Shown here: positions 1 through 64,000 of the stretch, one piece after another | Layout of the letters: each line of letters opens with the position of its first letter | Numbering within the stretch: position 1 is the first letter of the stretch | NCBI RefSeq assembly: GCF_058153355.1 | Contig: NZ_CM177019.1 | DNA length: 64,000 nt | Reading direction: 5' to 3' (one strand) | Notes under the pieces: model-generated | Told to the model about the DNA's origin: nothing | The model's input: the letters and a program-made list of their open reading frames with translations, nothing else | Databases searched by the model: none | Translations under genes and position numbers: made by a program

Positions 1-16122: not shown

Positions 16123-16207
<85 letters not shown>

Positions 16208-16215
16208 GGACTTGA

Positions 16216-16291
<76 letters not shown>

Positions 16292-16652
16292 ATCAAGTAG
16301 CGCGCATTCTATGGAGACATGCGAGTTCATGCAACTAAAAAATTGCATAATTTGTTTTATTGGTCACATTTTATGCGACACGATGAAGAAACAGTCGAAC
16401 AGAGGGCAAATTAGCACACTTTTTCAACATCATTGTTCTCAACAATGCGCTCCTTCTAAAGCGCAATTCTTTTTATCAGATGGAATATCTGTCACATTGC
16501 TTTTCAACGATAGCTTCCCGGGAGAGATTTTTTCTTATTATTCCTCCCCATCTGGTGTTACCCTCCTGCCCATTAACCCATTCAACAGAACTGTGACGCG
16601 CCATGGCAAATATCGTTTTGCCGATAGAGCTATGACCGCCAGAAACATGCTT

Positions 16653-17603
16653 ATGAGTATAAAAGAGCAAACGTTAATGACGCCTTACCTACAGTTTGAC
16701 CGCAACCAGTGGGCAGCTCTGCGTGATTCCGTACCTATGACGTTATCGGAAGATGAGATCGCCCGTCTCAAAGGTATTAATGAAGATCTCTCGTTAGAAG
16801 AAGTGGCCGAGATCTATTTACCTCTGTCACGTTTGCTGAACTTCTATATAAGCTCGAATCTGCGCCGTCAGGCAGTTCTGGAACAGTTTCTTGGTACCAA
16901 CGGGCAACGCATTCCTTACATTATCAGTATCGCAGGTAGCGTCGCGGTGGGGAAAAGTACAACCGCCCGTGTATTGCAGGCACTATTAAGCCGTTGGCCG
17001 GAGCATCGTCGTGTTGAGCTGATCACTACAGATGGCTTCCTTCACCCTAATCAGGTGCTGAAAGAACGTGGTCTGATGAAGAAGAAAGGCTTCCCGGAAT
17101 CGTATGATATGCATCGCCTGGTGAAGTTTGTTTCCGATCTCAAATCCGGCGTGCCAAACGTTACGGCACCTGTTTACTCGCATCTTATTTATGATGTGAT
17201 CCCGGATGGAGACAAAACTGTTGTTCAGCCTGATATTTTAATTCTTGAAGGGTTAAATGTCTTACAGAGCGGGATGGATTATCCTCACGATCCACATCAT
17301 GTATTTGTTTCTGATTTTGTCGATTTTTCGATATATGTTGATGCACCAGAAGACTTACTTCAAACGTGGTATATCAACCGTTTCCTGAAATTCCGTGAAG
17401 GGGCTTTTACAGACCCGGATTCCTATTTTCATAACTACGCGAAATTAACTAAAGAAGAAGCGATTAACACTGCCATGACATTGTGGAAAGAGATCAACTG
17501 GCTGAACTTAAAGCAAAATATTCTACCTACTCGTGAGCGCGCCAGTTTAATCCTGACAAAGAGTGCTAATCACGCGGTAGAAGAGGTCAGACTACGCAAA
17601 TAA
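16653..17603 (+). CDS. coaA: pantothenate kinase (type I); start at [12 protein letters not shown], six-frame ORF is a 5' read-through extension
   Basis: 316-aa CoaA sequence with Walker [10 protein letters not shown]. Confidence 0.95.
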
Positions 17604-17612
17604 TTTAAAGGG

Positions 17613-17624
17613 GAGCTAATGCTC
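17613..17624. repeat. 12-bp target-site duplication GAGCTAATGCTC (left copy) flanking IS4
   Basis: Identical 12-mer at 19051-19062 directly abutting the other IS end. Confidence 0.9.
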
Positions 17625-19050
17625 TAATGCCGATCAGTTAAGGATCAGTTGACCGATCCAGTGGCTGTGTAAGAATCCGGAAACGCTCACTTGTTTCCGG
17701 ATTTTTTTATGCACATTGGACAGGCTCTTGATCTGGTATCCCGTTACGATTCTCTGCGTAACCCACTGACTTCTCTGGGGGATTACCTCGACCCCGAACT
17801 CATCTCTCGTTGCCTTGCCGAATCAGGTACTGTAACGCTACGCAAGCGCCGTCTTCCCCTCGAAATGATGGTCTGGTGTATTGTTGGCATGGCGCTTGAG
17901 CGTAAAGAACCTCTTCACCAGATTGTGAATCGCCTGGACATCATGCTGCCGGGCAATCGCCCCTTCGTTGCCCCCAGTGCCGTTATTCAGGCCCGCCAGC
18001 GCCTGGGAAGTGAGGCTGTCCGCCGCGTGTTCACGAAAACAGCGCAGCTCTGGCATAACGCCACGCCGCATCCGCACTGGTGCGGCCTGACCCTGCTGGC
18101 CATCGATGGTGTGTTCTGGCGCACACCGGATACACCAGAGAACGATGCAGCCTTCCCCCGCCAGACACATGCCGGGAACCCGGCGCTCTACCCGCAGGTC
18201 AAAATGGTCTGCCAGATGGAACTGACCAGCCATCTGCTGACGGCTGCAGCCTTCGGCACGATGAAGAACAGCGAAAATGAGCTTGCTGAGCAACTTATAG
18301 AACAAACCGGCGATAACACTCTGACGTTAATGGATAAAGGTTATTACTCACTGGGACTGTTAAATGCCTGGAGCCTGGCGGGAGAACACCGCCACTGGAT
18401 GATACCTCTCAGAAAGGGAGCGCAATATGAAGAGATCAGAAAACTGGGTAAAGGCGATCATCTGGTGAAGCTGAAAACCAGCCCGCAGGCACGAAAAAAG
18501 TGGCCGGGACTGGGAAATGAAGTGACAGCCCGCCTGCTGACCGTGACGCGCAAAGGAAAAGTCTGCCATCTGCTGACGTCGATGACGGACGCCATGCGCT
18601 TCCCCGGAGGAGAAATGGCGGATCTGTACAGTCATCGCTGGGAAATCGAACTGGGATACAGGGAGATAAAACAGACGATGCAACTGAGCAGGCTGACGCT
18701 GAGAAGTAAAAAGCCGGAGCTTGTGGAGCAAGAGCTGTGGGGTGTCTTACTGGCTTATAATCTGGTGAGATATCAGATGATTAAAATGGCGGAACATCTG
18801 AAAGGTTACTGGCCGAATCAACTGAGTTTCTCAGAATCATGCGGAATGGTGATGAGAATGCTGATGACATTGCAGGGCGCTTCACCGGGACGTATACCGG
18901 AGCTGATGCGCGATCTTGCAAGTATGGGACAACTTGTGAAATTACCGACAAGAAGGGAAAGGGCCTTCCCGAGAGTGGTAAAGGAGAGGCCCTGGAAATA
19001 CCCCACAGCCCCGAAAAAGAGCCAGTCAGTTGCTTAACTGACTGGCATTA
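17625..19050 (+). mobile_element. IS4: IS4 insertion sequence, complete (1426 bp, imperfect 18-bp terminal inverted repeats TAATGCCGATCAGTTAAG / TAATGCCAGTCAGTTAAG)
   Basis: Length, terminal IRs, flanking 12-bp direct repeat and an intact IS4-type transposase ORF. Confidence 0.93.
17709..19037 (+). CDS. insG: IS4 transposase (start at [10 protein letters not shown])
   Basis: 442-aa ORF matching IS4 transposase, DDE-type. Confidence 0.92.
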
Positions 19051-19062
19051 GAGCTAATGCTC
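19051..19062. repeat. 12-bp target-site duplication GAGCTAATGCTC (right copy)
   Basis: Direct repeat of 17613-17624. Confidence 0.9.
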
Positions 19063-19069
19063 CCCTTTC

Positions 19070-20035
19070 TTATTTTTCTGCACTACGCAGGGATATTTCA
19101 CCGCCCATCCAGGGTTTTATTATTCCATCCTGCTCAAGCAATAAAGCGCCTTGTTTGTCTATTCCGCGTGAAATGCCAAATATTTCTTTATCACCAATGA
19201 TAAGTTTCACTGGGCGATTAATAAAATTATCCAGTTTTTCCCAGCGCGACAGATAAGGTGCCAATCCTTCTTGCTCGAAGAGTTCCAGCGCCGCACGTAA
19301 TTCACGTATTAGCATGGCCGCCAACGCATTACGATCGAGATTGATCCCAGCTTCCTGAAGCGTGATCCACCCCTGATTAACGATATTCTCTTCAACACGA
19401 CGCATTGCCATGTTGATCCCGGCACCAATGACTATTTGCGCCGCATCGCCGGTTTTGCCAGTCAGCTCCACAAGAATACCTGCCAGCTTGCGATCCTGCA
19501 GATAGAGGTCATTCGGCCATTTAACACGAACTTTATCAGCGCCCAACTTGCGTAATACTTCCGCCATCACGATACCGATAACCAGACTTAAACCAATCGC
19601 CGCAGCCGGGCCTTGTTCCAGACGCCAGAACATCGACAAATATAAGTTTGCGCCAAAAGGTGAAAACCATTTCCGACCTCGGCGACCACGTCCTGCCTGC
19701 TGGTATTCAGCAACGCAGGCATCACCCGATTTAAGCTCTCCGATACGATCAAGAAGATACTGATTCGTGGAGTCAATAACGGGCAGCACGGCTACACTAC
19801 CGCTATCCAGCTGACTCAATATCTGTTCAGCATTAAGTAACTGGATGGGCTCAGGCAGGCTGTATCCTTTACCCGGAACGGTAAAGACATCAACGCCCCA
19901 GTCACGCAGTGTTTGAATATGTTTATTAATGGCCGCCCGGCTCATTCCTAACGTTTCACCCAGCTGCTCACCAGAGTGAAATTCGCCATTCGCTAATAGC
20001 GTGATTAATTTTAGCGGAACGGTATTATCCTTCAT
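19070..20035 (-). CDS. birA: bifunctional biotin-[acetyl-CoA-carboxylase] ligase and biotin operon repressor
   Basis: 321-aa [53 protein letters not shown]... Confidence 0.96.
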
Positions 20036-21060
20036 GAAATCGTCTCCACTGCGCTAACTTCACCTGATGTACCAATAAAGCGAACTTCTGGCTCAAGCCA
20101 GACATTAAATTTTTCACCCACTTTCTGTCTTACATGATGTGCCAGCTGCACAATATCTTCGCTTTTTGCATTGCCTTCATTAATGAGAACTAACGCCTGT
20201 TGACGGTGTACCGCAGCCCCACCAATTTGTGTTCCTTTTAGCTGGCACTGATCGATAAGCCAACCAGCGGCCAGTTTTACTGAACCATCCGTCTGGGGAT
20301 AATTTGGTGCTGTTGGAAATTGTGCCAGTAATGCTTTAGCCGTTTCGGCAGATACAACAGGGTTTTTGAAGAAACTACCGGCATTGCCATTCACTTTTGG
20401 ATCAGGGAGTTTGGTGGTGCGCATATGACACACCGCATCAAATACTTGCTGTGGCGTTACGGTTGTAGGATCCAGACGAGTTAAGTCACCATACGTTAGT
20501 ACAGGTTGCCACTCTTTTGGCAGGCGCAGACCTACGGCTACAATGGCGAAGCGGTCCTGGTATTCATGTTTAAAAATACTGTCGCGATAGCCAAAACGGC
20601 ACTCTTTGGCAGTTAAGCGCACTTGCTTGCCTGTCGCCAGTTCGACACAGTCAACATAAGCGCAAACTCGCTGTAATTCTACGCCATAAGCACCAATATT
20701 CTGGATAGGTGATGAGCCGACACAACCAGGAATTAACGCCAGATTTTCCAGACCTGGCATACCTTCCTGCAAAGTGTATTTTACCAGTCGATGCCAGTTT
20801 TCTCCGGCTCCTACATGTAAATACCACGCATCAGGTTCATCATGAATTTCGATACCTTTGATCCGGTTGATGATCACCGTGCCGCGATAGTCTTCCAGAA
20901 AAAGTACATTACTTCCTTCACCCAGAATAAGAACGGGTTGCCCTTCTGCGGTTGCATGCTGCCAGGCATTGAGTAGTTGTTGTTCGTCTTCGGCACATAC
21001 AATGTGCTGAGCATTATGATCAATGCCAAATGTGTTCCAGGGTTTTAAGGAGTGGTTCAT
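20032..21060 (-). CDS. murB: UDP-N-acetylenolpyruvoylglucosamine reductase
   Basis: 342-aa ORF; 4-bp overlap with birA. Confidence 0.96.
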
Positions 21061-21149
21061 AGCTGCTTTCCTGATGCAAAAACGAGGCTAGTTTACCGTA
21101 TCTGTGGGGGGATGGCTTGTAGTTATGACGACAGGGAGAGTTTGTAGAA

Positions 21150-21180
21150 ACGCAAAAAGGCCCAGTCTTCCGACTGGGCC
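21150..21180 (-). terminator. rrnB operon terminator (hairpin GGCCCAGTC-GGAA-GACTGGGCC followed by TTTTTGCG)
   Basis: Stem-loop plus U-run 15 nt downstream of 5S rRNA 3' end. Confidence 0.8.
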
Positions 21181-21194
21181 TTCTGCTTAATTTG

Positions 21195-21314
21195 ATGCCT
21201 GGCAGTTCCCTACTCTCGCATGGGGAGACCCCACACTACCATCGGCGCTACGGCGTTTCACTTCTGAGTTCGGCATGGGGTCAGGTGGGACCACCGCGCT
21301 AAGGCCGCCAGGCA
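21195..21314 (-). rRNA. rrfB: 5S ribosomal RNA
   Basis: 120 nt; reverse complement starts TGCCTGGCGGCC...and ends ...GGGAACTGCCAGGCAT. Confidence 0.95.
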
Positions 21315-21500
21315 AATTCCTGTGCTCTGTCCTGTGTCTTTTGTGCTGATACTGCGTTGGCTGCATTCGCGAAAATCAGTCACATACTTCAGTATGCTCC
21401 TTCCTTCGCTTCATTTGCCGCCTTGTCTCAGCGCAAAATCCTTCGGACTCTGGATCCAAGCTGAAATTCTCTCAATCCGCCAAAACACCTTCGGCGTTGT

Positions 21501-24405
<2,905 letters not shown>

Positions 24406-24589
24406 TCACAACCCGAAGATGTTTCACTTCTGATTGCGAAAATTTGAGAGACTCACGAACAACTTTCATTGTTCAGTGTTTCAATTTTCAGCTTGATCCA
24501 GATTTTTAAAGAGCAAATATCTTAAACATGACTCGTAAGTCATCTTTAACGATATTAAGGTCGGCGACTTTCACTCACAAACCAGCAAG

Positions 24590-24665
24590 TGGCGTCCCCT
24601 AGGGGATTCGAACCCCTGTTACCGCCGTGAAAGGGCGGTGTCCTGGGCCTCTAGACGAAGGGGAC
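24590..24665 (-). tRNA. gltT: tRNA-Glu (UUC) in 16S-23S spacer
   Basis: 76 nt; reverse complement GTCCCCTTCGTCTAGAGGCCCAGGACACCGCCCTTTCACGGCGGTAACAGGGGTTCGAATCCCCTAGGGGACGCCA. Confidence 0.95.
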
Positions 24666-24836
24666 ACGAAAATTGCTTATCACGCGCTGCGTGATATTTT
24701 CGTGTAGGGTGAGCTTTCATTAATAGAAAGCGAACGGCCTTATTCTCTTCAGCCTCACTCCCAACGCGTAAACGCCTTGCTATTCACTTTTCATCAGACA
24801 ATCTGTGTGAGCACTGCAAAGAACAGTTCTTTAAGG

Positions 24837-26378
<1,542 letters not shown>

Positions 26379-26549
26379 AAAAGTTTGATGCTCAAAGAAT
26401 TAAACTTCGTAATGAATTACGTGTTCACTCTTGAGACTTGGTATTCATTTTTCGTCTTGCGACGTTAAGAATCCGTATCTTCGAGTGCCCACACAGATTG
26501 TCTGATAAATTGTTAAAGAGCAGTGCCGCTTCGCTTTTTCTCAGCGGCG

Positions 26550-26730
26550 CGGGGTGTGCATAATACGCTTTCCCGCTACAGAGTCAAGCATTTTTTTGCT
26601 TTTCTCTGTTGAGATTCTCAGGAGAACCCCGCTGACCCGGCGGCGTGTTTGCCGTTGTTCCGTGTCAGTGGTGGCGCATTATAGGGAGTTATTCCGGCCT
26701 GACAAGAGGAAATTTAAAATAATTTTCCAA
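26550..26730 (-). promoter_or_regulatory. rrnB tandem promoters P1 and P2 with UP element (P1 -35 TTGTCA / -10 TATAAT; P2 -35 TTGACT / -10 TATTAT)
   Basis: Sequence matches the classical rrnB P1/P2 region (…CTCTTGTCAGGCCGGAATAACTCCCTATAATGCGCCACCACT… and …TTGACTCTGTAGCGGGAAAGCGTATTATGC…). Confidence 0.85.
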
Positions 26731-26750
26731 CCGCGCAACATTCAACCAAA

Positions 26751-27608
26751 TCAGTCTAAAACTGCCAGTTTTTCGAGCGTTTCGAAGCCGTAGCGCTGTA
26801 AAACGGGCAATAATTGTTCAGCTTCTGGCGTCATTGCCATACAAAAGGCAATATTCGCATCGGCGGATTTTGCATCCGGGGCTTCATGTTCTAACAACCA
26901 GGCCGTTCGGCGAGCAATCGCTGCGCCAGAATCCACCAGCCGTGTTCCCTCTGGCAGCACTTGTAACAGTTCTTCTTGTAGTAGAGGGAAGTGGGTACAC
27001 CCCAGAACAACGGTATCTGGTGGCTCTTTCATTCTTAACCACGGGCGCAAGATACGCTTTAGTGCATCCAGAGAAACATCTTCGCCATGCAGCTTCGCTT
27101 CAGCCAACTCAACCATCTCTGCCGAGCCCAGCATTTCTATCTGGCATTCATTAGCGAAACGCGCGATCAGCTCATGAGTATAAGAACGTTTAACTGTTCC
27201 GCGGGTTGCCAGTAATCCGACAATGCCATTTGCCGTCAGACGTGCAGCAGGTTTAATCGCCGGCACGACTCCAACAACCGGGAAGTCGAACTTTTCGCGT
27301 AAGGCAGGAAGTGAAACGGTACTGGCAGTGTTGCAAGCGACCACAGCCAACGCAAGGGGATAACGCTCTTGTACCGCAGTGACAATTTCCACCACTCGCT
27401 CAACAATAAACTCTTCGCTTTTTTCGCCATAAGGGAAAGCGACGTTATCGAAAGCATAAATGTAATGGAGATCCGGCAAGAGATGCCGGATCTCGTCATA
27501 GACCGACAACCCACCGACGCCGGAGTCAAACACCAGCACGGTGGGACGTGGTTCAGAAGGTGTAGCTGCCAGACAAGGTGTATTCCCGTCCTGCAGTTTG
27601 GTAGCCAT
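26751..27608 (-). CDS. murI: glutamate racemase (start at MATKLQDG)
   Basis: 285-aa MurI; 3' overlap with btuB as in K-12. Confidence 0.93.
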
Positions 27609-29397
27609 AGACTGTCTCATAATCTTTGTCGAACAGGTTGGCTATTTTACCACGAACTGTCAGGTGAGAGGTGACCGGATACGCAACCGCAAGATCCCAC
27701 AAGCTCACACCGCCCATTTTAACGGTTTGATAAGGATAAGATGAGTAATCCTTATCATAGCGAGTGCCTAAATACTGATAAGTAATACCCCAGTCGAAGT
27801 CATACAACTGCCAGTCGAGCTGGTATTTCACCTGCTGTTTAGCACGGCGTAACAACGGCGTGTCGGTAATTGCATTGCGCGCATCGACATAATCATAACT
27901 CACAGTATGCGTCAGTGGTCCGGTATCAAAATTGGCGGTCGCCTCAACGCCCTTAATTCGCGCTTTCCCTTCGTTATAGTATTTCAGGGTGTGATCATCG
28001 TAATCGATCAAGTCACTGACATCGTTACGATATCCAGAAATACGCCAGTTCACCCCAGCGGTTAAGCCTTCAAACGCGCCTTCCCACTGTTTGCTTTTCT
28101 CAGGTTCCAGATTTGGATTTCCGTAGAAGCCATACAGTTGTCCAAGATTTGGTGCCTTATAAGATGTCCCGTAGGAAGCAATGAAGCGATAGCCTTCGAT
28201 GAATTCCCAACCAGCGCTGGTTTGCCAGGTTCCATGACGACCAAACTGTGAGTTATCGTCGCTGCGTGCTGCGCCTTCAAAGGTAAAATCGCCGACTTGT
28301 TGCAGCCCGGTCAGATAGATGCCGGTATTACGTTGATCATATCCATCCTCAACATAACCTGTACCCGGCGTCGTAGTCTGTTTCTGCCAGTCGACACCCG
28401 CACCAATACTACCGTGACCAACGATGACATTGTTTGCCCACTGGACGGTGTATTGCTTCATCTCATCGAGCGTCGCCGACGAATCATAACGACCATAATG
28501 GGGATCGTAGTTGTAATCTTTGCTATGGCTATAGCTGGTAATGAGTTGTGATTTAATCAGTTCGCCGTTATAGCGCAGCCCGGCGTCCCAACTTTGGCTA
28601 TAGAGTTTACGGGTATCGACCAGTGGCGAGCCGGGAGAATAATATGCGTCATAATTGGTACGATTATCATAGCCATAGCCGCGCACAAAGCCGCTCCAGA
28701 CATCAGTAAAGTTATGCTCCAGCGCACCATAAAGCGTTTTACTTAAAAAACCATCGTTATCTGTCTGCGCTTGCGTTCCGGTATTACCATAGGCAACAAC
28801 ATCATAACCATGAGTATGGGCATAATCGCCCAACAGCGTTACCCGTGTCTTATCTCCCAGTTGTTGCTGTGTAGAAACATCATAGTTCTGATAGCTATTG
28901 CTTCCCCACCCTGCTGAAATTTCCGTTCCGGGTTGATCGCGCGTCGTGATGATATTCACGACCCCACCTATTGCATCGGAACCATAAACAGCGGAGCGCG
29001 GCCCACGGATATATTCAACACGCTGGACAAGCGCAATAGGGAACTGGCTAAGGTCGGCAGAACCACTCACCCCCGCCAGATTCAGGCGTACGCCATCAAT
29101 TAACACCAACACATGACTGGCATTTGTACCGCGAATAAAAATAGAAGAGAGTTGACCTGAACCGCCGTTTTGGGTGATATCGACACCCGGAAGACGGCGC
29201 AGCACATCATTGACCGAGGTCGACTGCCAGCGGTCGATATCCTGACGCGTCACAACGGTGGTTGGTGCAAGCACAGTGCTGCGCGGCTGTTCAAAACGGT
29301 TAGCAGTAACGACGAGAGTATCCGGGCTGGTATCCTGTGCCCAAGCGGAAAAGGCTGTGACAGAACACGCCGTCAGCAGCGAAGCTTTTTTAATCAT
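27553..29397 (-). CDS. btuB: TonB-dependent vitamin B12 outer-membrane transporter (start at [12 protein letters not shown])
   Basis: 614-aa BtuB with signal peptide and TonB box (DTLVVTANR). Confidence 0.95.
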
Positions 29398-29640
29398 TGT
29401 AAAGCATCCACAATAGAAGAAGGATGCCGCAGGCTTCATCAATATTACGCGATGATGAGAACCAGATGCGACGTTAGCCGGCAGGTCTTCGGGCTTGGAG
29501 GGGTATATAAAATACTAAGAGATGATGACTTCCCACCGGATGGCAGTGTCCGCATAACGCAATCATCGCACCTTTCCTTACCGCTGCGCGTCAGCTCCAG
29601 ATTTGCACTGGATTCCCTATTAACTCACAGGACCGGCGAG
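29398..29640 (-). promoter_or_regulatory. btuB 5' leader containing adenosylcobalamin riboswitch
   Basis: Approx 240-nt untranslated leader; reverse complement contains GCCGGTCCTGTGAGTTAATAGGGAATCCAGTGCAAATCTGGAGCTGACGCGCAGCGGTAAGGAAAGGTGCGATGATTGCGTTATGCGGACACTGCCATCCGGTGGGAAGTCATCATCTC, recognised as the btuB B12 element. Confidence 0.85.
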
Positions 29641-29765
29641 TGGATGCTACAGGTTGTAACAAGTTGCTGTCCAGACGTAGCTCACAAATAGGAATACATC
29701 AAGATCTGGACATCTGATGAGCAATCCCTACAATCGCCGCGTACATTTCATTTTCAGGATACATC

Positions 29766-30866
29766 ATGACCCCCGAACACCTTCCAACAGAACAGTATGA
29801 AGCGCAGTTAGCCGAAAAAGTGGTACGTTTGCAAAGTATGATGGCGCCGTTTTCTGACCTGGTTCCGGAAGTGTTTCGCTCGCCGGTCAGTCATTACCGG
29901 ATGCGTGCGGAGTTCCGCATCTGGCACGATGGCGATGACCTGTACCACATCATTTTCGATCAACAAACCAAAAGCCGTATCCGCGTGGATAGCTTCCCCG
30001 CCGCCAGTGAACTTATCAACCAGTTGATGACGGCGATGATTGCGGGTGTGCGTAATAATCCCGTTCTGCGCCACAAGCTATTCCAGATTGATTACCTCAC
30101 TACGCTGAGTAATCAGGCGGTGGTTTCCCTGCTGTACCATAAAAAGCTAGATGATGAGTGGCGTCAGGAAGCGGAAGCCCTGCGCGATGCACTGCGAGTG
30201 CAGAATCTGAATGTGCATCTGATTGGTCGGGCAACGAAAACCAAAATCGCGCTGGATCAAGATTACATCGACGAACGTCTGCCGGTCGCAGGGAAAGAGA
30301 TGATCTACCGTCAGGTAGAAAACAGCTTTACCCAGCCGAACGCGGCGATGAATATTCAGATGCTGGAATGGGCGCTGGACGTCACCAAAGGCTCAAAAGG
30401 CGATTTACTGGAGCTGTACTGCGGCAACGGTAACTTCTCATTAGCCCTGGCGCGCAATTTTGATCGGGTATTAGCCACCGAAATCGCCAAGCCTTCGGTC
30501 GCTGCCGCGCAATACAACATTGCCGCTAACCATATTGATAACGTCCAAATTATTCGTATGGCGGCAGAAGAATTTACTCAGGCGATGAATGGTGTGCGCG
30601 AATTTAATCGCCTGCAAGGGATCGACTTAAAGAGTTATCAGTGCGAAACCATTTTTGTCGACCCACCGCGCAGCGGTCTGGACAGTGAAACCGAGAAAAT
30701 GGTGCAGGCGTATCCACGTATTCTGTATATCTCCTGCAATCCGGAAACGTTATGCAAGAATCTGGAAACATTAAGCCAGACGCACAAGGTTGAACGTCTG
30801 GCTCTGTTTGATCAGTTCCCCTACACGCACCATATGGAGTGCGGCGTATTACTGACCGCGAAGTAA
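29766..30866 (+). CDS. trmA: tRNA (uracil54-C5)-methyltransferase
   Basis: 366-aa [22 protein letters not shown]... Confidence 0.95.
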
Positions 30867-30869
30867 AAC

Positions 30870-30900
30870 CTATGCCGGATGCGCCAGCATCCGGCATGAT
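30870..30900 (+). terminator. trmA terminator / REP-like palindrome (TGCCGGATGCGCCAGCATCCGGCA)
   Basis: Perfect inverted repeat just after trmA stop. Confidence 0.6.
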
Positions 30901-30905
30901 ACCGA

Positions 30906-31265
30906 TTACTCAGCAACTTCCTGCTTACGGTTACGCATCTTCGCGCCAATCCAGAACACCATAATGACGGACAGTACTGCCGGGAAGAAGTTAGAGCCGA
31001 TATCCGGATATTCCGCACGAACTACCGTGCTGTACAGCAGTACGCCGAGAATAAAACAAGCAGCAGCCAGACCCGGCAAGCCTACCGGCATAGTGCGATT
31101 AAGATAACGTTGATGCAGGCAGTAAACTGTCAGCACCAGGGAAATAATCGGGAATACAGAAAATGGCACAATGGAGCTAAACAGCGCTGCGAAAGTACCA
31201 TTAATCGATAAGCCAGCCACCAGCGCCAGCAGCAGCGTACCTCTATCTTGATTTGCTTGTTTCAT
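30906..31265 (-). CDS. yijD: inner-membrane protein YijD (DUF1422)
   Basis: 119-aa hydrophobic ORF co-oriented downstream of fabR. Confidence 0.9.
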
Positions 31266-31912
31266 TACTCGTCCTTCACATTTCCCGGAATAATTGCGGT
31301 TTTCTCTTGTTCACGGCGATACCAGTAATAAGCCCCTTTCGAAATCATTCGCAGTTGCAGTACCAGTCGCTCTTCTAATTGCCGACGTTGTTCGACGCCG
31401 ACGTCCAACGCCTCGGCACCCGCACTGAAGACAATCGTCACCATGGCTTCGGCTTGCGCTTCAGTAAACGCACGCGGCATATGGTTTTCGAGTTCCAGAT
31501 AGTCCGCAAGTTCCGCAATGAAGTGCTGAATTTCACGCGCAACGGCGGCACGAAACGCAGCGGAGGTGCCGGAGCGTTCCCGCAATAATAACCGGAAGGC
31601 GTTAGGATTATTACCGATGAACTCCATAAATGTGGAGACCGAGGTGCGGATCACACTCCCGCCTTTGGCGATACGCTGACGCGCCTGGCGCATGAGTTGG
31701 CGTAGCATTAAACCGCTCTCATCAACCATGGTCAGACCCAGTTCGTCTACGTCGCGGAAATGCCGATAAAAAGAGGTGGGAGCAATGCCCGCTTCACGCG
31801 CCACTTCACGCAAACTCAGGCTGGCGAAGCTGCGTTCAGCACTTAATTGGCTAAATGCGGCTTCCACCAACGAACGGCGGGTTTTTTCTTTTTGTTGCGC
31901 TCTTACGCCCAT
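31265..31912 (-). CDS. fabR: TetR-family repressor of unsaturated fatty acid synthesis (start at [13 protein letters not shown]; an upstream in-frame ATG at 32008 is also possible)
   Basis: TetR HTH region ([25 protein letters not shown]). Confidence 0.88.
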
Positions 31913-32246
31913 CACGATGTCTGAATCCTTGCCAAAAGTACTGCTGGCACTATACCAGAGAATGAACATACTGGATTGCTCCAGTGTTGTGAATGAACCG
32001 TAACGCAATAAAACATATTTACTGCAATTCTTTGGCCGGTTCTTTTACGTACAACGGAAACCTGCCACTTAAACGGTGAGTACTGGCGATAAAAATCCAA
32101 TAAAACGTTCAAGGCAAAAGTAAGAAACAGACAAAGCAAAGGCCGCTCACGATATAGCCAGATAAATGACGGGGATCAATTGGCTTACCCGCGATAAAAT
32201 GTTACCATTCTGTTACTTTTATGTATAAGAACAGGTAAGCCCTACC

Positions 32247-33647
32247 ATGCCACATTCCTACGATTACGATGCCATAGTAATAGGTTCCGGCCCCGGCGGC
32301 GAAGGCGCTGCAATGGGCCTGGTTAAGCAAGGTGCGCGCGTCGCAGTTATCGAGCGTTATCAAAATGTTGGCGGCGGTTGCACCCACTGGGGCACCATCC
32401 CGTCGAAAGCTCTCCGTCACGCCGTCAGCCGCATTATAGAATTTAATCAAAACCCACTTTACAGTGACCATTCCCGACTGCTCCGCTCTTCTTTTGCCGA
32501 TATCCTTAACCATGCCGATAACGTGATTAATCAACAAACGCGTATGCGTCAGGGATTTTACGAACGTAATCACTGTGAAATATTGCAGGGGAACGCTCGC
32601 TTTGTTGACGAGCATACGTTGGCGCTGGATTGCCCGGACGGCAGCGTCGAAACACTAACCGCTGAAAAATTTGTTATTGCCTGTGGTTCTCGCCCTTATC
32701 ATCCAACAGATGTTGATTTCACCCATCCACGCATTTACGACAGCGACTCAATTCTTAGCATGCACCACGAACCGCGCCATGTACTTATCTATGGTGCTGG
32801 AGTGATCGGCTGTGAATATGCGTCGATCTTCCGCGGTATGGATGTAAAAGTAGATCTGATCAATACCCGCGATCGCCTGCTGGCATTTCTCGATCAAGAG
32901 ATGTCAGATTCTCTCTCCTATCACTTCTGGAACAGTGGTGTAGTGATTCGTCACAACGAAGAGTACGAGAAGATCGAAGGCTGTGACGACGGTGTGATCA
33001 TGCATCTGAAGTCAGGTAAAAAACTGAAAGCTGACTGTCTGCTCTATGCCAACGGTCGCACCGGTAATACCGATTCGCTAGCGTTACAGAACATTGGGCT
33101 GGAAACTGACAGCCGCGGACAACTTAAAGTCAACAGCATGTACCAGACCGCACAGCCGCACGTTTACGCGGTGGGCGACGTGATTGGTTATCCGAGCCTG
33201 GCGTCGGCGGCCTATGACCAGGGGCGCATTGCCGCGCAGGCGCTGGTGAAAGGCGAAGCCACCGCACATCTGATTGAAGATATCCCTACCGGTATTTACA
33301 CCATCCCGGAAATCAGCTCTGTGGGCAAAACCGAACAGCAGCTGACCGCGATGAAAGTGCCATATGAAGTGGGCCGCGCCCAGTTCAAACATCTGGCACG
33401 CGCACAAATCGTCGGCATGAACGTGGGCACGCTGAAAATTTTGTTCCATCGGGAAACAAAAGAGATTCTGGGCATTCACTGCTTTGGCGAGCGCGCTGCC
33501 GAAATTATTCATATCGGTCAGGCGATTATGGAACAGAAAGGTGGCGGCAACACTATTGAGTACTTCGTCAACACCACCTTTAACTACCCGACGATGGCGG
33601 AAGCCTATCGGGTAGCCGCGTTAAACGGTTTAAACCGCCTGTTTTAA
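32247..33647 (+). CDS. sthA: soluble pyridine nucleotide transhydrogenase
   Basis: 466-aa flavoprotein, GSGPGG FAD motif near N-terminus. Confidence 0.96.
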
Positions 33648-34547
33648 CACTTTATCGAAATGGCCATCCATTCTTGCGCGGATGGCCTCTGCCAGCTGCT
33701 CATAGCGGCTGCGCAGCGGTGAGCCCGGACGATAAACCAGGCCAATAGTGCGGCGTGGTTCCGGCTTAATACACGGCAAATAAACAACCCCATCGCGTTT
33801 GCGCTCCGGCGGCACAGCCAGTGCAGGCAGTAAAGTGATCCCGCTACCTGCCGCCACCATGTTGCGCAGAGTTTCCAGGCTGGTCGCGCGGAAGTGTGTA
33901 TCTTCATCCGCCCCGGCTTCAAAGCAGAAACCCATTGCCTGATCGCGCAAACAGTGACCATCTTCCAGCATCAGCAGTTTTTCCCCTGCCAGATCGGCCA
34001 TCGGTACGCATTCGCGGTTCGCCCACGGGTGATCTTCATAGATAGCCAGCAGCATTGGTTCATCAAACAATGGCACTTCAATGAATGCTTCGCTCTCTTT
34101 CACCAGCGCGAGGATCACGCAATCGAGTTTGCCGCTGTCCAGTTGCGCCAGTAACTGGTGGGTCTGTGCTTCATGCAGATACATTTCCAGCTTTGGAAAG
34201 GTCTGGTGCAGCATCGGGATAATATGCGGTAACAGGTAAGGCCCAACCGTTGGAATCAAACCAATATGCAGCGGTCCGGACATCGTCTCGCCCTGCTGGC
34301 TTGCCATCTCTTTAAGGACTTTCACCTCACGCAGCACGGTACGCGCCTGATCCACCAGCAGCATTCCCGCCTGGGTGAACAACACTTTACGGCTGGTCCG
34401 CTCCAGCAACATCACGCCCAGCTCATCTTCCAGCTTACGAATTTGCCCGCTAAGCGTCGGCTGGCTAACGTGGCAGGAGTCTGCCGCACGCCGAAAATGG
34501 CGGTGTTCAGCCAATGCCACCAGGTACTCAAGATCACGAATATTCAT
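33630..34547 (-). CDS. oxyR: LysR-family hydrogen peroxide-inducible regulator OxyR (start at [12 protein letters not shown])
   Basis: 305-aa OxyR with redox cysteines; 18-bp convergent 3' overlap with sthA. Confidence 0.96.
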
Positions 34548-34642
34548 TATCCATCCTCCATCGCCACGATAGTTCATGGCGATAGGTAGCATAGCAACGA
34601 ACGATTATCCCTATCAAGCATTCTGACTGATAATTGCTCACA

Positions 34643-34751
34643 GAAACGGAGCGGCACCTCTTTTAACCCTTGAAGTCACTGCCCGTTTCGAGAGTTTCTC
34701 AACTCGAATAACTAAAGCCAACGTGAACTTTTGCGGATCCCCAGGATCCGC
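34643..34751 (+). ncRNA. oxyS: OxyS small regulatory RNA, divergent from oxyR, ending in a GC hairpin plus T8 terminator (34733-34760)
   Basis: Sequence GAAACGGAGCGGCACCTCTTTTAACCCTTGAAGTCACTGCCCGTTTCGAGAGTTTCTCAACTCGAATAACTAAAGCCAACGTGAACTTTTGCGGATC...CAGGATCCGC followed by TTTTTTTT. Confidence 0.9.
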
Positions 34752-34798
34752 TTTTTTTTATTCTACAGGCCCACAGCAAGAGAGCCTGATAGTAACAG

Positions 34799-36082
34799 TT
34801 ACTCAATCCGATCTTTGACAATAAAGAAGTAACACAGCGCCCCGGTGAACGTCACACAGGCCGCGATAACCAGCGCCAGATTAAACGAGTGCGTGGTATC
34901 CACTACCCAACCGGTTACGATCGGAGCAAAGGAAGCAAAAACAAAACTGCCAAAGTTTTGAATCCCGGCGATGGAAGCCACTTTTGTTTCTGACACCATC
35001 ACCTGCACCAGTCCCCATGCAGATGTTCCCGCGAAATGCACGCAGAACAGCGCCATTGAGATAAACGCTACAGCCTGGGCTGGCGAGGAGGATTGCACGA
35101 CCAGCAACGTGCCTAATGCCGACATCATCAAACCGCAGACAATAGCCGTTTTACGCGTCTTCGCCAGGTCGTAGCCTTTTTTCGCCAGCCGATCGACAAC
35201 AATACCGTTAACCCACATCCCGACCGCCGCCGCGAGGAAAGGAATCGCCGCCACCCAACCGGTTTTCGCCAGACTGAAGCCTTGCTCGGCTTGTAAATAA
35301 CCGGGTAACCACGCGATGTAGAGCCAACCGGTATAATTGACGCCAGAGAAACCTAAAATCATCCCCCAGGTTGTCCGATGCTTAAACAGCGCCAGCCACT
35401 CGCTAAATTGTAATTGTGGACGCGGTTTAACCGGCGCGGAGAGATAGGTCCGTTCTTCGTCGGTCAGGACAAACTGCGCCCGGTTGCGATACCACGCGTA
35501 CCAACAGATCCCAACCAGAATCCCCGCCACGCCGATGATGACGAACATTGCCCGCCAGCCCCATGCCAGCTGCATCAATACAAGAGCAGGAGGCGCAATA
35601 GCCTGACCGATAACGGTAGATGAGTTAAAAATCCCCAGCGCCGTGCCGCGTTCTTTTTGCGCATACCAGTCGGTGATCGACTTTACTCCCGCAGGCATAA
35701 ATGGCGCTTCGCCAATACCCAGACCGATACGCATTAAAATAAAGTGGCTAAAAGAATTAACCATTCCTGTTAATGCCTGCATTAATGACCAGAATATTAA
35801 GCCTGCGCCTAAAACTATTCGTGGGCCAAAGCGGTCTAGCAAAATACCGGAAGGGAGTTGTGAAAAACCATAAGACAGAGAAAATGCAGAAAGCAAAACG
35901 CCAAATTCTGTCGCCGATAATCCTAACTCGCCACGAATCGCTTCGCCTGCCACGCTCAATGACGAACGGTCGAGGAAATTAACGATCCCCGCCATAAATA
36001 ATAAAACCAGCGTTACTGTCTGAATACGACGAATCCGTTGCGGTTTATTACCCGCAACACTGGTTGACACATCAACGTCCAT
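34799..36082 (-). CDS. MFS transporter, anion:cation symporter (DgoT/ExuT-like hexuronate or sugar-acid permease) family; not present at this locus in K-12
   Basis: 427-aa ORF with 12 predicted hydrophobic segments and a good SD (AGGAGCTAAAAATG). Confidence 0.75.
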   Translation of the reverse strand: MDVDVSTSVAGNKPQRIRRIQTVTLVLLFMAGIVNFLDRSSLSVAGEAIRGELGLSATEFGVLLSAFSLSYGFSQLPSGILLDRFGPRIVLGAGLIFWSLMQALTGMVNSFSHFILMRIGLGIGEAPFMPAGVKSITDWYAQKERGTALGIFNSSTVIGQAIAPPALVLMQLAWGWRAMFVIIGVAGILVGICWYAWYRNRAQFVLTDEERTYLSAPVKPRPQLQFSEWLALFKHRTTWGMILGFSGVNYTGWLYIAWLPGYLQAEQGFSLAKTGWVAAIPFLAAAVGMWVNGIVVDRLAKKGYDLAKTRKTAIVCGLMMSALGTLLVVQSSSPAQAVAFISMALFCVHFAGTSAWGLVQVMVSETKVASIAGIQNFGSFVFASFAPIVTGWVVDTTHSFNLALVIAACVTFTGALCYFFIVKDRIE

Positions 36083-36148
36083 TTTTAGCTCCTTGAGCGG
36101 AATTAATCGATTTGCTGACTATTCAGAAAATAATTAAGCGAACCGTTA

Positions 36149-37363
36149 TTACCAGTTCCACAATGTGCCATCTTCCAGTCGTGCGACGGGGAGATACGCC
36201 GGGTCATACGGATATTTCGCCGCCAGTTTCTCATCGAAAGAAATACCCAGCCCCGGTTCATCGCCTGGGTGCATATAACCTTCATCGAAGCGCCAGCTGT
36301 GCGGGAAGACTTCAAGCATTTGTTCGGAATAGCCCATGTACTCCTGAACGCCAAAGTTTGGCACCCAGAGGTCAAAATGCAGCGCCGCCGCATGACAAAC
36401 AGGCGATAAATCTGAAGGGCCATGCGAACCGGTACGTACCTGATAAAGCGATGCAAAATCGGCAATCCGTCGCATCCCGGTAATGCCGCCTGCATGGGTA
36501 ATCGTCGTGCGAATATAGTCAATCAGCTGCTCTTCGATTAACTGCTTGCAGTCCCAGATACTGTTAAACACTTCACCGACCGCAATCGGCGTCACAGTAT
36601 GCTGGCGAATCAGACGAAAACATTCCTGGTTCTCGGCAGGCGTCGGATCTTCCATCCAGAACAGGCGGTAATCCTCAATGCTCTTCCCAAAGCGCGCCGC
36701 TTCGATAGGAGTCAGGCGATGGTGCATGTCATGCAACAGATGTTCGTTAAAACCGAACTTATTACGCACCGCTTCAAATAACTTCGGTGTAAAATCGAGA
36801 TACTTTTCTGAAGACCACAACTGCTCTTCCGGCCACAGGCCTTTGGTTGCCGGTTCATACGCCAGTCCTTTGCCCTTCGCCAGGCCATAAGTTGTTTGCA
36901 TACCCGGTACACCACACTGCACACGAATCGCCTTAAAGCCCATCTGCTGGTGCTTTGCATAGTCTTCAAGGACTTCATCAATCGTGCGCCCGGTGGTATG
37001 GCAATAAACCATCACGCCTTCACGAGAAGCCCCACCAAGCAGTTGATACAATGGCATATTTGCCGCTTTGGCTTTGATATCCCACAACGCCATATCAATG
37101 GCAGAAATGGCCGACATCGTGACGGGGCCACGTCGCCAGTAAGCACCTTTATAAAAGAATTGCCAGATATCTTCGATACGGCTGGCATCGCGGCCAATTA
37201 ATTGTGGACAAAGATGATCTTTCAGATAAGAAGCGACCGACAATTCGCGACCATTTAATGTGGCATCTCCCAATCCACAAAGTCCGCTTGCAGTGGTTAT
37301 TTTAAGCGTAACGAAATTACGTCCTGGGCAAGTAACAAAAACATCTGCAGCAATAATTTTCAT
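36149..37363 (-). CDS. enolase-superfamily sugar-acid dehydratase, D-mannonate dehydratase (ManD)/RspA family (start at [17 protein letters not shown])
   Basis: 404-aa ORF with strong resemblance to RspA/ManD-type dehydratases; SD CAGGAGATTGCAATAATG. Confidence 0.75.
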
Positions 37364-37848
37364 TATTGCAATCTCCTGTGTTGTAAATAGACGCTTCAAA
37401 CTTAATTTTACGCCTACTACCATACAAGAGAGAAAGAGCGATTATTCAACCGTGATCACATTAAAAATAAAAATTTCCGCCGAGGAGAAAAACCCCCCTC
37501 AAAAACCACCTGAATAATTAACCATCATCGTTAAAACAACACGTTAAATAATCACATAACAAACTCCATTAATCATTAAAAATGAGCGCAGCAATAGAAA
37601 TGAATTATATTCAATTAATTAAAATATGTATTGATTGATGTATTGAAAATATGATTTTCATGGGGAGAGTGAAGGTAAAGAAGACGCAAGAATAAAAAGG
37701 AATATGACAAATAATAGTTCTGGTTGGGCGTTAAATTTAAGGTCACCAGAATGCTGACAAATTTCTGCCTGAGGCAGTCCGCCTACGTAGTGTCGCTACT
37801 TTATAGGCGTGGTAAGCTCCCCATTTTCAGGGGAGCAATATAAACCAA

Positions 37849-39222
37849 TTACTCCAACCGCGCCTGCGCAAAAGCAATCGCCTGCGCCACCTGCTGCGGG
37901 GAGACGCCGCCTTTTGCTGCACGCTTGTCGAGGCACGATTGCAGCGACAGAATCGGATAGACATCTTCGCCAATCACCTGACTGAATTTCTGCAACTCAC
38001 TGAGCGGCAGTTCTTCCAGCGGTTTGCCCTGACGAATGGCTTCCACCACCGCTTCACCCACAATATGGTGCGCCTCGCGGAACGGCACACCTTTCGCCAC
38101 CAGGTAATCCGCCAGTTCAGTGGCGTTCGCATACCCCTGCTGCGCCGCTTCCTGGCAACGCGGACGTTTCACCTGAATCCCGTCCAGCACCAGCGCCGCC
38201 ATATGCAGGCAGTCCAGCCAGGTATCGAGCGCGTCGAACAGACCTTCTTTATCTTCCTGCATATCTTTGTTATAGGCCAGCGGCAGACCTTTCAGCGTCA
38301 TCATCATGCCAGTCAACGCGCCCTGAACACGACCGCATTTACCCCGAATCAGCTCCAGCGCATCCGGGTTTTTCTTCTGCGGCATTAATGATGAACCGGA
38401 AGTAACACGATCAGAAAGCTCCACAAAACCCGCTTCGCCGGTGTTAAAGAAAATCAGATCTTCGGCAAAACGCGACAAATGCACCATACCGATAGCGGCG
38501 GCAGAAAGCAGTTCCAGCACGTGGTCGCGGTCAGAAACGCTGTCGAGACTGTTACGGGTCGCCGAGGCAAAGCCCAGCCAGCCTGCTAACTGTTCACGGT
38601 CGATTTCATAGGCCGTTCCCGCCAGTGCGCCACAGCCTAACGGGCTGACATCCAGACGCTTAAGCGCATCCTGCAAACGGCTTTCATCACGCGCCAGCAT
38701 CTCAACATAGGCCAGGCACCAGTGCGCAAACGTCACCGGCTGGGCGCGTTGCAGGTGAGTATAACCAGGCATTACCGCGTCCTGATTATTCTGCGCGGTC
38801 TCGACCAGAGCGGATTGTAACTGTCGGTTAGCCGTCAGCAACTCGCTAACGGTATCCTTGCACCACAGTTTCAGGTCAGTCGCTACCTGATCATTACGGC
38901 TACGCCCGGTATGCAATTTTTTGCCTAACTGGCCCACTTTGTCGATCAGTTTGCCTTCCACCCAGCTATGGATATCTTCGGCGTCGCTTTCAAGAATTTG
39001 TTGTGGCCTGGCGCGAACATCTTCCAGCAGCACGTTCAGCGCCTCTTCCAGTTGCGCCTGCTCTTCTGCGGTTAACACGCCGACCGTGACCAGGGCTTTG
39101 GACCAGGCCACAGAGCCAACAATATCCTGCTCCGCCAGACGGTAATCAAAGCGCAGTGAGTCGTTGAATTGTTTGAACCGTTGATCTGCTGCCTGGGTAA
39201 AACGCCCGCCCCAAAGTGCCAT
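37849..39222 (-). CDS. argH: argininosuccinate lyase
   Basis: 457-aa [37 protein letters not shown]... Confidence 0.96.
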
Positions 39223-39282
39223 AAATCTGTTTCCTTATTTTGAAATTCAATGCCGGAAAGCTACGTCTCCGGCTAACAAAAC

Positions 39283-40059
39283 TTAAGCTAAAATCCGCGT
39301 ACCCATCGGCATACCGTTAAACAGTGCCGGAAGTTGTTCCGCATGACGCCAGGAGGCGATATCTACCGGGCGACCCAGCGTGCGCGCAGCGTCCAGCGCC
39401 GCGTTCACTTTCACTATCATGCCGTCAGTAATAATGCCCTGCTCAATCAGTTGTTCTGCTTTCGCTGCGGTCATTTCGGCAATACGTTGTCCTTTGCCGT
39501 CGAGAATACCGCTGACATCAGAGAGCAAAATCAGATCCGCGCCCAGCGTTGCCGCCAGCGCCGTCGCCGCCTGGTCAGCATTGACGTTCATCAGTTGCCC
39601 TTCGTCCGTTACGCCAATGGAGCTGACCACTGGTAGATAACCGTTTTCCAGCAACGTGTTGATAAGCTTAGGCGAACCTGGCTGCGCCAGTCCAACATGG
39701 CCTAACTCTTCATCGAGCTGGGTCACTTTTACGCTGTCGCCGTCACCGAGAAACAAACCTACGGCTGCAATCTGATGTTTCTTCGCCCATGCCAGCAGGG
39801 TTTTATTTGCCGTTCCCGCCAGCGCTCCGGTGATAATGTCTATCTGATCCGCAGGCGTCACCCGCAGGCCGTTTTTCTTTTTCACCGGCAGATTCAGTCC
39901 TTTCATCAGCTCATCCACCACGCAGCCGCCGCCGTGGACAATCACCAGCGGACGCTGATGTGACTCGCGATAATTCACCAGGGCGCTAAACAGACGTTCC
40001 AGCGCCTCTTCACTATCCAGCAGTACGCCGCCCAGTTTGATAATTAATGGATTCATCAT
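39283..40059 (-). CDS. argB: acetylglutamate kinase (start at [11 protein letters not shown])
   Basis: 258-aa ArgB. Confidence 0.95.
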
Positions 40060-40066
40060 TGCACCC

Positions 40067-41071
40067 CTAAATAAGAGACTGCGTTTCCGCATAGCCGAAA
40101 CGAATATTGGCGCACTGTACCGCTTGTGCTGCCGCGCCTTTCAATAAGTTGTCTTCGGTCGCCACAATAATCAGATGTTCCCCCTGAACGGCAAAACCGA
40201 TATCGCAGAACGGCAGCCCGACGACATTTTTCAGCGCCGGAACGCCTTTGTCATACAACCGTACCAGCGGTTTATGGGCATACGCCTGCTGTAACGCTTG
40301 CGCGACTTGCGCCTGGTTCACGCCAGGCTTCAGGCGGCAGGTAATGGTTTCGAGAATGCCGCGCGGGAAATTGCCCAGATGCGGGGTAAAAATAACGTCA
40401 GCACCGAGATGCGTGGCGATCTCCGGCTGGTGGCGATGGGTAAAGACACCATACGGTTGCAGGCTAACTTCACAAAAACTATTTGAAATCGCTGCCTTAC
40501 GTCCTGCTCCGCTCACACCACTGGTGGCGTTGATAACCGGCCACTGATTGAGGTCAAGAAGATCGGCATCAATCAACGGTTTCAGCGCCAATTGCGCCGC
40601 CGTCGGATAACAGCCAGGCACCGCAATTAAGTTCGCTTCTTTTAATTTATGACCGCACCACTCCGCCAGACCGTAAGCTGCCTGTTCCAACAGTTCCGGG
40701 TATTGATGGCTAAAGCCGTAATATTTTTCATAGAAGGTGGCGTCGTTAACACGAAACGCGCCGGAAAGGTCGAACACCACACAGCCCGCTTCAAGAAATT
40801 GTGGCGCTAAATCGTGACTAACTTCATGGGCAGTAGCAAGAAACACCACGTCCACCCCTGGGCTAAACTCACTGATATCCGACATCGGCTGCAACGGCAG
40901 ATCAACGATGCCTTTTAGCTGCGGATGCAAATCGGAGATTAACTTTCCCGCATCATTGCTTTGCGCTGAAACAGTCAAAGCGGTTATGTTCATATGCGGA
41001 TGGCGATTTACATAGGTCACTAGCTCTGCGCCAGCGTAACCGCTGGCACCCACAATCAGCGTATTCAACAT
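40067..41071 (-). CDS. argC: N-acetyl-gamma-glutamyl-phosphate reductase
   Basis: 334-aa [20 protein letters not shown]... Confidence 0.96.
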
Positions 41072-41164
41072 CGGGGCTATTCACCTTCTTATGTCTGGTT
41101 GCCTGGTTAAACGTAAAACATTCACCTTACGGCTGGTGGGTTTTATTACGCTCAACGTTAGTGT

Positions 41165-41202
41165 ATTTTTATTCATAAATACTGCATGAATATTGATACT
41201 AT
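41165..41202. promoter_or_regulatory. argE/argCBH divergent control region with tandem ARG boxes (ArgR operator)
   Basis: TTATTCATAAATACTGCATGAATATTGATACT fits two adjacent ARG-box palindromes between divergent argC and argE. Confidence 0.7.
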
Positions 41203-41224
41203 CATGACCAGAGGTGTGTCAACA

Positions 41225-42376
41225 ATGAAAAACAAATTACCGCCATTTATCGAGATTTACCGTGCTCTGATTGCCACACCTTCAATAAGCGCCACGGAAG
41301 AGGCACTCGATCAAAGCAATGCAGATTTAATCACTCTACTGGCGGACTGGTTTAAAGATTTGGGCTTCAATGTGGAAGTGCAGCCCGTGCCGGGAACTCG
41401 CAACAAATTTAATATGCTAGCCAGTTGCGGACAGGGAGCTGGCGGTTTGCTGCTGGCGGGGCATACCGATACGGTGCCATTTGATGACGGCCGCTGGACG
41501 CGCGATCCGTTTACGCTGACAGAGCATGACGGCAAGCTTTACGGCTTAGGCACCGCCGACATGAAAGGCTTTTTTGCGTTTATCCTCGATGCACTACGCG
41601 ATGTCGACGTCACGAAACTGAAAAAACCGCTCTACATTCTGGCGACTGCCGATGAAGAGACCAGTATGGCAGGAGCGCGTTATTTTGCCGAAACTACCGC
41701 CCTGCGCCCGGATTGCGCCATCATTGGCGAACCGACGTCGCTGCAACCGGTACGCGCGCATAAAGGCCATATCTCGAACGCCATCCGTATTCAGGGCCAG
41801 TCGGGGCACTCCAGCGATCCAGCACGCGGAGTTAACGCGATCGAATTGATGCACGACGCCATCGGGCATATTTTGCAATTGCGCGATAATCTGAAAGAAC
41901 GTTATCACTACGAAGCATTTACCGTGCCATACCCTACGCTCAACCTCGGGCATATTCACGGTGGCGATGCATCTAACCGTATTTGCGCTTGCTGTGAGTT
42001 GCATATGGATATTCGTCCGCTGCCAGGCATGACACTCAATGAACTTAATGGTTTGCTCAACGATGCATTGTCTCCGGTGAGCGAGCGCTGGCCGGGTCGT
42101 CTGACGGTCGACGAGCTGCATCCACCGATCCCTGGCTATGAATGCCCACCGAATCATCAACTGGTTGAAGTGGTTGAGAAATTGCTCGGAGCAAAGACCG
42201 AAGTAGTGAACTACTGTACCGAAGCGCCGTTTATTCAGACGTTATGCCCGACGCTGGTGCTGGGACCTGGCTCAATTAATCAGGCTCATCAGCCTGATGA
42301 ATACCTGGAGACACGGTTTATCAAGCCCACCCGCGAACTGATCACCCAGGTGATTCACCATTTCTGCTGGCATTAA
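41225..42376 (+). CDS. argE: acetylornithine deacetylase (start at [12 protein letters not shown])
   Basis: 383-aa M20 peptidase-family ORF. Confidence 0.95.
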
Positions 42377-42379
42377 AAC

Positions 42380-42430
42380 GTAGGCCAAACAATGTCGGAT
42401 GCGATGCTTGCGCATCTTATCCGACCTACA
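42380..42430. repeat. REP (repetitive extragenic palindromic) element downstream of argE
   Basis: GTAGGCCAAACAATGTCGGATGCGATGCTTGCGCATCTTATCCGACCTACA palindromic unit. Confidence 0.7.
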
Positions 42431-42677
42431 CCTTTGGTGTTACTCGAGGCGATTTTTTAACATTTCCATAAGTTACGCTTATTTAAAGCGTCGTGAATTT
42501 AATGGCGTAAATTCCTGCTATTTATTCGTTTGCTGAAGCGATTTCGCAGCATTTGACGTCATCGCTTTTACGTGGCTTTATAAAAGACGACGAAAAGCAA
42601 AGCCCGAGCATATTCGCGCCAATGCGACGTGAAGGATACAGGGCTATCAAACGATAAGATGGGGTGTCTGGGGTAAT

Positions 42678-45329
42678 ATGAACGAACAATATTCCGCATT
42701 GCGTAGTAATGTCAGTATGCTCGGCAAAGTGCTGGGGGAAACCATCAAGGATGCGTTGGGAGAACACATTCTTGAACGCGTTGAAACTATCCGTAAGTTG
42801 TCCAAATCTTCACGCGCTGGCAATGATGCTAACCGCCAGGAGTTGCTCACCACTTTACAAAATTTGTCGAACGACGAGCTGCTGCCCGTTGCGCGTGCGT
42901 TTAGTCAGTTCCTGAATCTGGCTAACACCGCCGAGCAATACCATAGCATTTCGCCGAAAGGCGAAGCAGCCAGCAATCCGGAAGTGATCGCCCGCACCCT
43001 GCGTAAACTGAAAAACCAGCCGGAACTGAGCGAAGACACCATCAAAAAAGCAGTTGAATCGCTGTCGCTGGAACTGGTCCTCACGGCTCACCCAACCGAA
43101 ATTACCCGTCGTACGCTGATCCACAAAATGGTGGAAGTGAACGCCTGCTTAAAACAGCTCGACAACAAAGATATCGCCGACTACGAACATAACCAGCTGA
43201 TGCGCCGCCTGCGCCAGTTGATCGCCCAGTCATGGCATACCGATGAAATCCGTAAGCTGCGCCCAAGCCCGGTAGATGAGGCCAAATGGGGCTTTGCCGT
43301 AGTAGAAAACAGCCTGTGGCAAGGCGTACCGAATTACCTGCGCGAACTGAACGAACAACTGGAAGAGAACCTCGGCTACAAACTACCCGTCGAATTTGTT
43401 CCGGTGCGTTTTACCTCGTGGATGGGCGGCGACCGCGACGGAAACCCGAACGTCACTGCCGATATCACCCGCCACGTCCTGCTGCTCAGCCGCTGGAAAG
43501 CCACCGATCTGTTCCTGAAAGATATTCAAGTTCTGGTTTCTGAACTGTCGATGGTTGAAGCAACTCCGGAACTGCTGGCGCTGGTCGGCGAAGAAGGTGC
43601 CGCAGAACCGTATCGCTATCTGATGAAAAACCTGCGTTCCCGCTTGATGGCGACACAGGCATGGCTGGAAGCGCGCCTGAAAGGTGAAGAAGTACCAAAA
43701 CCAGAGGGTCTGCTGACGCAGAACGAAGAACTGTGGGAGCCGCTCTACGCTTGCTACCAGTCCCTTCAGGCGTGTGGCATGGGTATTATTGCCAACGGCG
43801 ATCTGCTCGACACCCTGCGCCGCGTGAAATGTTTCGGTGTACCGCTGGTCCGTATTGATATCCGTCAGGAGAGCACCCGTCATACCGAAGCGCTGGGCGA
43901 ACTGACCCGCTACCTCGGCATCGGCGACTACGAAAGCTGGTCAGAGGCCGACAAACAGGCGTTCCTGATCCGCGAACTGAACTCCAAACGCCCTCTTCTG
44001 CCGCGTAACTGGCAACCGAGCGCCGAAACGCGCGAAGTACTTGATACCTGTCAGGTAATTGCTGAAGCACCGCAAGGTTCCATTGCCGCCTACGTGATCT
44101 CGATGGCAAAAACGCCGTCCGACGTACTGGCTGTACACCTGCTGCTGAAAGAAGCGGGTATTGGATTTGCGATGCCGGTTGCACCGCTGTTTGAAACCCT
44201 TGATGACCTGAACAACGCCAACGATGTCATGACCCAGTTGCTCAATATCGACTGGTATCGCGGCCTGATTCAGGGCAAACAGATGGTGATGATTGGCTAT
44301 TCCGACTCAGCAAAAGATGCGGGGGTGATGGCGGCTTCCTGGGCGCAATATCAGGCACAGGATGCATTAATCAAAACCTGCGAAAAAGCGGGTATTGAAC
44401 TGACGCTGTTCCACGGCCGCGGCGGTTCCATTGGTCGCGGCGGCGCACCTGCCCATGCGGCGCTACTGTCACAACCGCCAGGAAGCCTGAAAGGCGGCCT
44501 TCGCGTGACCGAACAGGGCGAGATGATCCGCTTTAAATATGGTCTGCCAGAAATCACCGTTAGCAGCCTGTCGCTGTACACCGGGGCGATTCTGGAAGCC
44601 AACCTGCTGCCACCGCCGGAGCCGAAAGAGAGCTGGCGTCGCATTATGGATGAACTGTCAGTCATCTCCTGCGATCTCTACCGTGGCTACGTACGTGAAA
44701 ACAAAGATTTTGTGCCGTACTTCCGCTCCGCTACGCCGGAACAAGAGCTGGGCAAACTGCCGTTGGGTTCACGTCCGGCGAAACGTCGCCCGACCGGCGG
44801 CGTCGAGTCACTGCGCGCCATTCCGTGGATTTTTGCCTGGACACAAAACCGCCTGATGCTCCCCGCCTGGCTGGGTGCAGGTACGGCGCTGCAAAAAGTG
44901 GTCGAAGATGGCAAGCAGAGCGAACTGGAAGCCATGTGCCGCGACTGGCCATTCTTCTCGACGCGTCTCGGCATGCTGGAGATGGTCTTCGCCAAAGCAG
45001 ACCTGTGGCTGGCGGAATACTATGATCAACGTCTGGTAGACAAAGCATTGTGGCCGTTAGGTAAAGAGTTACGTAATCTGCAAGAAGAAGACATCAAAGT
45101 GGTGCTGGCGATTGCCAACGATTCTCACCTGATGGCCGATCTGCCGTGGATTGCGGAGTCTATTCAGCTGCGAAATATTTACACCGACCCACTGAACGTA
45201 TTGCAGGCCGAGTTGCTGCACCGCTCCCGCCAGGCAGAAAAAGAAGGCCAGGAACCGGATCCTCGCGTCGAGCAAGCGTTAATGGTTACTATTGCCGGGA
45301 TTGCGGCAGGTATGCGTAATACCGGCTAA
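42678..45329 (+). CDS. ppc: phosphoenolpyruvate carboxylase
   Basis: 883-aa ORF ending ...AGMRNTG. Confidence 0.97.
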
Positions 45330-45345
45330 TCTTCCCCCCTCCTGC

Positions 45346-45374
45346 AAACCCTCGTGCTTTTGCGCGAGGGTTTT
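45346..45374 (+). terminator. ppc intrinsic terminator (AAACCCTCGTGC-TTTT-GCGCGAGGGTTTT)
   Basis: Stem-loop plus T-run immediately after ppc stop. Confidence 0.8.
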
Positions 45375-45512
45375 CTGAAATACTTCTGTTCTAACACCCT
45401 CGTTTTCAATATATTTCTGTCTGCATTTTATTCAAATTCTGGATATCCCTTCAGATATCCTTAAGGAATTGTCGTTACATTCGGCGATATTTTTTCAAGA
45501 CAGGTTCTTACT

Positions 45513-47246
45513 ATGCATTCCACAGAAGTCCAGGCTAAACCTCTTTTTAGCTGGAAAGCCCTGGGTTGGGCACTGCTCTACTTTTGGTTTTTCTCTACTC
45601 TGCTACAGGCCATTATTTACATCAGTGGTTATAGTGGCACTAACGGCATTCGCGACTCGCTGTTATTCAGTTCGCTGTGGTTGATCCCGGTATTCCTCTT
45701 TCCGAAGCGGATTAAAATTATTGCCGCAGTAATCGGCGTAGTGCTATGGGCGGCCTCTCTGGCGGCGCTGTGCTACTACGTCATCTACGGTCAGGAGTTC
45801 TCGCAGAGCGTTCTGTTTGTGATGTTCGAAACCAACACCAACGAAGCCAGCGAGTATTTAAGCCAGTATTTCAGCCTGAAAATTGTGCTTATCGCGCTGG
45901 CCTATACGGCGGTGGCAGTTCTGCTGTGGACACGCCTGCGCCCGGTCTATATTCCAAAGTCGTGGCGTTATGTTGTCTCTTTTGCCCTGCTTTATGGCTT
46001 GATTCTGCATCCGATCGCCATGAATACGTTTATCAAAAACAAGCCGTTTGAGAAAACGTTGGATAACCTGGCATCGCGTATGGAGCCTGCCGCACCGTGG
46101 CAATTCCTGACCGGTTATTATCAGTATCGTCAGCAACTAAACTCGCTAACAAAGCTACTGAATGAAAATAATGCCTTGCCGCCGCTGGCTAATTTCAAAG
46201 ATGAATCAGGTAACGAACCGCGCACCTTAGTGCTGGTGATTGGCGAGTCGACCCAGCGTGGACGCATGAGTCTGTACGGTTATCCGCGTGAAACCACGCC
46301 GGAGCTGGATGCGCTGCATAAAACCGATCCGAATCTGACCGTGTTTAATAACGTGGTGACGTCTCGTCCGTACACCATTGAAATCCTGCAACAGGCGCTG
46401 ACTTTTGCCAATGAAAAGAACCCGGATCTGTATCTGACGCAGCCGTCGCTGATGAACATGATGAAACAGGCGGGTTATAAAACCTTCTGGATCACCAACC
46501 AGCAAACGATGACCGCCCGCAATACCATGCTGACGGTATTTTCGCGCCAGACCGACAAGCAGTACTACATGAACCAGCAACGTACGCAGAGTGCGCGTGA
46601 ATACGACACCAACGTGCTGAAGCCGTTCCAGGAAGTGCTGAATGACCCTGCGCCGAAGAAACTGATCATCGTTCATCTGCTGGGTACGCATATCAAATAC
46701 AAATACCGCTACCCGGAAAATCAGGGCAAGTTTGATGGCAATACCGATCATGTTCCGCCGGGACTAAGCGCAGAAGAGCTGGAGTCATATAACGATTATG
46801 ATAACGCTAACCTGTATAACGATCATGTGGTTGCCAGCCTGATTAAAGACTTTAAAGCAGCAGACCCGAACGGTTTCCTGGTTTACTTCTCTGACCACGG
46901 TGAAGAGGTTTACGACACGCCGCCGCACAAAACTCAGGGGCGTAATGAGGACAACCCGACGCGTCATATGTACACCATTCCGTTCCTGCTGTGGACGTCA
47001 GAAAAATGGCAAGCGACTCATCCGCGTGATTTCTCGCAGGATGTTGATCGTAAATACAGCCTGGCGGAACTGATCCACACCTGGTCAGATTTGGCGGGCT
47101 TATCTTACGACGGTTACGATCCAACCCGTTCAGTGGTGAATCCGCAGTTCAAAGAAACTACCCGCTGGATTGGTAACCCGTACAAGAAAAACGCGCTGAT
47201 CGATTACGACACTCTGCCGTATGGCGATCAGGTGGGTAATCAGTAA
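45513..47246 (+). CDS. eptC: phosphoethanolamine transferase (LPS core modification)
   Basis: 577-aa ORF with N-terminal TM segments and sulfatase-type domain. Confidence 0.9.
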   Translation: MHSTEVQAKPLFSWKALGWALLYFWFFSTLLQAIIYISGYSGTNGIRDSLLFSSLWLIPVFLFPKRIKIIAAVIGVVLWAASLAALCYYVIYGQEFSQSVLFVMFETNTNEASEYLSQYFSLKIVLIALAYTAVAVLLWTRLRPVYIPKSWRYVVSFALLYGLILHPIAMNTFIKNKPFEKTLDNLASRMEPAAPWQFLTGYYQYRQQLNSLTKLLNENNALPPLANFKDESGNEPRTLVLVIGESTQRGRMSLYGYPRETTPELDALHKTDPNLTVFNNVVTSRPYTIEILQQALTFANEKNPDLYLTQPSLMNMMKQAGYKTFWITNQQTMTARNTMLTVFSRQTDKQYYMNQQRTQSAREYDTNVLKPFQEVLNDPAPKKLIIVHLLGTHIKYKYRYPENQGKFDGNTDHVPPGLSAEELESYNDYDNANLYNDHVVASLIKDFKAADPNGFLVYFSDHGEEVYDTPPHKTQGRNEDNPTRHMYTIPFLLWTSEKWQATHPRDFSQDVDRKYSLAELIHTWSDLAGLSYDGYDPTRSVVNPQFKETTRWIGNPYKKNALIDYDTLPYGDQVGNQ

Positions 47247-47319
47247 ATGACCTTTGTATCGCGTCTGGCACTATTTGCCGGATGCGATACTGGCACAATG
47301 TTTACATCGCACTCCCATC

Positions 47320-47348
47320 AGGCCACACTTTTCAGGTGGCCTTTTTTA
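47320..47348 (+). terminator. eptC intrinsic terminator (AGGCCACACTTTTCAGGTGGCCTTTTTT)
   Basis: Hairpin with T-run. Confidence 0.75.
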
Positions 47349-47394
47349 ATAATGCCAGTTACTGTTTTCCCGACTACCTACCTAAGGGAATAAC

Positions 47395-48246
47395 ATGTAT
47401 CACGACGTCAGCTATCTGCTCTCCCGCCTGATCAACGGCCCGCTGTCGCTGCGCCAGATTTACTTTGCCAGCAGCAACGGCCCGGTGCCCGATCTTGCGT
47501 ATCAGGTCGATTTTCCACGGCTGGAAATTGTGCTGGAAGGCGAGTTTGTTGATACCGGCGCTGGCGCAACGTTAGTTCCCGGCGATGTACTGTACGTTCC
47601 CGCTGGCGGCTGGAATTTCCCACAATGGAAAACACCCGCTACCACCTTTAGTGTGTTGTTTGGCAAACAACAACTCGGTTTCAGCGTCGTGCAATGGGAT
47701 GGCAAACAGTATCAAAATCTGGCGAAGCAACACGTCGCCCGACGCGGCCCGCGCATTGGTTCTTTTCTGCTACAAACGCTCAATGAAATGCAAATGCAGT
47801 CGCAAGAGCAGCAAACGGCAAGGCTTATCGTCGCCAGCCTGCTTAGCCACTGCCGCGATTTGCTTGGTAGCCAAATCCAGACCGCCTCACGCAGCCAGGC
47901 ACTATTCGAAGCTATTCGCGATTATATCGACGAACGCTATGCCTCCGCGCTTACCCGCGAATCTGTCGCACAGGCATTCTATATTTCACCAAACTATCTC
48001 TCGCACCTGTTTCAAAAAACGGGGGCCATTGGTTTTAACGAATACCTGAATCACACGCGACTGGAACACGCTAAGACGTTATTGAAAGGCTATGACCTGA
48101 AGGTAAAAGAAGTGGCGCACGCCTGCGGCTTTGTTGACAGCAACTACTTCTGCCGTCTGTTTCGTAAAAACACCGAACGCTCGCCGTCGGAATATCGTCG
48201 GCAATACCATAGCCAACTGACAGAAAAATCGACTACTCCAGAATAA
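47395..48246 (+). CDS. yijO: AraC/XylS-family transcriptional regulator
   Basis: 283-aa ORF with C-terminal AraC HTH; 14-bp convergent overlap with frwD. Confidence 0.88.
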   Translation: MYHDVSYLLSRLINGPLSLRQIYFASSNGPVPDLAYQVDFPRLEIVLEGEFVDTGAGATLVPGDVLYVPAGGWNFPQWKTPATTFSVLFGKQQLGFSVVQWDGKQYQNLAKQHVARRGPRIGSFLLQTLNEMQMQSQEQQTARLIVASLLSHCRDLLGSQIQTASRSQALFEAIRDYIDERYASALTRESVAQAFYISPNYLSHLFQKTGAIGFNEYLNHTRLEHAKTLLKGYDLKVKEVAHACGFVDSNYFCRLFRKNTERSPSEYRRQYHSQLTEKSTTPE

Positions 48247-48574
48247 GATGGGTTTGCTGCGGCGCAGAAAGCACTTTACGCACCGCGCTCATCACCCGCT
48301 GCGGCTCACGCAGGAACGCGTAGATGCTGCATTGCACGTAGCGGCAATGTTCAAATCGCTCAGCACCGGCAAGTTCAATATCCGTAATCAACAGCGCAAC
48401 ATCCGCCCGGCGGATATCCTCGTCCGCTAAACGATTCTCCGTTCCCAAAGCACCCTGAGTTTCAATTCTGACGCCCCACTTCTCTAACTGGCACAACTTT
48501 TCCAGCCGTTCCGCCGCCATATAAGTATGCGCCACGCCGCTTACGCAGGCGGTTACTGCCACCAGGTATGCCAT
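48233..48574 (-). CDS. frwD: PTS fructose-like EIIB component
   Basis: 113-aa EIIB ORF with active-site Cys (VTACVSGVAHTYMAAE). Confidence 0.88.
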   Translation of the reverse strand: MAYLVAVTACVSGVAHTYMAAERLEKLCQLEKWGVRIETQGALGTENRLADEDIRRADVALLITDIELAGAERFEHCRYVQCSIYAFLREPQRVMSAVRKVLSAPQQTHLILE

Positions 48575-48575
48575 T

Positions 48576-49454
48576 TTAACCTCCCACGGTAACCTGAAAT
48601 CCGGCCCGTTCTGCCATTTCGCGCATCGTTGTCACATCGGCTGACGACGGCGCAGGCACCTCTTTCATCGACCATGTTTTCCCCAGCAGGCGGTATTTCG
48701 GTTCGCCGTACTGGTGAAACGGTAACAGATGGATCTGCCTGATATTCAGCGGGATCAGTACGTCCAGCGCCTGCTGCATATTCTCCCGACTGAGCGTGAA
48801 ACCTGGGATCAGTGGCAAGCGCGGTATCACATTAACACCTTCGCTCACCAGCAAACGCAGGTTCTCCAGCACGCGCGGCAGGTTCATCTTCACCACATCC
48901 CGCGCCTGAGTTGCATCCATTATTTTTAAATCGAACAACACTTCATCGCACAATTTCGCCAGCGGTAACAGCTTGCTGGCTGGAGCGTCTCCGGCAGTTT
49001 CGATGGCGCATGACACGCCCCACAGACGAAGTCGCTGTAAAAAACGGGTAGCAAACTCCGCCTGCATTAACACTTCGCCGCCAGAAAGCGTGACGCCACC
49101 GCCGGACGCGCGAAAGAAAATGTCATCTTTCATCACTTCCCGCTCCAGCGCGTCAAGGCTGATATCGCGACCAATCCGTTCAAACGCGCCGGAGGGGCAT
49201 TCATCCGCATCACGCAAACATTTTGCGCAGTGCAGGCATTTCGCCTCTCTGCGCACCGTCTGGATTTTGCCGGAGATCGACTCCGGATTAGCACACCACG
49301 GGCAAAGATGCGGGCAGCCTTTAAAAAAGACCACCGTACGAATGCCCTCGCCGTCATTCAGTGAATAACGCTGAATGTTGAAAATGCGCGCCACATCATC
49401 GCGGCGCGTTTCCACAACGTTACAGCTGATGCGCTGTCCGGCGGATGATGTCAT
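48576..49454 (-). CDS. pflC: glycyl-radical enzyme activating protein (radical SAM; start at MTSSAGQRIS)
   Basis: 292-aa ORF with CPHLCPWC motif. Confidence 0.9.
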   Translation of the reverse strand: MTSSAGQRISCNVVETRRDDVARIFNIQRYSLNDGEGIRTVVFFKGCPHLCPWCANPESISGKIQTVRREAKCLHCAKCLRDADECPSGAFERIGRDISLDALEREVMKDDIFFRASGGGVTLSGGEVLMQAEFATRFLQRLRLWGVSCAIETAGDAPASKLLPLAKLCDEVLFDLKIMDATQARDVVKMNLPRVLENLRLLVSEGVNVIPRLPLIPGFTLSRENMQQALDVLIPLNIRQIHLLPFHQYGEPKYRLLGKTWSMKEVPAPSSADVTTMREMAERAGFQVTVGG

Positions 49455-51717
49455 CCTGGATCTCCTTCGACAATTCGACAAAGAAGGCGCTGTATCCGGC
49501 TACGCGCACCACCAGCCCGGCATAGTCCTGTGGGCGCTGTTGGGCTTCCCGCAACGTGTCAGCGTTCACCACGTTAAACTGAATATGCTGCAACTTAAGC
49601 TGGGTAAATGCCCGTAAGAAGTCGGCCAGTTTGCGTAATCCCGCTTCACCTTCCAGGGTCGCCGGAGTGAATTTCACGTTCAGCAACGTACCGTTAGAAA
49701 GCAGCGTGTTATCGAGCTTGCTGACTGATTTCAGTACCGCCGTTGGTCCTTGTGCATCCTGGCCCAGCATGGGAGACAAACCACCGTCTGCCAGTTGTTC
49801 CCCGGCAAAACGGCCGTCTGGCGTCGCACCAACCACCGCTCCCAACGGGACGTGAGCAGAAACGGTATACGATCCCGGCGTGAAGTAGCCGCCGCGCGGG
49901 TTCTGGTATTTTTCCACTTCTTTGCAGTAATGACGCAGGAGTTCGGCGCTAATGTTATCCACCTCGTCGATATCGTTACCGTATTTCTCAAAGCGGTTAA
50001 TTAAGCGAGCGCGGATTTTTTCGCCTTCTGGCGTTGCGAAGTTAGCTTTTAATACCGACAGCAATTCGTCAAAACTTAAACGCTGTTGATCAAAAATCAT
50101 CCCTTTCAACGCATGGAGAGAATCGCTCAGGTTGGCGATACCGATCCCCTGTACGCCGGAGAAGTTATAACGCGCGCCGCCATCGGTAATATCGCGGCCT
50201 TTTTCCAGACAATCGCTGATAAACGATGAGAGCAGCGGTACAGGAGCCCAGTCACGATGGCCGATATCACAAATATTGCTGCCTTCAACCATCAGGGTGA
50301 TGTAGTGGCTGATCTTGACGCGGATCTGTTCCAGCAAACCTTCATAACTCAGCGCGGCATTGCCTTCATTTTCATGCAAGCAGATTTCCATCACTTTCAG
50401 CAGGTTAAACATCGCGATGTCATGCAAGCCGTAGGTTCTGCCAGGAATAGATAATTCCACGCAGCCCACTACGGAATAGTCGCGCGCATCTTCCAGCGAA
50501 ACGCCACGGTTGAGGAACGCTGGCACCACCACTTCATCGTTGAAGATTTGCGGAATACCCGTGCCGAGGCGAATGGTTTCTGCGGTTTTCATCAGGAACG
50601 GCGTGTCGATCAAGGCGTTAGTGCGCACACCCAGGTTCGGTTGTGGTAATTGCACGCTTTGATAGGCATCGAGGCAAAGGAACGAAAGCACGTTCACCGC
50701 GCTACGTCCGTTTTCGGTTAACCCACCGAGCAGGGCGGTATAGCCGGTCGGGAAACCTGCAAAATAGCGCGCGCTGCTGGTGGAGCGTAACAGCACGATG
50801 TCGTTGCATTTCACCCATAAAGATTCGAGCAGCTCTTTCAGGAACGCTGGATCTTCGCCCTGGGTTAATGATGCCTGATAGAACGGCAACATATACTGGT
50901 CGAAGCGCCCTAAAGACAGCGAGCTGGCGTTGGATTCGTATTGCAGAATGATGTTCATGTACCAGAACAACTGGCACGCCTGCCAGAATGTCTGTGGCTT
51001 ATGTTCGGCGTTATGGCGGGAGATCTCCGCGATAGTCAGCAGTTCTTCGCGACGCTGGGCATCAGTGCAGTTTGCCGCCATCGTTTCCGCCAGTTCGGCG
51101 TAACGCAAAATGTGTTTCTGCGAGGCTTCGAGCAATAACAGCGCAGCCTGATAAAAGTGATTCTCCGGCTGTTGCTGGCAATGTTGCTGCATCTGCGCCA
51201 CCAGCTCACCCAGCCCGTGATTCAGCAGGCGCGGGTAATCAATAATGATGTGCCCCTGGCCTTTATCTGTCTGGTTGATACTGAAAATCTGCGTGCTGGT
51301 CGCGGCTTTTACTTCATCCGTCATCTGCCCGTTAATAAAATCTTTCATCGAGCGTTTTTCCCAGTATGGGAACAGCTCTTCGCGGTAGATACGTTTATCT
51401 TCTTCACTAATGGCGAAGCGGTCCTGCGGTCGCGTCGGAAATTGATCCAGCTCTTTCAGCAGCCAGTAAGGGTCCATTTCCGGCGACATAATCCCGGCGC
51501 GCGGTTTTACGGTACGGTTACCAGCAATCAGTTCTTCATCACGAATCGAAATTTCAACATGTTCAAGGATATACGCTGTTGCTTTCGCCCGGCGCAATAT
51601 CACTGGTTCGCCTTCGGTTTGCCGATGGCTGGCGGTATAAAGCAGCGCCCGCTCCAGCGAGATTTCACGGGTATTAGCAAACAGTGCAGTTTTAAGGCGA
51701 GAGATACGATTCGTCAT
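49420..51717 (-). CDS. pflD: pyruvate formate-lyase-like glycyl radical enzyme
   Basis: 765-aa ORF with C-terminal glycyl radical motif (VRVAGYSAFF). Confidence 0.92.
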   Translation of the reverse strand: MTNRISRLKTALFANTREISLERALLYTASHRQTEGEPVILRRAKATAYILEHVEISIRDEELIAGNRTVKPRAGIMSPEMDPYWLLKELDQFPTRPQDRFAISEEDKRIYREELFPYWEKRSMKDFINGQMTDEVKAATSTQIFSINQTDKGQGHIIIDYPRLLNHGLGELVAQMQQHCQQQPENHFYQAALLLLEASQKHILRYAELAETMAANCTDAQRREELLTIAEISRHNAEHKPQTFWQACQLFWYMNIILQYESNASSLSLGRFDQYMLPFYQASLTQGEDPAFLKELLESLWVKCNDIVLLRSTSSARYFAGFPTGYTALLGGLTENGRSAVNVLSFLCLDAYQSVQLPQPNLGVRTNALIDTPFLMKTAETIRLGTGIPQIFNDEVVVPAFLNRGVSLEDARDYSVVGCVELSIPGRTYGLHDIAMFNLLKVMEICLHENEGNAALSYEGLLEQIRVKISHYITLMVEGSNICDIGHRDWAPVPLLSSFISDCLEKGRDITDGGARYNFSGVQGIGIANLSDSLHALKGMIFDQQRLSFDELLSVLKANFATPEGEKIRARLINRFEKYGNDIDEVDNISAELLRHYCKEVEKYQNPRGGYFTPGSYTVSAHVPLGAVVGATPDGRFAGEQLADGGLSPMLGQDAQGPTAVLKSVSKLDNTLLSNGTLLNVKFTPATLEGEAGLRKLADFLRAFTQLKLQHIQFNVVNADTLREAQQRPQDYAGLVVRVAGYSAFFVELSKEIQDDIIRRTAHQL

Positions 51718-51767
51718 GAGGAACTCCTGTGGGAAAGCGAACCCGCCCTTACGGGCGGGATAAGAAC

Positions 51768-52088
51768 TTAAGCGGTTTGCGCCAGGTGAGCTTCAATTTT
51801 GCTCATAATGGCATCAGCACGTTTTACCGCGTCGCTGATGTTGACGCGCACAATGGTCTTGCCAGCAAAACGCTCTTCAAACTTGATGCCGATATCTTTG
51901 GTCAGAATCACCATATCGGCGCTCGCCACATCTTCCGCAGTCAGTTCATTTTCCAGACCAATCGAGCCCTGGGTTTCTACTTTCACTTCCCAGCCTTTCG
52001 CTTTCGCGGCACTTTCCAGCGCCTCTGCCGCCATATAAGTATGGGCAACACCAGATGGACATGCGGTTACTGCAATAATTTTCGTCAT
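51768..52088 (-). CDS. frwB: PTS fructose-like EIIB component
   Basis: 106-aa EIIB ORF (VTACPSGVAHTYMAAE). Confidence 0.9.
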   Translation of the reverse strand: MTKIIAVTACPSGVAHTYMAAEALESAAKAKGWEVKVETQGSIGLENELTAEDVASADMVILTKDIGIKFEERFAGKTIVRVNISDAVKRADAIMSKIEAHLAQTA

Positions 52089-52102
52089 GGCTCGTTCCTC
52101 AA

Positions 52103-53182
52103 TTAATTAATTTCAAAATCCAAATCCAGGTCGTCTTCTTTTTCATCAGTCGAAGACCCATTTTTACGCGCCAGACTTTTCAGCACGTTCACGCAGACTG
52201 CCGTCACCACTGCTCCGACAGCCACTGCGGCGATATAACCCAGCTTGCCTTCAACCACCGGCAGCACAATCAGACCACCCCAGCCTGCATAGCACTGCGC
52301 ACCGACCAGCGCCGCAGTTACTGCACCACAAACTGAACCGACCATGATGGAAGGAATAACACGCAGCGGATCGGCAGCGGCAAAAGGAATCGCCCCTTCA
52401 GTAACCCCAACGCACCCCATCACCAACGCCGCTTTGCCGGTTTCGCGCTCTTCTGCGGAGAAATTTTTACGACCAATCAGCGTCGCCAGCCCCATGCCCA
52501 ACGGTGGAACACAAATCCCAACAGCGGCAATAGCCACCACGGTATAAACACCCTGAGCAACGCAAATCAGCATGAAGGCATAGGCCACTTTGTTAACCGG
52601 ACCGCCCATATCGAACGCCAGCATCAGCCCCATGATCACCGCCAGCATAACAATGCTGCCCTGCTGCATCCCCTGTAGCCACTGAGTCAGGCTGTTGGTC
52701 AACGCCCCCACCGGCTCGCCCAGTCCCCACATCATGACACCAGCGGTAATCAGTGTGCCGACGATCGGAATGATGAAGATTGGCATCACCGAGCGCAGAA
52801 CTTTATGCACCGGAATTTTCTTCAGATAATGCACCACGATGCCGCCGATAATCCCTGCGATCAGCGCACCAAAGAAGCCCGCGCCAAAGCTGTTACCAAC
52901 CCAGGCACCGATGGCGCACGGAGCCAGCGCAGAACGTTCTGCAATGGAATAACCGATGTACGCTGCGAGGAAAGGCACCATCAGCGTCAACCCCGCAACG
53001 CCGATATCAAACAGTTTTTTCAGATTCGGATCGGCTACGGCATCCGGCACTGCGCCTTTGCCATACAACATGACGGAAACCGCCAGCAAAATACCGCCCG
53101 ATACCACGAAGGGAATCATATGTGAAACGCCCGTCATTAAATGCTGACGGGTATTTTTCAGGATCTGCACCAACTCATTCAT
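52103..53182 (-). CDS. frwC: PTS fructose-like EIIC permease (start at MNELVQILKNTRQ)
   Basis: 359-aa polytopic membrane ORF. Confidence 0.9.
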   Translation of the reverse strand: MNELVQILKNTRQHLMTGVSHMIPFVVSGGILLAVSVMLYGKGAVPDAVADPNLKKLFDIGVAGLTLMVPFLAAYIGYSIAERSALAPCAIGAWVGNSFGAGFFGALIAGIIGGIVVHYLKKIPVHKVLRSVMPIFIIPIVGTLITAGVMMWGLGEPVGALTNSLTQWLQGMQQGSIVMLAVIMGLMLAFDMGGPVNKVAYAFMLICVAQGVYTVVAIAAVGICVPPLGMGLATLIGRKNFSAEERETGKAALVMGCVGVTEGAIPFAAADPLRVIPSIMVGSVCGAVTAALVGAQCYAGWGGLIVLPVVEGKLGYIAAVAVGAVVTAVCVNVLKSLARKNGSSTDEKEDDLDLDFEIN

Positions 53183-53490
53183 AAGCTGCTCCCGGGCTTG
53201 CAAAAGCCCATGTCCATATTTTTGATGGAGGAAACAATAGGCAATCGCAGGCGGAGCAAACAGTGGATAAAAAGGCCATTTACTGGACTTTTGTAATATC
53301 AGTACAAAAATGCGATCCGCCTCATAACTTGCGATAACCCGGAAGCATGCCGCAGAACGGCGTCTTGTGAGACGCGTCGCAAATTGACGGTTACATTACA
53401 TTTGTCCAGCTTTTGGCAGATTTGTCACATGGCAGGCCGTTGCCGTGCGCTCTTATCCTGTAAACAGAGAACCGTACCGGGAGAGAGGCA

Positions 53491-64000: not shown

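Follow-up and report, generated by a model that had tools for sequence, protein, structure and literature searches.

A classical insertion of IS4 lies in the attenuator terminator of pheST, and Mayaux et al. in 1984 reportedly gave AAA-N20-TTT as the target consensus of this element. Tn7 inserts at attTn7 in the glmS terminator region, guided by TnsD, a dedicated DNA-binding protein with specificity for the coding sequence of glmS. IS10 and IS50 resist activation by outside transcription; in read-through transcripts, a fold-back occludes the start of the transposase. The IS4 subgroup is characterised by the end signature -AATR and by a target-site duplication of 10-13 bp (PMC2266710), and IS4 is still active in K-12, with 8 new insertions in mutation-accumulation lines (PMC5009759). 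Here we describe an IS4 copy that sits in the hairpin between the convergent genes coaA and birA, in a 64-kb stretch of DNA (the window, i.e., the whole of the DNA that was analysed).

The element (Table 1) is IS4 itself, the ISfinder element of the IS4 family and IS4 subgroup. A preceding annotation made from the letters alone (the sequence-only reading) had called it a complete IS4 with an intact 442-aa transposase and a perfect 12-bp direct repeat, and all three points held. Nucleotide identity to the K-12 IS4 was 99.79%, and many E. coli IS4 copies are 99.9% identical to the one studied here. The length of 1426 bp, the identity to the K-12 copy (more than 95% being expected of an IS4), the imperfect 18-bp repeats, a duplication within the 10-13-bp range and the single DDE ORF all agree with IS4. 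Both ends begin with TAATGCC..., which is compatible with the subgroup signature -AATR. The duplication GAGCTAATGCTC is perfect, and the probability of finding a 12-mer at both exact element ends by chance is about 6e-8; other IS4 copies were flanked by duplications of 11, 12 and 13 bp. The transposase was identical at 448/448 positions to RefSeq WP_000483766.1 ('IS4-like element IS4 family transposase') and contained the Pfam domains Nterm_IS4 (E = 8e-33) and DDE_Tnp_1 (E = 1e-31), with its ATG at 17709, not 17710. Transposase ORF, inverted repeats and duplication are all intact. The K-12 copy (insG, NC_000913.3 4502090-4503515) has the same length of 1426 bp and the same inverted repeats as the window copy, encodes the same single DDE transposase of 442 aa and is likewise flanked by a duplication of 12 bp; it differs from the window copy by three bases and two amino acids. 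It lies elsewhere, near nanX, at a non-hairpin AAA-N20-TTT site with the duplication CAGAACCAAGAT. IS4 is multicopy in many strains, and a single E. coli genome may have it at as many as 24 places. In an Rfam scan that covered 15700-21400, tRNAs and 5S rRNA were the only matches, and none lay in or around IS4.

When the element and one repeat copy were removed, a 28-nt coaA/birA spacer, TTTAAAGGGGAGCTAATGCTCCCCTTTC, was restored. The sequence-only reading had equated this with the K-12 spacing, which is correct: annotated E. coli genomes, K-12 MG1655 among them, have a spacer of the same 28 nt. In sequence, however, the K-12 spacer, TTTGCAGGGGAGCGAATACTCCCCTTTC, differs at 4 positions. In a 60-nt context, the restored spacer folded on either strand into a GC-rich hairpin with a 10-bp stem and a 4-nt loop, at -21 to -22 kcal/mol (z = -6.1 and -5.4 vs shuffles), which lies 3 nt past the coaA stop and 1 nt past the birA stop. 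The U-tract 3' of the stem is good on the plus strand (UUUCUUAUUUUU) and weaker on the minus strand (UUUAAAUUAUUU), because U3 alone is contiguous there. Stem, loop and U-tracts suggest that the native hairpin would act as a transcription terminator; our literature search found no RNA 3'-end data for coaA/birA. As had been claimed, IS4 entered this hairpin between the convergent genes, exactly at its apex, and split it. The native hairpin is destroyed, and 5-bp GAGCU/AGCUC stems are the sole foldable remnants (z = -1.2 and -0.7). Both neighbouring products are common ones, the exact 316-aa CoaA being present in thousands of E. coli assemblies and the exact BirA in many.

Table 1. Features of the coaA-IS4-birA segment, in window coordinates
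Feature	Position	Strand	Basis or detail
coaA (pantothenate kinase, 316 aa), intact	16653..17603, stop 17601-17603	+	ORF; annotated coaA in collinear strain
Split spacer, left part	17604..17624		TTT, AAA, left stem GGGGAGC, loop TAAT, start of right stem
Target-site duplication, left copy	17613..17624		GAGCTAATGCTC, 12 bp; small palindrome at hairpin apex
IS4, complete, 1426 bp	17625..19050	+	3 mismatches, 0 indels vs annotated K-12 MG1655 IS4
IRL, 18 bp	17625..17642	+	TAATGCCGATCAGTTAAG
Sigma-70 promoter-like site, candidate transposase promoter	17649..17676	+	TTGACC, 16-nt spacer, TGnAAGAAT
Left IS4 hairpin, putative terminator	17671..17708 (hairpin 17671-17706)	+	Folding; 15 pairs, -18.8 kcal/mol, then T7/U7 up to ATG
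Transposase gene (InsG type)	17709..19037	+	442 aa from ATG; RefSeq: 448 aa from TTG 17691
Right IS4 hairpin, putative terminator	19013..19046 (hairpin 19046-19021)	-	Perfect stem of 11 bp with AAGC loop; -18.7 kcal/mol, then TCTTTTTC
IRR, 18 bp	19033..19050	-	Reverse complement TAATGCCAGTCAGTTAAG; 16/18 identical to IRL
Target-site duplication, right copy	19051..19062		GAGCTAATGCTC, 12 bp
Split spacer, remainder	19063..19069		CCCTTTC; end of right stem and start of T-tract
birA (biotin ligase/repressor, 321 aa), intact	19070..20035, stop 19070-19072	-	ORF; annotated in collinear strain

The preference of IS4 for terminator-like palindromes had been missed in the sequence-only reading. We assembled 65 distinct IS4 left flanks from 104 occurrences, a set whose members are partly dependent: a single Kosakonia genome contributed 16 of them, and a few sites are orthologous or have a target in common. 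The favoured target across these 65 sites was a GC-rich palindrome between an A-run and a T-run, and the hairpin loop formed the centre of the duplication. Position -18 was A in 89% of the sites, and AAA occurred within -20..-13 in 52/65, vs 10.8% of control positions (p = 2e-38). The ends of the duplication were palindromic over 4 bp at 17/65 sites vs 1.5% (p = 9e-17), and a long ORF ended no more than 60 nt upstream at 23/62 sites vs 6% (p = 4e-13). Of the 10 distinct targets that could be fully reconstructed, 9 folded into hairpins (-10 to -19 kcal/mol) whose loop carried the duplication. IS4 targeted the same hairpins in both orientations, and relatives at 89% and 74% identity showed the same target behaviour. 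Annotated examples are the convergent pair tynA/feaB and the 3' ends of adhE and of bamD (the latter in IAI39 and B2-type strains). There, too, the centre of the 11-13-bp duplication is the loop of a hairpin that consists of an A-run, a GC stem and a T-run and closely follows a gene. The coaA/birA site differs from these in that both of its neighbours are essential and the hairpin is common to both.

We then scored the coaA/birA site with a weight matrix trained on the other 64 sites, the coaA/birA site being excluded. The observed register and duplication length were the best for the spacer, with a two-arm score of 14.9 vs a window background of -19.6 +/- 8.4, and the site ranked as the third-best distinct one of 62,442 positions in the 64-kb window. 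The spacer allele mattered as well. Common E. coli alleles scored 7-8 and the K-12 allele 2.7; in the window allele, TTTAAAGGGG...CCCCTTT, each arm bears the consensus AAA, whereas a single arm does so in the common and K-12 alleles (TTTGCA/TTTTCA). The landing of IS4 in the coaA/birA hairpin is therefore not by chance, and terminator-like palindromes are its preferred target. The resident K-12 site forms no hairpin, so that what IS4 recognises may be the symmetry of the sequence, AAA...TTT, and not the fold.

Near each of its ends, IS4 carries an inward-facing hairpin of its own. The right one (z = -5.4), with the U-run UCUUUUUC, was flagged as terminator-like by a consensus terminator scanner. 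The left one (z = -5.8) received no flag, probably because its A-tract pairs with its U-tract, and folding was used instead. In a comparison of three sequences, the left hairpin, its U-run and the ATG were kept in a Klebsiella relative (89%) and in the Aeromonas element ISAeme15 (74%), and one pair showed a compensatory change from A-U to C-G; in the same comparison, the right hairpin was kept in the 89% relative and absent from ISAeme15. From sequence and fold, we suggest that the left hairpin serves as an inward-facing terminator, and as an occluder of the start site, for transcripts coming from coaA, and that the right one may terminate transcripts entering from birA. With inward hairpins at both ends, IS4 should make up for the terminator that was lost and protect its transposase gene. 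A literature search yielded no experimental tests of either hairpin.

A candidate promoter of the transposase gene overlaps the left hairpin. Sites of this kind occur at chance level (1 found vs 1.7 expected), and its -35 hexamer is kept in the relatives; the position of the promoter is accordingly given here as putative. The predicted transcription start, at about 17683-17685, falls within the left arm of the left hairpin. A native transposase transcript, if it starts from this site, would lack that arm and would remain unstructured.

In order to place the insertion among E. coli strains, complete genomes were searched with a 600-bp junction query. The occupied junction was found in 0/5426 complete E. 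coli genomes, and the empty site in 5420 of them, which bears on the question of strain specificity that the sequence-only reading had raised. In contrast, the bamD, tynA/feaB and adhE insertions are present in many genomes. The 33-mer across the junction, AAAGGGGAGCTAATGCTCTAATGCCGATCAGTT, had no exact match in metagenome contigs. Contexts of identical BirA, MurB and CoaA contained empty sites only, among the 24 longest-contig blocks per protein, a sample in which draft assemblies with short contigs that break at IS4 could go unnoticed. E. coli 2020CK-00188 matches the window collinearly at 98.5-99.7%, including both IS4 flanks, and the site is empty in the closest strain, which is 99.7% identical over 12.3 kb. 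Literature searches on the IS4 target consensus and on IS4 at coaA/birA gave no usable hit. The insertion is probably strain-specific and recent. Its recency had also been proposed in the sequence-only reading, and the absence of the junction elsewhere, the RefSeq-identical transposase and the continuing activity of IS4 in K-12 agree with it.

The same reading had gone further, to the view that both genes are left without a terminator and that coaA transcripts read through into the transposase gene. In its full form, this explanation holds that the insertion abolishes termination of both essential genes, that coaA read-through activates the transposase and that birA yields a long antisense RNA across IS4. 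It draws on the split of the native 10-bp hairpin, whose remnants are without significant stability, and on the missing scanner flag for the left IS4 hairpin. Against these points, hairpins of about -19 kcal/mol face inward from both ends, followed by U7 on the left and by the scanner-flagged U-run on the right. The left hairpin, moreover, adjoins the ATG, where it would occlude the weak GGA ribosome-binding site in read-through RNA, and it has been kept, with a compensatory change, in the 74% relative. IS10 and IS50, too, are built to resist activation by outside transcription. We conclude that the loss of termination was overstated, and we consider this explanation unlikely.

We further considered whether the insertion is adaptive, that is, selected through a change in coaA/birA expression such as altered 3' UTR stability or antisense transcription that runs from the transposase gene into birA. 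For the transposase transcript, the plus strand after 19046 offers no good terminator, with a 4-bp remnant hairpin and a T-rich stretch only, and therefore some antisense transcription into the 3' end of birA is conceivable. However, no second genome carries the insertion, neither among the complete E. coli genomes nor in the metagenome contigs or protein contexts that were read; the site shows no recurrence, and the weight matrix fully accounts for the position by the target preference of IS4. Selection was rejected on this non-recurrence and target preference, as highly improbable. An assembly artefact, in which a repeat-induced misjoin put an IS4 copy at coaA/birA, deserves thought with a multicopy element, as repeats are prone to misassembly. 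Yet a misjoin would not yield a perfect 12-bp duplication at the exact ends and in the matrix-best register, and the DNA on either side of IS4 follows the order of a close relative's genome. On duplication and register, we dismissed the artefact with near certainty.

Taken together, the data very probably reflect a genuine, recent IS4 transposition into the coaA/birA hairpin, guided by target preference and bringing putative replacement terminators. In the mechanism that we propose, IS4 cuts symmetric A-run/GC-palindrome/T-run targets with a stagger of 11-13 bp around the dyad, and the duplication thereby becomes the hairpin apex. Intrinsic terminators, and above all bidirectional ones, are the commonest genomic sequences of this shape. 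Most likely, coaA transcripts now end about 100 nt past the stop codon and birA transcripts about 55 nt past theirs, in both cases inside IS4. The two ORFs remain intact, and the transposase gene would still be shielded from coaA read-through, provided that the native and the IS4-borne hairpins terminate as their folds predict. A broader reading, which we put forward tentatively and rate at slightly below an even chance, is that elements of the IS4 subgroup are 'terminator seekers': the transposase would read the A-run/GC-palindrome/T-run symmetry typical of intrinsic terminators and cut evenly to either side of the loop, and since the element has a terminator pointing inward at each end, two one-way terminators would take the place of a single two-way one. 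In the lineage of the window, a GC-to-AA change in the spacer would have lengthened the stem and, at the same time, made a consensus IS4 hot spot. If this reading is true, the insertion would be nearly neutral even between two essential genes.

The element and its typical behaviour are already known, and what we describe is probably an ordinary, strain-specific IS4 insertion of low impact, because the site is typical for IS4 and the element brings its own terminator-like hairpins. As a textbook IS copy at a usual target, with both essential neighbours intact, it has little importance alone. It does provide a clean, resolved case of a mobile element that has settled between two essential genes by way of their common terminator and has probably supplied replacements. 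The junction may serve as a strain-specific marker, and the 65-site survey gives a usable model of the IS4 target, by which further terminators are predicted to be vulnerable, that of rpoC in the window being one example.

In comparison with known systems, IS4 is not alone in sparing genes by entering intergenic stem-loops, as IS1397, ISKpn1, IS621, ISPpu9/10 and ISRm22 (IS4 family) do so too (PMC1525189). Those palindrome-targeting elements use REP/BIME repeat families, whereas IS4 uses unique terminator-like palindromes with A/T runs and GC-rich arms. With regard to its left end, IS4 resembles IS10 and IS50, which have an inverted repeat near the left end that covers the region of transposase translation start; as in these elements, the predicted native transcript holds the distal arm only. 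IS4 differs from them in that its hairpin, with U7, has the form of a full intrinsic terminator, and in that the right end has another one, which also points inward. Finally, Tn7 at attTn7 in the glmS terminator also occupies a safe-haven site 3' of an essential gene and leaves the ORF undisrupted. The means of reaching such a site are different, however: in Tn7, TnsD reads the glmS coding sequence and leads to a single site, while IS4, with its transposase only, relies on a degenerate symmetric motif and has many sites.

The element between coaA and birA is, by its sequence, IS4 proper and no mere relative. It aligned without gaps to the annotated IS4 of K-12 MG1655 with only three substitutions, copies in many E. 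coli genomes were 99.9% identical to it, and its transposase, which carries the Pfam domains Nterm_IS4 and DDE_Tnp_1, matched RefSeq WP_000483766.1 at 448/448 residues. The sequence-only reading had described a 1426-bp element with IS4-type ends and an intact 442-aa transposase, flanked by a perfect 12-bp repeat, and all of this was borne out (see table). After in silico deletion of the element and one repeat copy, we obtained the spacer TTTAAAGGGGAGCTAATGCTCCCCTTTC, which at 28 nt has the K-12 length, as had been claimed, and differs from the K-12 sequence at four positions. In agreement with the proposed hairpin, both strands of this spacer folded into a 10-bp stem capped by a 4-nt loop (with 60 nt of context, -21.1 and -21.8 kcal/mol; z-scores, -6.1 and -5.4).

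Features of the IS4 insertion between coaA and birA (window coordinates)
Feature	Position	Strand	Description
Target-site duplication, 12-mer GAGCTAATGCTC	17613-17624 and 19051-19062		two copies; repeat finding and scripted check of ends
IS4	17625-19050		exactly 1426 bp, enclosed by the two 12-mer copies
IS4 ends TAATGCCGATCAGTTAAG / CTTAACTGACTGGCATTA			inverted repeats, 16/18 match
Transposase ORF	TTG 17691 or ATG 17709; stop end 19037		442 aa from ATG; 448 aa from TTG (RefSeq-annotated start)
coaA end	17603
birA end	19070	minus
IS4 left-end hairpin	17671-17706	plus	15 pairs, -18.8 kcal/mol, z = -5.8; seven U next
IS4 right-end hairpin	19046-19021	minus	perfect 11-bp stem, 4-nt loop, -18.7 kcal/mol, z = -5.4; then UCUUUUUC
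Promoter-like site	17649-17676		TTGACC, 16-nt spacer, TGnAAGAAT

The occupied left junction was found in 0/5426 complete E. coli genomes (600-bp query, coverage at least 80%), and the reconstructed empty site was present in 5420 of them. The exact junction 33-mer had no match in a metagenome contig collection, and the site was empty in all contexts listed for identical BirA, MurB, and CoaA proteins. It is also empty in the closest complete genome, strain 2020CK-00188 (99.68% identity over 12.3 kb leftward, 98.5% rightward), where the coaA/birA spacer is annotated at 28 nt. Since this strain is collinear with the remainder of the window, with no further large indels, IS4 is the sole insertion sequence in the 64 kb. 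Because the duplication is perfect and the insertion is rare across genomes, these comparisons indicate a recent, lineage- or strain-specific event; a recent insertion is what the sequence-only reading had suggested. IS4 is mobile in K-12, where a single copy gave eight new insertions in mutation-accumulation lines (PMC5009759). Elsewhere in the window, 24772-31362 (murI-btuB-trmA) showed 92.6% identity to 2020CK-00188, compared with 98.5-99.7% in flanking DNA, and this divergent patch around the btuB receptor gene has probably been recombined.

The best partial matches of the junction query ran 18 nt past IS4 into the flank, which gave the first clue to a target preference. IS4 lies downstream of bamD in IAI39 and many further strains, in the similar sequence AAAACGGCAGC-TCAAG-GCTGCCGTTTT, with a 13-bp duplication and the loop at its centre. 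IS4 left ends were further gathered from GTDB species representatives (sixteen Kosakonia oryziphila contig ends and one from Photorhabdus) and from metagenome contigs (83 loci), for a survey total of 104 occurrences, among which 65 left flanks were distinct. In these flanks A was enriched at -22 to -16, with a peak of 89% at -18, positions -15 to -9 were mostly C and G, and G was favoured at -4 and -1. AAA inside -20 to -13 occurred at 52/65 sites, against 10.8% of random same-locus positions (p = 2e-38); the duplicated segment had ends palindromic over 4 bp at 17/65 (against 1.5%, p = 9e-17); and at 23/62 the 60 nt upstream contained the end of a same-strand ORF of 100 codons or more (against 6%, p = 4e-13). 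Nine of the ten distinct fully reconstructed targets were hairpins (-10 to -19 kcal/mol) in which the duplication fell exactly on the loop, and the lone non-hairpin was the resident site of K-12, which keeps only an AAA...TTT symmetry. Annotated target examples included the convergent tynA/feaB pair and the adhE 3' end. Two hairpins, one of them at the 3' end of bamD, carry IS4 in both orientations in different samples (L001 versus L051; L056/L064 versus L043/L099), and such copies are independent insertions at one hot spot. Two related elements, one on a Klebsiella plasmid (89% identity) and ISAeme15 of Aeromonas (74%), likewise lie in such hairpins, with 12- and 13-bp duplications. The survey pattern agrees with the classical IS4 target consensus AAA-N20-TTT and with the pheST case, in which IS4 lies in the attenuator terminator.

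Several surveyed loci deserve separate mention. Four full-length copies (L102, L093, L105, L055) have two flanks without a common duplication, which suggests that IS4 copies have recombined with one another or that deletions arose next to them. In the draft genome of Kosakonia oryziphila REICA_142 (L004-L019), at least 16 contigs stop at an IS4 left end that agrees with E. coli IS4 in all of its first 30 bases; this implies that IS4 has recently been transferred beyond Escherichia and expanded there. A 265-bp contig assigned to Methylobacterium mesophilicum NBRC 15688 (L021, NZ_BPQU01000128.1) joins an IS4 left end to the exact K-12 resident-site flank, and contamination of that assembly by E. 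coli K-12 is the likeliest explanation.

A weight matrix trained on the 64 other sites, with the coaA/birA site excluded, had its optimum for this spacer at the observed register and 12-bp stagger. The two-arm score was 14.9 against a window background of -19.6 +/- 8.4, the third-best distinct site among 62,442 window positions; the top site, the rpoC-distal terminator at about 2054-2090 (AAAAAAACCCGCCGAAGCGGGTTTTT, score 20.6), is unoccupied. At least four spacer alleles occur in E. coli (TTTAAA..TAATG.., TTTGCA..TAATG.., TTTTCA..TAATG.., TTTGCA..GAATA..; L003, L022-L027, L112-L131). Scores are 7-8 for the commoner ones (TTTGCA..., TTTTCA...) and 2.7 for the K-12 allele, whose stem is shortened by loop-proximal changes. 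Since these alleles have no left-arm AAA and only 8/5101 complete genomes match the window's 100-nt allele at 99% identity or more, a lineage-specific change that lengthened the spacer stem appears also to have created a consensus IS4 target. We infer that this change may help to account for the absence of the insertion elsewhere. Among the spacer contexts, L119 (GCA_044522465.1) has a birA-end T-run 1 nt shorter at about 2121-2134 (TTATTTTCTGC), shifting the frame so that BirA is called as 326 aa running into the hairpin; a sequencing error in the homopolymer may be the cause. In five others (L135, L136, L138, L140, L143), BirA is 320 aa long and the spacer to coaA is 31 nt, versus 321 aa and 28 nt.

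The claim that both genes lose their intrinsic terminator stood only in part. The native hairpin is destroyed, and its 5-bp remnants fold alone without significant stability (z = -1.2, -0.7); the termination function, however, is probably kept, as IS4 itself brings in a pair of inward-facing hairpins. On the best reading of these predicted structures, coaA transcripts would now end inside IS4 about 100 nt past their stop codon and birA transcripts about 55 nt past theirs, which would limit read-through into the transposase gene. A consensus scanner flagged the right-end hairpin as terminator-like and did not flag the left-end one, probably due to pairing of its A-tract with the U-tract. The left U-run stops one base short of the transposase ATG, and the layout of left hairpin, U-run, and ATG is kept in both the 89% and 74% relatives, with one compensatory pair (A-U to C-G) in ISAeme15; the right-end hairpin is kept only in the 89% relative. 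The promoter-like site, of a kind found once against 1.7 expected and hence at chance level, weakly points to a transposase transcription start at about 17683-17685, inside the left hairpin arm. A native transposase mRNA begun there would not contain the hairpin, and the region around its ATG would be unstructured (predicted -3.3 kcal/mol, z = +1.3). Because the plus strand after 19046 has no good terminator, there is a residual possibility of transposase transcripts extending, as antisense RNA, into the 3' end of birA.

In summary, the insertion is an instance of an already known phenomenon; what had been seen in the sequence was confirmed and its interpretation partly supported. The target behaviour of the element matches descriptions for IS4 and the IS4 subgroup, and several IS families use insertion into intergenic palindromes as a strategy (PMC1525189). 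Specific to this case are the coaA/birA locus, without record in 5426 genomes, and a lineage spacer allele that is a much better IS4 target than that of K-12. The 65-site survey and the inward-facing IS4 hairpins usefully clarify the picture and do not amount to a new kind of system. The left hairpin with the predicted transposase start resembles the layout by which IS10 and IS50 guard against activation by outside transcription. Tn7 at glmS is the paradigm of insertion beside the terminator of an essential gene, and IS4 has here inserted in a likewise placed position.

What the first reader, a model, noticed from the sequence alone, without database searches (positions are those of the whole stretch)
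21120..21194. rrnB ends in a single hybrid terminator instead of K-12's tandem T1-T2
In K-12 (and in cloning vectors carrying rrnB T1T2) the 5S gene is followed by T1, a spacer with a partial 5S 3'-end repeat, then T2; about 300 bp separates 5S from murB. Here only 134 bp separates them and there is one hairpin. Its stem resembles T1 (GGCCCAGTC-GGAA-GACTGGGCC) while its flanks resemble T2 (CAAATTAAGCAGAA ... TTTTTGCGTTTCTACAAACTCT). This is what recombination between the 5S 3' end and the 5S-like repeat before T2 would produce, or it may be the ancestral state. Termination efficiency into murB-birA could differ.
Basis: partly seen in the sequence, partly recalled or inferred. Interest (0 to 1): 0.3.

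Follow-up and report, generated by a model that had tools for sequence, protein, structure and literature searches.

The report
Common single-terminator allele ending rrnB
This E. coli ribosomal RNA operon ends in one ordinary hairpin terminator instead of K-12's two, but that one-terminator form is found in about half of sequenced E. coli and in most related species, so it is a normal, probably older, variant.

Summary
In the window (minus strand) the 5S gene rrfB (21195-21314) is separated from murB (start 21060) by 134 nt carrying one hairpin, GGCCCAGTC-GGAA-GACTGGGCC (21159-21180), followed by UUUUUGCGUUUCU. K-12 has 300 nt with T1, a spacer, a partial 5S end and T2. The hairpin's flanks match K-12 T2 and its core matches T1.

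The difference from K-12 is two separate polymorphisms:
- Presence or absence of a 168-nt "T1 module" bounded by an 18-nt direct repeat.
- Two alternative cores, CAGTC-type or ATCC-type, in the murB-proximal hairpin.

Approximate counts among 5,426 complete E. coli genomes:
- Tandem form: 2,513, of which 14 carry the CAGTC core.
- Single terminator, CAGTC core (the window's allele): about 2,120.
- Single terminator, ATCC core: about 602.

Of 41 Enterobacteriaceae species with a genuine 5S end upstream of murB, 37 have a single hairpin. These include E. whittamii and two other Escherichia lineages. Kosakonia and Citrobacter carry the identical 22-nt hairpin.

The window therefore holds a common, probably ancestral-type intrinsic terminator, not a lineage-specific hybrid. 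Any effect on read-through into murB-birA is untested. Interest is low.

The parts
21195..21314 (-). rrfB, the 5S rRNA gene and last gene of the rrnB operon. Its 3' end is ...GGGAACTGCCAGGCAT.
   Evidence: Rfam 5S_rRNA, 93.2 bits, at 21197-21312. The ends are set by alignment to K-12 rrfB.
21181..21194 (-). 5' flank CAAAUUAAGCAGAA. This is an AU-rich single-stranded stretch between the mature 5S 3' end and the hairpin. Its last bases, AGAA, pair with the U-run in the extended helix.
   Evidence: Together with the first GGCC of the stem it is identical (18/18) to the K-12 T2 5' flank. Fold.
21159..21180 (-). Terminator stem-loop GGCCCAGUC-GGAA-GACUGGGCC, with 9 perfect pairs and a GNRA-type tetraloop.
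   Evidence: Extended helix -26.8 kcal/mol, z = -5.7. A hairpin is conserved at this position in 37 aligned species, with compensatory changes at 5 of 12 pairs. The identical 22-mer occurs in L021 and L085.
21146..21158 (-). U-rich tract UUUUUGCGUUUCU immediately 3' of the stem.
   Evidence: TTTTTGC is invariant in the 37-species alignment. The tract is identical to the tail of K-12 T2.
21088..21099 (-). Conserved ACGGTAAACTAG motif, including a TAAACT -10-like hexamer at 21090-21095. It is the candidate promoter of murB and lies downstream of the terminator. This is an inference.
   Evidence: A CGGTAAACTA-like motif lies within 70 nt of the murB ATG in 72 of 80 Enterobacteriaceae loci. The consensus promoter scan did not call it.
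20032..21060 (-). murB, the first gene downstream of the terminator. birA follows at 19070-20035.
   Evidence: ORF list. Hits are annotated murB, birA and coaA in E. coli genomes at 99.6% identity.

Best explanation
The 75 bases are the Rho-independent (intrinsic) terminator of the rrnB operon, in the common single-terminator allele.

How it works. RNA polymerase finishes the 5S gene and transcribes 14 AU-rich bases. It then makes a 9-bp G+C-rich hairpin with a GGAA loop, extendable to about 15 pairs, followed by a U-run, and releases the transcript. murB is then expressed from its own conserved promoter-like element about 60 nt further on.

Position. The hairpin occupies the place of K-12's T2, directly upstream of the murB promoter region.

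Differences from K-12. There are two independent polymorphisms:
- The 168-nt T1 module is absent. In K-12 it consists of T1, a spacer of roughly 105-110 nt and a 13-nt copy of the 5S 3' end, and it is bounded by an 18-nt direct repeat, AACTGCCAGGCATCAAAT.
- The stem-loop core is the CAGTC-GGAA-GACTG type rather than the ATCC-TGAC-GGAT type.

Origin. Both core types and the T1 module belong to a family of paralogous terminators at the ends of rrn operons. I infer that they are shuffled among operons and strains by gene conversion and repeat-mediated gain or loss. The single-terminator state is most likely the older one at this locus, and K-12's tandem most likely arose when the T1 module was copied in from another rrn operon.

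Shown: the anatomy, the allele frequencies and the conservation. Inferred: actual termination, the direction of change and the conversion mechanism.
For: Anatomy and stability.

Conservation:
- All 41 species whose contig carries a genuine 5S end upstream of murB have a hairpin of -22 to -33 kcal/mol with a T-run right after the 5S.
- The 37-sequence alignment has an invariant TTTTTGC and compensatory changes at 5 of 12 pairs.

Single state in relatives:
- 37 of the 41 species have a single hairpin, with gaps clustering at 122-145 nt.
- E. whittamii has a 134-nt gap and a CAGTC-type core with compensatory changes.
- Escherichia sp. E1V33 and E. coli E69 have 132-nt gaps and an ATCC-type core.
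- The identical 22-nt hairpin plus TTTTTGCG occurs in Kosakonia oryzendophytica and Citrobacter amalonaticus.

Frequencies in 5,426 complete E. coli genomes:
- Tandem form: 2,513.
- Window-type hairpin at rrnB: 2,134, of which only 14 are in tandem form.
- Single terminator with ATCC core: 602.

Paralogy and shuffling:
- K-12 rrnA carries the same T1 module as rrnB, with one difference in 168 nt. rrnD has T1 after rrfF. rrnG has a single T2-type hairpin.
- The window's hairpin and flank are 44/44 identical to the single rrnA terminator of strain 2015C-3905.
- The same hairpin ends a tandem rrnE in SE11 and O103:H2.

From the literature: K-12 T1 alone stopped 99.1% of transcripts in a reporter assay (PMC9023263). 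One hairpin of this core type can therefore be sufficient.
Against: - No expression or 3'-end data were available for any single-terminator strain, so termination here is inferred from structure and conservation only.
- The consensus terminator scan did not call the site.
- The direction of change is not proven. The module is flanked by an 18-nt direct repeat, so loss is mechanistically easy. Fourteen E. coli genomes carry a tandem form whose second hairpin is the window type, and deleting the module from such an allele would give exactly the window's sequence.
- The tandem form also occurs upstream of murB in Kluyvera genomosp. 3, Enterobacter sp. CC120223-11 and Citrobacter portucalensis. 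It is therefore old or recurrent, and parsimony across species is weakened by concerted evolution.
- The E. albertii contig breaks inside the 5' flank, so it says nothing about single versus tandem.
- E. fergusonii and Salmonella were not among the loci recovered.
Confidence: 0.8

Rival explanations
1. Secondary deletion. An ancestor with a tandem T1-T2 lost the 168-nt module by recombination or slippage between the 5S 3' end and the 5S-like repeat before the second hairpin, leaving the second hairpin alone.
For: - The module is bounded by an exact 18-nt direct repeat, AACTGCCAGGCATCAAAT.
- Tandem alleles whose second hairpin is the window type exist at rrnB in 14 genomes. One is strain 2020CK-00188, whose murB-coaA region is 99.1% identical to the window. 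Deleting the module from such an allele reproduces the window's sequence.
Against: - The parent cannot be K-12-like, because that deletion yields the ATCC-core single allele.
- The required parent is rare (14 genomes against about 2,120 for the supposed product). It is equally well explained as the product of copying a T1 module into the single allele.
- Sister Escherichia lineages and 37 of 41 Enterobacteriaceae species have the single form.
Confidence: 0.15
2. True T1 x T2 chimera. A crossover inside the two hairpins of a tandem allele fused the T1 core to the T2 tail in this lineage.
For: The core is 20-21/22 identical to T1 and the tail is identical to T2.
Against: - A crossover within the hairpins would keep T1's 5' flank, CAAATAAAACGAAAGG. 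The window has T2's flank, CAAATTAAGCAGAAGG. Two crossovers within about 30 nt, on 5-7 nt of homology, would be needed.
- The same composite is present in Kosakonia and Citrobacter, and with compensatory substitutions in E. whittamii and E. albertii. It therefore predates E. coli.
Confidence: 0.03
3. Assembly artefact. A collapse of the repeated 5S-end sequences removed the T1 module from the assembled window.
For: The region is repetitive, and draft assemblies break here. Many of the contigs recovered end within or just after the 5S or the hairpin.
Against: The same junction is present in more than 2,700 complete genomes and in several other species. The 134-nt and 132-nt gaps are exactly 300 minus 168, plus or minus the 2-nt difference in core length.
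Confidence: 0.02

Closest known systems
E. coli K-12 rrnB terminator T2, the murB-proximal hairpin
   Same: Same genomic position, directly upstream of the murB promoter region. The 5' flank is identical (18/18) and the 3' stem, U-tract and tail are identical (26/26).
   Different: The core of the stem-loop is CAGTC-GGAA-GACTG instead of ATCC-TGAC-GGAT, which makes it 2 nt longer and predicted to be more stable (-26.8 against -22.7 kcal/mol). Here it follows the real 5S gene rather than a 13-nt 5S remnant.
E. coli K-12 T1 terminators of rrnB, rrnA and rrnD
   Same: The 22-nt stem-loop is 20/22 identical to rrnB T1 and 21/22 to rrnA and rrnD T1. The single change there, U to C, turns a U.G pair into C-G. 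Like T1, it directly follows a 5S gene.
   Different: It lacks T1's long A/U extension (AAAACGAAAGG...CCUUUCGUUUUAU) and the spacer that follows T1. T1 folds at -32.6 kcal/mol.
Single terminator of K-12 rrnG, and single rrnA terminators in other strains
   Same: Same architecture: 5S, then about 14 nt, then one hairpin, then UUUUUGC. The rrnA terminator of strain 2015C-3905 is 44/44 identical to the window's.
   Different: K-12 rrnG has the ATCC core, and the unique sequence downstream differs.

Membership tests
Rho-independent (intrinsic) transcription terminator | G+C-rich RNA hairpin | tested here: met
   Nine perfect pairs, seven of them G-C, with a GGAA loop. The extended helix folds at -26.8 kcal/mol and no shuffle of 200 folds as well.
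Rho-independent (intrinsic) transcription terminator | U-rich tract immediately 3' of the hairpin | tested here: met
   UUUUUGCGUUUCU at 21146-21158. TTTTTGC is invariant in 37 species. The consensus scanner did not call the site.
Rho-independent (intrinsic) transcription terminator | Lies at the 3' end of a transcription unit, on the transcribed strand | tested here: met
   It lies 14 nt after the 5S gene of rrnB on the same strand.
Rho-independent (intrinsic) transcription terminator | Transcripts actually end there | not testable with these tools
   No RNA 3'-end data. The only experimental figure found is for K-12 T1, with 99.1% termination in a reporter assay (PMC9023263).
K-12 rrnB T2 | Position and flanking sequence directly upstream of the murB promoter region | tested here: met
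   Flanks match at 18/18 and 26/26.
K-12 rrnB T2 | Stem-loop GGCCATCC-TGAC-GGATGGCC | tested here: not met
   The core is CAGTC-GGAA-GACTG. It is an allelic alternative at the same site, and both cores occur in the single and the tandem forms.
K-12 rrnB T1 module | T1 hairpin with its A/U-extended stem, followed by the spacer and a 5S 3'-end copy (168 nt in all) | tested here: not met
   The module is absent: there is a 166-nt gap in the alignment and only one 5S end upstream of murB. Only the 22-nt core resembles T1.

The most novel reading that the evidence does not exclude
The 168-nt T1 module behaves as a portable cassette bounded by the 5S 3'-end repeat. It is gained and lost at the ends of different rrn operons (rrnA, rrnB and rrnE in E. 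coli; rrnB in Kluyvera, Enterobacter and Citrobacter). On this reading, its presence or absence at rrnB is a maintained polymorphism that sets how much of the very heavy rRNA transcription leaks into murB-birA, which encode a cell-wall synthesis enzyme and the biotin ligase/repressor.
Probability: 0.08. Interest if true: 0.35.

Novelty: already known. Interest (0 to 1): 0.12.

Why it matters
It matters little for biology in general. It is a useful caution that the textbook and cloning-vector 'rrnB T1T2' arrangement is one allele of a polymorphic locus, carried by 46% of complete E. coli genomes, and probably not the ancestral one.

It could matter for three narrower purposes:
- Studies of read-through from rrn operons into neighbouring genes.
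- PCR or typing schemes that use the rrfB-murB spacer.
- Understanding concerted evolution at the ends of rRNA operons.

If single and tandem alleles differ in leakage into murB-birA, that would be a small natural regulatory difference between E. coli lineages. Nothing here shows that they do.

Tried and rejected
- Degenerate second 5S gene. I tested whether the K-12 T1-T2 spacer is a decayed 5S gene, which would make the tandem a duplicated [5S + terminator] unit of 120 + 48 nt. Rfam gave no 5S hit to the spacer even at E <= 10. BLAST found only the terminal 13 nt. The idea is not supported.
- Link to the tyrT repeats. The spacer gives a weak RtT hit (17 bits, E = 1.2) and a match of about 30 nt to the tyrT-tyrV spacer. 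This is too weak to build on and is recorded only as noticed.
- Consensus scan. The terminator and promoter scan of 20900-21400 found nothing and was uninformative.
- Literature. Searches for a description of this polymorphism found none in the held library. Anton et al. 1999 on rrnB diversity is cited by other papers but is not itself held there. Brandis et al. 2019 (PMC6735719) mention murB-birA-coaA only as an insertion between rrnB and tufB.
- Clean counts of the four allele combinations. Coverage thresholds alone failed, because BLAST pieces on either side of the hairpin are joined (one search was inflated in this way). I solved this with strict E-value cut-offs.
- E. albertii. Its contig starts inside the 5' flank, so it cannot be scored for single versus tandem.

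Full report
**What is in the window**

The window carries an E. coli-type rrnB region on the minus strand:
- 16S rRNA at 24837-26378 and tRNA-Glu at 24593-24665.
- 23S rRNA at 21501-24405.
- 5S rRNA at 21195-21314.
- murB at 20032-21060 and birA at 19070-20035.
- coaA on the opposite strand, then the thrU-tyrU-glyT-thrT tRNA genes.

The murB-coaA segment is 99.6% identical to its best E. coli matches. The rrfB-murB gap is 21061-21194, 134 nt. It reads (minus strand) CAAATTAAGCAGAA-GGCCCAGTC-GGAA-GACTGGGCC-TTTTTGCGTTTCTACAAACTCT....

**Check of the observation**

K-12 MG1655 has 300 nt between rrfB and murB. In the pairwise alignment the two sequences are nearly identical, apart from one block of 166 nt missing from the window and a few substitutions around the hairpin. 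The window folds into a single strong hairpin, -26.8 kcal/mol, z = -5.7. K-12 T1 folds at -32.6 and K-12 T2 at -22.7.

The flanks of the window's hairpin are identical to those of K-12 T2, at 18/18 and 26/26 positions. The 22-nt stem-loop is 20/22 identical to rrnB T1 and 21/22 identical to the T1 of K-12 rrnA and rrnD.

**How common the single-terminator form is**

I used the K-12 junction as a query. Only genomes carrying the insert can cover at least 80% of it. By that test, 2,513 of 5,426 complete E. coli genomes (46%) have the tandem form upstream of murB.

The window's 75 nt, which include an rrnB-specific tail, are covered at 80% or more in 2,134 genomes. A query with a strict score cut-off, specific for 'tandem form plus window-type second hairpin at rrnB', finds 14 genomes. 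About 2,120 genomes (39%) therefore carry the window's single-terminator allele.

A similar strict query for 'single terminator with the K-12 T2-type core' finds 602 genomes (11%). About 190 genomes remain unclassified.

Recognisable strains among the listed hits:
- Single form: O157:H7, O55:H7 and an APEC O1:K1:H7 strain.
- Tandem form: K-12 derivatives and an O111 strain.

From general knowledge of E. coli phylogroups, not from any test here, this suggests that phylogroups E and B2 carry the single form and A and B1 the tandem form.

**Two independent polymorphisms**

The sequences show that 'K-12 versus window' is two differences.

The first is a 168-nt module made of T1, a spacer and a 13-nt copy of the 5S 3' end. 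It is bounded by an exact 18-nt direct repeat, AACTGCCAGGCATCAAAT, and is either present or absent.

The second is the core of the murB-proximal hairpin. It is either CAGTC-GGAA-GACTG or ATCC-TGAC-GGAT, in both cases set within GGCC...GGCC and identical flanks.

All four combinations exist at rrnB, but the module and the core are strongly linked:

| Form | ATCC core | CAGTC core |
|---|---|---|
| Tandem | about 2,499 | 14 |
| Single | 602 | about 2,120 |

The arithmetic fits. 300 - 168 = 132 nt for the single ATCC form, as seen in GF3-3, E69 and E1V33. Adding 2 nt for the longer core gives the window's 134 nt.

**A shuffled family of paralogous terminators**

In K-12, rrnA has the same tandem as rrnB, with one difference in the 168-nt module. 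rrnD has T1 after its second 5S gene. rrnG has a single ATCC-core hairpin. rrnE has an unrelated single hairpin.

In other strains the pattern changes. rrnA ends in a single hairpin 44/44 identical to the window's (strain 2015C-3905). rrnE ends in a tandem whose second hairpin is exactly the window's (SE11 and O103:H2). The SNPs in the 5' flank (CAAAT[T/A]AA[G/A]C[AG/GA]AAGG) form a mosaic across alleles. This is what repeated gene conversion among rrn operon ends would produce. That mechanism is an inference.

**Outgroups**

I fetched the murB locus from 80 species-representative genomes. In 41 of them the contig reaches a genuine 5S end.
- All 41 have a hairpin of -22 to -33 kcal/mol followed by a T-run directly after the 5S.
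- 37 have only that one hairpin. The 5S-murB distances in these 37 run from 122 to 253 nt, and most fall between 122 and 145 nt.
- E. whittamii has a 134-nt gap and the hairpin GGCTCAGTC-GAAA-GACTGAGCC, a window-type core with a compensatory pair change.
- Escherichia sp. E1V33 and E. coli E69 have 132-nt gaps and ATCC cores.
- E. albertii has a CAGTC-like core, CCCGGTC-GAAA-GACCGGG, but its contig stops too early to score single versus tandem.
- Kosakonia oryzendophytica and Citrobacter amalonaticus have the window's 22-nt hairpin and TTTTTGCG exactly.

A tandem with a T1 module upstream of murB is present in Kluyvera genomosp. 3, Enterobacter sp. CC120223-11 and Citrobacter portucalensis. 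Raoultella and Enterobacter JUb54 carry partial versions.

An alignment of 37 single-hairpin sequences has TTTTTGC invariant and compensatory changes at 5 of 12 predicted pairs. This is good evidence that the structure, rather than the sequence, is under selection.

**Interpretation**

The element is the intrinsic terminator of rrnB. Its 'hybrid' look comes from using K-12 as the reference. The CAGTC core in T2-type flanks is an old and widespread variant, not a product of recombination in this lineage.

It could give the window's allele only from the rare tandem, CAGTC-core form.

The single form predominates in sister lineages and across the family, so I judge it the older state at this locus. 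I judge K-12's tandem to result from copying the T1 module in from another rrn operon. The homology available for that is the 5S gene upstream and the hairpin and flank downstream. I put roughly two to one on that direction. The flanking direct repeat makes loss easy, and concerted evolution blurs parsimony.

**Function**

murB keeps a conserved ACGGTAAACTA motif about 30 nt upstream of its ATG in 72 of 80 species. It lies downstream of the terminator in both the single and the tandem forms. murB therefore probably does not depend on read-through; this is an inference.

K-12 T1 alone terminated 99.1% of transcripts in a reporter assay (PMC9023263). The window's hairpin has that core with a perfect C-G in place of T1's U.G pair, and it carries the T2 U-tract. 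A single copy is therefore plausibly an efficient stop. Whether read-through differs between alleles cannot be decided here.

From established knowledge of 9S RNA processing, the AU-rich CAAAUUAAG between the 5S end and a 3' hairpin has the same layout as the RNase E site downstream of 5S in K-12. I did not test this.

**Verdict**

The feature is an ordinary, already-sequenced allele of a known kind of element, so interest is low.

The held literature contained no explicit description of the polymorphism. The frequency table and the two-polymorphism decomposition may therefore be a small useful note for people who treat 'rrnB T1T2' as the native state.

Noticed in passing
window 17613-19062: A complete IS4 copy lies at 17625-19050. 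It is 1,426 bp long, has 18-bp terminal inverted repeats, and encodes a transposase with the Nterm_IS4 and DDE_Tnp_1 domains. It is flanked by a 12-bp target duplication, GAGCTAATGCTC. It sits inside the palindrome AAAGGGGAGC-TAAT-GCTCCCCTTT between the convergent genes coaA and birA, so it splits what looks like their shared bidirectional terminator. None of 5,426 complete E. coli genomes covers 80% or more of window 16292-21060, so the insertion was not seen at this site in that set.
   Followed up: partly
window 21315-21500: The 23S-5S spacer of this rrnB is 186 nt, against 92 nt in K-12 rrnB. A full-length match occurs in only 368 of 5,426 complete E. coli genomes, and in the strain I checked (2013C-4282) it lies in another rrn operon. 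In one search only one listed genome (CFSAN018748) matched through the 5S-proximal end of this spacer at rrnB. Similar long spacers occur in Phytobacter ursingii and Klebsiella michiganensis.
   Followed up: partly
window 21290-21300 (5S gene, 5' part): The 5S gene reads GGCGGCCTTAGCGCGG where K-12 rrfB has GGCGGCAGTAGCGCGG. This is a variable loop position that also differs among the outgroup 5S genes.
   Followed up: no
L007 (E. coli 88-3493, rrfB-murB): This single-terminator allele has the ATCC-core hairpin with its loop inverted: ATCC-GTCA-GGAT instead of ATCC-TGAC-GGAT. That is the exact reverse complement of the hairpin core. The same inverted loop is seen in Escherichia sp. ESNIH1 (L054) and Superficieibacter (L045). 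It could arise by template switching within the hairpin.
   Followed up: no
L001 444-487 (K-12 T1-T2 spacer; absent from the window): The spacer of the 168-nt T1 module gives a weak RtT (RF00391) hit, 17 bits and E = 1.2. It also shares about 30 nt with the tyrT-tyrV spacer (GAACGTTGC...GCAACGGCCCG[G/A]AGGGTG). It is not recognisable as a decayed 5S gene.
   Followed up: partly
L095, L096 (E. coli SE11 and O103:H2, rrnE end): In these strains rrnE ends in a T1 module followed by a window-type hairpin and is followed directly by yjaB. K-12 rrnE has a single unrelated hairpin followed by yjaA and then yjaB. The ends of rrnE, including the presence of yjaA, are therefore polymorphic too.
   Followed up: no
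L012 (Escherichia sp. MOD1-EC7003, upstream of murB): Between a T2-like hairpin with an rrnA/rrnG-type tail and the murB promoter region, this genome has an extra stretch of about 330 nt. It contains REP-like sequence and the start of an ORF that I did not identify.
   Followed up: no

What the first reader, a model, noticed from the sequence alone, without database searches (positions are those of the whole stretch)
21315..21500. 23S-5S spacer of rrnB is 186 nt, about twice the K-12 length, and carries an ERIC-like repeat
From the mapped ends of 23S (21501) and 5S (21314) the internal spacer is 186 nt, whereas K-12 rrn operons have about 92 nt as I recall. The first 40 nt after 23S resemble the K-12 rrnB spacer, then the sequence diverges. 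The extra DNA contains a segment (21354-21425) that is about 70% identical, with preserved block spacing, to part of the rplJ leader (11933-12005). Shared blocks are GCGTTGGC, CAGTCACATA, TATGCTCC and TTGCCGCCTTG. Both copies resemble the conserved end of ERIC/IRU elements (compare ERIC2/ERIC1R primer sites CGCTCACCCCAGTCACTTACTT / ATGTAAGCTCCTGGGGATTCAC). A repeat embedded in an rRNA precursor spacer would be transcribed at very high level and might affect 5S processing.
Basis: partly seen in the sequence, partly recalled or inferred. Interest (0 to 1): 0.45.

Follow-up and report, generated by a model that had tools for sequence, protein, structure and literature searches.

The report
ERIC-derived hairpin in 23S-5S spacer
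The rrnB 23S-5S spacer here is the "long" allele, in which an old ERIC mobile-element copy forms a 120-nt RNA hairpin where E. coli K-12 has a small one; the allele occurs in about 7% of E. coli genomes and many related genera, so it is real and tidy but not exotic.

Summary
The spacer (21315-21500, minus strand) is 186 nt; K-12 rrnB has 92. Spacer nt 50-175 align collinearly with the 127-nt ERIC consensus. The core (21352-21425) is 58/76 identical, score 59 against 15.8±2.2 for shuffles. The matching rplJ-leader segment is a full-length ERIC (11907-12030, 100/127) that K-12 also has.

The allele is not special to this strain. The insert occurs in 368 of 5426 complete E. coli genomes, including BL21 and HS, in rrnA, rrnB or rrnC. 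Only 22 genomes have it in rrnB with this downstream sequence. The same allele, at the same site and orientation, is found in at least 12 other genera.

It folds into a 120-nt hairpin (z = -6.35) that starts where the 23S processing stem ends and stops 14 nt before 5S. That is the position of K-12's 24-nt hairpin. Across 29 alleles, 97% of cells pair, 12 of 34 pairs show compensatory changes, and G·U outnumbers A·C 64 to 3. This points to selection on the sense pre-rRNA.

The most likely role, inferred and not shown, is the upstream stem-loop that RNase E needs to mature 5S.

The parts
21501..24405 (-). 23S rRNA gene of rrnB
   Evidence: Rfam LSU_rRNA_bacteria, 2865.9 bits, full length
21315..21500 (-). 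23S-5S internal spacer (ITS2), 186 nt, long allele
   Evidence: K-12 rrnB has 92 nt.
21449..21500 (-). Spacer nt 1-52: 3' strand of the extended 23S processing stem. It is alignable with K-12.
   Evidence: In a composite fold, these nt pair with the ITS1 3' part. K-12 nt 1-55 do the same.
24406..24515 (-). ITS1 3' part that pairs with spacer nt 1-52 and, in the prediction, with nt 173-178
   Evidence: Composite fold. Overlaps the Rfam StyR-44 hit at 24413-24511.
21326..21451 (-). ERIC-derived element, 126 nt (spacer nt 50-175), in the sense orientation of the consensus as published by Wilson and Sharp
   Evidence: Collinear global alignment to the 127-nt consensus, 78/127 identical
21352..21425 (-).
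   Evidence: 58/76 identical, score 59 against shuffles 15.8±2.2, max 26
21329..21448 (-). 120-nt imperfect hairpin formed by the element in the pre-rRNA
   Evidence: MFE -42.2 kcal/mol, z = -6.35, 0 of 200 shuffles as stable.
21377..21400 (-). Apical block GGAGCAUAC-NNNN-GUAUGUGACUG. The stem and flanks are nearly invariant and the 4-nt loop varies.
   Evidence: Invariant or nearly invariant columns in the 29-sequence, multi-genus alignment A1
21315..21328 (-). Tail AGAGCACAGGAAUU between the hairpin and 5S; presumed RNase E site 'a' region. It is unpaired in the spacer-only fold, while the composite fold pairs nt 173-178 with ITS1.
   Evidence: Unpaired; partly paired. ACAG(A/G)AAUU is conserved against K-12. 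The cleavage site itself is from established knowledge and was not tested.
21195..21314 (-). 5S rRNA gene (variant CCUU at nt 11-14)
   Evidence: Rfam 5S_rRNA, 93.2 bits; 120-nt sequence compared with K-12
21154..21180 (-). Single terminator hairpin GGCCCAGUC-GGAA-GACUGGGCC followed by a T run
   Evidence: Read directly from the sequence. The consensus scan did not flag it.
11907..12030 (-).
   Evidence: 100/127 identical to the consensus, score 109 against 16.5±2.2. The leader differs from K-12 at 4 of 412 nt. Weak Rfam V_AS5 hit.
12045..12073 (-). Sigma-70-like promoter TTGTCT-17-TATAAT, consistent with the known L10 promoter. It ends about 15 nt upstream of the ERIC copy.
   Evidence: 10/12 consensus match. 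Its identity as the L10 promoter is from memory.

Best explanation
The extra DNA is an old, degenerate, full-length ERIC (IRU/RU-1) miniature inverted-repeat element fixed in the 23S-5S spacer in the sense orientation. In the pre-rRNA it folds into a 120-nt imperfect hairpin. The hairpin starts where the long-range 23S processing stem (ITS1 paired with spacer nt 1-52) ends, and it stops 14 nt before 5S. It therefore replaces the 24-nt hairpin of the K-12 spacer, which lies in the 5' domain of the 9S precursor. Shown here: the ERIC origin, the fold, its position, its cross-genus conservation with compensatory changes, and its occurrence in different rrn operons. Inferred: the hairpin is transcribed with the operon and left in a longer 9S-like precursor after RNase III cuts the 23S stem. 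It then serves as the upstream stem-loop that positions RNase E on the ACAGGAAUU tail to release p5S, and is degraded afterwards. Also inferred: the long and short alleles persist side by side and move between operons and lineages by gene conversion or recombination.
For: ERIC identity: core score 59 against 15.8±2.2; 126 nt collinear with the 127-nt consensus; the consensus is from PMC2759123. Fold: (z = -6.35). Position. In both alleles the first 52-55 nt pair with ITS1, then comes the hairpin (53-172 here, 58-81 in K-12), then 11-14 nt before 5S. Conservation: the anchored scan returned 42 loci. Of these, 33 (28 distinct sequences, 29 with the window) carry the same element at the same site and orientation. 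They come from Enterobacter, Pseudocitrobacter, Citrobacter, Salmonella arizonae and diarizonae, Pseudenterobacter, Kosakonia, Trabulsiella, Klebsiella, Phytobacter, Leminorella and Pantoea. Structure under selection: 97.2% of cells are paired and 12 of 34 pairs have changes on both sides, with 0 of 500 shuffles reaching this and slid controls giving 2-7. G·U cells number 64 against 3 A·C cells, which points to the sense RNA. Among type-1 alleles from 10 genera, the hairpin is 89% identical against 78% for the adjacent processing-stem strand. Mobility among operons: rrnB here, rrnC in strain 2013C-4282, rrnA in HS. The insert is in 368 of 5426 genomes, at 1-5 places each. [quoted passage not shown] In ERIC-less spacers of Yersinia, Brenneria and others, the same position holds a simple hairpin of variable sequence with compensatory changes.
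Against: No RNA data were available, so no cleavage site in the long spacer is mapped, and the RNase E role rests on position and analogy. ERIC is palindromic by origin, so part of the pairing is inherited. The three outer-arm subtypes could reflect separate insertions or allele exchange and not in-situ compensation. The alleles are related and may move horizontally, so the shuffle control overstates significance. The outer arms of this allele match the ERIC ends only weakly (my hand count from the alignment: 23 of 52), and no TA target duplication is visible. The short allele works well in most E. coli, so the ERIC hairpin is not required.
Confidence: 0.7

Rival explanations
1. Neutral passenger. 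The ERIC copy is selfish DNA that landed in a permissive part of the spacer. It is tolerated because it folds on itself and is discarded with the spacer. Its apparent conservation reflects young alleles spreading by gene conversion and horizontal transfer, not selection for a role.
For: The short allele is the majority state in E. coli, since the insert is in only 368 of 5426 genomes. The allele sits in different operons in different strains. Two or more subtypes coexist in one genome, for example S. arizonae L007 and L008, and K. indica L024 and L025. The E. coli and Pseudocitrobacter hairpins are 98% identical while the flanking stem strand is 81%, which could mean recent transfer.
Against: There are 12 pairs with compensatory changes and 97% pairing across at least 12 genera. 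The 64:3 excess of G·U over A·C is strand-specific. The apical stem is invariant while its loop varies. The element is far from the ERIC consensus (61% overall), so it is old, yet it has not decayed structurally.
Confidence: 0.25
2. The hairpin has its own function beyond guiding RNase E. It could be an RNase III substrate that adds a cleavage between 23S and 5S, a protein-binding site, or the source of a stable spacer-derived small RNA.
For: The block GGAGCAUAC-NNNN-GUAUGUGACUG is invariant across genera, which is more than a plain hairpin needs. A weak Rfam hit of the rplJ ERIC copy to the Vibrio RNA V_AS5 shows that ERIC-like RNAs have been detected as discrete transcripts.
Against: The longest uninterrupted helix is only about 6-7 bp, with many internal loops. 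No Rfam family matches the spacer even at E ≤ 10. The same core is also the best-conserved part of ERIC copies generally, so its invariance may be an ERIC property. No expression data were available.
Confidence: 0.1
3. The resemblance to ERIC and to the rplJ leader is chance or low-complexity similarity, and the long spacer is an unrelated insertion or an assembly artefact.
For: The ERIC2 primer sequence is not found in the window even with 3 mismatches. Overall identity to the consensus is only 61%.
Against: Alignment scores lie 14-19 standard deviations above shuffles. Order, spacing, length and orientation are preserved. The same allele is present in hundreds of independent complete genomes.
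Confidence: 0.01

Closest known systems
[quoted passage not shown] 1991, Wilson and Sharp 2006, as cited in PMC2759123 and PMC3184786)
   Same: The length (126 against 127 nt), the collinear sequence with the strongest match in the central core, the imperfect palindrome folding into a long hairpin, and the location in a transcribed non-coding region.
   Different: It is very degenerate (61% overall, 76% in the core). The ERIC2 primer site is not recognisable. The terminal repeats and TA duplication are not visible in this allele. It sits inside an rRNA operon at one fixed site shared by many genera, and it evolves with compensatory changes. This behaviour fits a resident structural RNA element better than a mobile copy.
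[quoted passage not shown]
   Same: The position is the same: directly after the 23S processing-stem strand and 11-14 nt upstream of 5S, followed by the conserved ACAG(A/G)AAUU.
   Different: It is 120 nt against 24 nt, and there is no sequence similarity (K-12 spacer against ERIC scores 16, against shuffles 14.4±2.2). Cleavage of the long precursor has not been examined.
ERIC copies in Yersinia mRNAs that alter transcript fate through RNase E (De Gregorio et al. 2005, as summarised in PMC3184786)
   Same: An ERIC hairpin co-transcribed with neighbouring genes and linked to RNase E cleavage nearby.
   Different: Those copies modulate mRNA decay and depend on orientation. Here the substrate is a pre-rRNA spacer, the outcome would be maturation, and only one orientation is seen.
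Intervening sequences (IVS) in 23S rRNA genes of Salmonella and Yersinia (from memory; not checked here)
   Same: Extra hairpin-forming DNA inside rrn operons, present in some operons and strains but not others, transcribed and then removed during processing.
   Different: IVS lie within mature 23S helices and cause rRNA fragmentation after RNase III excision. This element lies in the spacer and leaves the mature rRNAs unchanged.

Membership tests
ERIC / IRU (RU-1) element | Significant sequence similarity to the 127-nt consensus, strongest in the central core | tested here: met
   Spacer core: 58/76 identical, score 59 against 15.8±2.2. rplJ copy: 100/127, score 109 against 16.5±2.2. The consensus is from PMC2759123.
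ERIC / IRU (RU-1) element | Unit length of about 127 bp | tested here: met
   Spacer nt 50-175 (126 nt) align collinearly with a single 1-nt gap, 78/127 identical.
ERIC / IRU (RU-1) element | Imperfect palindrome able to form a long stem-loop | tested here: met
   120-nt hairpin, -42.2 kcal/mol, z = -6.35.
ERIC / IRU (RU-1) element | Terminal inverted repeats flanked by a TA target-site duplication (PMC3184786) | tested here: inconclusive
   By my hand count on the alignment, the outer 26 nt on each side match the consensus at only 23 of 52 positions, and no flanking TA is seen in this allele. Citrobacter and Klebsiella alleles retain more (ERIC 10-117, starting TAGTAC...).
ERIC / IRU (RU-1) element | Recognisable ERIC1R/ERIC2 primer sites | tested here: not met
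   ERIC2 with up to 3 mismatches gives 0 matches in the window. The core carries GCATAC...GTATGT where the consensus has GCTTAC...GTAAGT. This is a practical marker and not a defining property.
ERIC / IRU (RU-1) element | Extragenic location within a transcription unit | tested here: met
   It lies between 23S and 5S of rrnB. The second copy lies downstream of the L10 promoter-like site.
ERIC / IRU (RU-1) element | Dispersed multi-copy family within the genome | not testable with these tools
   Only 64 kb of this genome is available. Two copies were found in it.
9S-precursor upstream stem-loop (RNase E guide structure) | Stable stem-loop just 5' of a single-stranded A/U-rich cleavage region next to 5S | tested here: met
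   Predicted folds. The hairpin ends 14 nt before 5S, against 11 nt in K-12.
9S-precursor upstream stem-loop (RNase E guide structure) | RNase E cleavage 3 nt upstream of mature 5S that depends on the structure | not testable with these tools
   This needs in-vitro cleavage or in-vivo end mapping.
Rfam-curated RNA family | A match at or above a family's gathering score | tested here: not met
   No match in 21300-21520 even at E ≤ 10.

The most novel reading that the evidence does not exclude
The ERIC copy in the spacer has been domesticated. It would be a selectively maintained pre-rRNA element, either the RNase E guide hairpin for 5S maturation or a protein- or RNase III-binding module. It would have been kept as a trans-species polymorphism alongside the short allele in Enterobacteriaceae rrn operons since before the genera diverged. 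That would be a clear case of a bacterial MITE recruited into ribosome biogenesis.
Probability: 0.35. Interest if true: 0.55.

Novelty: new member of a known kind. Interest (0 to 1): 0.33.

Why it matters
It shows that a mobile-element hairpin five times larger can replace the small hairpin in the 5' domain of the 5S precursor in nature. That hairpin is thought to be needed for RNase E recognition. Strains such as BL21 and HS carry both alleles in one cell and could serve as a ready-made test system. It also explains length heterogeneity of the 23S-5S spacer, which matters for ribotyping, ITS-based typing and rrn assembly. The two ERIC copies in this window lie in very highly expressed translation-apparatus transcripts. 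If the structural conservation reflects function, this is a case of a bacterial MITE recruited into rRNA processing. If not, it is an ordinary old repeat in a permissive spot.

Tried and rejected
Literature. Searches for ERIC together with the 23S-5S spacer, rrn operons, rplJ or ITS2 found nothing relevant (one search was malformed). Wilson and Sharp 2006, Antón et al. 1999 (under the PMC id I recalled, which may be wrong) and De Gregorio et al. 2005 are not held. I therefore cannot say whether this spacer allele has been described. My recollection that Antón et al. reported ITS-2 variation in ECOR rrnB is unverified.

Rfam. No family matches the spacer.

Canonical ERIC copies in the window. 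None was found with the ERIC2 primer at up to 3 mismatches. The short block searches found only the two copies above background.

Coding or promoter reading. Short ORFs overlap the spacer, including a 67-aa antisense ORF in what looks like the usual ERIC reading frame. Single-base indels among alleles argue against coding. No promoter- or terminator-like site lies in the spacer.

Short hairpin as an ERIC remnant. The K-12 spacer shows no ERIC signal (score 16 against 14.4±2.2), so I did not pursue this.

rplJ-leader ERIC in other genera. None of the fetched loci reaches rplJ, and I ran no further search on it.

Full report
**What is there.** The window is an E. coli chromosome segment. On the minus strand it reads btuB-murI-rrnB-murB-birA ... 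thrU-tyrU-glyT-thrT-tufB-secE-nusG-rplKAJL-rpoB. Rfam places 23S at 21501-24405 and 5S at 21197-21312. Read against the K-12 rrfB annotation, 5S is 21195-21314. The internal spacer is therefore 21315-21500, 186 nt. K-12 rrnB has 92 nt. Spacer nt 1-52 and the last ~9 nt align with K-12, and the middle does not.

**The repeat is real.** The four quoted blocks lie at a constant offset. The local alignment of the spacer against the rplJ leader scores 51, against 16.6±2.4 for 1000 shuffles.

**It is ERIC.** I took the 127-nt E. coli ERIC consensus from Table 1a of PMC2759123.
- The spacer core (nt 76-149, window 21352-21425) matches consensus positions 27-101 at 58/76. The score is 59 against 15.8±2.2, and only one orientation matches.
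- In a global alignment, spacer nt 50-175 (126 nt) is collinear with the whole 127-nt consensus at 78/127.
- The rplJ-leader copy is full length (window 11907-12030, consensus 1-125, 100/127, score 109 against 16.5±2.2).
- That copy starts about 15 nt after a TTGTCT-17-TATAAT promoter-like site.
- The leader differs from K-12 at only 4 of 412 nt, so this copy is part of the ordinary E. coli leader.
- Both copies share GCATA...TATGTGACTG where the consensus has GCTTA...TAAGTGACTG. This is a compensated change in the apical stem. It explains why the ERIC2 primer sequence is not found even with 3 mismatches.
- The K-12 92-nt spacer shows no ERIC signal.

**How common it is.** The insert alone (21330-21465) is found in 368 of 5426 complete E. 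coli genomes, at 606 places, 1-5 per genome and always chromosomal.
- These include B strains (BL21-AI, T7 Express; 3 places each) and HS.
- It lies in rrnC in strain 2013C-4282, where the insert is 100% identical to the window, and in rrnA in HS.
- The arrangement seen here, long spacer plus this 5S-to-murB sequence, occurs in only 22 genomes.

**Other genera.** I ran an unbiased scan of one genome per species for spacers of 165-195 nt between the conserved 23S end and 5S start. It gave 42 loci.
- Of these, 33 loci (28 distinct sequences) carry the same ERIC-bearing spacer at the same site and orientation.
- They come from Enterobacter, Pseudocitrobacter, Citrobacter, Salmonella arizonae and diarizonae, Pseudenterobacter, Kosakonia, Trabulsiella, Klebsiella (three species), Phytobacter, Leminorella and Pantoea.
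- Three subtypes differ in the outer arms: GTCC...GGAC as here, GTACGCAAT...ATTGCGTAC, and GGAACGAA...TTCGTTTC. Different subtypes coexist within single genomes.

**Structure.** Alone, the element folds into a 120-nt imperfect hairpin (21329-21448). Its energy is -42.2 kcal/mol, z = -6.35, and 0 of 200 shuffles fold as well.
- I folded a composite of the ITS1 3' part, the linked 23S ends, the spacer and 5S. In it, spacer nt 1-52 pair with ITS1 to extend the 23S processing stem, the hairpin begins at nt 53 and ends at nt 172, and 14 nt remain before 5S.
- K-12 gives the same architecture, with nt 1-55 paired to ITS1, a 24-nt hairpin at nt 58-81 and 11 nt before 5S.
- So the ERIC hairpin occupies the slot of the small hairpin in the 5' domain of the 9S precursor.

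**Conservation.** In the 29-sequence alignment A1, RNAalifold recovers the hairpin.
- 97.2% of cells are standard pairs and 12 of 34 pairs have changes on both sides. None of 500 shuffles reaches this on any measure, and slid registers give 2-7 such pairs and 31-47% pairing.
- Examples are columns 97/174 (A-U 18, G-C 11), 77/195 (C-G 17, A-U 9) and 119/150 (A-U 19, C-G 8).
- Within the hairpin, G·U cells outnumber A·C cells 64 to 3. This is expected if the sense RNA is what is constrained, and not DNA or the antisense strand.
- Among type-1 alleles from 10 genera, the hairpin is 89% identical (outer arms 95%), against 78% for the adjacent processing-stem strand.
- The block GGAGCAUAC-NNNN-GUAUGUGACUG is essentially invariant while its 4-nt loop varies.
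- Caveats: ERIC is palindromic by origin, the alleles are related and may be exchanged between species, and the subtypes could be separate insertions. The covariation is therefore strong but not conclusive evidence of selection in place.

**Mechanism.** 9S RNA is cut twice by RNase E to give p5S. [quoted passage not shown] ERIC hairpins co-transcribed with genes in Yersinia are reported to create RNase E sites (PMC3184786). In ERIC-less long spacers of Yersinia, Brenneria, Symbiopectobacterium and Escherichia sp. ESNIH1, the same slot holds a simple hairpin. Its sequence varies but its pairing is kept. This suggests that what matters there is a hairpin followed by ACAGAAUU. I therefore propose that the ERIC hairpin acts as the upstream guide stem-loop for RNase E cleavage next to 5S, and is discarded afterwards. 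This step is inferred, because no RNA data were available. The main rival is that it is a tolerated passenger. Less likely, it has a separate role as an RNase III substrate, a protein-binding site or a stable spacer RNA.

**Negative checks.** No Rfam family matches the spacer. There is no promoter- or terminator-like site in it. The overlapping short ORFs are not supported, because alleles differ by single-base indels.

**Novelty and verdict.** ERIC elements, their hairpins and their presence in transcripts are known. The allele sits in many public genomes, including standard laboratory strains. I found no paper describing an ERIC in the 23S-5S spacer or in the rplJ leader, but the key ERIC papers are not in the library. 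I file it as a new, or at least uncatalogued, member of a known kind. Interest is modest. The finding is correct and its cross-genus structural conservation is neat and testable. However, it is neither rare in enterobacteria nor mechanistically surprising.

Noticed in passing
window 21154-21194 (minus strand), compared with L001 7758-8060: Downstream of 5S, this rrnB has a single terminator hairpin (GGCCCAGTC-GGAA-GACTGGGCC plus a T run). K-12 rrnB has T1, about 170 nt that include a remnant of the 5S 3' end, and then T2. The window looks like a T1/T2 recombinant that lost the intervening segment. The consensus terminator scan did not flag the hairpin.
   Followed up: partly
window 21301-21304 (5S nt 11-14): The 5S variant is GGCGGCCUUAGCG. 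K-12 rrfB has CAGU at these positions, and rrnC of strain 2013C-4282 has CCGU. The variant is not linked to the long spacer.
   Followed up: no
L032 647-853, L033, L026, L027, L029, L030, L006: A second, unrelated kind of long (172-186 nt) 23S-5S spacer occurs in Yersinia aleksiciae, Brenneria alni, Ca. Symbiopectobacterium and Escherichia sp. ESNIH1. It has a conserved block of about 75 nt forming four small hairpins in the 5' half, and no ERIC. There is a weak Rfam hit to AaHKsRNA22 (E = 0.007, below threshold).
   Followed up: partly
window 11909-12026 (minus strand): The rplJ-leader ERIC copy gives a sub-threshold hit to Rfam RF02818 V_AS5, a Vibrio antisense RNA (32.9 bits, E = 2.7e-5). 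That Rfam family may therefore be ERIC-derived. The rest of the leader (11701-11942) hits RF02858 Arrc08 from Actinobacillus (E = 2e-9).
   Followed up: no
window 11907-12073 (minus strand): The ERIC copy starts only about 15 nt after the -10 box of the promoter-like site for rplJ, so the 5' end of the L10 leader RNA would be largely an ERIC hairpin. I did not check whether this copy exists outside Escherichia, because no fetched locus reaches rplJ.
   Followed up: partly
window 19070-21060: murB-birA is at least 99% identical to only 6 of 5420 matching E. coli genomes, 95-99% to most, and 90-95% to 532. The source strain may belong to a less commonly sequenced lineage.
   Followed up: no
L012 (Pseudenterobacter timonensis) 2636-2843: This spacer allele looks chimeric, with a type-1 5' outer arm and a type-3-like 3' outer arm. 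This suggests recombination between spacer alleles within a genome.
   Followed up: no

Follow-up and report, generated by a model that had tools for sequence, protein, structure and literature searches.

The window analyzed here is a 64,000-nucleotide stretch of contig NZ_CM177019.1 (RefSeq assembly GCF_058153355.1). Within it, argH and oxyS are separated by 3,096 bp (34753-37848), while the equivalent interval in E. coli K-12 MG1655, from the end of argH to oxyS, comprises 54 bp. A first-pass annotation, made from the sequence alone, had pointed to extra DNA between argH and oxyS and had taken K-12 to be without the gene pair found here; the comparison with MG1655 confirms both points. The interval and its borders contain the following features.

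34643..34752, plus strand: oxyS small RNA gene (Rfam RF00035, 137.4 bits)
34733-34751: oxyS terminator hairpin followed by T8, the left insertion border (terminator scan)
34753..34798, minus strand: spacer of 46 bp separating the MFS stop codon from the oxyS terminator
34799..36082, minus strand: MFS permease gene, 427 aa, ACS type, ortholog of CFT073 c4921
36083..36148, minus strand: 66-bp manD–MFS spacer with an AAGGAG ribosome-binding site
36149..37363, minus strand: manD, 404 aa, dehydratase of the ManD/RspA subgroup of the enolase superfamily, ortholog of CFT073 c4920
37765..37809: REP-element remnant (alignment and fold)
37816..37836, minus strand: hairpin GCTCCCC-TGAAAAT-GGGGAGC just 3' of the argH stop codon (fold)
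37849..39222, minus strand: argH (ORF), its stop codon being the right insertion border

On the left side, the match to the empty-site allele ends directly after the T-run of oxyS. On the right side, comparison with empty-site alleles shows that the hairpin at 37816..37836 stands in place of the ancestral argH terminator, and in the REP remnant of the window 13 bp have been deleted compared to the strains CFT073 and B19. In the spacer at 34753..34798, which is 100% identical over 44-46 bp in other carriers, a terminator scan gave no convincing minus-strand candidate. The promoter motif TTGTATGGTAGT, described below, was not found in the manD–MFS spacer, implying co-transcription, and we infer that manD and the MFS gene form a two-gene operon. 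OxyS was the sole Rfam match in the segment. No insertion sequences, integrases or mobility genes were found at the segment, and searches for border repeats and terminal inverted repeats gave chance-level matches only.

The manD product matches the NCBIfam equivalog NF043051 "D-mannonate dehydratase ManD" over residues 1-404 with 731.5 bits (cut-off 550) and shares 91.6% identity with E. coli RspA, in agreement with the ManD/RspA family assigned to it in the first pass. Suspicion that the dehydratase might be a pseudogene can be dismissed, as neither manD nor the MFS gene is disrupted. The protein aligns without gaps to PDB entries 4IL2 and 4E4F, and R147, Y159, D212, H214, E238 and E264 are all present and identical to those of RspA (4IL2). 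Following studies of the N. aromaticivorans ManD, we take R147/Y159 to be the Tyr-Arg base dyad, D212/E238/E264 the Mg2+ ligands and H214 the acid. Identity to RspA proteins ranges from 91 to 94%, with near-identical active-site and lid regions; the argH-locus ManD sequences form a paralog clade of their own, which lies outside all RspAs of rsp loci. The UniRef name of the protein is "bifunctional D-altronate/D-mannonate dehydratase". While manD and rspA have in common a product of 404 aa, the catalytic residues and the promoter architecture, manD precedes a permease gene at argH/oxyS, whereas rspA at ynfA/rspB precedes the gene of the RspB dehydrogenase. They also differ in distribution: manD occurs in about 34% of E. 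coli, whereas rspA was annotated in all three rsp loci inspected, a set that does not include the locus of CFT073. An in-frame upstream ATG at 37423 could lengthen the manD ORF. The start at 37363 is favored by its AGGAG ribosome-binding site, by an N-terminus like that of all homologs and by its position downstream of the predicted transcription start. Wichelecki and co-workers are said to have found in 2014 that RspA-type ManDs are of low catalytic efficiency and that specificity in the ManD subgroup varies between D-mannonate and D-gluconate, and the Gerlt laboratory reportedly could assign no physiological role to the low-efficiency ManDs.

For the permease, the ACS-family assignment of the first pass agrees with the best-matching family, TIGR00893 (D-galactonate transporter subfamily; a full-length match with E = 8e-82, whose 275 bits fall short of the curated cut-off, 395), and with the nearest solved structure, DgoT 6E9N (E = 4e-57, residues 13-424). 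Residues D38, R39 and E125 align to D46, R47 and E133 of DgoT, which are presumably the proton-coupling Asp/Arg of TM1 and Glu of TM4. The protein has full-length homology and the Asp-Arg and Glu positions in common with DgoT and the ACS family (TC 2.A.1.14), whereas its identity to DgoT is distant and its score lies under the TIGR00893 cut-off. It is predicted to be an H+-coupled sugar-acid importer. The names of homologs gave no substrate clue, all being "MFS transporter" except for one automatic "L-galactonate transporter", and no characterized substrate was found among the close homologs. In the ST648 lineage, the MFS gene has a 276-bp deletion.

The nearest relatives of both genes are genes of the enterobacterial rsp locus, at 84-94% amino-acid identity. 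Orthologs of the MFS gene adjoin rspA in 11 of the 13 non-Escherichia loci recovered, which are mostly from Enterobacteriaceae, and the host locus has the order speG-ynfA-rspA-rspB-ydfJ-ydfI-rspR-ydfG. Genera with an ACS-type MFS gene beside rspA include Enterobacter, Klebsiella, Raoultella, Lelliottia, Siccibacter and Atlantibacter. A uxaC-like glucuronate isomerase gene is also present in three loci (L007, L012 and L013), and ydfI belongs to the fructuronate reductase family. No such MFS gene was found in E. coli's own rsp locus. The argH/oxyS module and the enterobacterial rsp locus have both gene families in common, and the module is probably a paralogous offshoot of an rsp locus of the form ynfA-[MFS]-rspA-rspB-ydfJ-ydfI-rspR, combining an rspA-like dehydratase with the ACS permease that the rsp locus of E. 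coli is without.

The first-pass annotation described the DNA preceding the pair as strongly AT-rich. The 485-bp leader (37364-37848) does have a GC content of 0.353, compared to 0.517 for the window, but its composition is uneven: the argH-proximal ~90 bp are made up of the hairpin and the REP remnant, and the manD-proximal ~110 bp of a conserved promoter. No Rfam match was obtained for the AT-rich core, and the leader contained no credible small ORF or regulator remnant. Features of the leader are as follows.

37470..37760: AT-rich core, GC 0.316, a candidate H-NS target
37527-37546: conserved block ATCGTTAAAACAACACGTTA within the core, kept even in Citrobacter sp. R56 (alignment)
37454..37460, minus strand: TGTGATC, a CRP-like half-site 33 nt upstream of the next block and at about -61.5 from the predicted start
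37414..37428, minus strand: CTTGTATGGTAGTAG block, overlapping the predicted -35 and matching exactly the right half of the footprinted RspR box together with the flank downstream of it
37399..37404, minus strand: predicted -10 TAAGTT, positional homolog of rspA TAGATT (promoter alignment)
37373..37377, minus strand: manD ribosome-binding site AGGAG (sequence)

The rspA transcription start has been mapped ~30 bp 5' of the ATG (PMC8249747). By alignment with that promoter, manD transcription is predicted to start at about 37393-37395, so that the operon would be transcribed from an rspA-type promoter ~30 nt upstream of manD. A class II CRP promoter with TATGGT as -10 was also considered and was dropped in favor of a class-I-like reading on account of the mapped rspA start (PMC8249747). 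Upstream of manD in the window, TGTGATC-N33-TTGTATGGTAGT is spaced exactly as it is before E. coli rspA. As a 12-mer, TTGTATGGTAGT precedes rspA, MFS and ydfI genes in 25 promoters from about ten genera, and 22 of these promoters also have TGTGATC. When up to one mismatch was allowed, the 12-mer occurred in 487 kb of sequence only before rspA, MFS and ydfI, apart from one chance match at window position 1944, and in the rsp region of K-12 it lies before rspA alone, with no second RspR-type site. The longer block CTTGTATGGTAGTAG has a single exact match in the 64-kb window, where 0.06 matches would be expected even with up to two mismatches. This region is unusually conserved: a promoter-proximal piece of 117 bp reaches 99% identity or more in 1,073 of 1,864 carriers, compared to 160 of 1,869 for the MFS coding sequence at 99%, and the promoter block is unchanged in every Escherichia carrier aligned.

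RspR represses rspA, protecting 31 bp centered on ATACTTGTAT in the rspA promoter, and has one known target in K-12 according to genomic SELEX (PMC8249747). Since that SELEX was done on K-12, which is without the module, it is uninformative on the module either way. The window reads TCTCTTGTAT at the position of the RspR box: the right half of ATACnnGTAT and eight downstream bases are those of the rspA site, while the left half is TCTC in place of ATAC. RspR binding could be weak or absent because this left half of the palindrome is not conserved. What the module has in common with the RspR regulon is the TGTGATC-N33-CTTGTATGGTAGT promoter/operator block of the rsp locus, with upstream half-site, 33-nt spacing and -10 distance (TAAGTT vs TAGATT) as in rspA; it differs in its degenerate left half and in being unlinked from rspR, rspB and ydfI. 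Judged from this arrangement, RspR (YdfH), a core repressor of the GntR family, probably acts on the operon in trans at the CTTGTATGGTAGT block, and the CRP half-site at ~-61.5 probably mediates its activation. The rspR gene is outside the 64-kb window, but 5,417 of 5,426 complete E. coli genomes have it, and the source strain almost certainly does too. The first-pass statement that no regulator, dehydrogenase or aldolase is encoded alongside holds for the ORF list of the segment, where none was found, but it passes over the rspA-type promoter/operator block that the segment carries and the rspR, rspB and ydfI genes encoded elsewhere.

Among 5,426 complete E. coli genomes, 1,860 (~34%) contain the full segment and 1,869 the MFS gene. 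The segment is always chromosomal and normally single-copy, and all records listed or inspected have it at the argH-oxyR site. RefSeq annotates the pair as manD and MFS transporter (c4920/c4921 in CFT073). The segment is an accessory operon that has already been annotated and that roughly one E. coli strain in three carries. A literature search returned no paper on the manD–MFS pair, nor did the searchable literature contain expression, binding or growth data for c4920/c4921. Copies at the same site were detected in E. whittamii and Escherichia sp. E1V33; in Escherichia sp. MOD1-EC7003 only the oxyR side was recovered, as the contig ends inside manD, and Citrobacter sp. R56 has a degraded copy with manD reduced to a stub. 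The flanks of B19, a carrier, and K-12, with an empty site, are 99.3% and 98.9% identical, indicating that long and empty alleles segregate within close backgrounds.

Escherichia sp. E4694, the Citrobacter freundii complex and Salmonella all have a homolog of the argH terminator found at the empty site (GAGCCTGGC...GCCGGGCTTTTTT). The presence of this terminator in Salmonella and Citrobacter indicates that the empty site is ancestral and the module a true insertion, so that the K-12 spacer is the ancestral state and not a deletion scar. Loss of the module from K-12 by deletion had been considered because the module co-diverges with its flanks, and is ruled out by the same terminator; once the module was present, that sequence could have come back only by recombination with an empty allele. 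In most comparisons (CFT073, Escherichia sp. E1V33, E. whittamii), the module has dS values near those of argH and oxyR; against E. whittamii, values are 0.376 for manD, 0.266 for MFS, 0.308 for oxyR and 0.286 for argH. By these divergences, the insertion is old and predates the splits among E. coli, E. whittamii and Escherichia sp. E1V33. Against three Escherichia lineages, dN/dS is 0.011-0.035 for manD and 0.011-0.027 for MFS (0.011-0.035 across both genes, at dS of 0.09-0.38), values indicating that both genes are under strong purifying selection.

We consider it rather probable that manD-MFS is an old two-gene offshoot of the rsp locus inserted at argH/oxyS, encoding a sugar-acid importer and a D-mannonate dehydratase under an rspA-type promoter controlled by RspR and CRP. 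The insertion was made long ago between the terminators of argH and oxyS, which converge on this spacer, and the pair has since been kept in Escherichia as a presence/absence polymorphism.

The AT-rich leader invites another explanation, a foreign island that is xenogeneically silenced, with H-NS on the leader and the pair normally unexpressed. The leader core has a GC content of 0.316 over ~290 bp, and DNA has indeed been inserted, the empty site being ancestral. In one genome of the Citrobacter freundii complex, the same spacer holds a GH18 chitinase gene with its own AT-rich leader, which shows that the spot accepts foreign DNA. We nevertheless regard this explanation as unlikely: the coding GC is native (0.500 for manD and 0.513 for MFS, compared to 0.517 for the window), the two genes are related to rsp genes of enterobacteria, module and flanks have diverged together across Escherichia species, a dN/dS of ~0.02 shows the proteins to be in use, mobility genes and border repeats were not found, and the unusually conserved 117 bp next to manD are of the rspA type. 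The horizontal acquisition proposed in the first pass is thus upheld as far as a true insertion is concerned, while native coding GC, rsp relatives at 84-94% identity, flank-like dS and the lack of IS, integrase and repeats speak against a recent or xenogeneic origin. H-NS silencing at the AT-rich leader is possible, and H-NS on the distal leader would be compatible with an offshoot of the rsp locus rather than exclusive of it.

If the module is such an offshoot, the permease would bring in a hexonate-type sugar acid together with protons, and the Mg2+-dependent ManD would convert D-mannonate to 2-keto-3-deoxy-D-gluconate (KDG), which core KdgK and Eda would pass into central metabolism; the upstream oxidoreductases RspB, YdfI and UxuB would be encoded elsewhere. 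The first pass held that no substrate could be inferred. The comparative context points to D-mannonate, the putative substrate, and to the rsp sugar-acid pathway. The likely role is conversion of D-mannonate-type sugar acids to KDG, which would link the module to the use of L-gulonate or D-mannonate. Wichelecki and colleagues reportedly termed the L-gulonate pathway of CFT073 cryptic in 2014. CFT073 carries the module, which was evidently insufficient for growth under those conditions.

For D-mannonate, E. coli already possesses UxuA, an unrelated and efficient dehydratase under UxuR/ExuR control (PMC5934670). The UxuA/UxuB hexuronate pathway and the module are predicted to yield the same product, KDG from D-mannonate feeding KdgK/Eda, while the enzyme of the module, unlike UxuA, is of the enolase superfamily. 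This overlap could mean that the module is a functionally redundant relic: an RspA-type dehydratase of low efficiency and a permease left as an orphan, neither having a physiological role, kept by drift and heading for loss. Roughly two thirds of E. coli genomes are without it, ST648-type strains have a truncated MFS gene, Citrobacter sp. R56 has a deletion of manD, UxuA covers D-mannonate dehydration, and the Gerlt laboratory reportedly found no physiological role to assign to low-efficiency ManDs. Decay of this kind seems equally improbable, given the very low dN/dS of both genes over dS of 0.09-0.38, a promoter block that is invariant in all aligned Escherichia carriers, and alignment over at least 80% of gene length in 1,800 of the 1,869 genomes (96%) with any MFS match. 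Least likely is a different chemistry, in which the operon would handle another acid sugar (e.g. D-gluconate, L-idonate, L-galactonate or D-altronate) independently of rsp and under a regulator other than RspR: the reported variation of ManD members between D-mannonate and D-gluconate (Wichelecki, 2014), the D-altronate in the UniRef name, the separate position of the argH-locus clade and the half-conserved RspR palindrome would fit it, but the 91-94% identity to RspAs with near-identical active-site and lid regions, the embedding of orthologous MFS genes with rspA, rspB, ydfI and, in L007, L012 and L013, a uxaC-like gene, and the promoter block common to the module and those rsp genes argue against it.

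Despite its appearance of a fresh island, the segment is an old annotated accessory operon and represents ordinary accessory metabolism. Returning to an rsp offshoot as the preferred origin, we tentatively suggest, as a possibility and not as our expectation, that the module belongs to the RspR regulon as an unlinked part regulated in trans, and that it gives an importer and a second dehydratase to the "cryptic" rsp pathway of E. coli, the polymorphism deciding which strains use its sugar acid. If RspR controls the operon, the regulon of this "single-target" regulator of K-12 would be strain-dependent, and single-target only in strains like K-12. If the suggestion is true, the long-unexplained rsp ("starvation-sensing") pathway would gain a candidate transporter, and the argH/oxyS polymorphism would set which strains take up and burn L-gulonate, D-mannonate or a relative.

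Two genes occupy the interval between oxyS and argH, and the position and coordinates given for them in the first-pass annotation are correct: the ORFs and OxyS agree, and the OxyS 3' end and the stop codon of argH lie 3,096 bp apart in the window but 54 bp apart in K-12 MG1655, which, as also stated there, lacks the pair.

34643-34752, plus strand: OxyS RNA (Rfam, 137 bits)
34799-36082, minus strand: MFS permease ORF, 427 aa
36149-37363, minus strand: manD ORF, 404 aa
37428-37414, minus strand: CTTGTATGGTAGTAG, 33 nt after TGTGATC
37460-37454, minus strand: TGTGATC, directly upstream of manD
37849-39222, minus strand: argH ORF

In the ORF list the dehydratase begins farther upstream, with the ATG at 37423. 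We take 37363 as its true start because this codon is preceded by AGGAG, yields an N-terminus, MKI(I/V), that all homologs share and is downstream of where transcription is predicted to start. The dehydratase gene, checked as a potential pseudogene, is intact, and so is the MFS gene. The dehydratase scores 731.5 bits against the NCBIfam equivalog NF043051 ("D-mannonate dehydratase ManD", cut-off 550), gives gap-free alignments with PDB 4IL2 (E. coli RspA) and 4E4F (Pectobacterium) and is 91.6% identical to E. coli RspA. It contains R147, Y159, D212, H214, E238 and E264, which we take from the ManD literature to be the catalytic residues. The permease scores best against TIGR00893 (D-galactonate transporter subfamily), with 275 bits falling below the curated cut-off of 395. 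Among solved structures the closest to it is that of the D-galactonate:H+ symporter DgoT (6E9N, E = 4e-57), whose D46, R47 and E133 align with D38, R39 and E125 of the permease. The MFS gene ends 46 bp away from the oxyS terminator, and in the region 34733-34801 MFS has no convincing minus-strand terminator of its own; the oxyS hairpin read on the minus strand is followed by AAAAGTT, not by a U-run. Any manD-MFS transcripts reading through would be antisense to OxyS.

The pangenome search suggested in the first-pass annotation was run by megablast (query 34500-38100) on 5,426 complete E. coli genomes. The segment is present in full in 1,860 of them, including CFT073, O104:H4 and O18:H1 strains and an APEC O78:H4 strain; it is absent from K-12 and O157:H7 strains. 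Non-carriers match only in the flanks, which lie ~566 bp apart in the listed examples. The MFS gene by itself was found in 1,869 genomes, normally as one copy and in none of them on a plasmid. RefSeq annotation names the genes "manD: D-mannonate dehydratase ManD" and "MFS transporter". In CFT073, c4919 is argH and c4922 is oxyR, so that the module corresponds to c4920/c4921; no paper discussing this gene pair was found in the literature searched. Most carriers are ~97.5% identical to the window allele, and only ~150-160 genomes, one ST648 strain among them, reach at least 99%. In one sub-lineage, whose allele is that of the window (99.7% identical), MFS is shortened in frame by a 276-bp deletion (1,008 vs 1,284 nt), seen in DSM 101139 (locus L003, 3299-4306) and in the ST648 and 20AR0192 matches. 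Less than 80% of the MFS gene is covered in 69 of the 1,869 matching genomes, at least one of these being a spurious 41-bp hit.

The left junction of the module lies directly 3' of the OxyS terminator T-run and the right junction a few bases or less from the argH stop, and the long allele lacks the short allele's 54 bp, which have been replaced, not interrupted. Co-divergence of the module with its flanks led us at first to read the K-12 state as a loss, a reading overturned by the argH terminator GAGCCTGGC...GCCGGGCTTTTTT, homologous copies of which are common to the empty sites of Salmonella enterica, a Citrobacter freundii-complex genome, Escherichia sp. E4694 and K-12. This makes the short allele the ancestral one. 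The module is a genuine insertion, which took out the ancestral argH terminator and brought or created the hairpin at 37816-37836. It is also old, occupying the same site in E. whittamii, Escherichia sp. E1V33 and Citrobacter sp. R56 (L020, 7208-8000), where manD is degraded to an N-/C-terminal fusion; the contig of Escherichia sp. MOD1-EC7003 ends inside manD and so shows just the oxyR side. The R56 stub joins the first ~35 codons to the last ~15, its promoter block and MFS gene are still intact, and nucleotide identity to the window is 78% for MFS and ~84% for the flanks.

Relative to CFT073 and B19, nucleotide identity is 97.4-97.9% for MFS and manD and 97.2-97.9% for oxyR and sthA. Corresponding values for module and flanks are 94.2-96.5% and 93.6-94.0% in E1V33, and 93.1-93.9% and 92.9-93.8% in E. 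whittamii, with dS to the latter of 0.376 (manD), 0.266 (MFS), 0.308 (oxyR) and 0.286 (argH). B19 (long allele) and K-12 (short allele) are 99.3% identical in argH and 98.9% in oxyR; both alleles in such closely related backgrounds imply allele replacement by homologous recombination. Insertion into the argH/oxyS convergent-terminator spacer seems to have recurred in Enterobacteriaceae, since in the Citrobacter freundii-complex genome GCA_033188835.1 (L032, 2074-4518) the spacer holds different cargo, a gene for an 814-aa GH18 chitinase that has an AT-rich leader of its own; the sister genome L033 is empty. Between sthA and fabR, CFT073 (L027, 25897-28422) and Escherichia sp. E4694 (L034, 7631-10156) carry a two-gene insert, an M20 aminoacylase and a citrate-proton-symporter-like MFS; in the window sthA and fabR are adjacent (~32008-32247).

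An MFS protein scan of one genome per species returned 21 loci. Orthologs (82-89% identical) adjoin rspA, on either side, in 11 of 13 non-Escherichia loci examined, all 11 within the locus orthologous to K-12 ynfA-rspA-rspB-(Qin)-ydfJ-ydfI-rspR-ydfG. Neighbors confirmed by NCBIfam are an RspB-type Zn-dependent oxidoreductase, a metabolite:H+ symporter, a fructuronate-reductase-family enzyme and a GntR-type regulator, joined in three loci (L007, L012, L013) by glucuronate isomerase and a GPH transporter. The E. coli rsp locus itself differs, running ynfA-rspA-rspB without such a permease. In a protein tree, ManDs from the argH locus group together and branch outside every RspA encoded in an rsp locus; the identity of E. 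coli RspA is 93-95% to RspAs of other genera and 91-92% to the ManD of the window. The MFS nests in an enterobacterial group, beside an Enterobacter copy also ordered manD-MFS and adjoining rspR. The module thus branched off long ago, as a paralog, from an rsp-type locus, and we hold its identity, integrity, age and rsp ancestry jointly with high confidence. Enterobacter sp. kpr-6 (L007, 2-454 and 6712-7926) has two rspA-like genes ~6 kb apart, one ahead of a uxaC-GPH transporter-ydfI set and the other in a manD-MFS pair beside rspR, in the gene order of the E. coli module.

The E. coli rspA promoter has TGTGATC and CTTGTATGGTAGTAG-type elements at the same spacing as upstream of manD. The 15-mer is unique in the window (0.06 matches expected even with two mismatches). 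With at most one mismatch allowed, all matches to the 12-mer TTGTATGGTAGT in the 487 kb of fetched sequence lie upstream of rspA, MFS, ydfI and this manD, besides one chance match at window position 1944. In a profile of 25 promoters, TGTGATC is followed by a T-rich tract, by (A/C)T(A/T)C-TTGTATGGTAGT and, at constant spacing, by TAAnTT, which resembles a -10 element. RspR (YdfH) represses rspAB and protects 31 bp of the rspA promoter centered on the palindrome ATACnnGTAT = ATACTTGTAT, with transcription starting ~30 bp upstream of the ATG (Shimada, Ishihama and colleagues; PMC8249747). By homology, the manD promoter would have its -35 within TTGTAT, its -10 at TAAGTT (37404-37399) and its start near 37393-37395, which would center the TGTGA half-site near -61.5. 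This is the classical class I CRP position, and we infer that the half-site is a CRP site. In its right half and the next 8 bases, the RspR box of the window is identical to that of rspA. Its left half is TCTC, not ATAC, and other genera likewise depart from ATAC (xTTC) in their MFS and ydfI promoters; on this account RspR control of the module is no more than plausible. For RspR/CRP control we would give slightly less than an even chance. The rspR gene is core (5,417 of 5,426 genomes).

Identity of at least 99% to the window is kept by the promoter-proximal 117 bp in 1,073 of 1,864 carriers and by the MFS coding sequence in 160 of 1,869, which suggests constraint on the promoter. The 66-bp manD-MFS spacer lacks the promoter motif, so the genes are probably co-transcribed. 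Farther up the leader, ATCGTTAAAACAACACGTTA (37527-37546; minus strand TAACGTGTTGTTTTAACGAT) is kept between Escherichia and Citrobacter sp. R56 in unconserved surroundings and may be a further protein-binding site. A REP-element remnant (37765-37809), downstream of argH, has 13 bp deleted in the window compared with CFT073, B19 and E1V33 (GGATAAGGCGTTTACGCC... shortened). Promoters of ydfI in other genera (L009, 14533-14600; L014, 11820-11890; L015, 13193-13260) have this promoter block too, as TTGTATGG(T/C)AGT, absent upstream of K-12 ydfI, and ~25 nt past it GTCATACCAATTG, resembling a UxuR/ExuR-type half-site.

In the pathway we propose, the permease would import a hexonate-type sugar acid together with protons, ManD would convert D-mannonate to 2-keto-3-deoxy-D-gluconate, and core KdgK and Eda would process this product; the upstream oxidoreductases (RspB, YdfI, UxuB) and the regulator would be encoded elsewhere. 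D-mannonate or an L-gulonate-type acid is our tentative candidate for the substrate, at perhaps one chance in three, and the module may have a different substrate or a different regulator. Wichelecki and colleagues reportedly described in 2014 the CFT073 rsp enzymes as an L-gulonate to D-fructuronate to D-mannonate to KDG route, termed cryptic, and RspA-type ManDs are said there to have low catalytic efficiency. CFT073 carries the module, so the module did not make the L-gulonate route overtly functional under those conditions, which is a real caveat.

Decay of the module into a relic fits in part, with two thirds of strains lacking it, the in-frame MFS deletion in ST648-type strains and the R56 manD stub, but not with dN/dS of ~0.02. 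Values are 0.011-0.035 in both module genes and equally low in argH and oxyR, which places both proteins under constraint. The AT-rich leader reported in the first-pass annotation is confirmed (mean GC 0.353 over 485 bp vs 0.517 for the window; 0.31-0.34 between ~37300 and ~37750), and of the foreign, silenced DNA proposed there the insertion is real, while recent arrival is made unlikely by native cargo GC (0.50 and 0.51), the REP remnant, low dN/dS and the lack of IS elements, integrase genes and border repeats at the segment. Silencing of a foreign islet by H-NS is compatible with the AT-rich distal leader but sits poorly with native composition, co-divergence with the flanks and purifying selection.

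The module genes are already annotated across RefSeq, belong to well-studied families and represent ordinary accessory metabolism. Only the inferred tie of the module to the rsp/RspR system, in regulation and in evolution, is new.

Follow-up and report, generated by a model that had tools for sequence, protein, structure and literature searches.

A diverged rspA-type promoter, rather than two AT-rich palindromes, as the probable control region of the accessory manD operon between argH and oxyS of Escherichia coli

Introduction

What controls an operon that carries no regulator of its own? The question is raised by two accessory genes in the stretch of DNA analysed here (hereafter the window, 64,000 nucleotides), which is an E. 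coli-type chromosome segment. These genes, encoding the D-mannonate dehydratase ManD and a transporter of the MFS type, are the only ones between oxyS and argH, and the original prediction was thus right in stating that no regulator is encoded within the module. The same prediction described the region upstream of manD (37430-37790) as an AT-rich leader, singled out two inverted repeats in it as candidate operators and looked to H-NS, CRP or a distant GntR/IclR-type regulator for control.

ManD is a paralogue of RspA, and the rspA promoter of E. coli K-12 provides a reference. There, RspR (YdfH, GntR family) acts as a repressor and leaves a 31-bp footprint centred on ATACnnGTAT, and the transcription start has been mapped 30 nt upstream of the ATG (PMC8249747). 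Sites for both RspR and CRP are known in this promoter, rspAp (10.1101/2025.05.13.653802).

Materials and methods

The spacer between argH and manD was aligned across nine variants, comprising the window, six E. coli haplotypes sampled evenly along the BLAST ranking, Escherichia whittamii and a long-island variant, and 17 metagenome contigs were added to the comparison. Relatives were sought in one genome per species, and 80 ManD/RspA loci from other genera were taken into account. The upstream regions of 80 ManD/RspA loci were aligned on a shared motif, and a profile (R1) was built by sequence only from 78 of the loci, with the island copies excluded.

Results

The stop codon of argH (37849) and the terminator of oxyS (34759) are the precise points at which homology between the window and K-12 breaks off. 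Positions 34760-37848 therefore form a 3.1-kb accessory module that replaces the K-12 argH-oxyS spacer, which is only 54 bp long and contains the canonical argH terminator. The dehydratase matches PDB 4IL2, annotated as "Starvation sensing protein rspA" (E=5e-270). A strain 99% identical to the window has the same manD start, ATG 37363, in its RefSeq annotation, and the mechanical open reading frame extends to 37423; with the start at 37363, the spacer between argH and manD spans 37364-37848, or 485 bp. Among 5426 complete E. coli genomes, 1867, or about one third, carry this spacer. Other arrangements of the locus were also encountered: a third allelic state, the long-island variant exemplified by strain WP9-S17-ESBL-11, combines manD-MFS with a 9-kb sugar operon that includes a DeoR regulator, its region upstream of manD passing into a degenerate second copy of OxyS, and an IS1-disrupted form of the module was seen as well. 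The features of the locus are collected in Table 1.

Table 1. Positions of genes, predicted control elements and repeats at the argH-manD-oxyS locus (window coordinates).
Feature	Position	Strand	Description	Basis
sthA	32247-33647	+		
oxyR	33630-34547	-		
OxyS sRNA	34643-34752	+	137.4 bits	Rfam RF00035
oxyS terminator, end	34759		other edge of the island	
MFS transporter gene	34799-36082	-	second and last gene of the module	
manD	36149-37363	-	enolase-superfamily D-mannonate dehydratase, RspA paralogue	
manD ATG	37363-37361	-	start codon	sequence and RefSeq annotation
Shine-Dalgarno	37377-37373	-	AGGAG	sequence and RefSeq annotation
Core promoter (predicted)	37393-37427	-		position-by-position homology with the K-12 rspA promoter
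-10 (predicted)	37404-37399	-	TAAGTT; 17-nt spacer to -35	
-35 (predicted)	37427-37422	-	TTGTAT, inside invariant CTTGTATGGTAGT	
TCTCTTGTATGGTAGT	37416-37431	-	counterpart of invariant rspA element ATACTTGTATGGTAGT	
CRP-like site TAATGTGATCACGGTTGAATAA	37442-37463	-	left half TGTGA perfect, right half weak; centre about -60	
Small hairpin	37483-37500	-	invariant stem GAGGA/TCCTC, variable loop	alignment
Invariant block GTTAAAACAACACGTTAAATAATCACATAACAAACTCC	37530-37567		38 nt; about -138 to -175 from the predicted start	
Palindrome 1	37601-37613		TGAAT-TAT-ATTCA	reading of the sequence
Palindrome 2	37644-37660		TGAAAAT-ATG-ATTTTCA	reading of the sequence
Distal inverted repeat	37718-37751		TTCTGGT...ACCAGAA, enclosing TTAAATTTAA	sequence
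REP/BIME remnant	37767-37815		decayed; REP1 37767-37786, truncated inverted REP2 37803-37815	alignment
GC-rich stem-loop	37816-37836	-	7-bp stem, 7-nt loop, 12 nt past the argH stop	
argH	37849-39222	-	followed by argB and argC (-), with argE (+) beyond argC	

ManD shares 91-94% amino-acid identity with the ManD/RspA proteins of rspA loci across the Enterobacterales. In our scan of one genome per species, a ynfA-rspA-rspB locus was found nearly everywhere, and the argH-manD-MFS-oxyS layout occurred outside E. coli in E. whittamii only. The transporter is 84-89% identical in amino-acid sequence to the products of MFS genes adjacent to rspA or manD in Lelliottia, Pluralibacter, Enterobacter, Citrobacter and Raoultella; the orthologous gene lies between rspA and rspB in Lelliottia and precedes manD in the other four genera. 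Given these identities and neighbourhoods, the module looks like a transplanted fragment of an rspA-type operon. No donor emerged for its AT-rich tract: blastn of the spacer against the 80 ManD/RspA loci returned only E. whittamii and the short promoter core, and a metagenome scan with an invariant 31-mer returned 19 contigs, all of E. coli type and with the same context, without any new context or donor.

The flagged part of the spacer is indeed AT-rich, at 66.2% A+T over 37430-37790 rather than the roughly 70% originally given. The G+C content stays at 27-35% across 37470-37760, the tract that contains both palindromes, with a minimum of 27.5% at 37500-37699 compared with about 51-55% in the flanking genes. 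Both palindromes were confirmed, in sequence and in position, by reading the DNA. Counting perfect inverted repeats with arms of at least 5 and spacers of at most 4 in 37430-37790, we found 7 (6 distinct), as against 2.7 +/- 2.0 in dinucleotide shuffles (P~0.05), and a palindrome with 7-bp arms was present in 15% of such shuffles. The excess is marginal, in line with the caution attached to the palindromes from the start that they arise easily in AT-rich DNA. One of the counted repeats belongs to a decayed REP element.

Conservation in homologous islands had been set beforehand as the test of the two repeats, and the outcome went against them: both dyads vary within E. coli, and neither is whole in E. 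whittamii or in the long island. The left arm of palindrome 1 reads TTAAT in the closest relatives of the window (2014C-3075, L099 and L101) and ATAAT in IZSBS22 and C7; E. whittamii and the long island differ in both arms. Of 1719 genomes, 1255 contained an identical match to a 34-nt probe covering this palindrome, so that at least 73% of island-bearing E. coli have it intact, and its core AATnATATT is invariant in the nine variants. For palindrome 2, a probe of the same length was identical in only 149 of the 1719 genomes; apart from the window-type haplotype, a single further haplotype has this palindrome whole, the common haplotypes having ATTTTTA or ATATAATTTTTA, and E. whittamii and the long-island variant carry altered versions. 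Compensatory changes in the palindrome arms were absent among the nine aligned variants and the 17 metagenome contigs.

The palindromes could in principle be operators for a dimeric regulator of manD-MFS encoded in trans, be it ArgR-like, of the GntR/IclR type or other. They are perfect dyads with arms of 5 and 7 bp, inverted repeats are slightly more frequent here than in shuffles, and palindrome 1 with its invariant core persists in most island-bearing genomes. An operator function is, however, difficult to reconcile with a palindrome 2 that is intact in a minority of genomes, with uncompensated breaks in the arms across several E. coli lineages as well as E. whittamii and the long island, and with the frequency of 7-bp arms in shuffled sequence. 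The dyads also lie 210-270 bp upstream of the predicted transcription start, at about -210 and -255. An ARG box in particular is excluded, since the spacing is 3 nt and no second box accompanies the first; the label "ARG-box-like" given to palindrome 1 failed in a search for TGAAT-N4-ATTCA with up to two mismatches, which misses 37601-37613 and finds the true argE/argC box at 41162-41175. We thus regard operator function as very improbable, and the palindromes are probably chance products of AT-rich composition. As a separate observation, palindrome 1 encloses a perfect TATAAT on the minus strand (37609-37604), which leaves room for an upstream promoter.

A different candidate is found in the last 100 bp before manD. 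In 78 of 80 Enterobacterales ManD/RspA loci, TGTGA followed after about 30 nt by ATACTTGTATGGTAGT stands upstream of the gene. Within these 78 rspA promoters, CTTGTATGGTAG is invariant (78/78), TGTGA is kept in at least 90% and the RspR box in about 70. Profile R1 matches the 64-kb window at a single place, 37398-37465 on the minus strand (21.8 bits, E=1.3e-5), and it also matches the orthologous positions of the long-island (L005) and E. whittamii (L006) loci. The window carries TGTGATCA and CTTGTATGGTAGTAGG with the same spacing and the same distance to the ATG as in rspA loci. The first of these elements, at 37460-37453, falls in the alignment column of TGTGA in the 78 rspA promoters and is invariant in all island variants, and the 120 bp proximal to manD are nearly invariant in the nine divergent variants. 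Counted by eye, the CRP-like site agrees with the CRP consensus at 13 of 22 positions, compared with 12 of 22 for the K-12 rspA site. By homology with the mapped K-12 start, transcription would begin at about C 37393, giving a predicted 5' UTR of about 30 nt (37393-37364). The term "leader" was consequently not borne out for the flagged region, which is probably the upstream and mostly non-functional part of the 485-bp spacer. A consensus promoter scan reported nothing in the spacer and is uninformative here, because it also missed the mapped K-12 rspA promoter.

The counterpart of the rspA element in the window retains 13 of 16 invariant positions, and the changes affect the RspR box (ATACnnGTAT, overlapping the -35). 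Its right half is retained and its left half has gone from ATAC to TCTC in all nine island variants. In the window, TCTCTTGTAT keeps only the right-half GTAT and the C of the box, and a search of the spacer for a complete ATACnnGTAT gave none. As no island copy retains an unmutated left operator half, RspR repression at the island promoter is probably weakened or lost; RspR might bind the 13 of 16 positions that are retained. With the full box missing, we classify the promoter as a variant of the rspA type and not as a plain member.

Overall, the reading that we favor, with a probability of roughly 0.6, is that a diverged copy of the rspA promoter, situated within the 100 bp preceding manD, drives the operon. 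Expression would then be set mainly by cAMP-CRP through a class-I-type site (TGTGATCA, at about -60). Among the regulators proposed at the outset, the CRP and GntR-type part is compatible with the rspA homology, with H-NS considered below; the placement of control sites at the two palindromes did not hold up, the CRP/RspR-type sites lying at 37416-37463.

One portion of the AT-rich spacer is strictly conserved. The 38-nt block (Table 1) is identical in 8 of the 9 divergent variants, the other having one edge change, and 1701 of 1865 E. coli genomes carry it at 100% identity, with the adjacent 42 nt polymorphic and both flanks polymorphic or strongly diverged. It is single-copy in the window and occurs in metagenomes only in the argH-manD spacer context. 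This invariance marks the block as a part of the spacer under constraint that the rspA-promoter model leaves unexplained. The block holds an inverted copy of the 11-mer that adjoins the CRP site (GATTATTYAAC), at a distance of 103 bp or about 10 helical turns, and this long-range inverted repeat is no better than those arising in shuffles. The block could be an undescribed cis element, either a distal operator that loops to the GATTATTYAAC copy or an RNA element of a long leader, that took over control after loss of the RspR half-site, a proposal that we consider rather doubtful. If true, the block would illustrate how the regulation of a transferred paralogue can be rewired. By-eye matching of the block to the consensuses of CRP, IHF, Fis, KdgR, GntR, ExuR/UxuR, PhoP, ArcA, CpxR and OxyR gave no convincing candidate.

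The block, which contains two CGTTAAA repeats, could also be viewed as a nucleation site for H-NS; the AT-rich tract (about 37470-37760) would then be chiefly a silencing platform that holds the acquired operon off unless countered. The local drop in G+C and the accessory nature of the module, with its signs of acquisition, are consistent with such a role. The published H-NS motif is tCGATAAATT (PMC2094087). Matches at 7 or more of its 10 positions are modestly enriched (15 vs 9.0, P~0.04) and two of them fall in the block, but those at 8 or more positions are not enriched (2 vs 1.25 expected, P=0.35) and the block has none. H-NS binding is a prediction from composition and motif, and H-NS sites rarely require 38 invariant bases. 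We therefore hold silencing as the chief function of the tract to be a tentative possibility. Under the favored rspA-type reading, the G+C-poor tract 37470-37760 would be spacer DNA of an acquired module, plausibly bound by H-NS.

Between the block and the CRP-like site lies a small hairpin whose stem pairs are kept in the alignment fold, with one-sided G-U to A-U changes. It occupies the place where rspA loci have the ynfA terminator, and in K-12 the canonical terminator of the rspA locus abuts the CRP site. A T-rich run begins 8 nt beyond the hairpin on the minus strand, and the scan scores no terminator; the hairpin is possibly a weak insulator or a terminator remnant. It also lies at the center of a predicted RNA structure, in which 37554-37539 pairs with 37453-37437 around the small GAGG/CCUC hairpin. 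Such a structure could attenuate or process transcripts entering manD if the region were part of a long leader RNA, initiated at an upstream promoter (such as one using TATAAT 37609-37604 as -10) or produced by read-through from argH. Read-through fits a scan that finds no intrinsic terminator after argH and is positive on its K-12 control. The predicted fold of the 237-nt minus-strand RNA is more stable than that of shuffled sequences (z=-3.0, 1/200), the G-U to A-U changes, the constant stem and the variable loop suit the minus strand, and the invariant 38-nt block supplies one arm of the long pairing. Covariation does not bear the structure out, as a two-sided change is seen in only 1 of 75 predicted pairs and the covariation term amounts to -1.6 kcal/mol, while the long-range repeat itself is at chance level in shuffles and the spacer has no Rfam match. 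Moreover, the putative upstream promoter has a poor -35 (AATACA), and the proximal pairing arm lies upstream of the start predicted by homology. A regulatory leader of this kind appears improbable to us. Rfam scans of the spacer and 15 kb around it returned only the genuine OxyS and spurious sub-threshold matches. Small open reading frames (at least 20 aa) in the spacer were unconvincing, their frames being broken by indels among variants.

At the argH end of the spacer, the hairpin GCTCCCC-ATTTTCA-GGGGAGC was correctly read in the original prediction, which placed it at 37820-37840, four bases to the right of its actual position. It is kept in all short-island variants, including E. whittamii. 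Its proposed role as the argH terminator was not confirmed: no T/U-run follows it on either strand, the tail being UUACCACG and then REP remnants, and a terminator scan of 37300-37900 gave 0 sites, the same scan detecting the K-12 argH and oxyS terminators. Lacking a U-tract, it is not a canonical intrinsic terminator. REP1 in the window has a 13-nt internal deletion that is shared with strain 2014C-3075 and two metagenome contigs. As judged from the alignment and the metagenome variants, most E. coli have a fuller REP1 (GCCTGATGTGGCGTAAACGCCTTATCCGCCTAC) and E. whittamii has a two-REP BIME, which identifies the elements of the relatives as probable REPs by homology. The REP-derived model naRNA4 gave partial matches at the orthologous position in L086, L087 and L006 (27.9-32 bits, below the gathering score of 59.5) and no match in the window, because REP1 is internally deleted and REP2 truncated there. 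Together, the hairpin and the REP remnants form three successive stem-loops 3' of argH (fold z=-2.8). If active at all, the argH-proximal hairpin and the REP elements are more likely to stabilize the mRNA 3' end than to terminate transcription.

The distal inverted repeat is the best of the spacer and yet at chance level (score 14 vs 12.0 +/- 2.2 in shuffles, P=0.19); it is kept in E. coli and partly in E. whittamii. This distal part of the spacer (about 37660-37760) might derive by decay from a duplicated oxyS and its promoter that stayed behind when the module came together beside oxyS, which would account for its origin and not for its function. In the long island, the AT-rich tract runs directly into a degenerate OxyS (L005 5354-5476, Rfam 35.5 bits, E=5e-4), and 37729-37755 of the window aligns with the 3' end of that copy at a marginal P~0.02 against shuffles; the oxyS promoter region could also be aligned collinearly, though without significance. 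However, Rfam RF00035 has no match in 37366-37900 even at E<=10, the true oxyS aligns no better than expected by chance (37726-37770, P=0.24; longer stretches no better than shuffles), and several deletions as well as a REP insertion would be required. We consider this origin unlikely.

Discussion

Our analysis removes two tempting but unsupported operators. For an accessory operon that is common in E. coli, being carried by about one third of strains, it shifts the likely control region to a recognizable CRP/RspR-type promoter. The half-lost repressor box in a paralogous promoter may offer a testable case of a duplicated or transferred sugar-acid module escaping its ancestral repressor. The comparison also flags one short, strictly conserved sequence, the 38-nt block, and reveals that island-bearing strains lack a canonical terminator behind argH, a feature with possible consequences for 3' end formation of the arg operon. 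The result is an ordinary one and its practical value is modest.

Four known systems are relevant for comparison. The ARG box is an 18-bp palindrome, TGAAT-N4-ATTCA, found at arg promoters and usually paired, with 3 bp between the two boxes. Palindrome 1 shares its TGAAT/ATTCA half-sites and the proximity of an arg operon. In contrast to an ARG box, it has a spacer of 3 nt instead of 4, is single rather than one of a pair 3 bp apart, and lies downstream of argH instead of at a promoter, with polymorphic arms. With REP/BIME elements, the spacer shares its setting: the orthologous spot in most E. coli and in E. whittamii conforms to the REP consensus, in inverted pairs, directly 3' of a convergent or terminal gene, and the window differs in the internal deletion of REP1 and the truncation of REP2. 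With the H-NS-bound upstream regions of acquired operons, the window has in common a sharp local drop in G+C beside an accessory module and many weak motif matches, whereas its high-scoring motif matches are not enriched.

The closest parallel is the rspA promoter itself. Shared features are CTTGTATGGTAGT with the -35 TTGTAT, TGTGATC at an equal distance upstream, an equivalent -10 (TAAGTT in the window, TAGATT or TAAATT in rspA), 30 nt from the predicted start to the ATG, and a ManD/RspA paralogue downstream with the high identity noted above. The island copy differs in its left RspR half, TCTC instead of ATAC, in a -35/-10 spacer of 17 nt where rspA has 18, and in lacking the conserved TTTTGATCA between the CRP site and the box. 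The surroundings differ too, as the rspA locus has ynfA and its terminator upstream while the island has the AT-rich spacer and argH, and the partner gene in the island operon is the MFS transporter only, without rspB. Taken together, these likenesses and differences suggest that the island promoter descends from the rspA promoter and would work like it, minus the full RspR box.

Allelic states of the argH-oxyS interval

Comparing positions 34760-37848 of the window with K-12 (L004), WP9-S17-ESBL-11 (L005) and a further comparison locus (L002), we found at least four allelic states of the argH-oxyS interval in E. coli. At the 3' end of argH (window 37849-37860 and 37816-37848), island-bearing strains no longer have the canonical terminator of K-12, and no intrinsic terminator was detectable between argH and manD, so that argCBH transcripts of these strains may read through into the spacer. 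Just downstream of argE lies a partial naRNA4/REP match (32.3 bits), which is an ordinary REP element.

Long-island strains, such as E. coli WP9-S17-ESBL-11, carry a degenerate second OxyS-like copy (Rfam, 35.5 bits) with approximately 81% identity to the 3' part of oxyS across 97 nt; the copy is also present in two metagenome loci (L094 and L107). It is located between the FGGY-kinase gene and the manD upstream region, and manD-MFS is therefore bracketed by direct oxyS repeats. This copy is probably a pseudogene, a relic of the recombination that assembled the locus.

Allelic states of the argH-oxyS interval and coordinates of associated features
Feature	Location	Description
State 1	K-12 (L004)	54-bp spacer and canonical argH terminator
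State 2	window 34760-37848	manD-MFS module, 3.1 kb
State 3		~12-kb form with additional DeoR-regulated sugar operon
State 4		manD and part of MFS gene removed by IS1-mediated deletion
OxyS-like copy	L005 5354-5476	degenerate
Mechanical ORF	window 36149-37423	over-long
manD start	window 37363	true ATG
Conserved block	window 37530-37567	38 nt
TATAAT hexamer	window 37609-37604	minus strand
naRNA4/REP match	window 42391-42425	partial

Conserved and promoter-like sequences upstream of manD

Between polymorphic sequences on either side, the 38-nt block is invariant across island variants, an edge change aside, and is unchanged in 91% of 1865 genomes. The repeat CGTTAAA occurs in it twice, 13 nt apart, and its minus strand carries a GGAG-N6-ATG-TGA start-stop motif. 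Palindrome 1 (TGAAT-TAT-ATTCA), proposed in the original prediction as a candidate operator, contains a perfect TATAAT hexamer that reads TATGAT in distant variants and whose -35 (AATACA) is poor. The hexamer could belong to a secondary or cryptic promoter, a type common in AT-rich DNA. The mechanical ORF begins 20 codons ahead of the actual manD start codon and could mislead on spacer length.

Upstream of rspA/manD, alignment of loci from across Enterobacterales (A4, L007-L085) revealed an invariant ATACTTGTATGGTAGT in the rspA promoter, with TGTGA at a fixed distance from it; the interval between the two contains a second GATC (TTTTGATCA) in Enterobacteriaceae. This invariant stretch exceeds in length the ATACnnGTAT box published for RspR (PMC8249747), which suggests that operator or -35 constraint at rspA promoters reaches 6 nt further downstream than that box.
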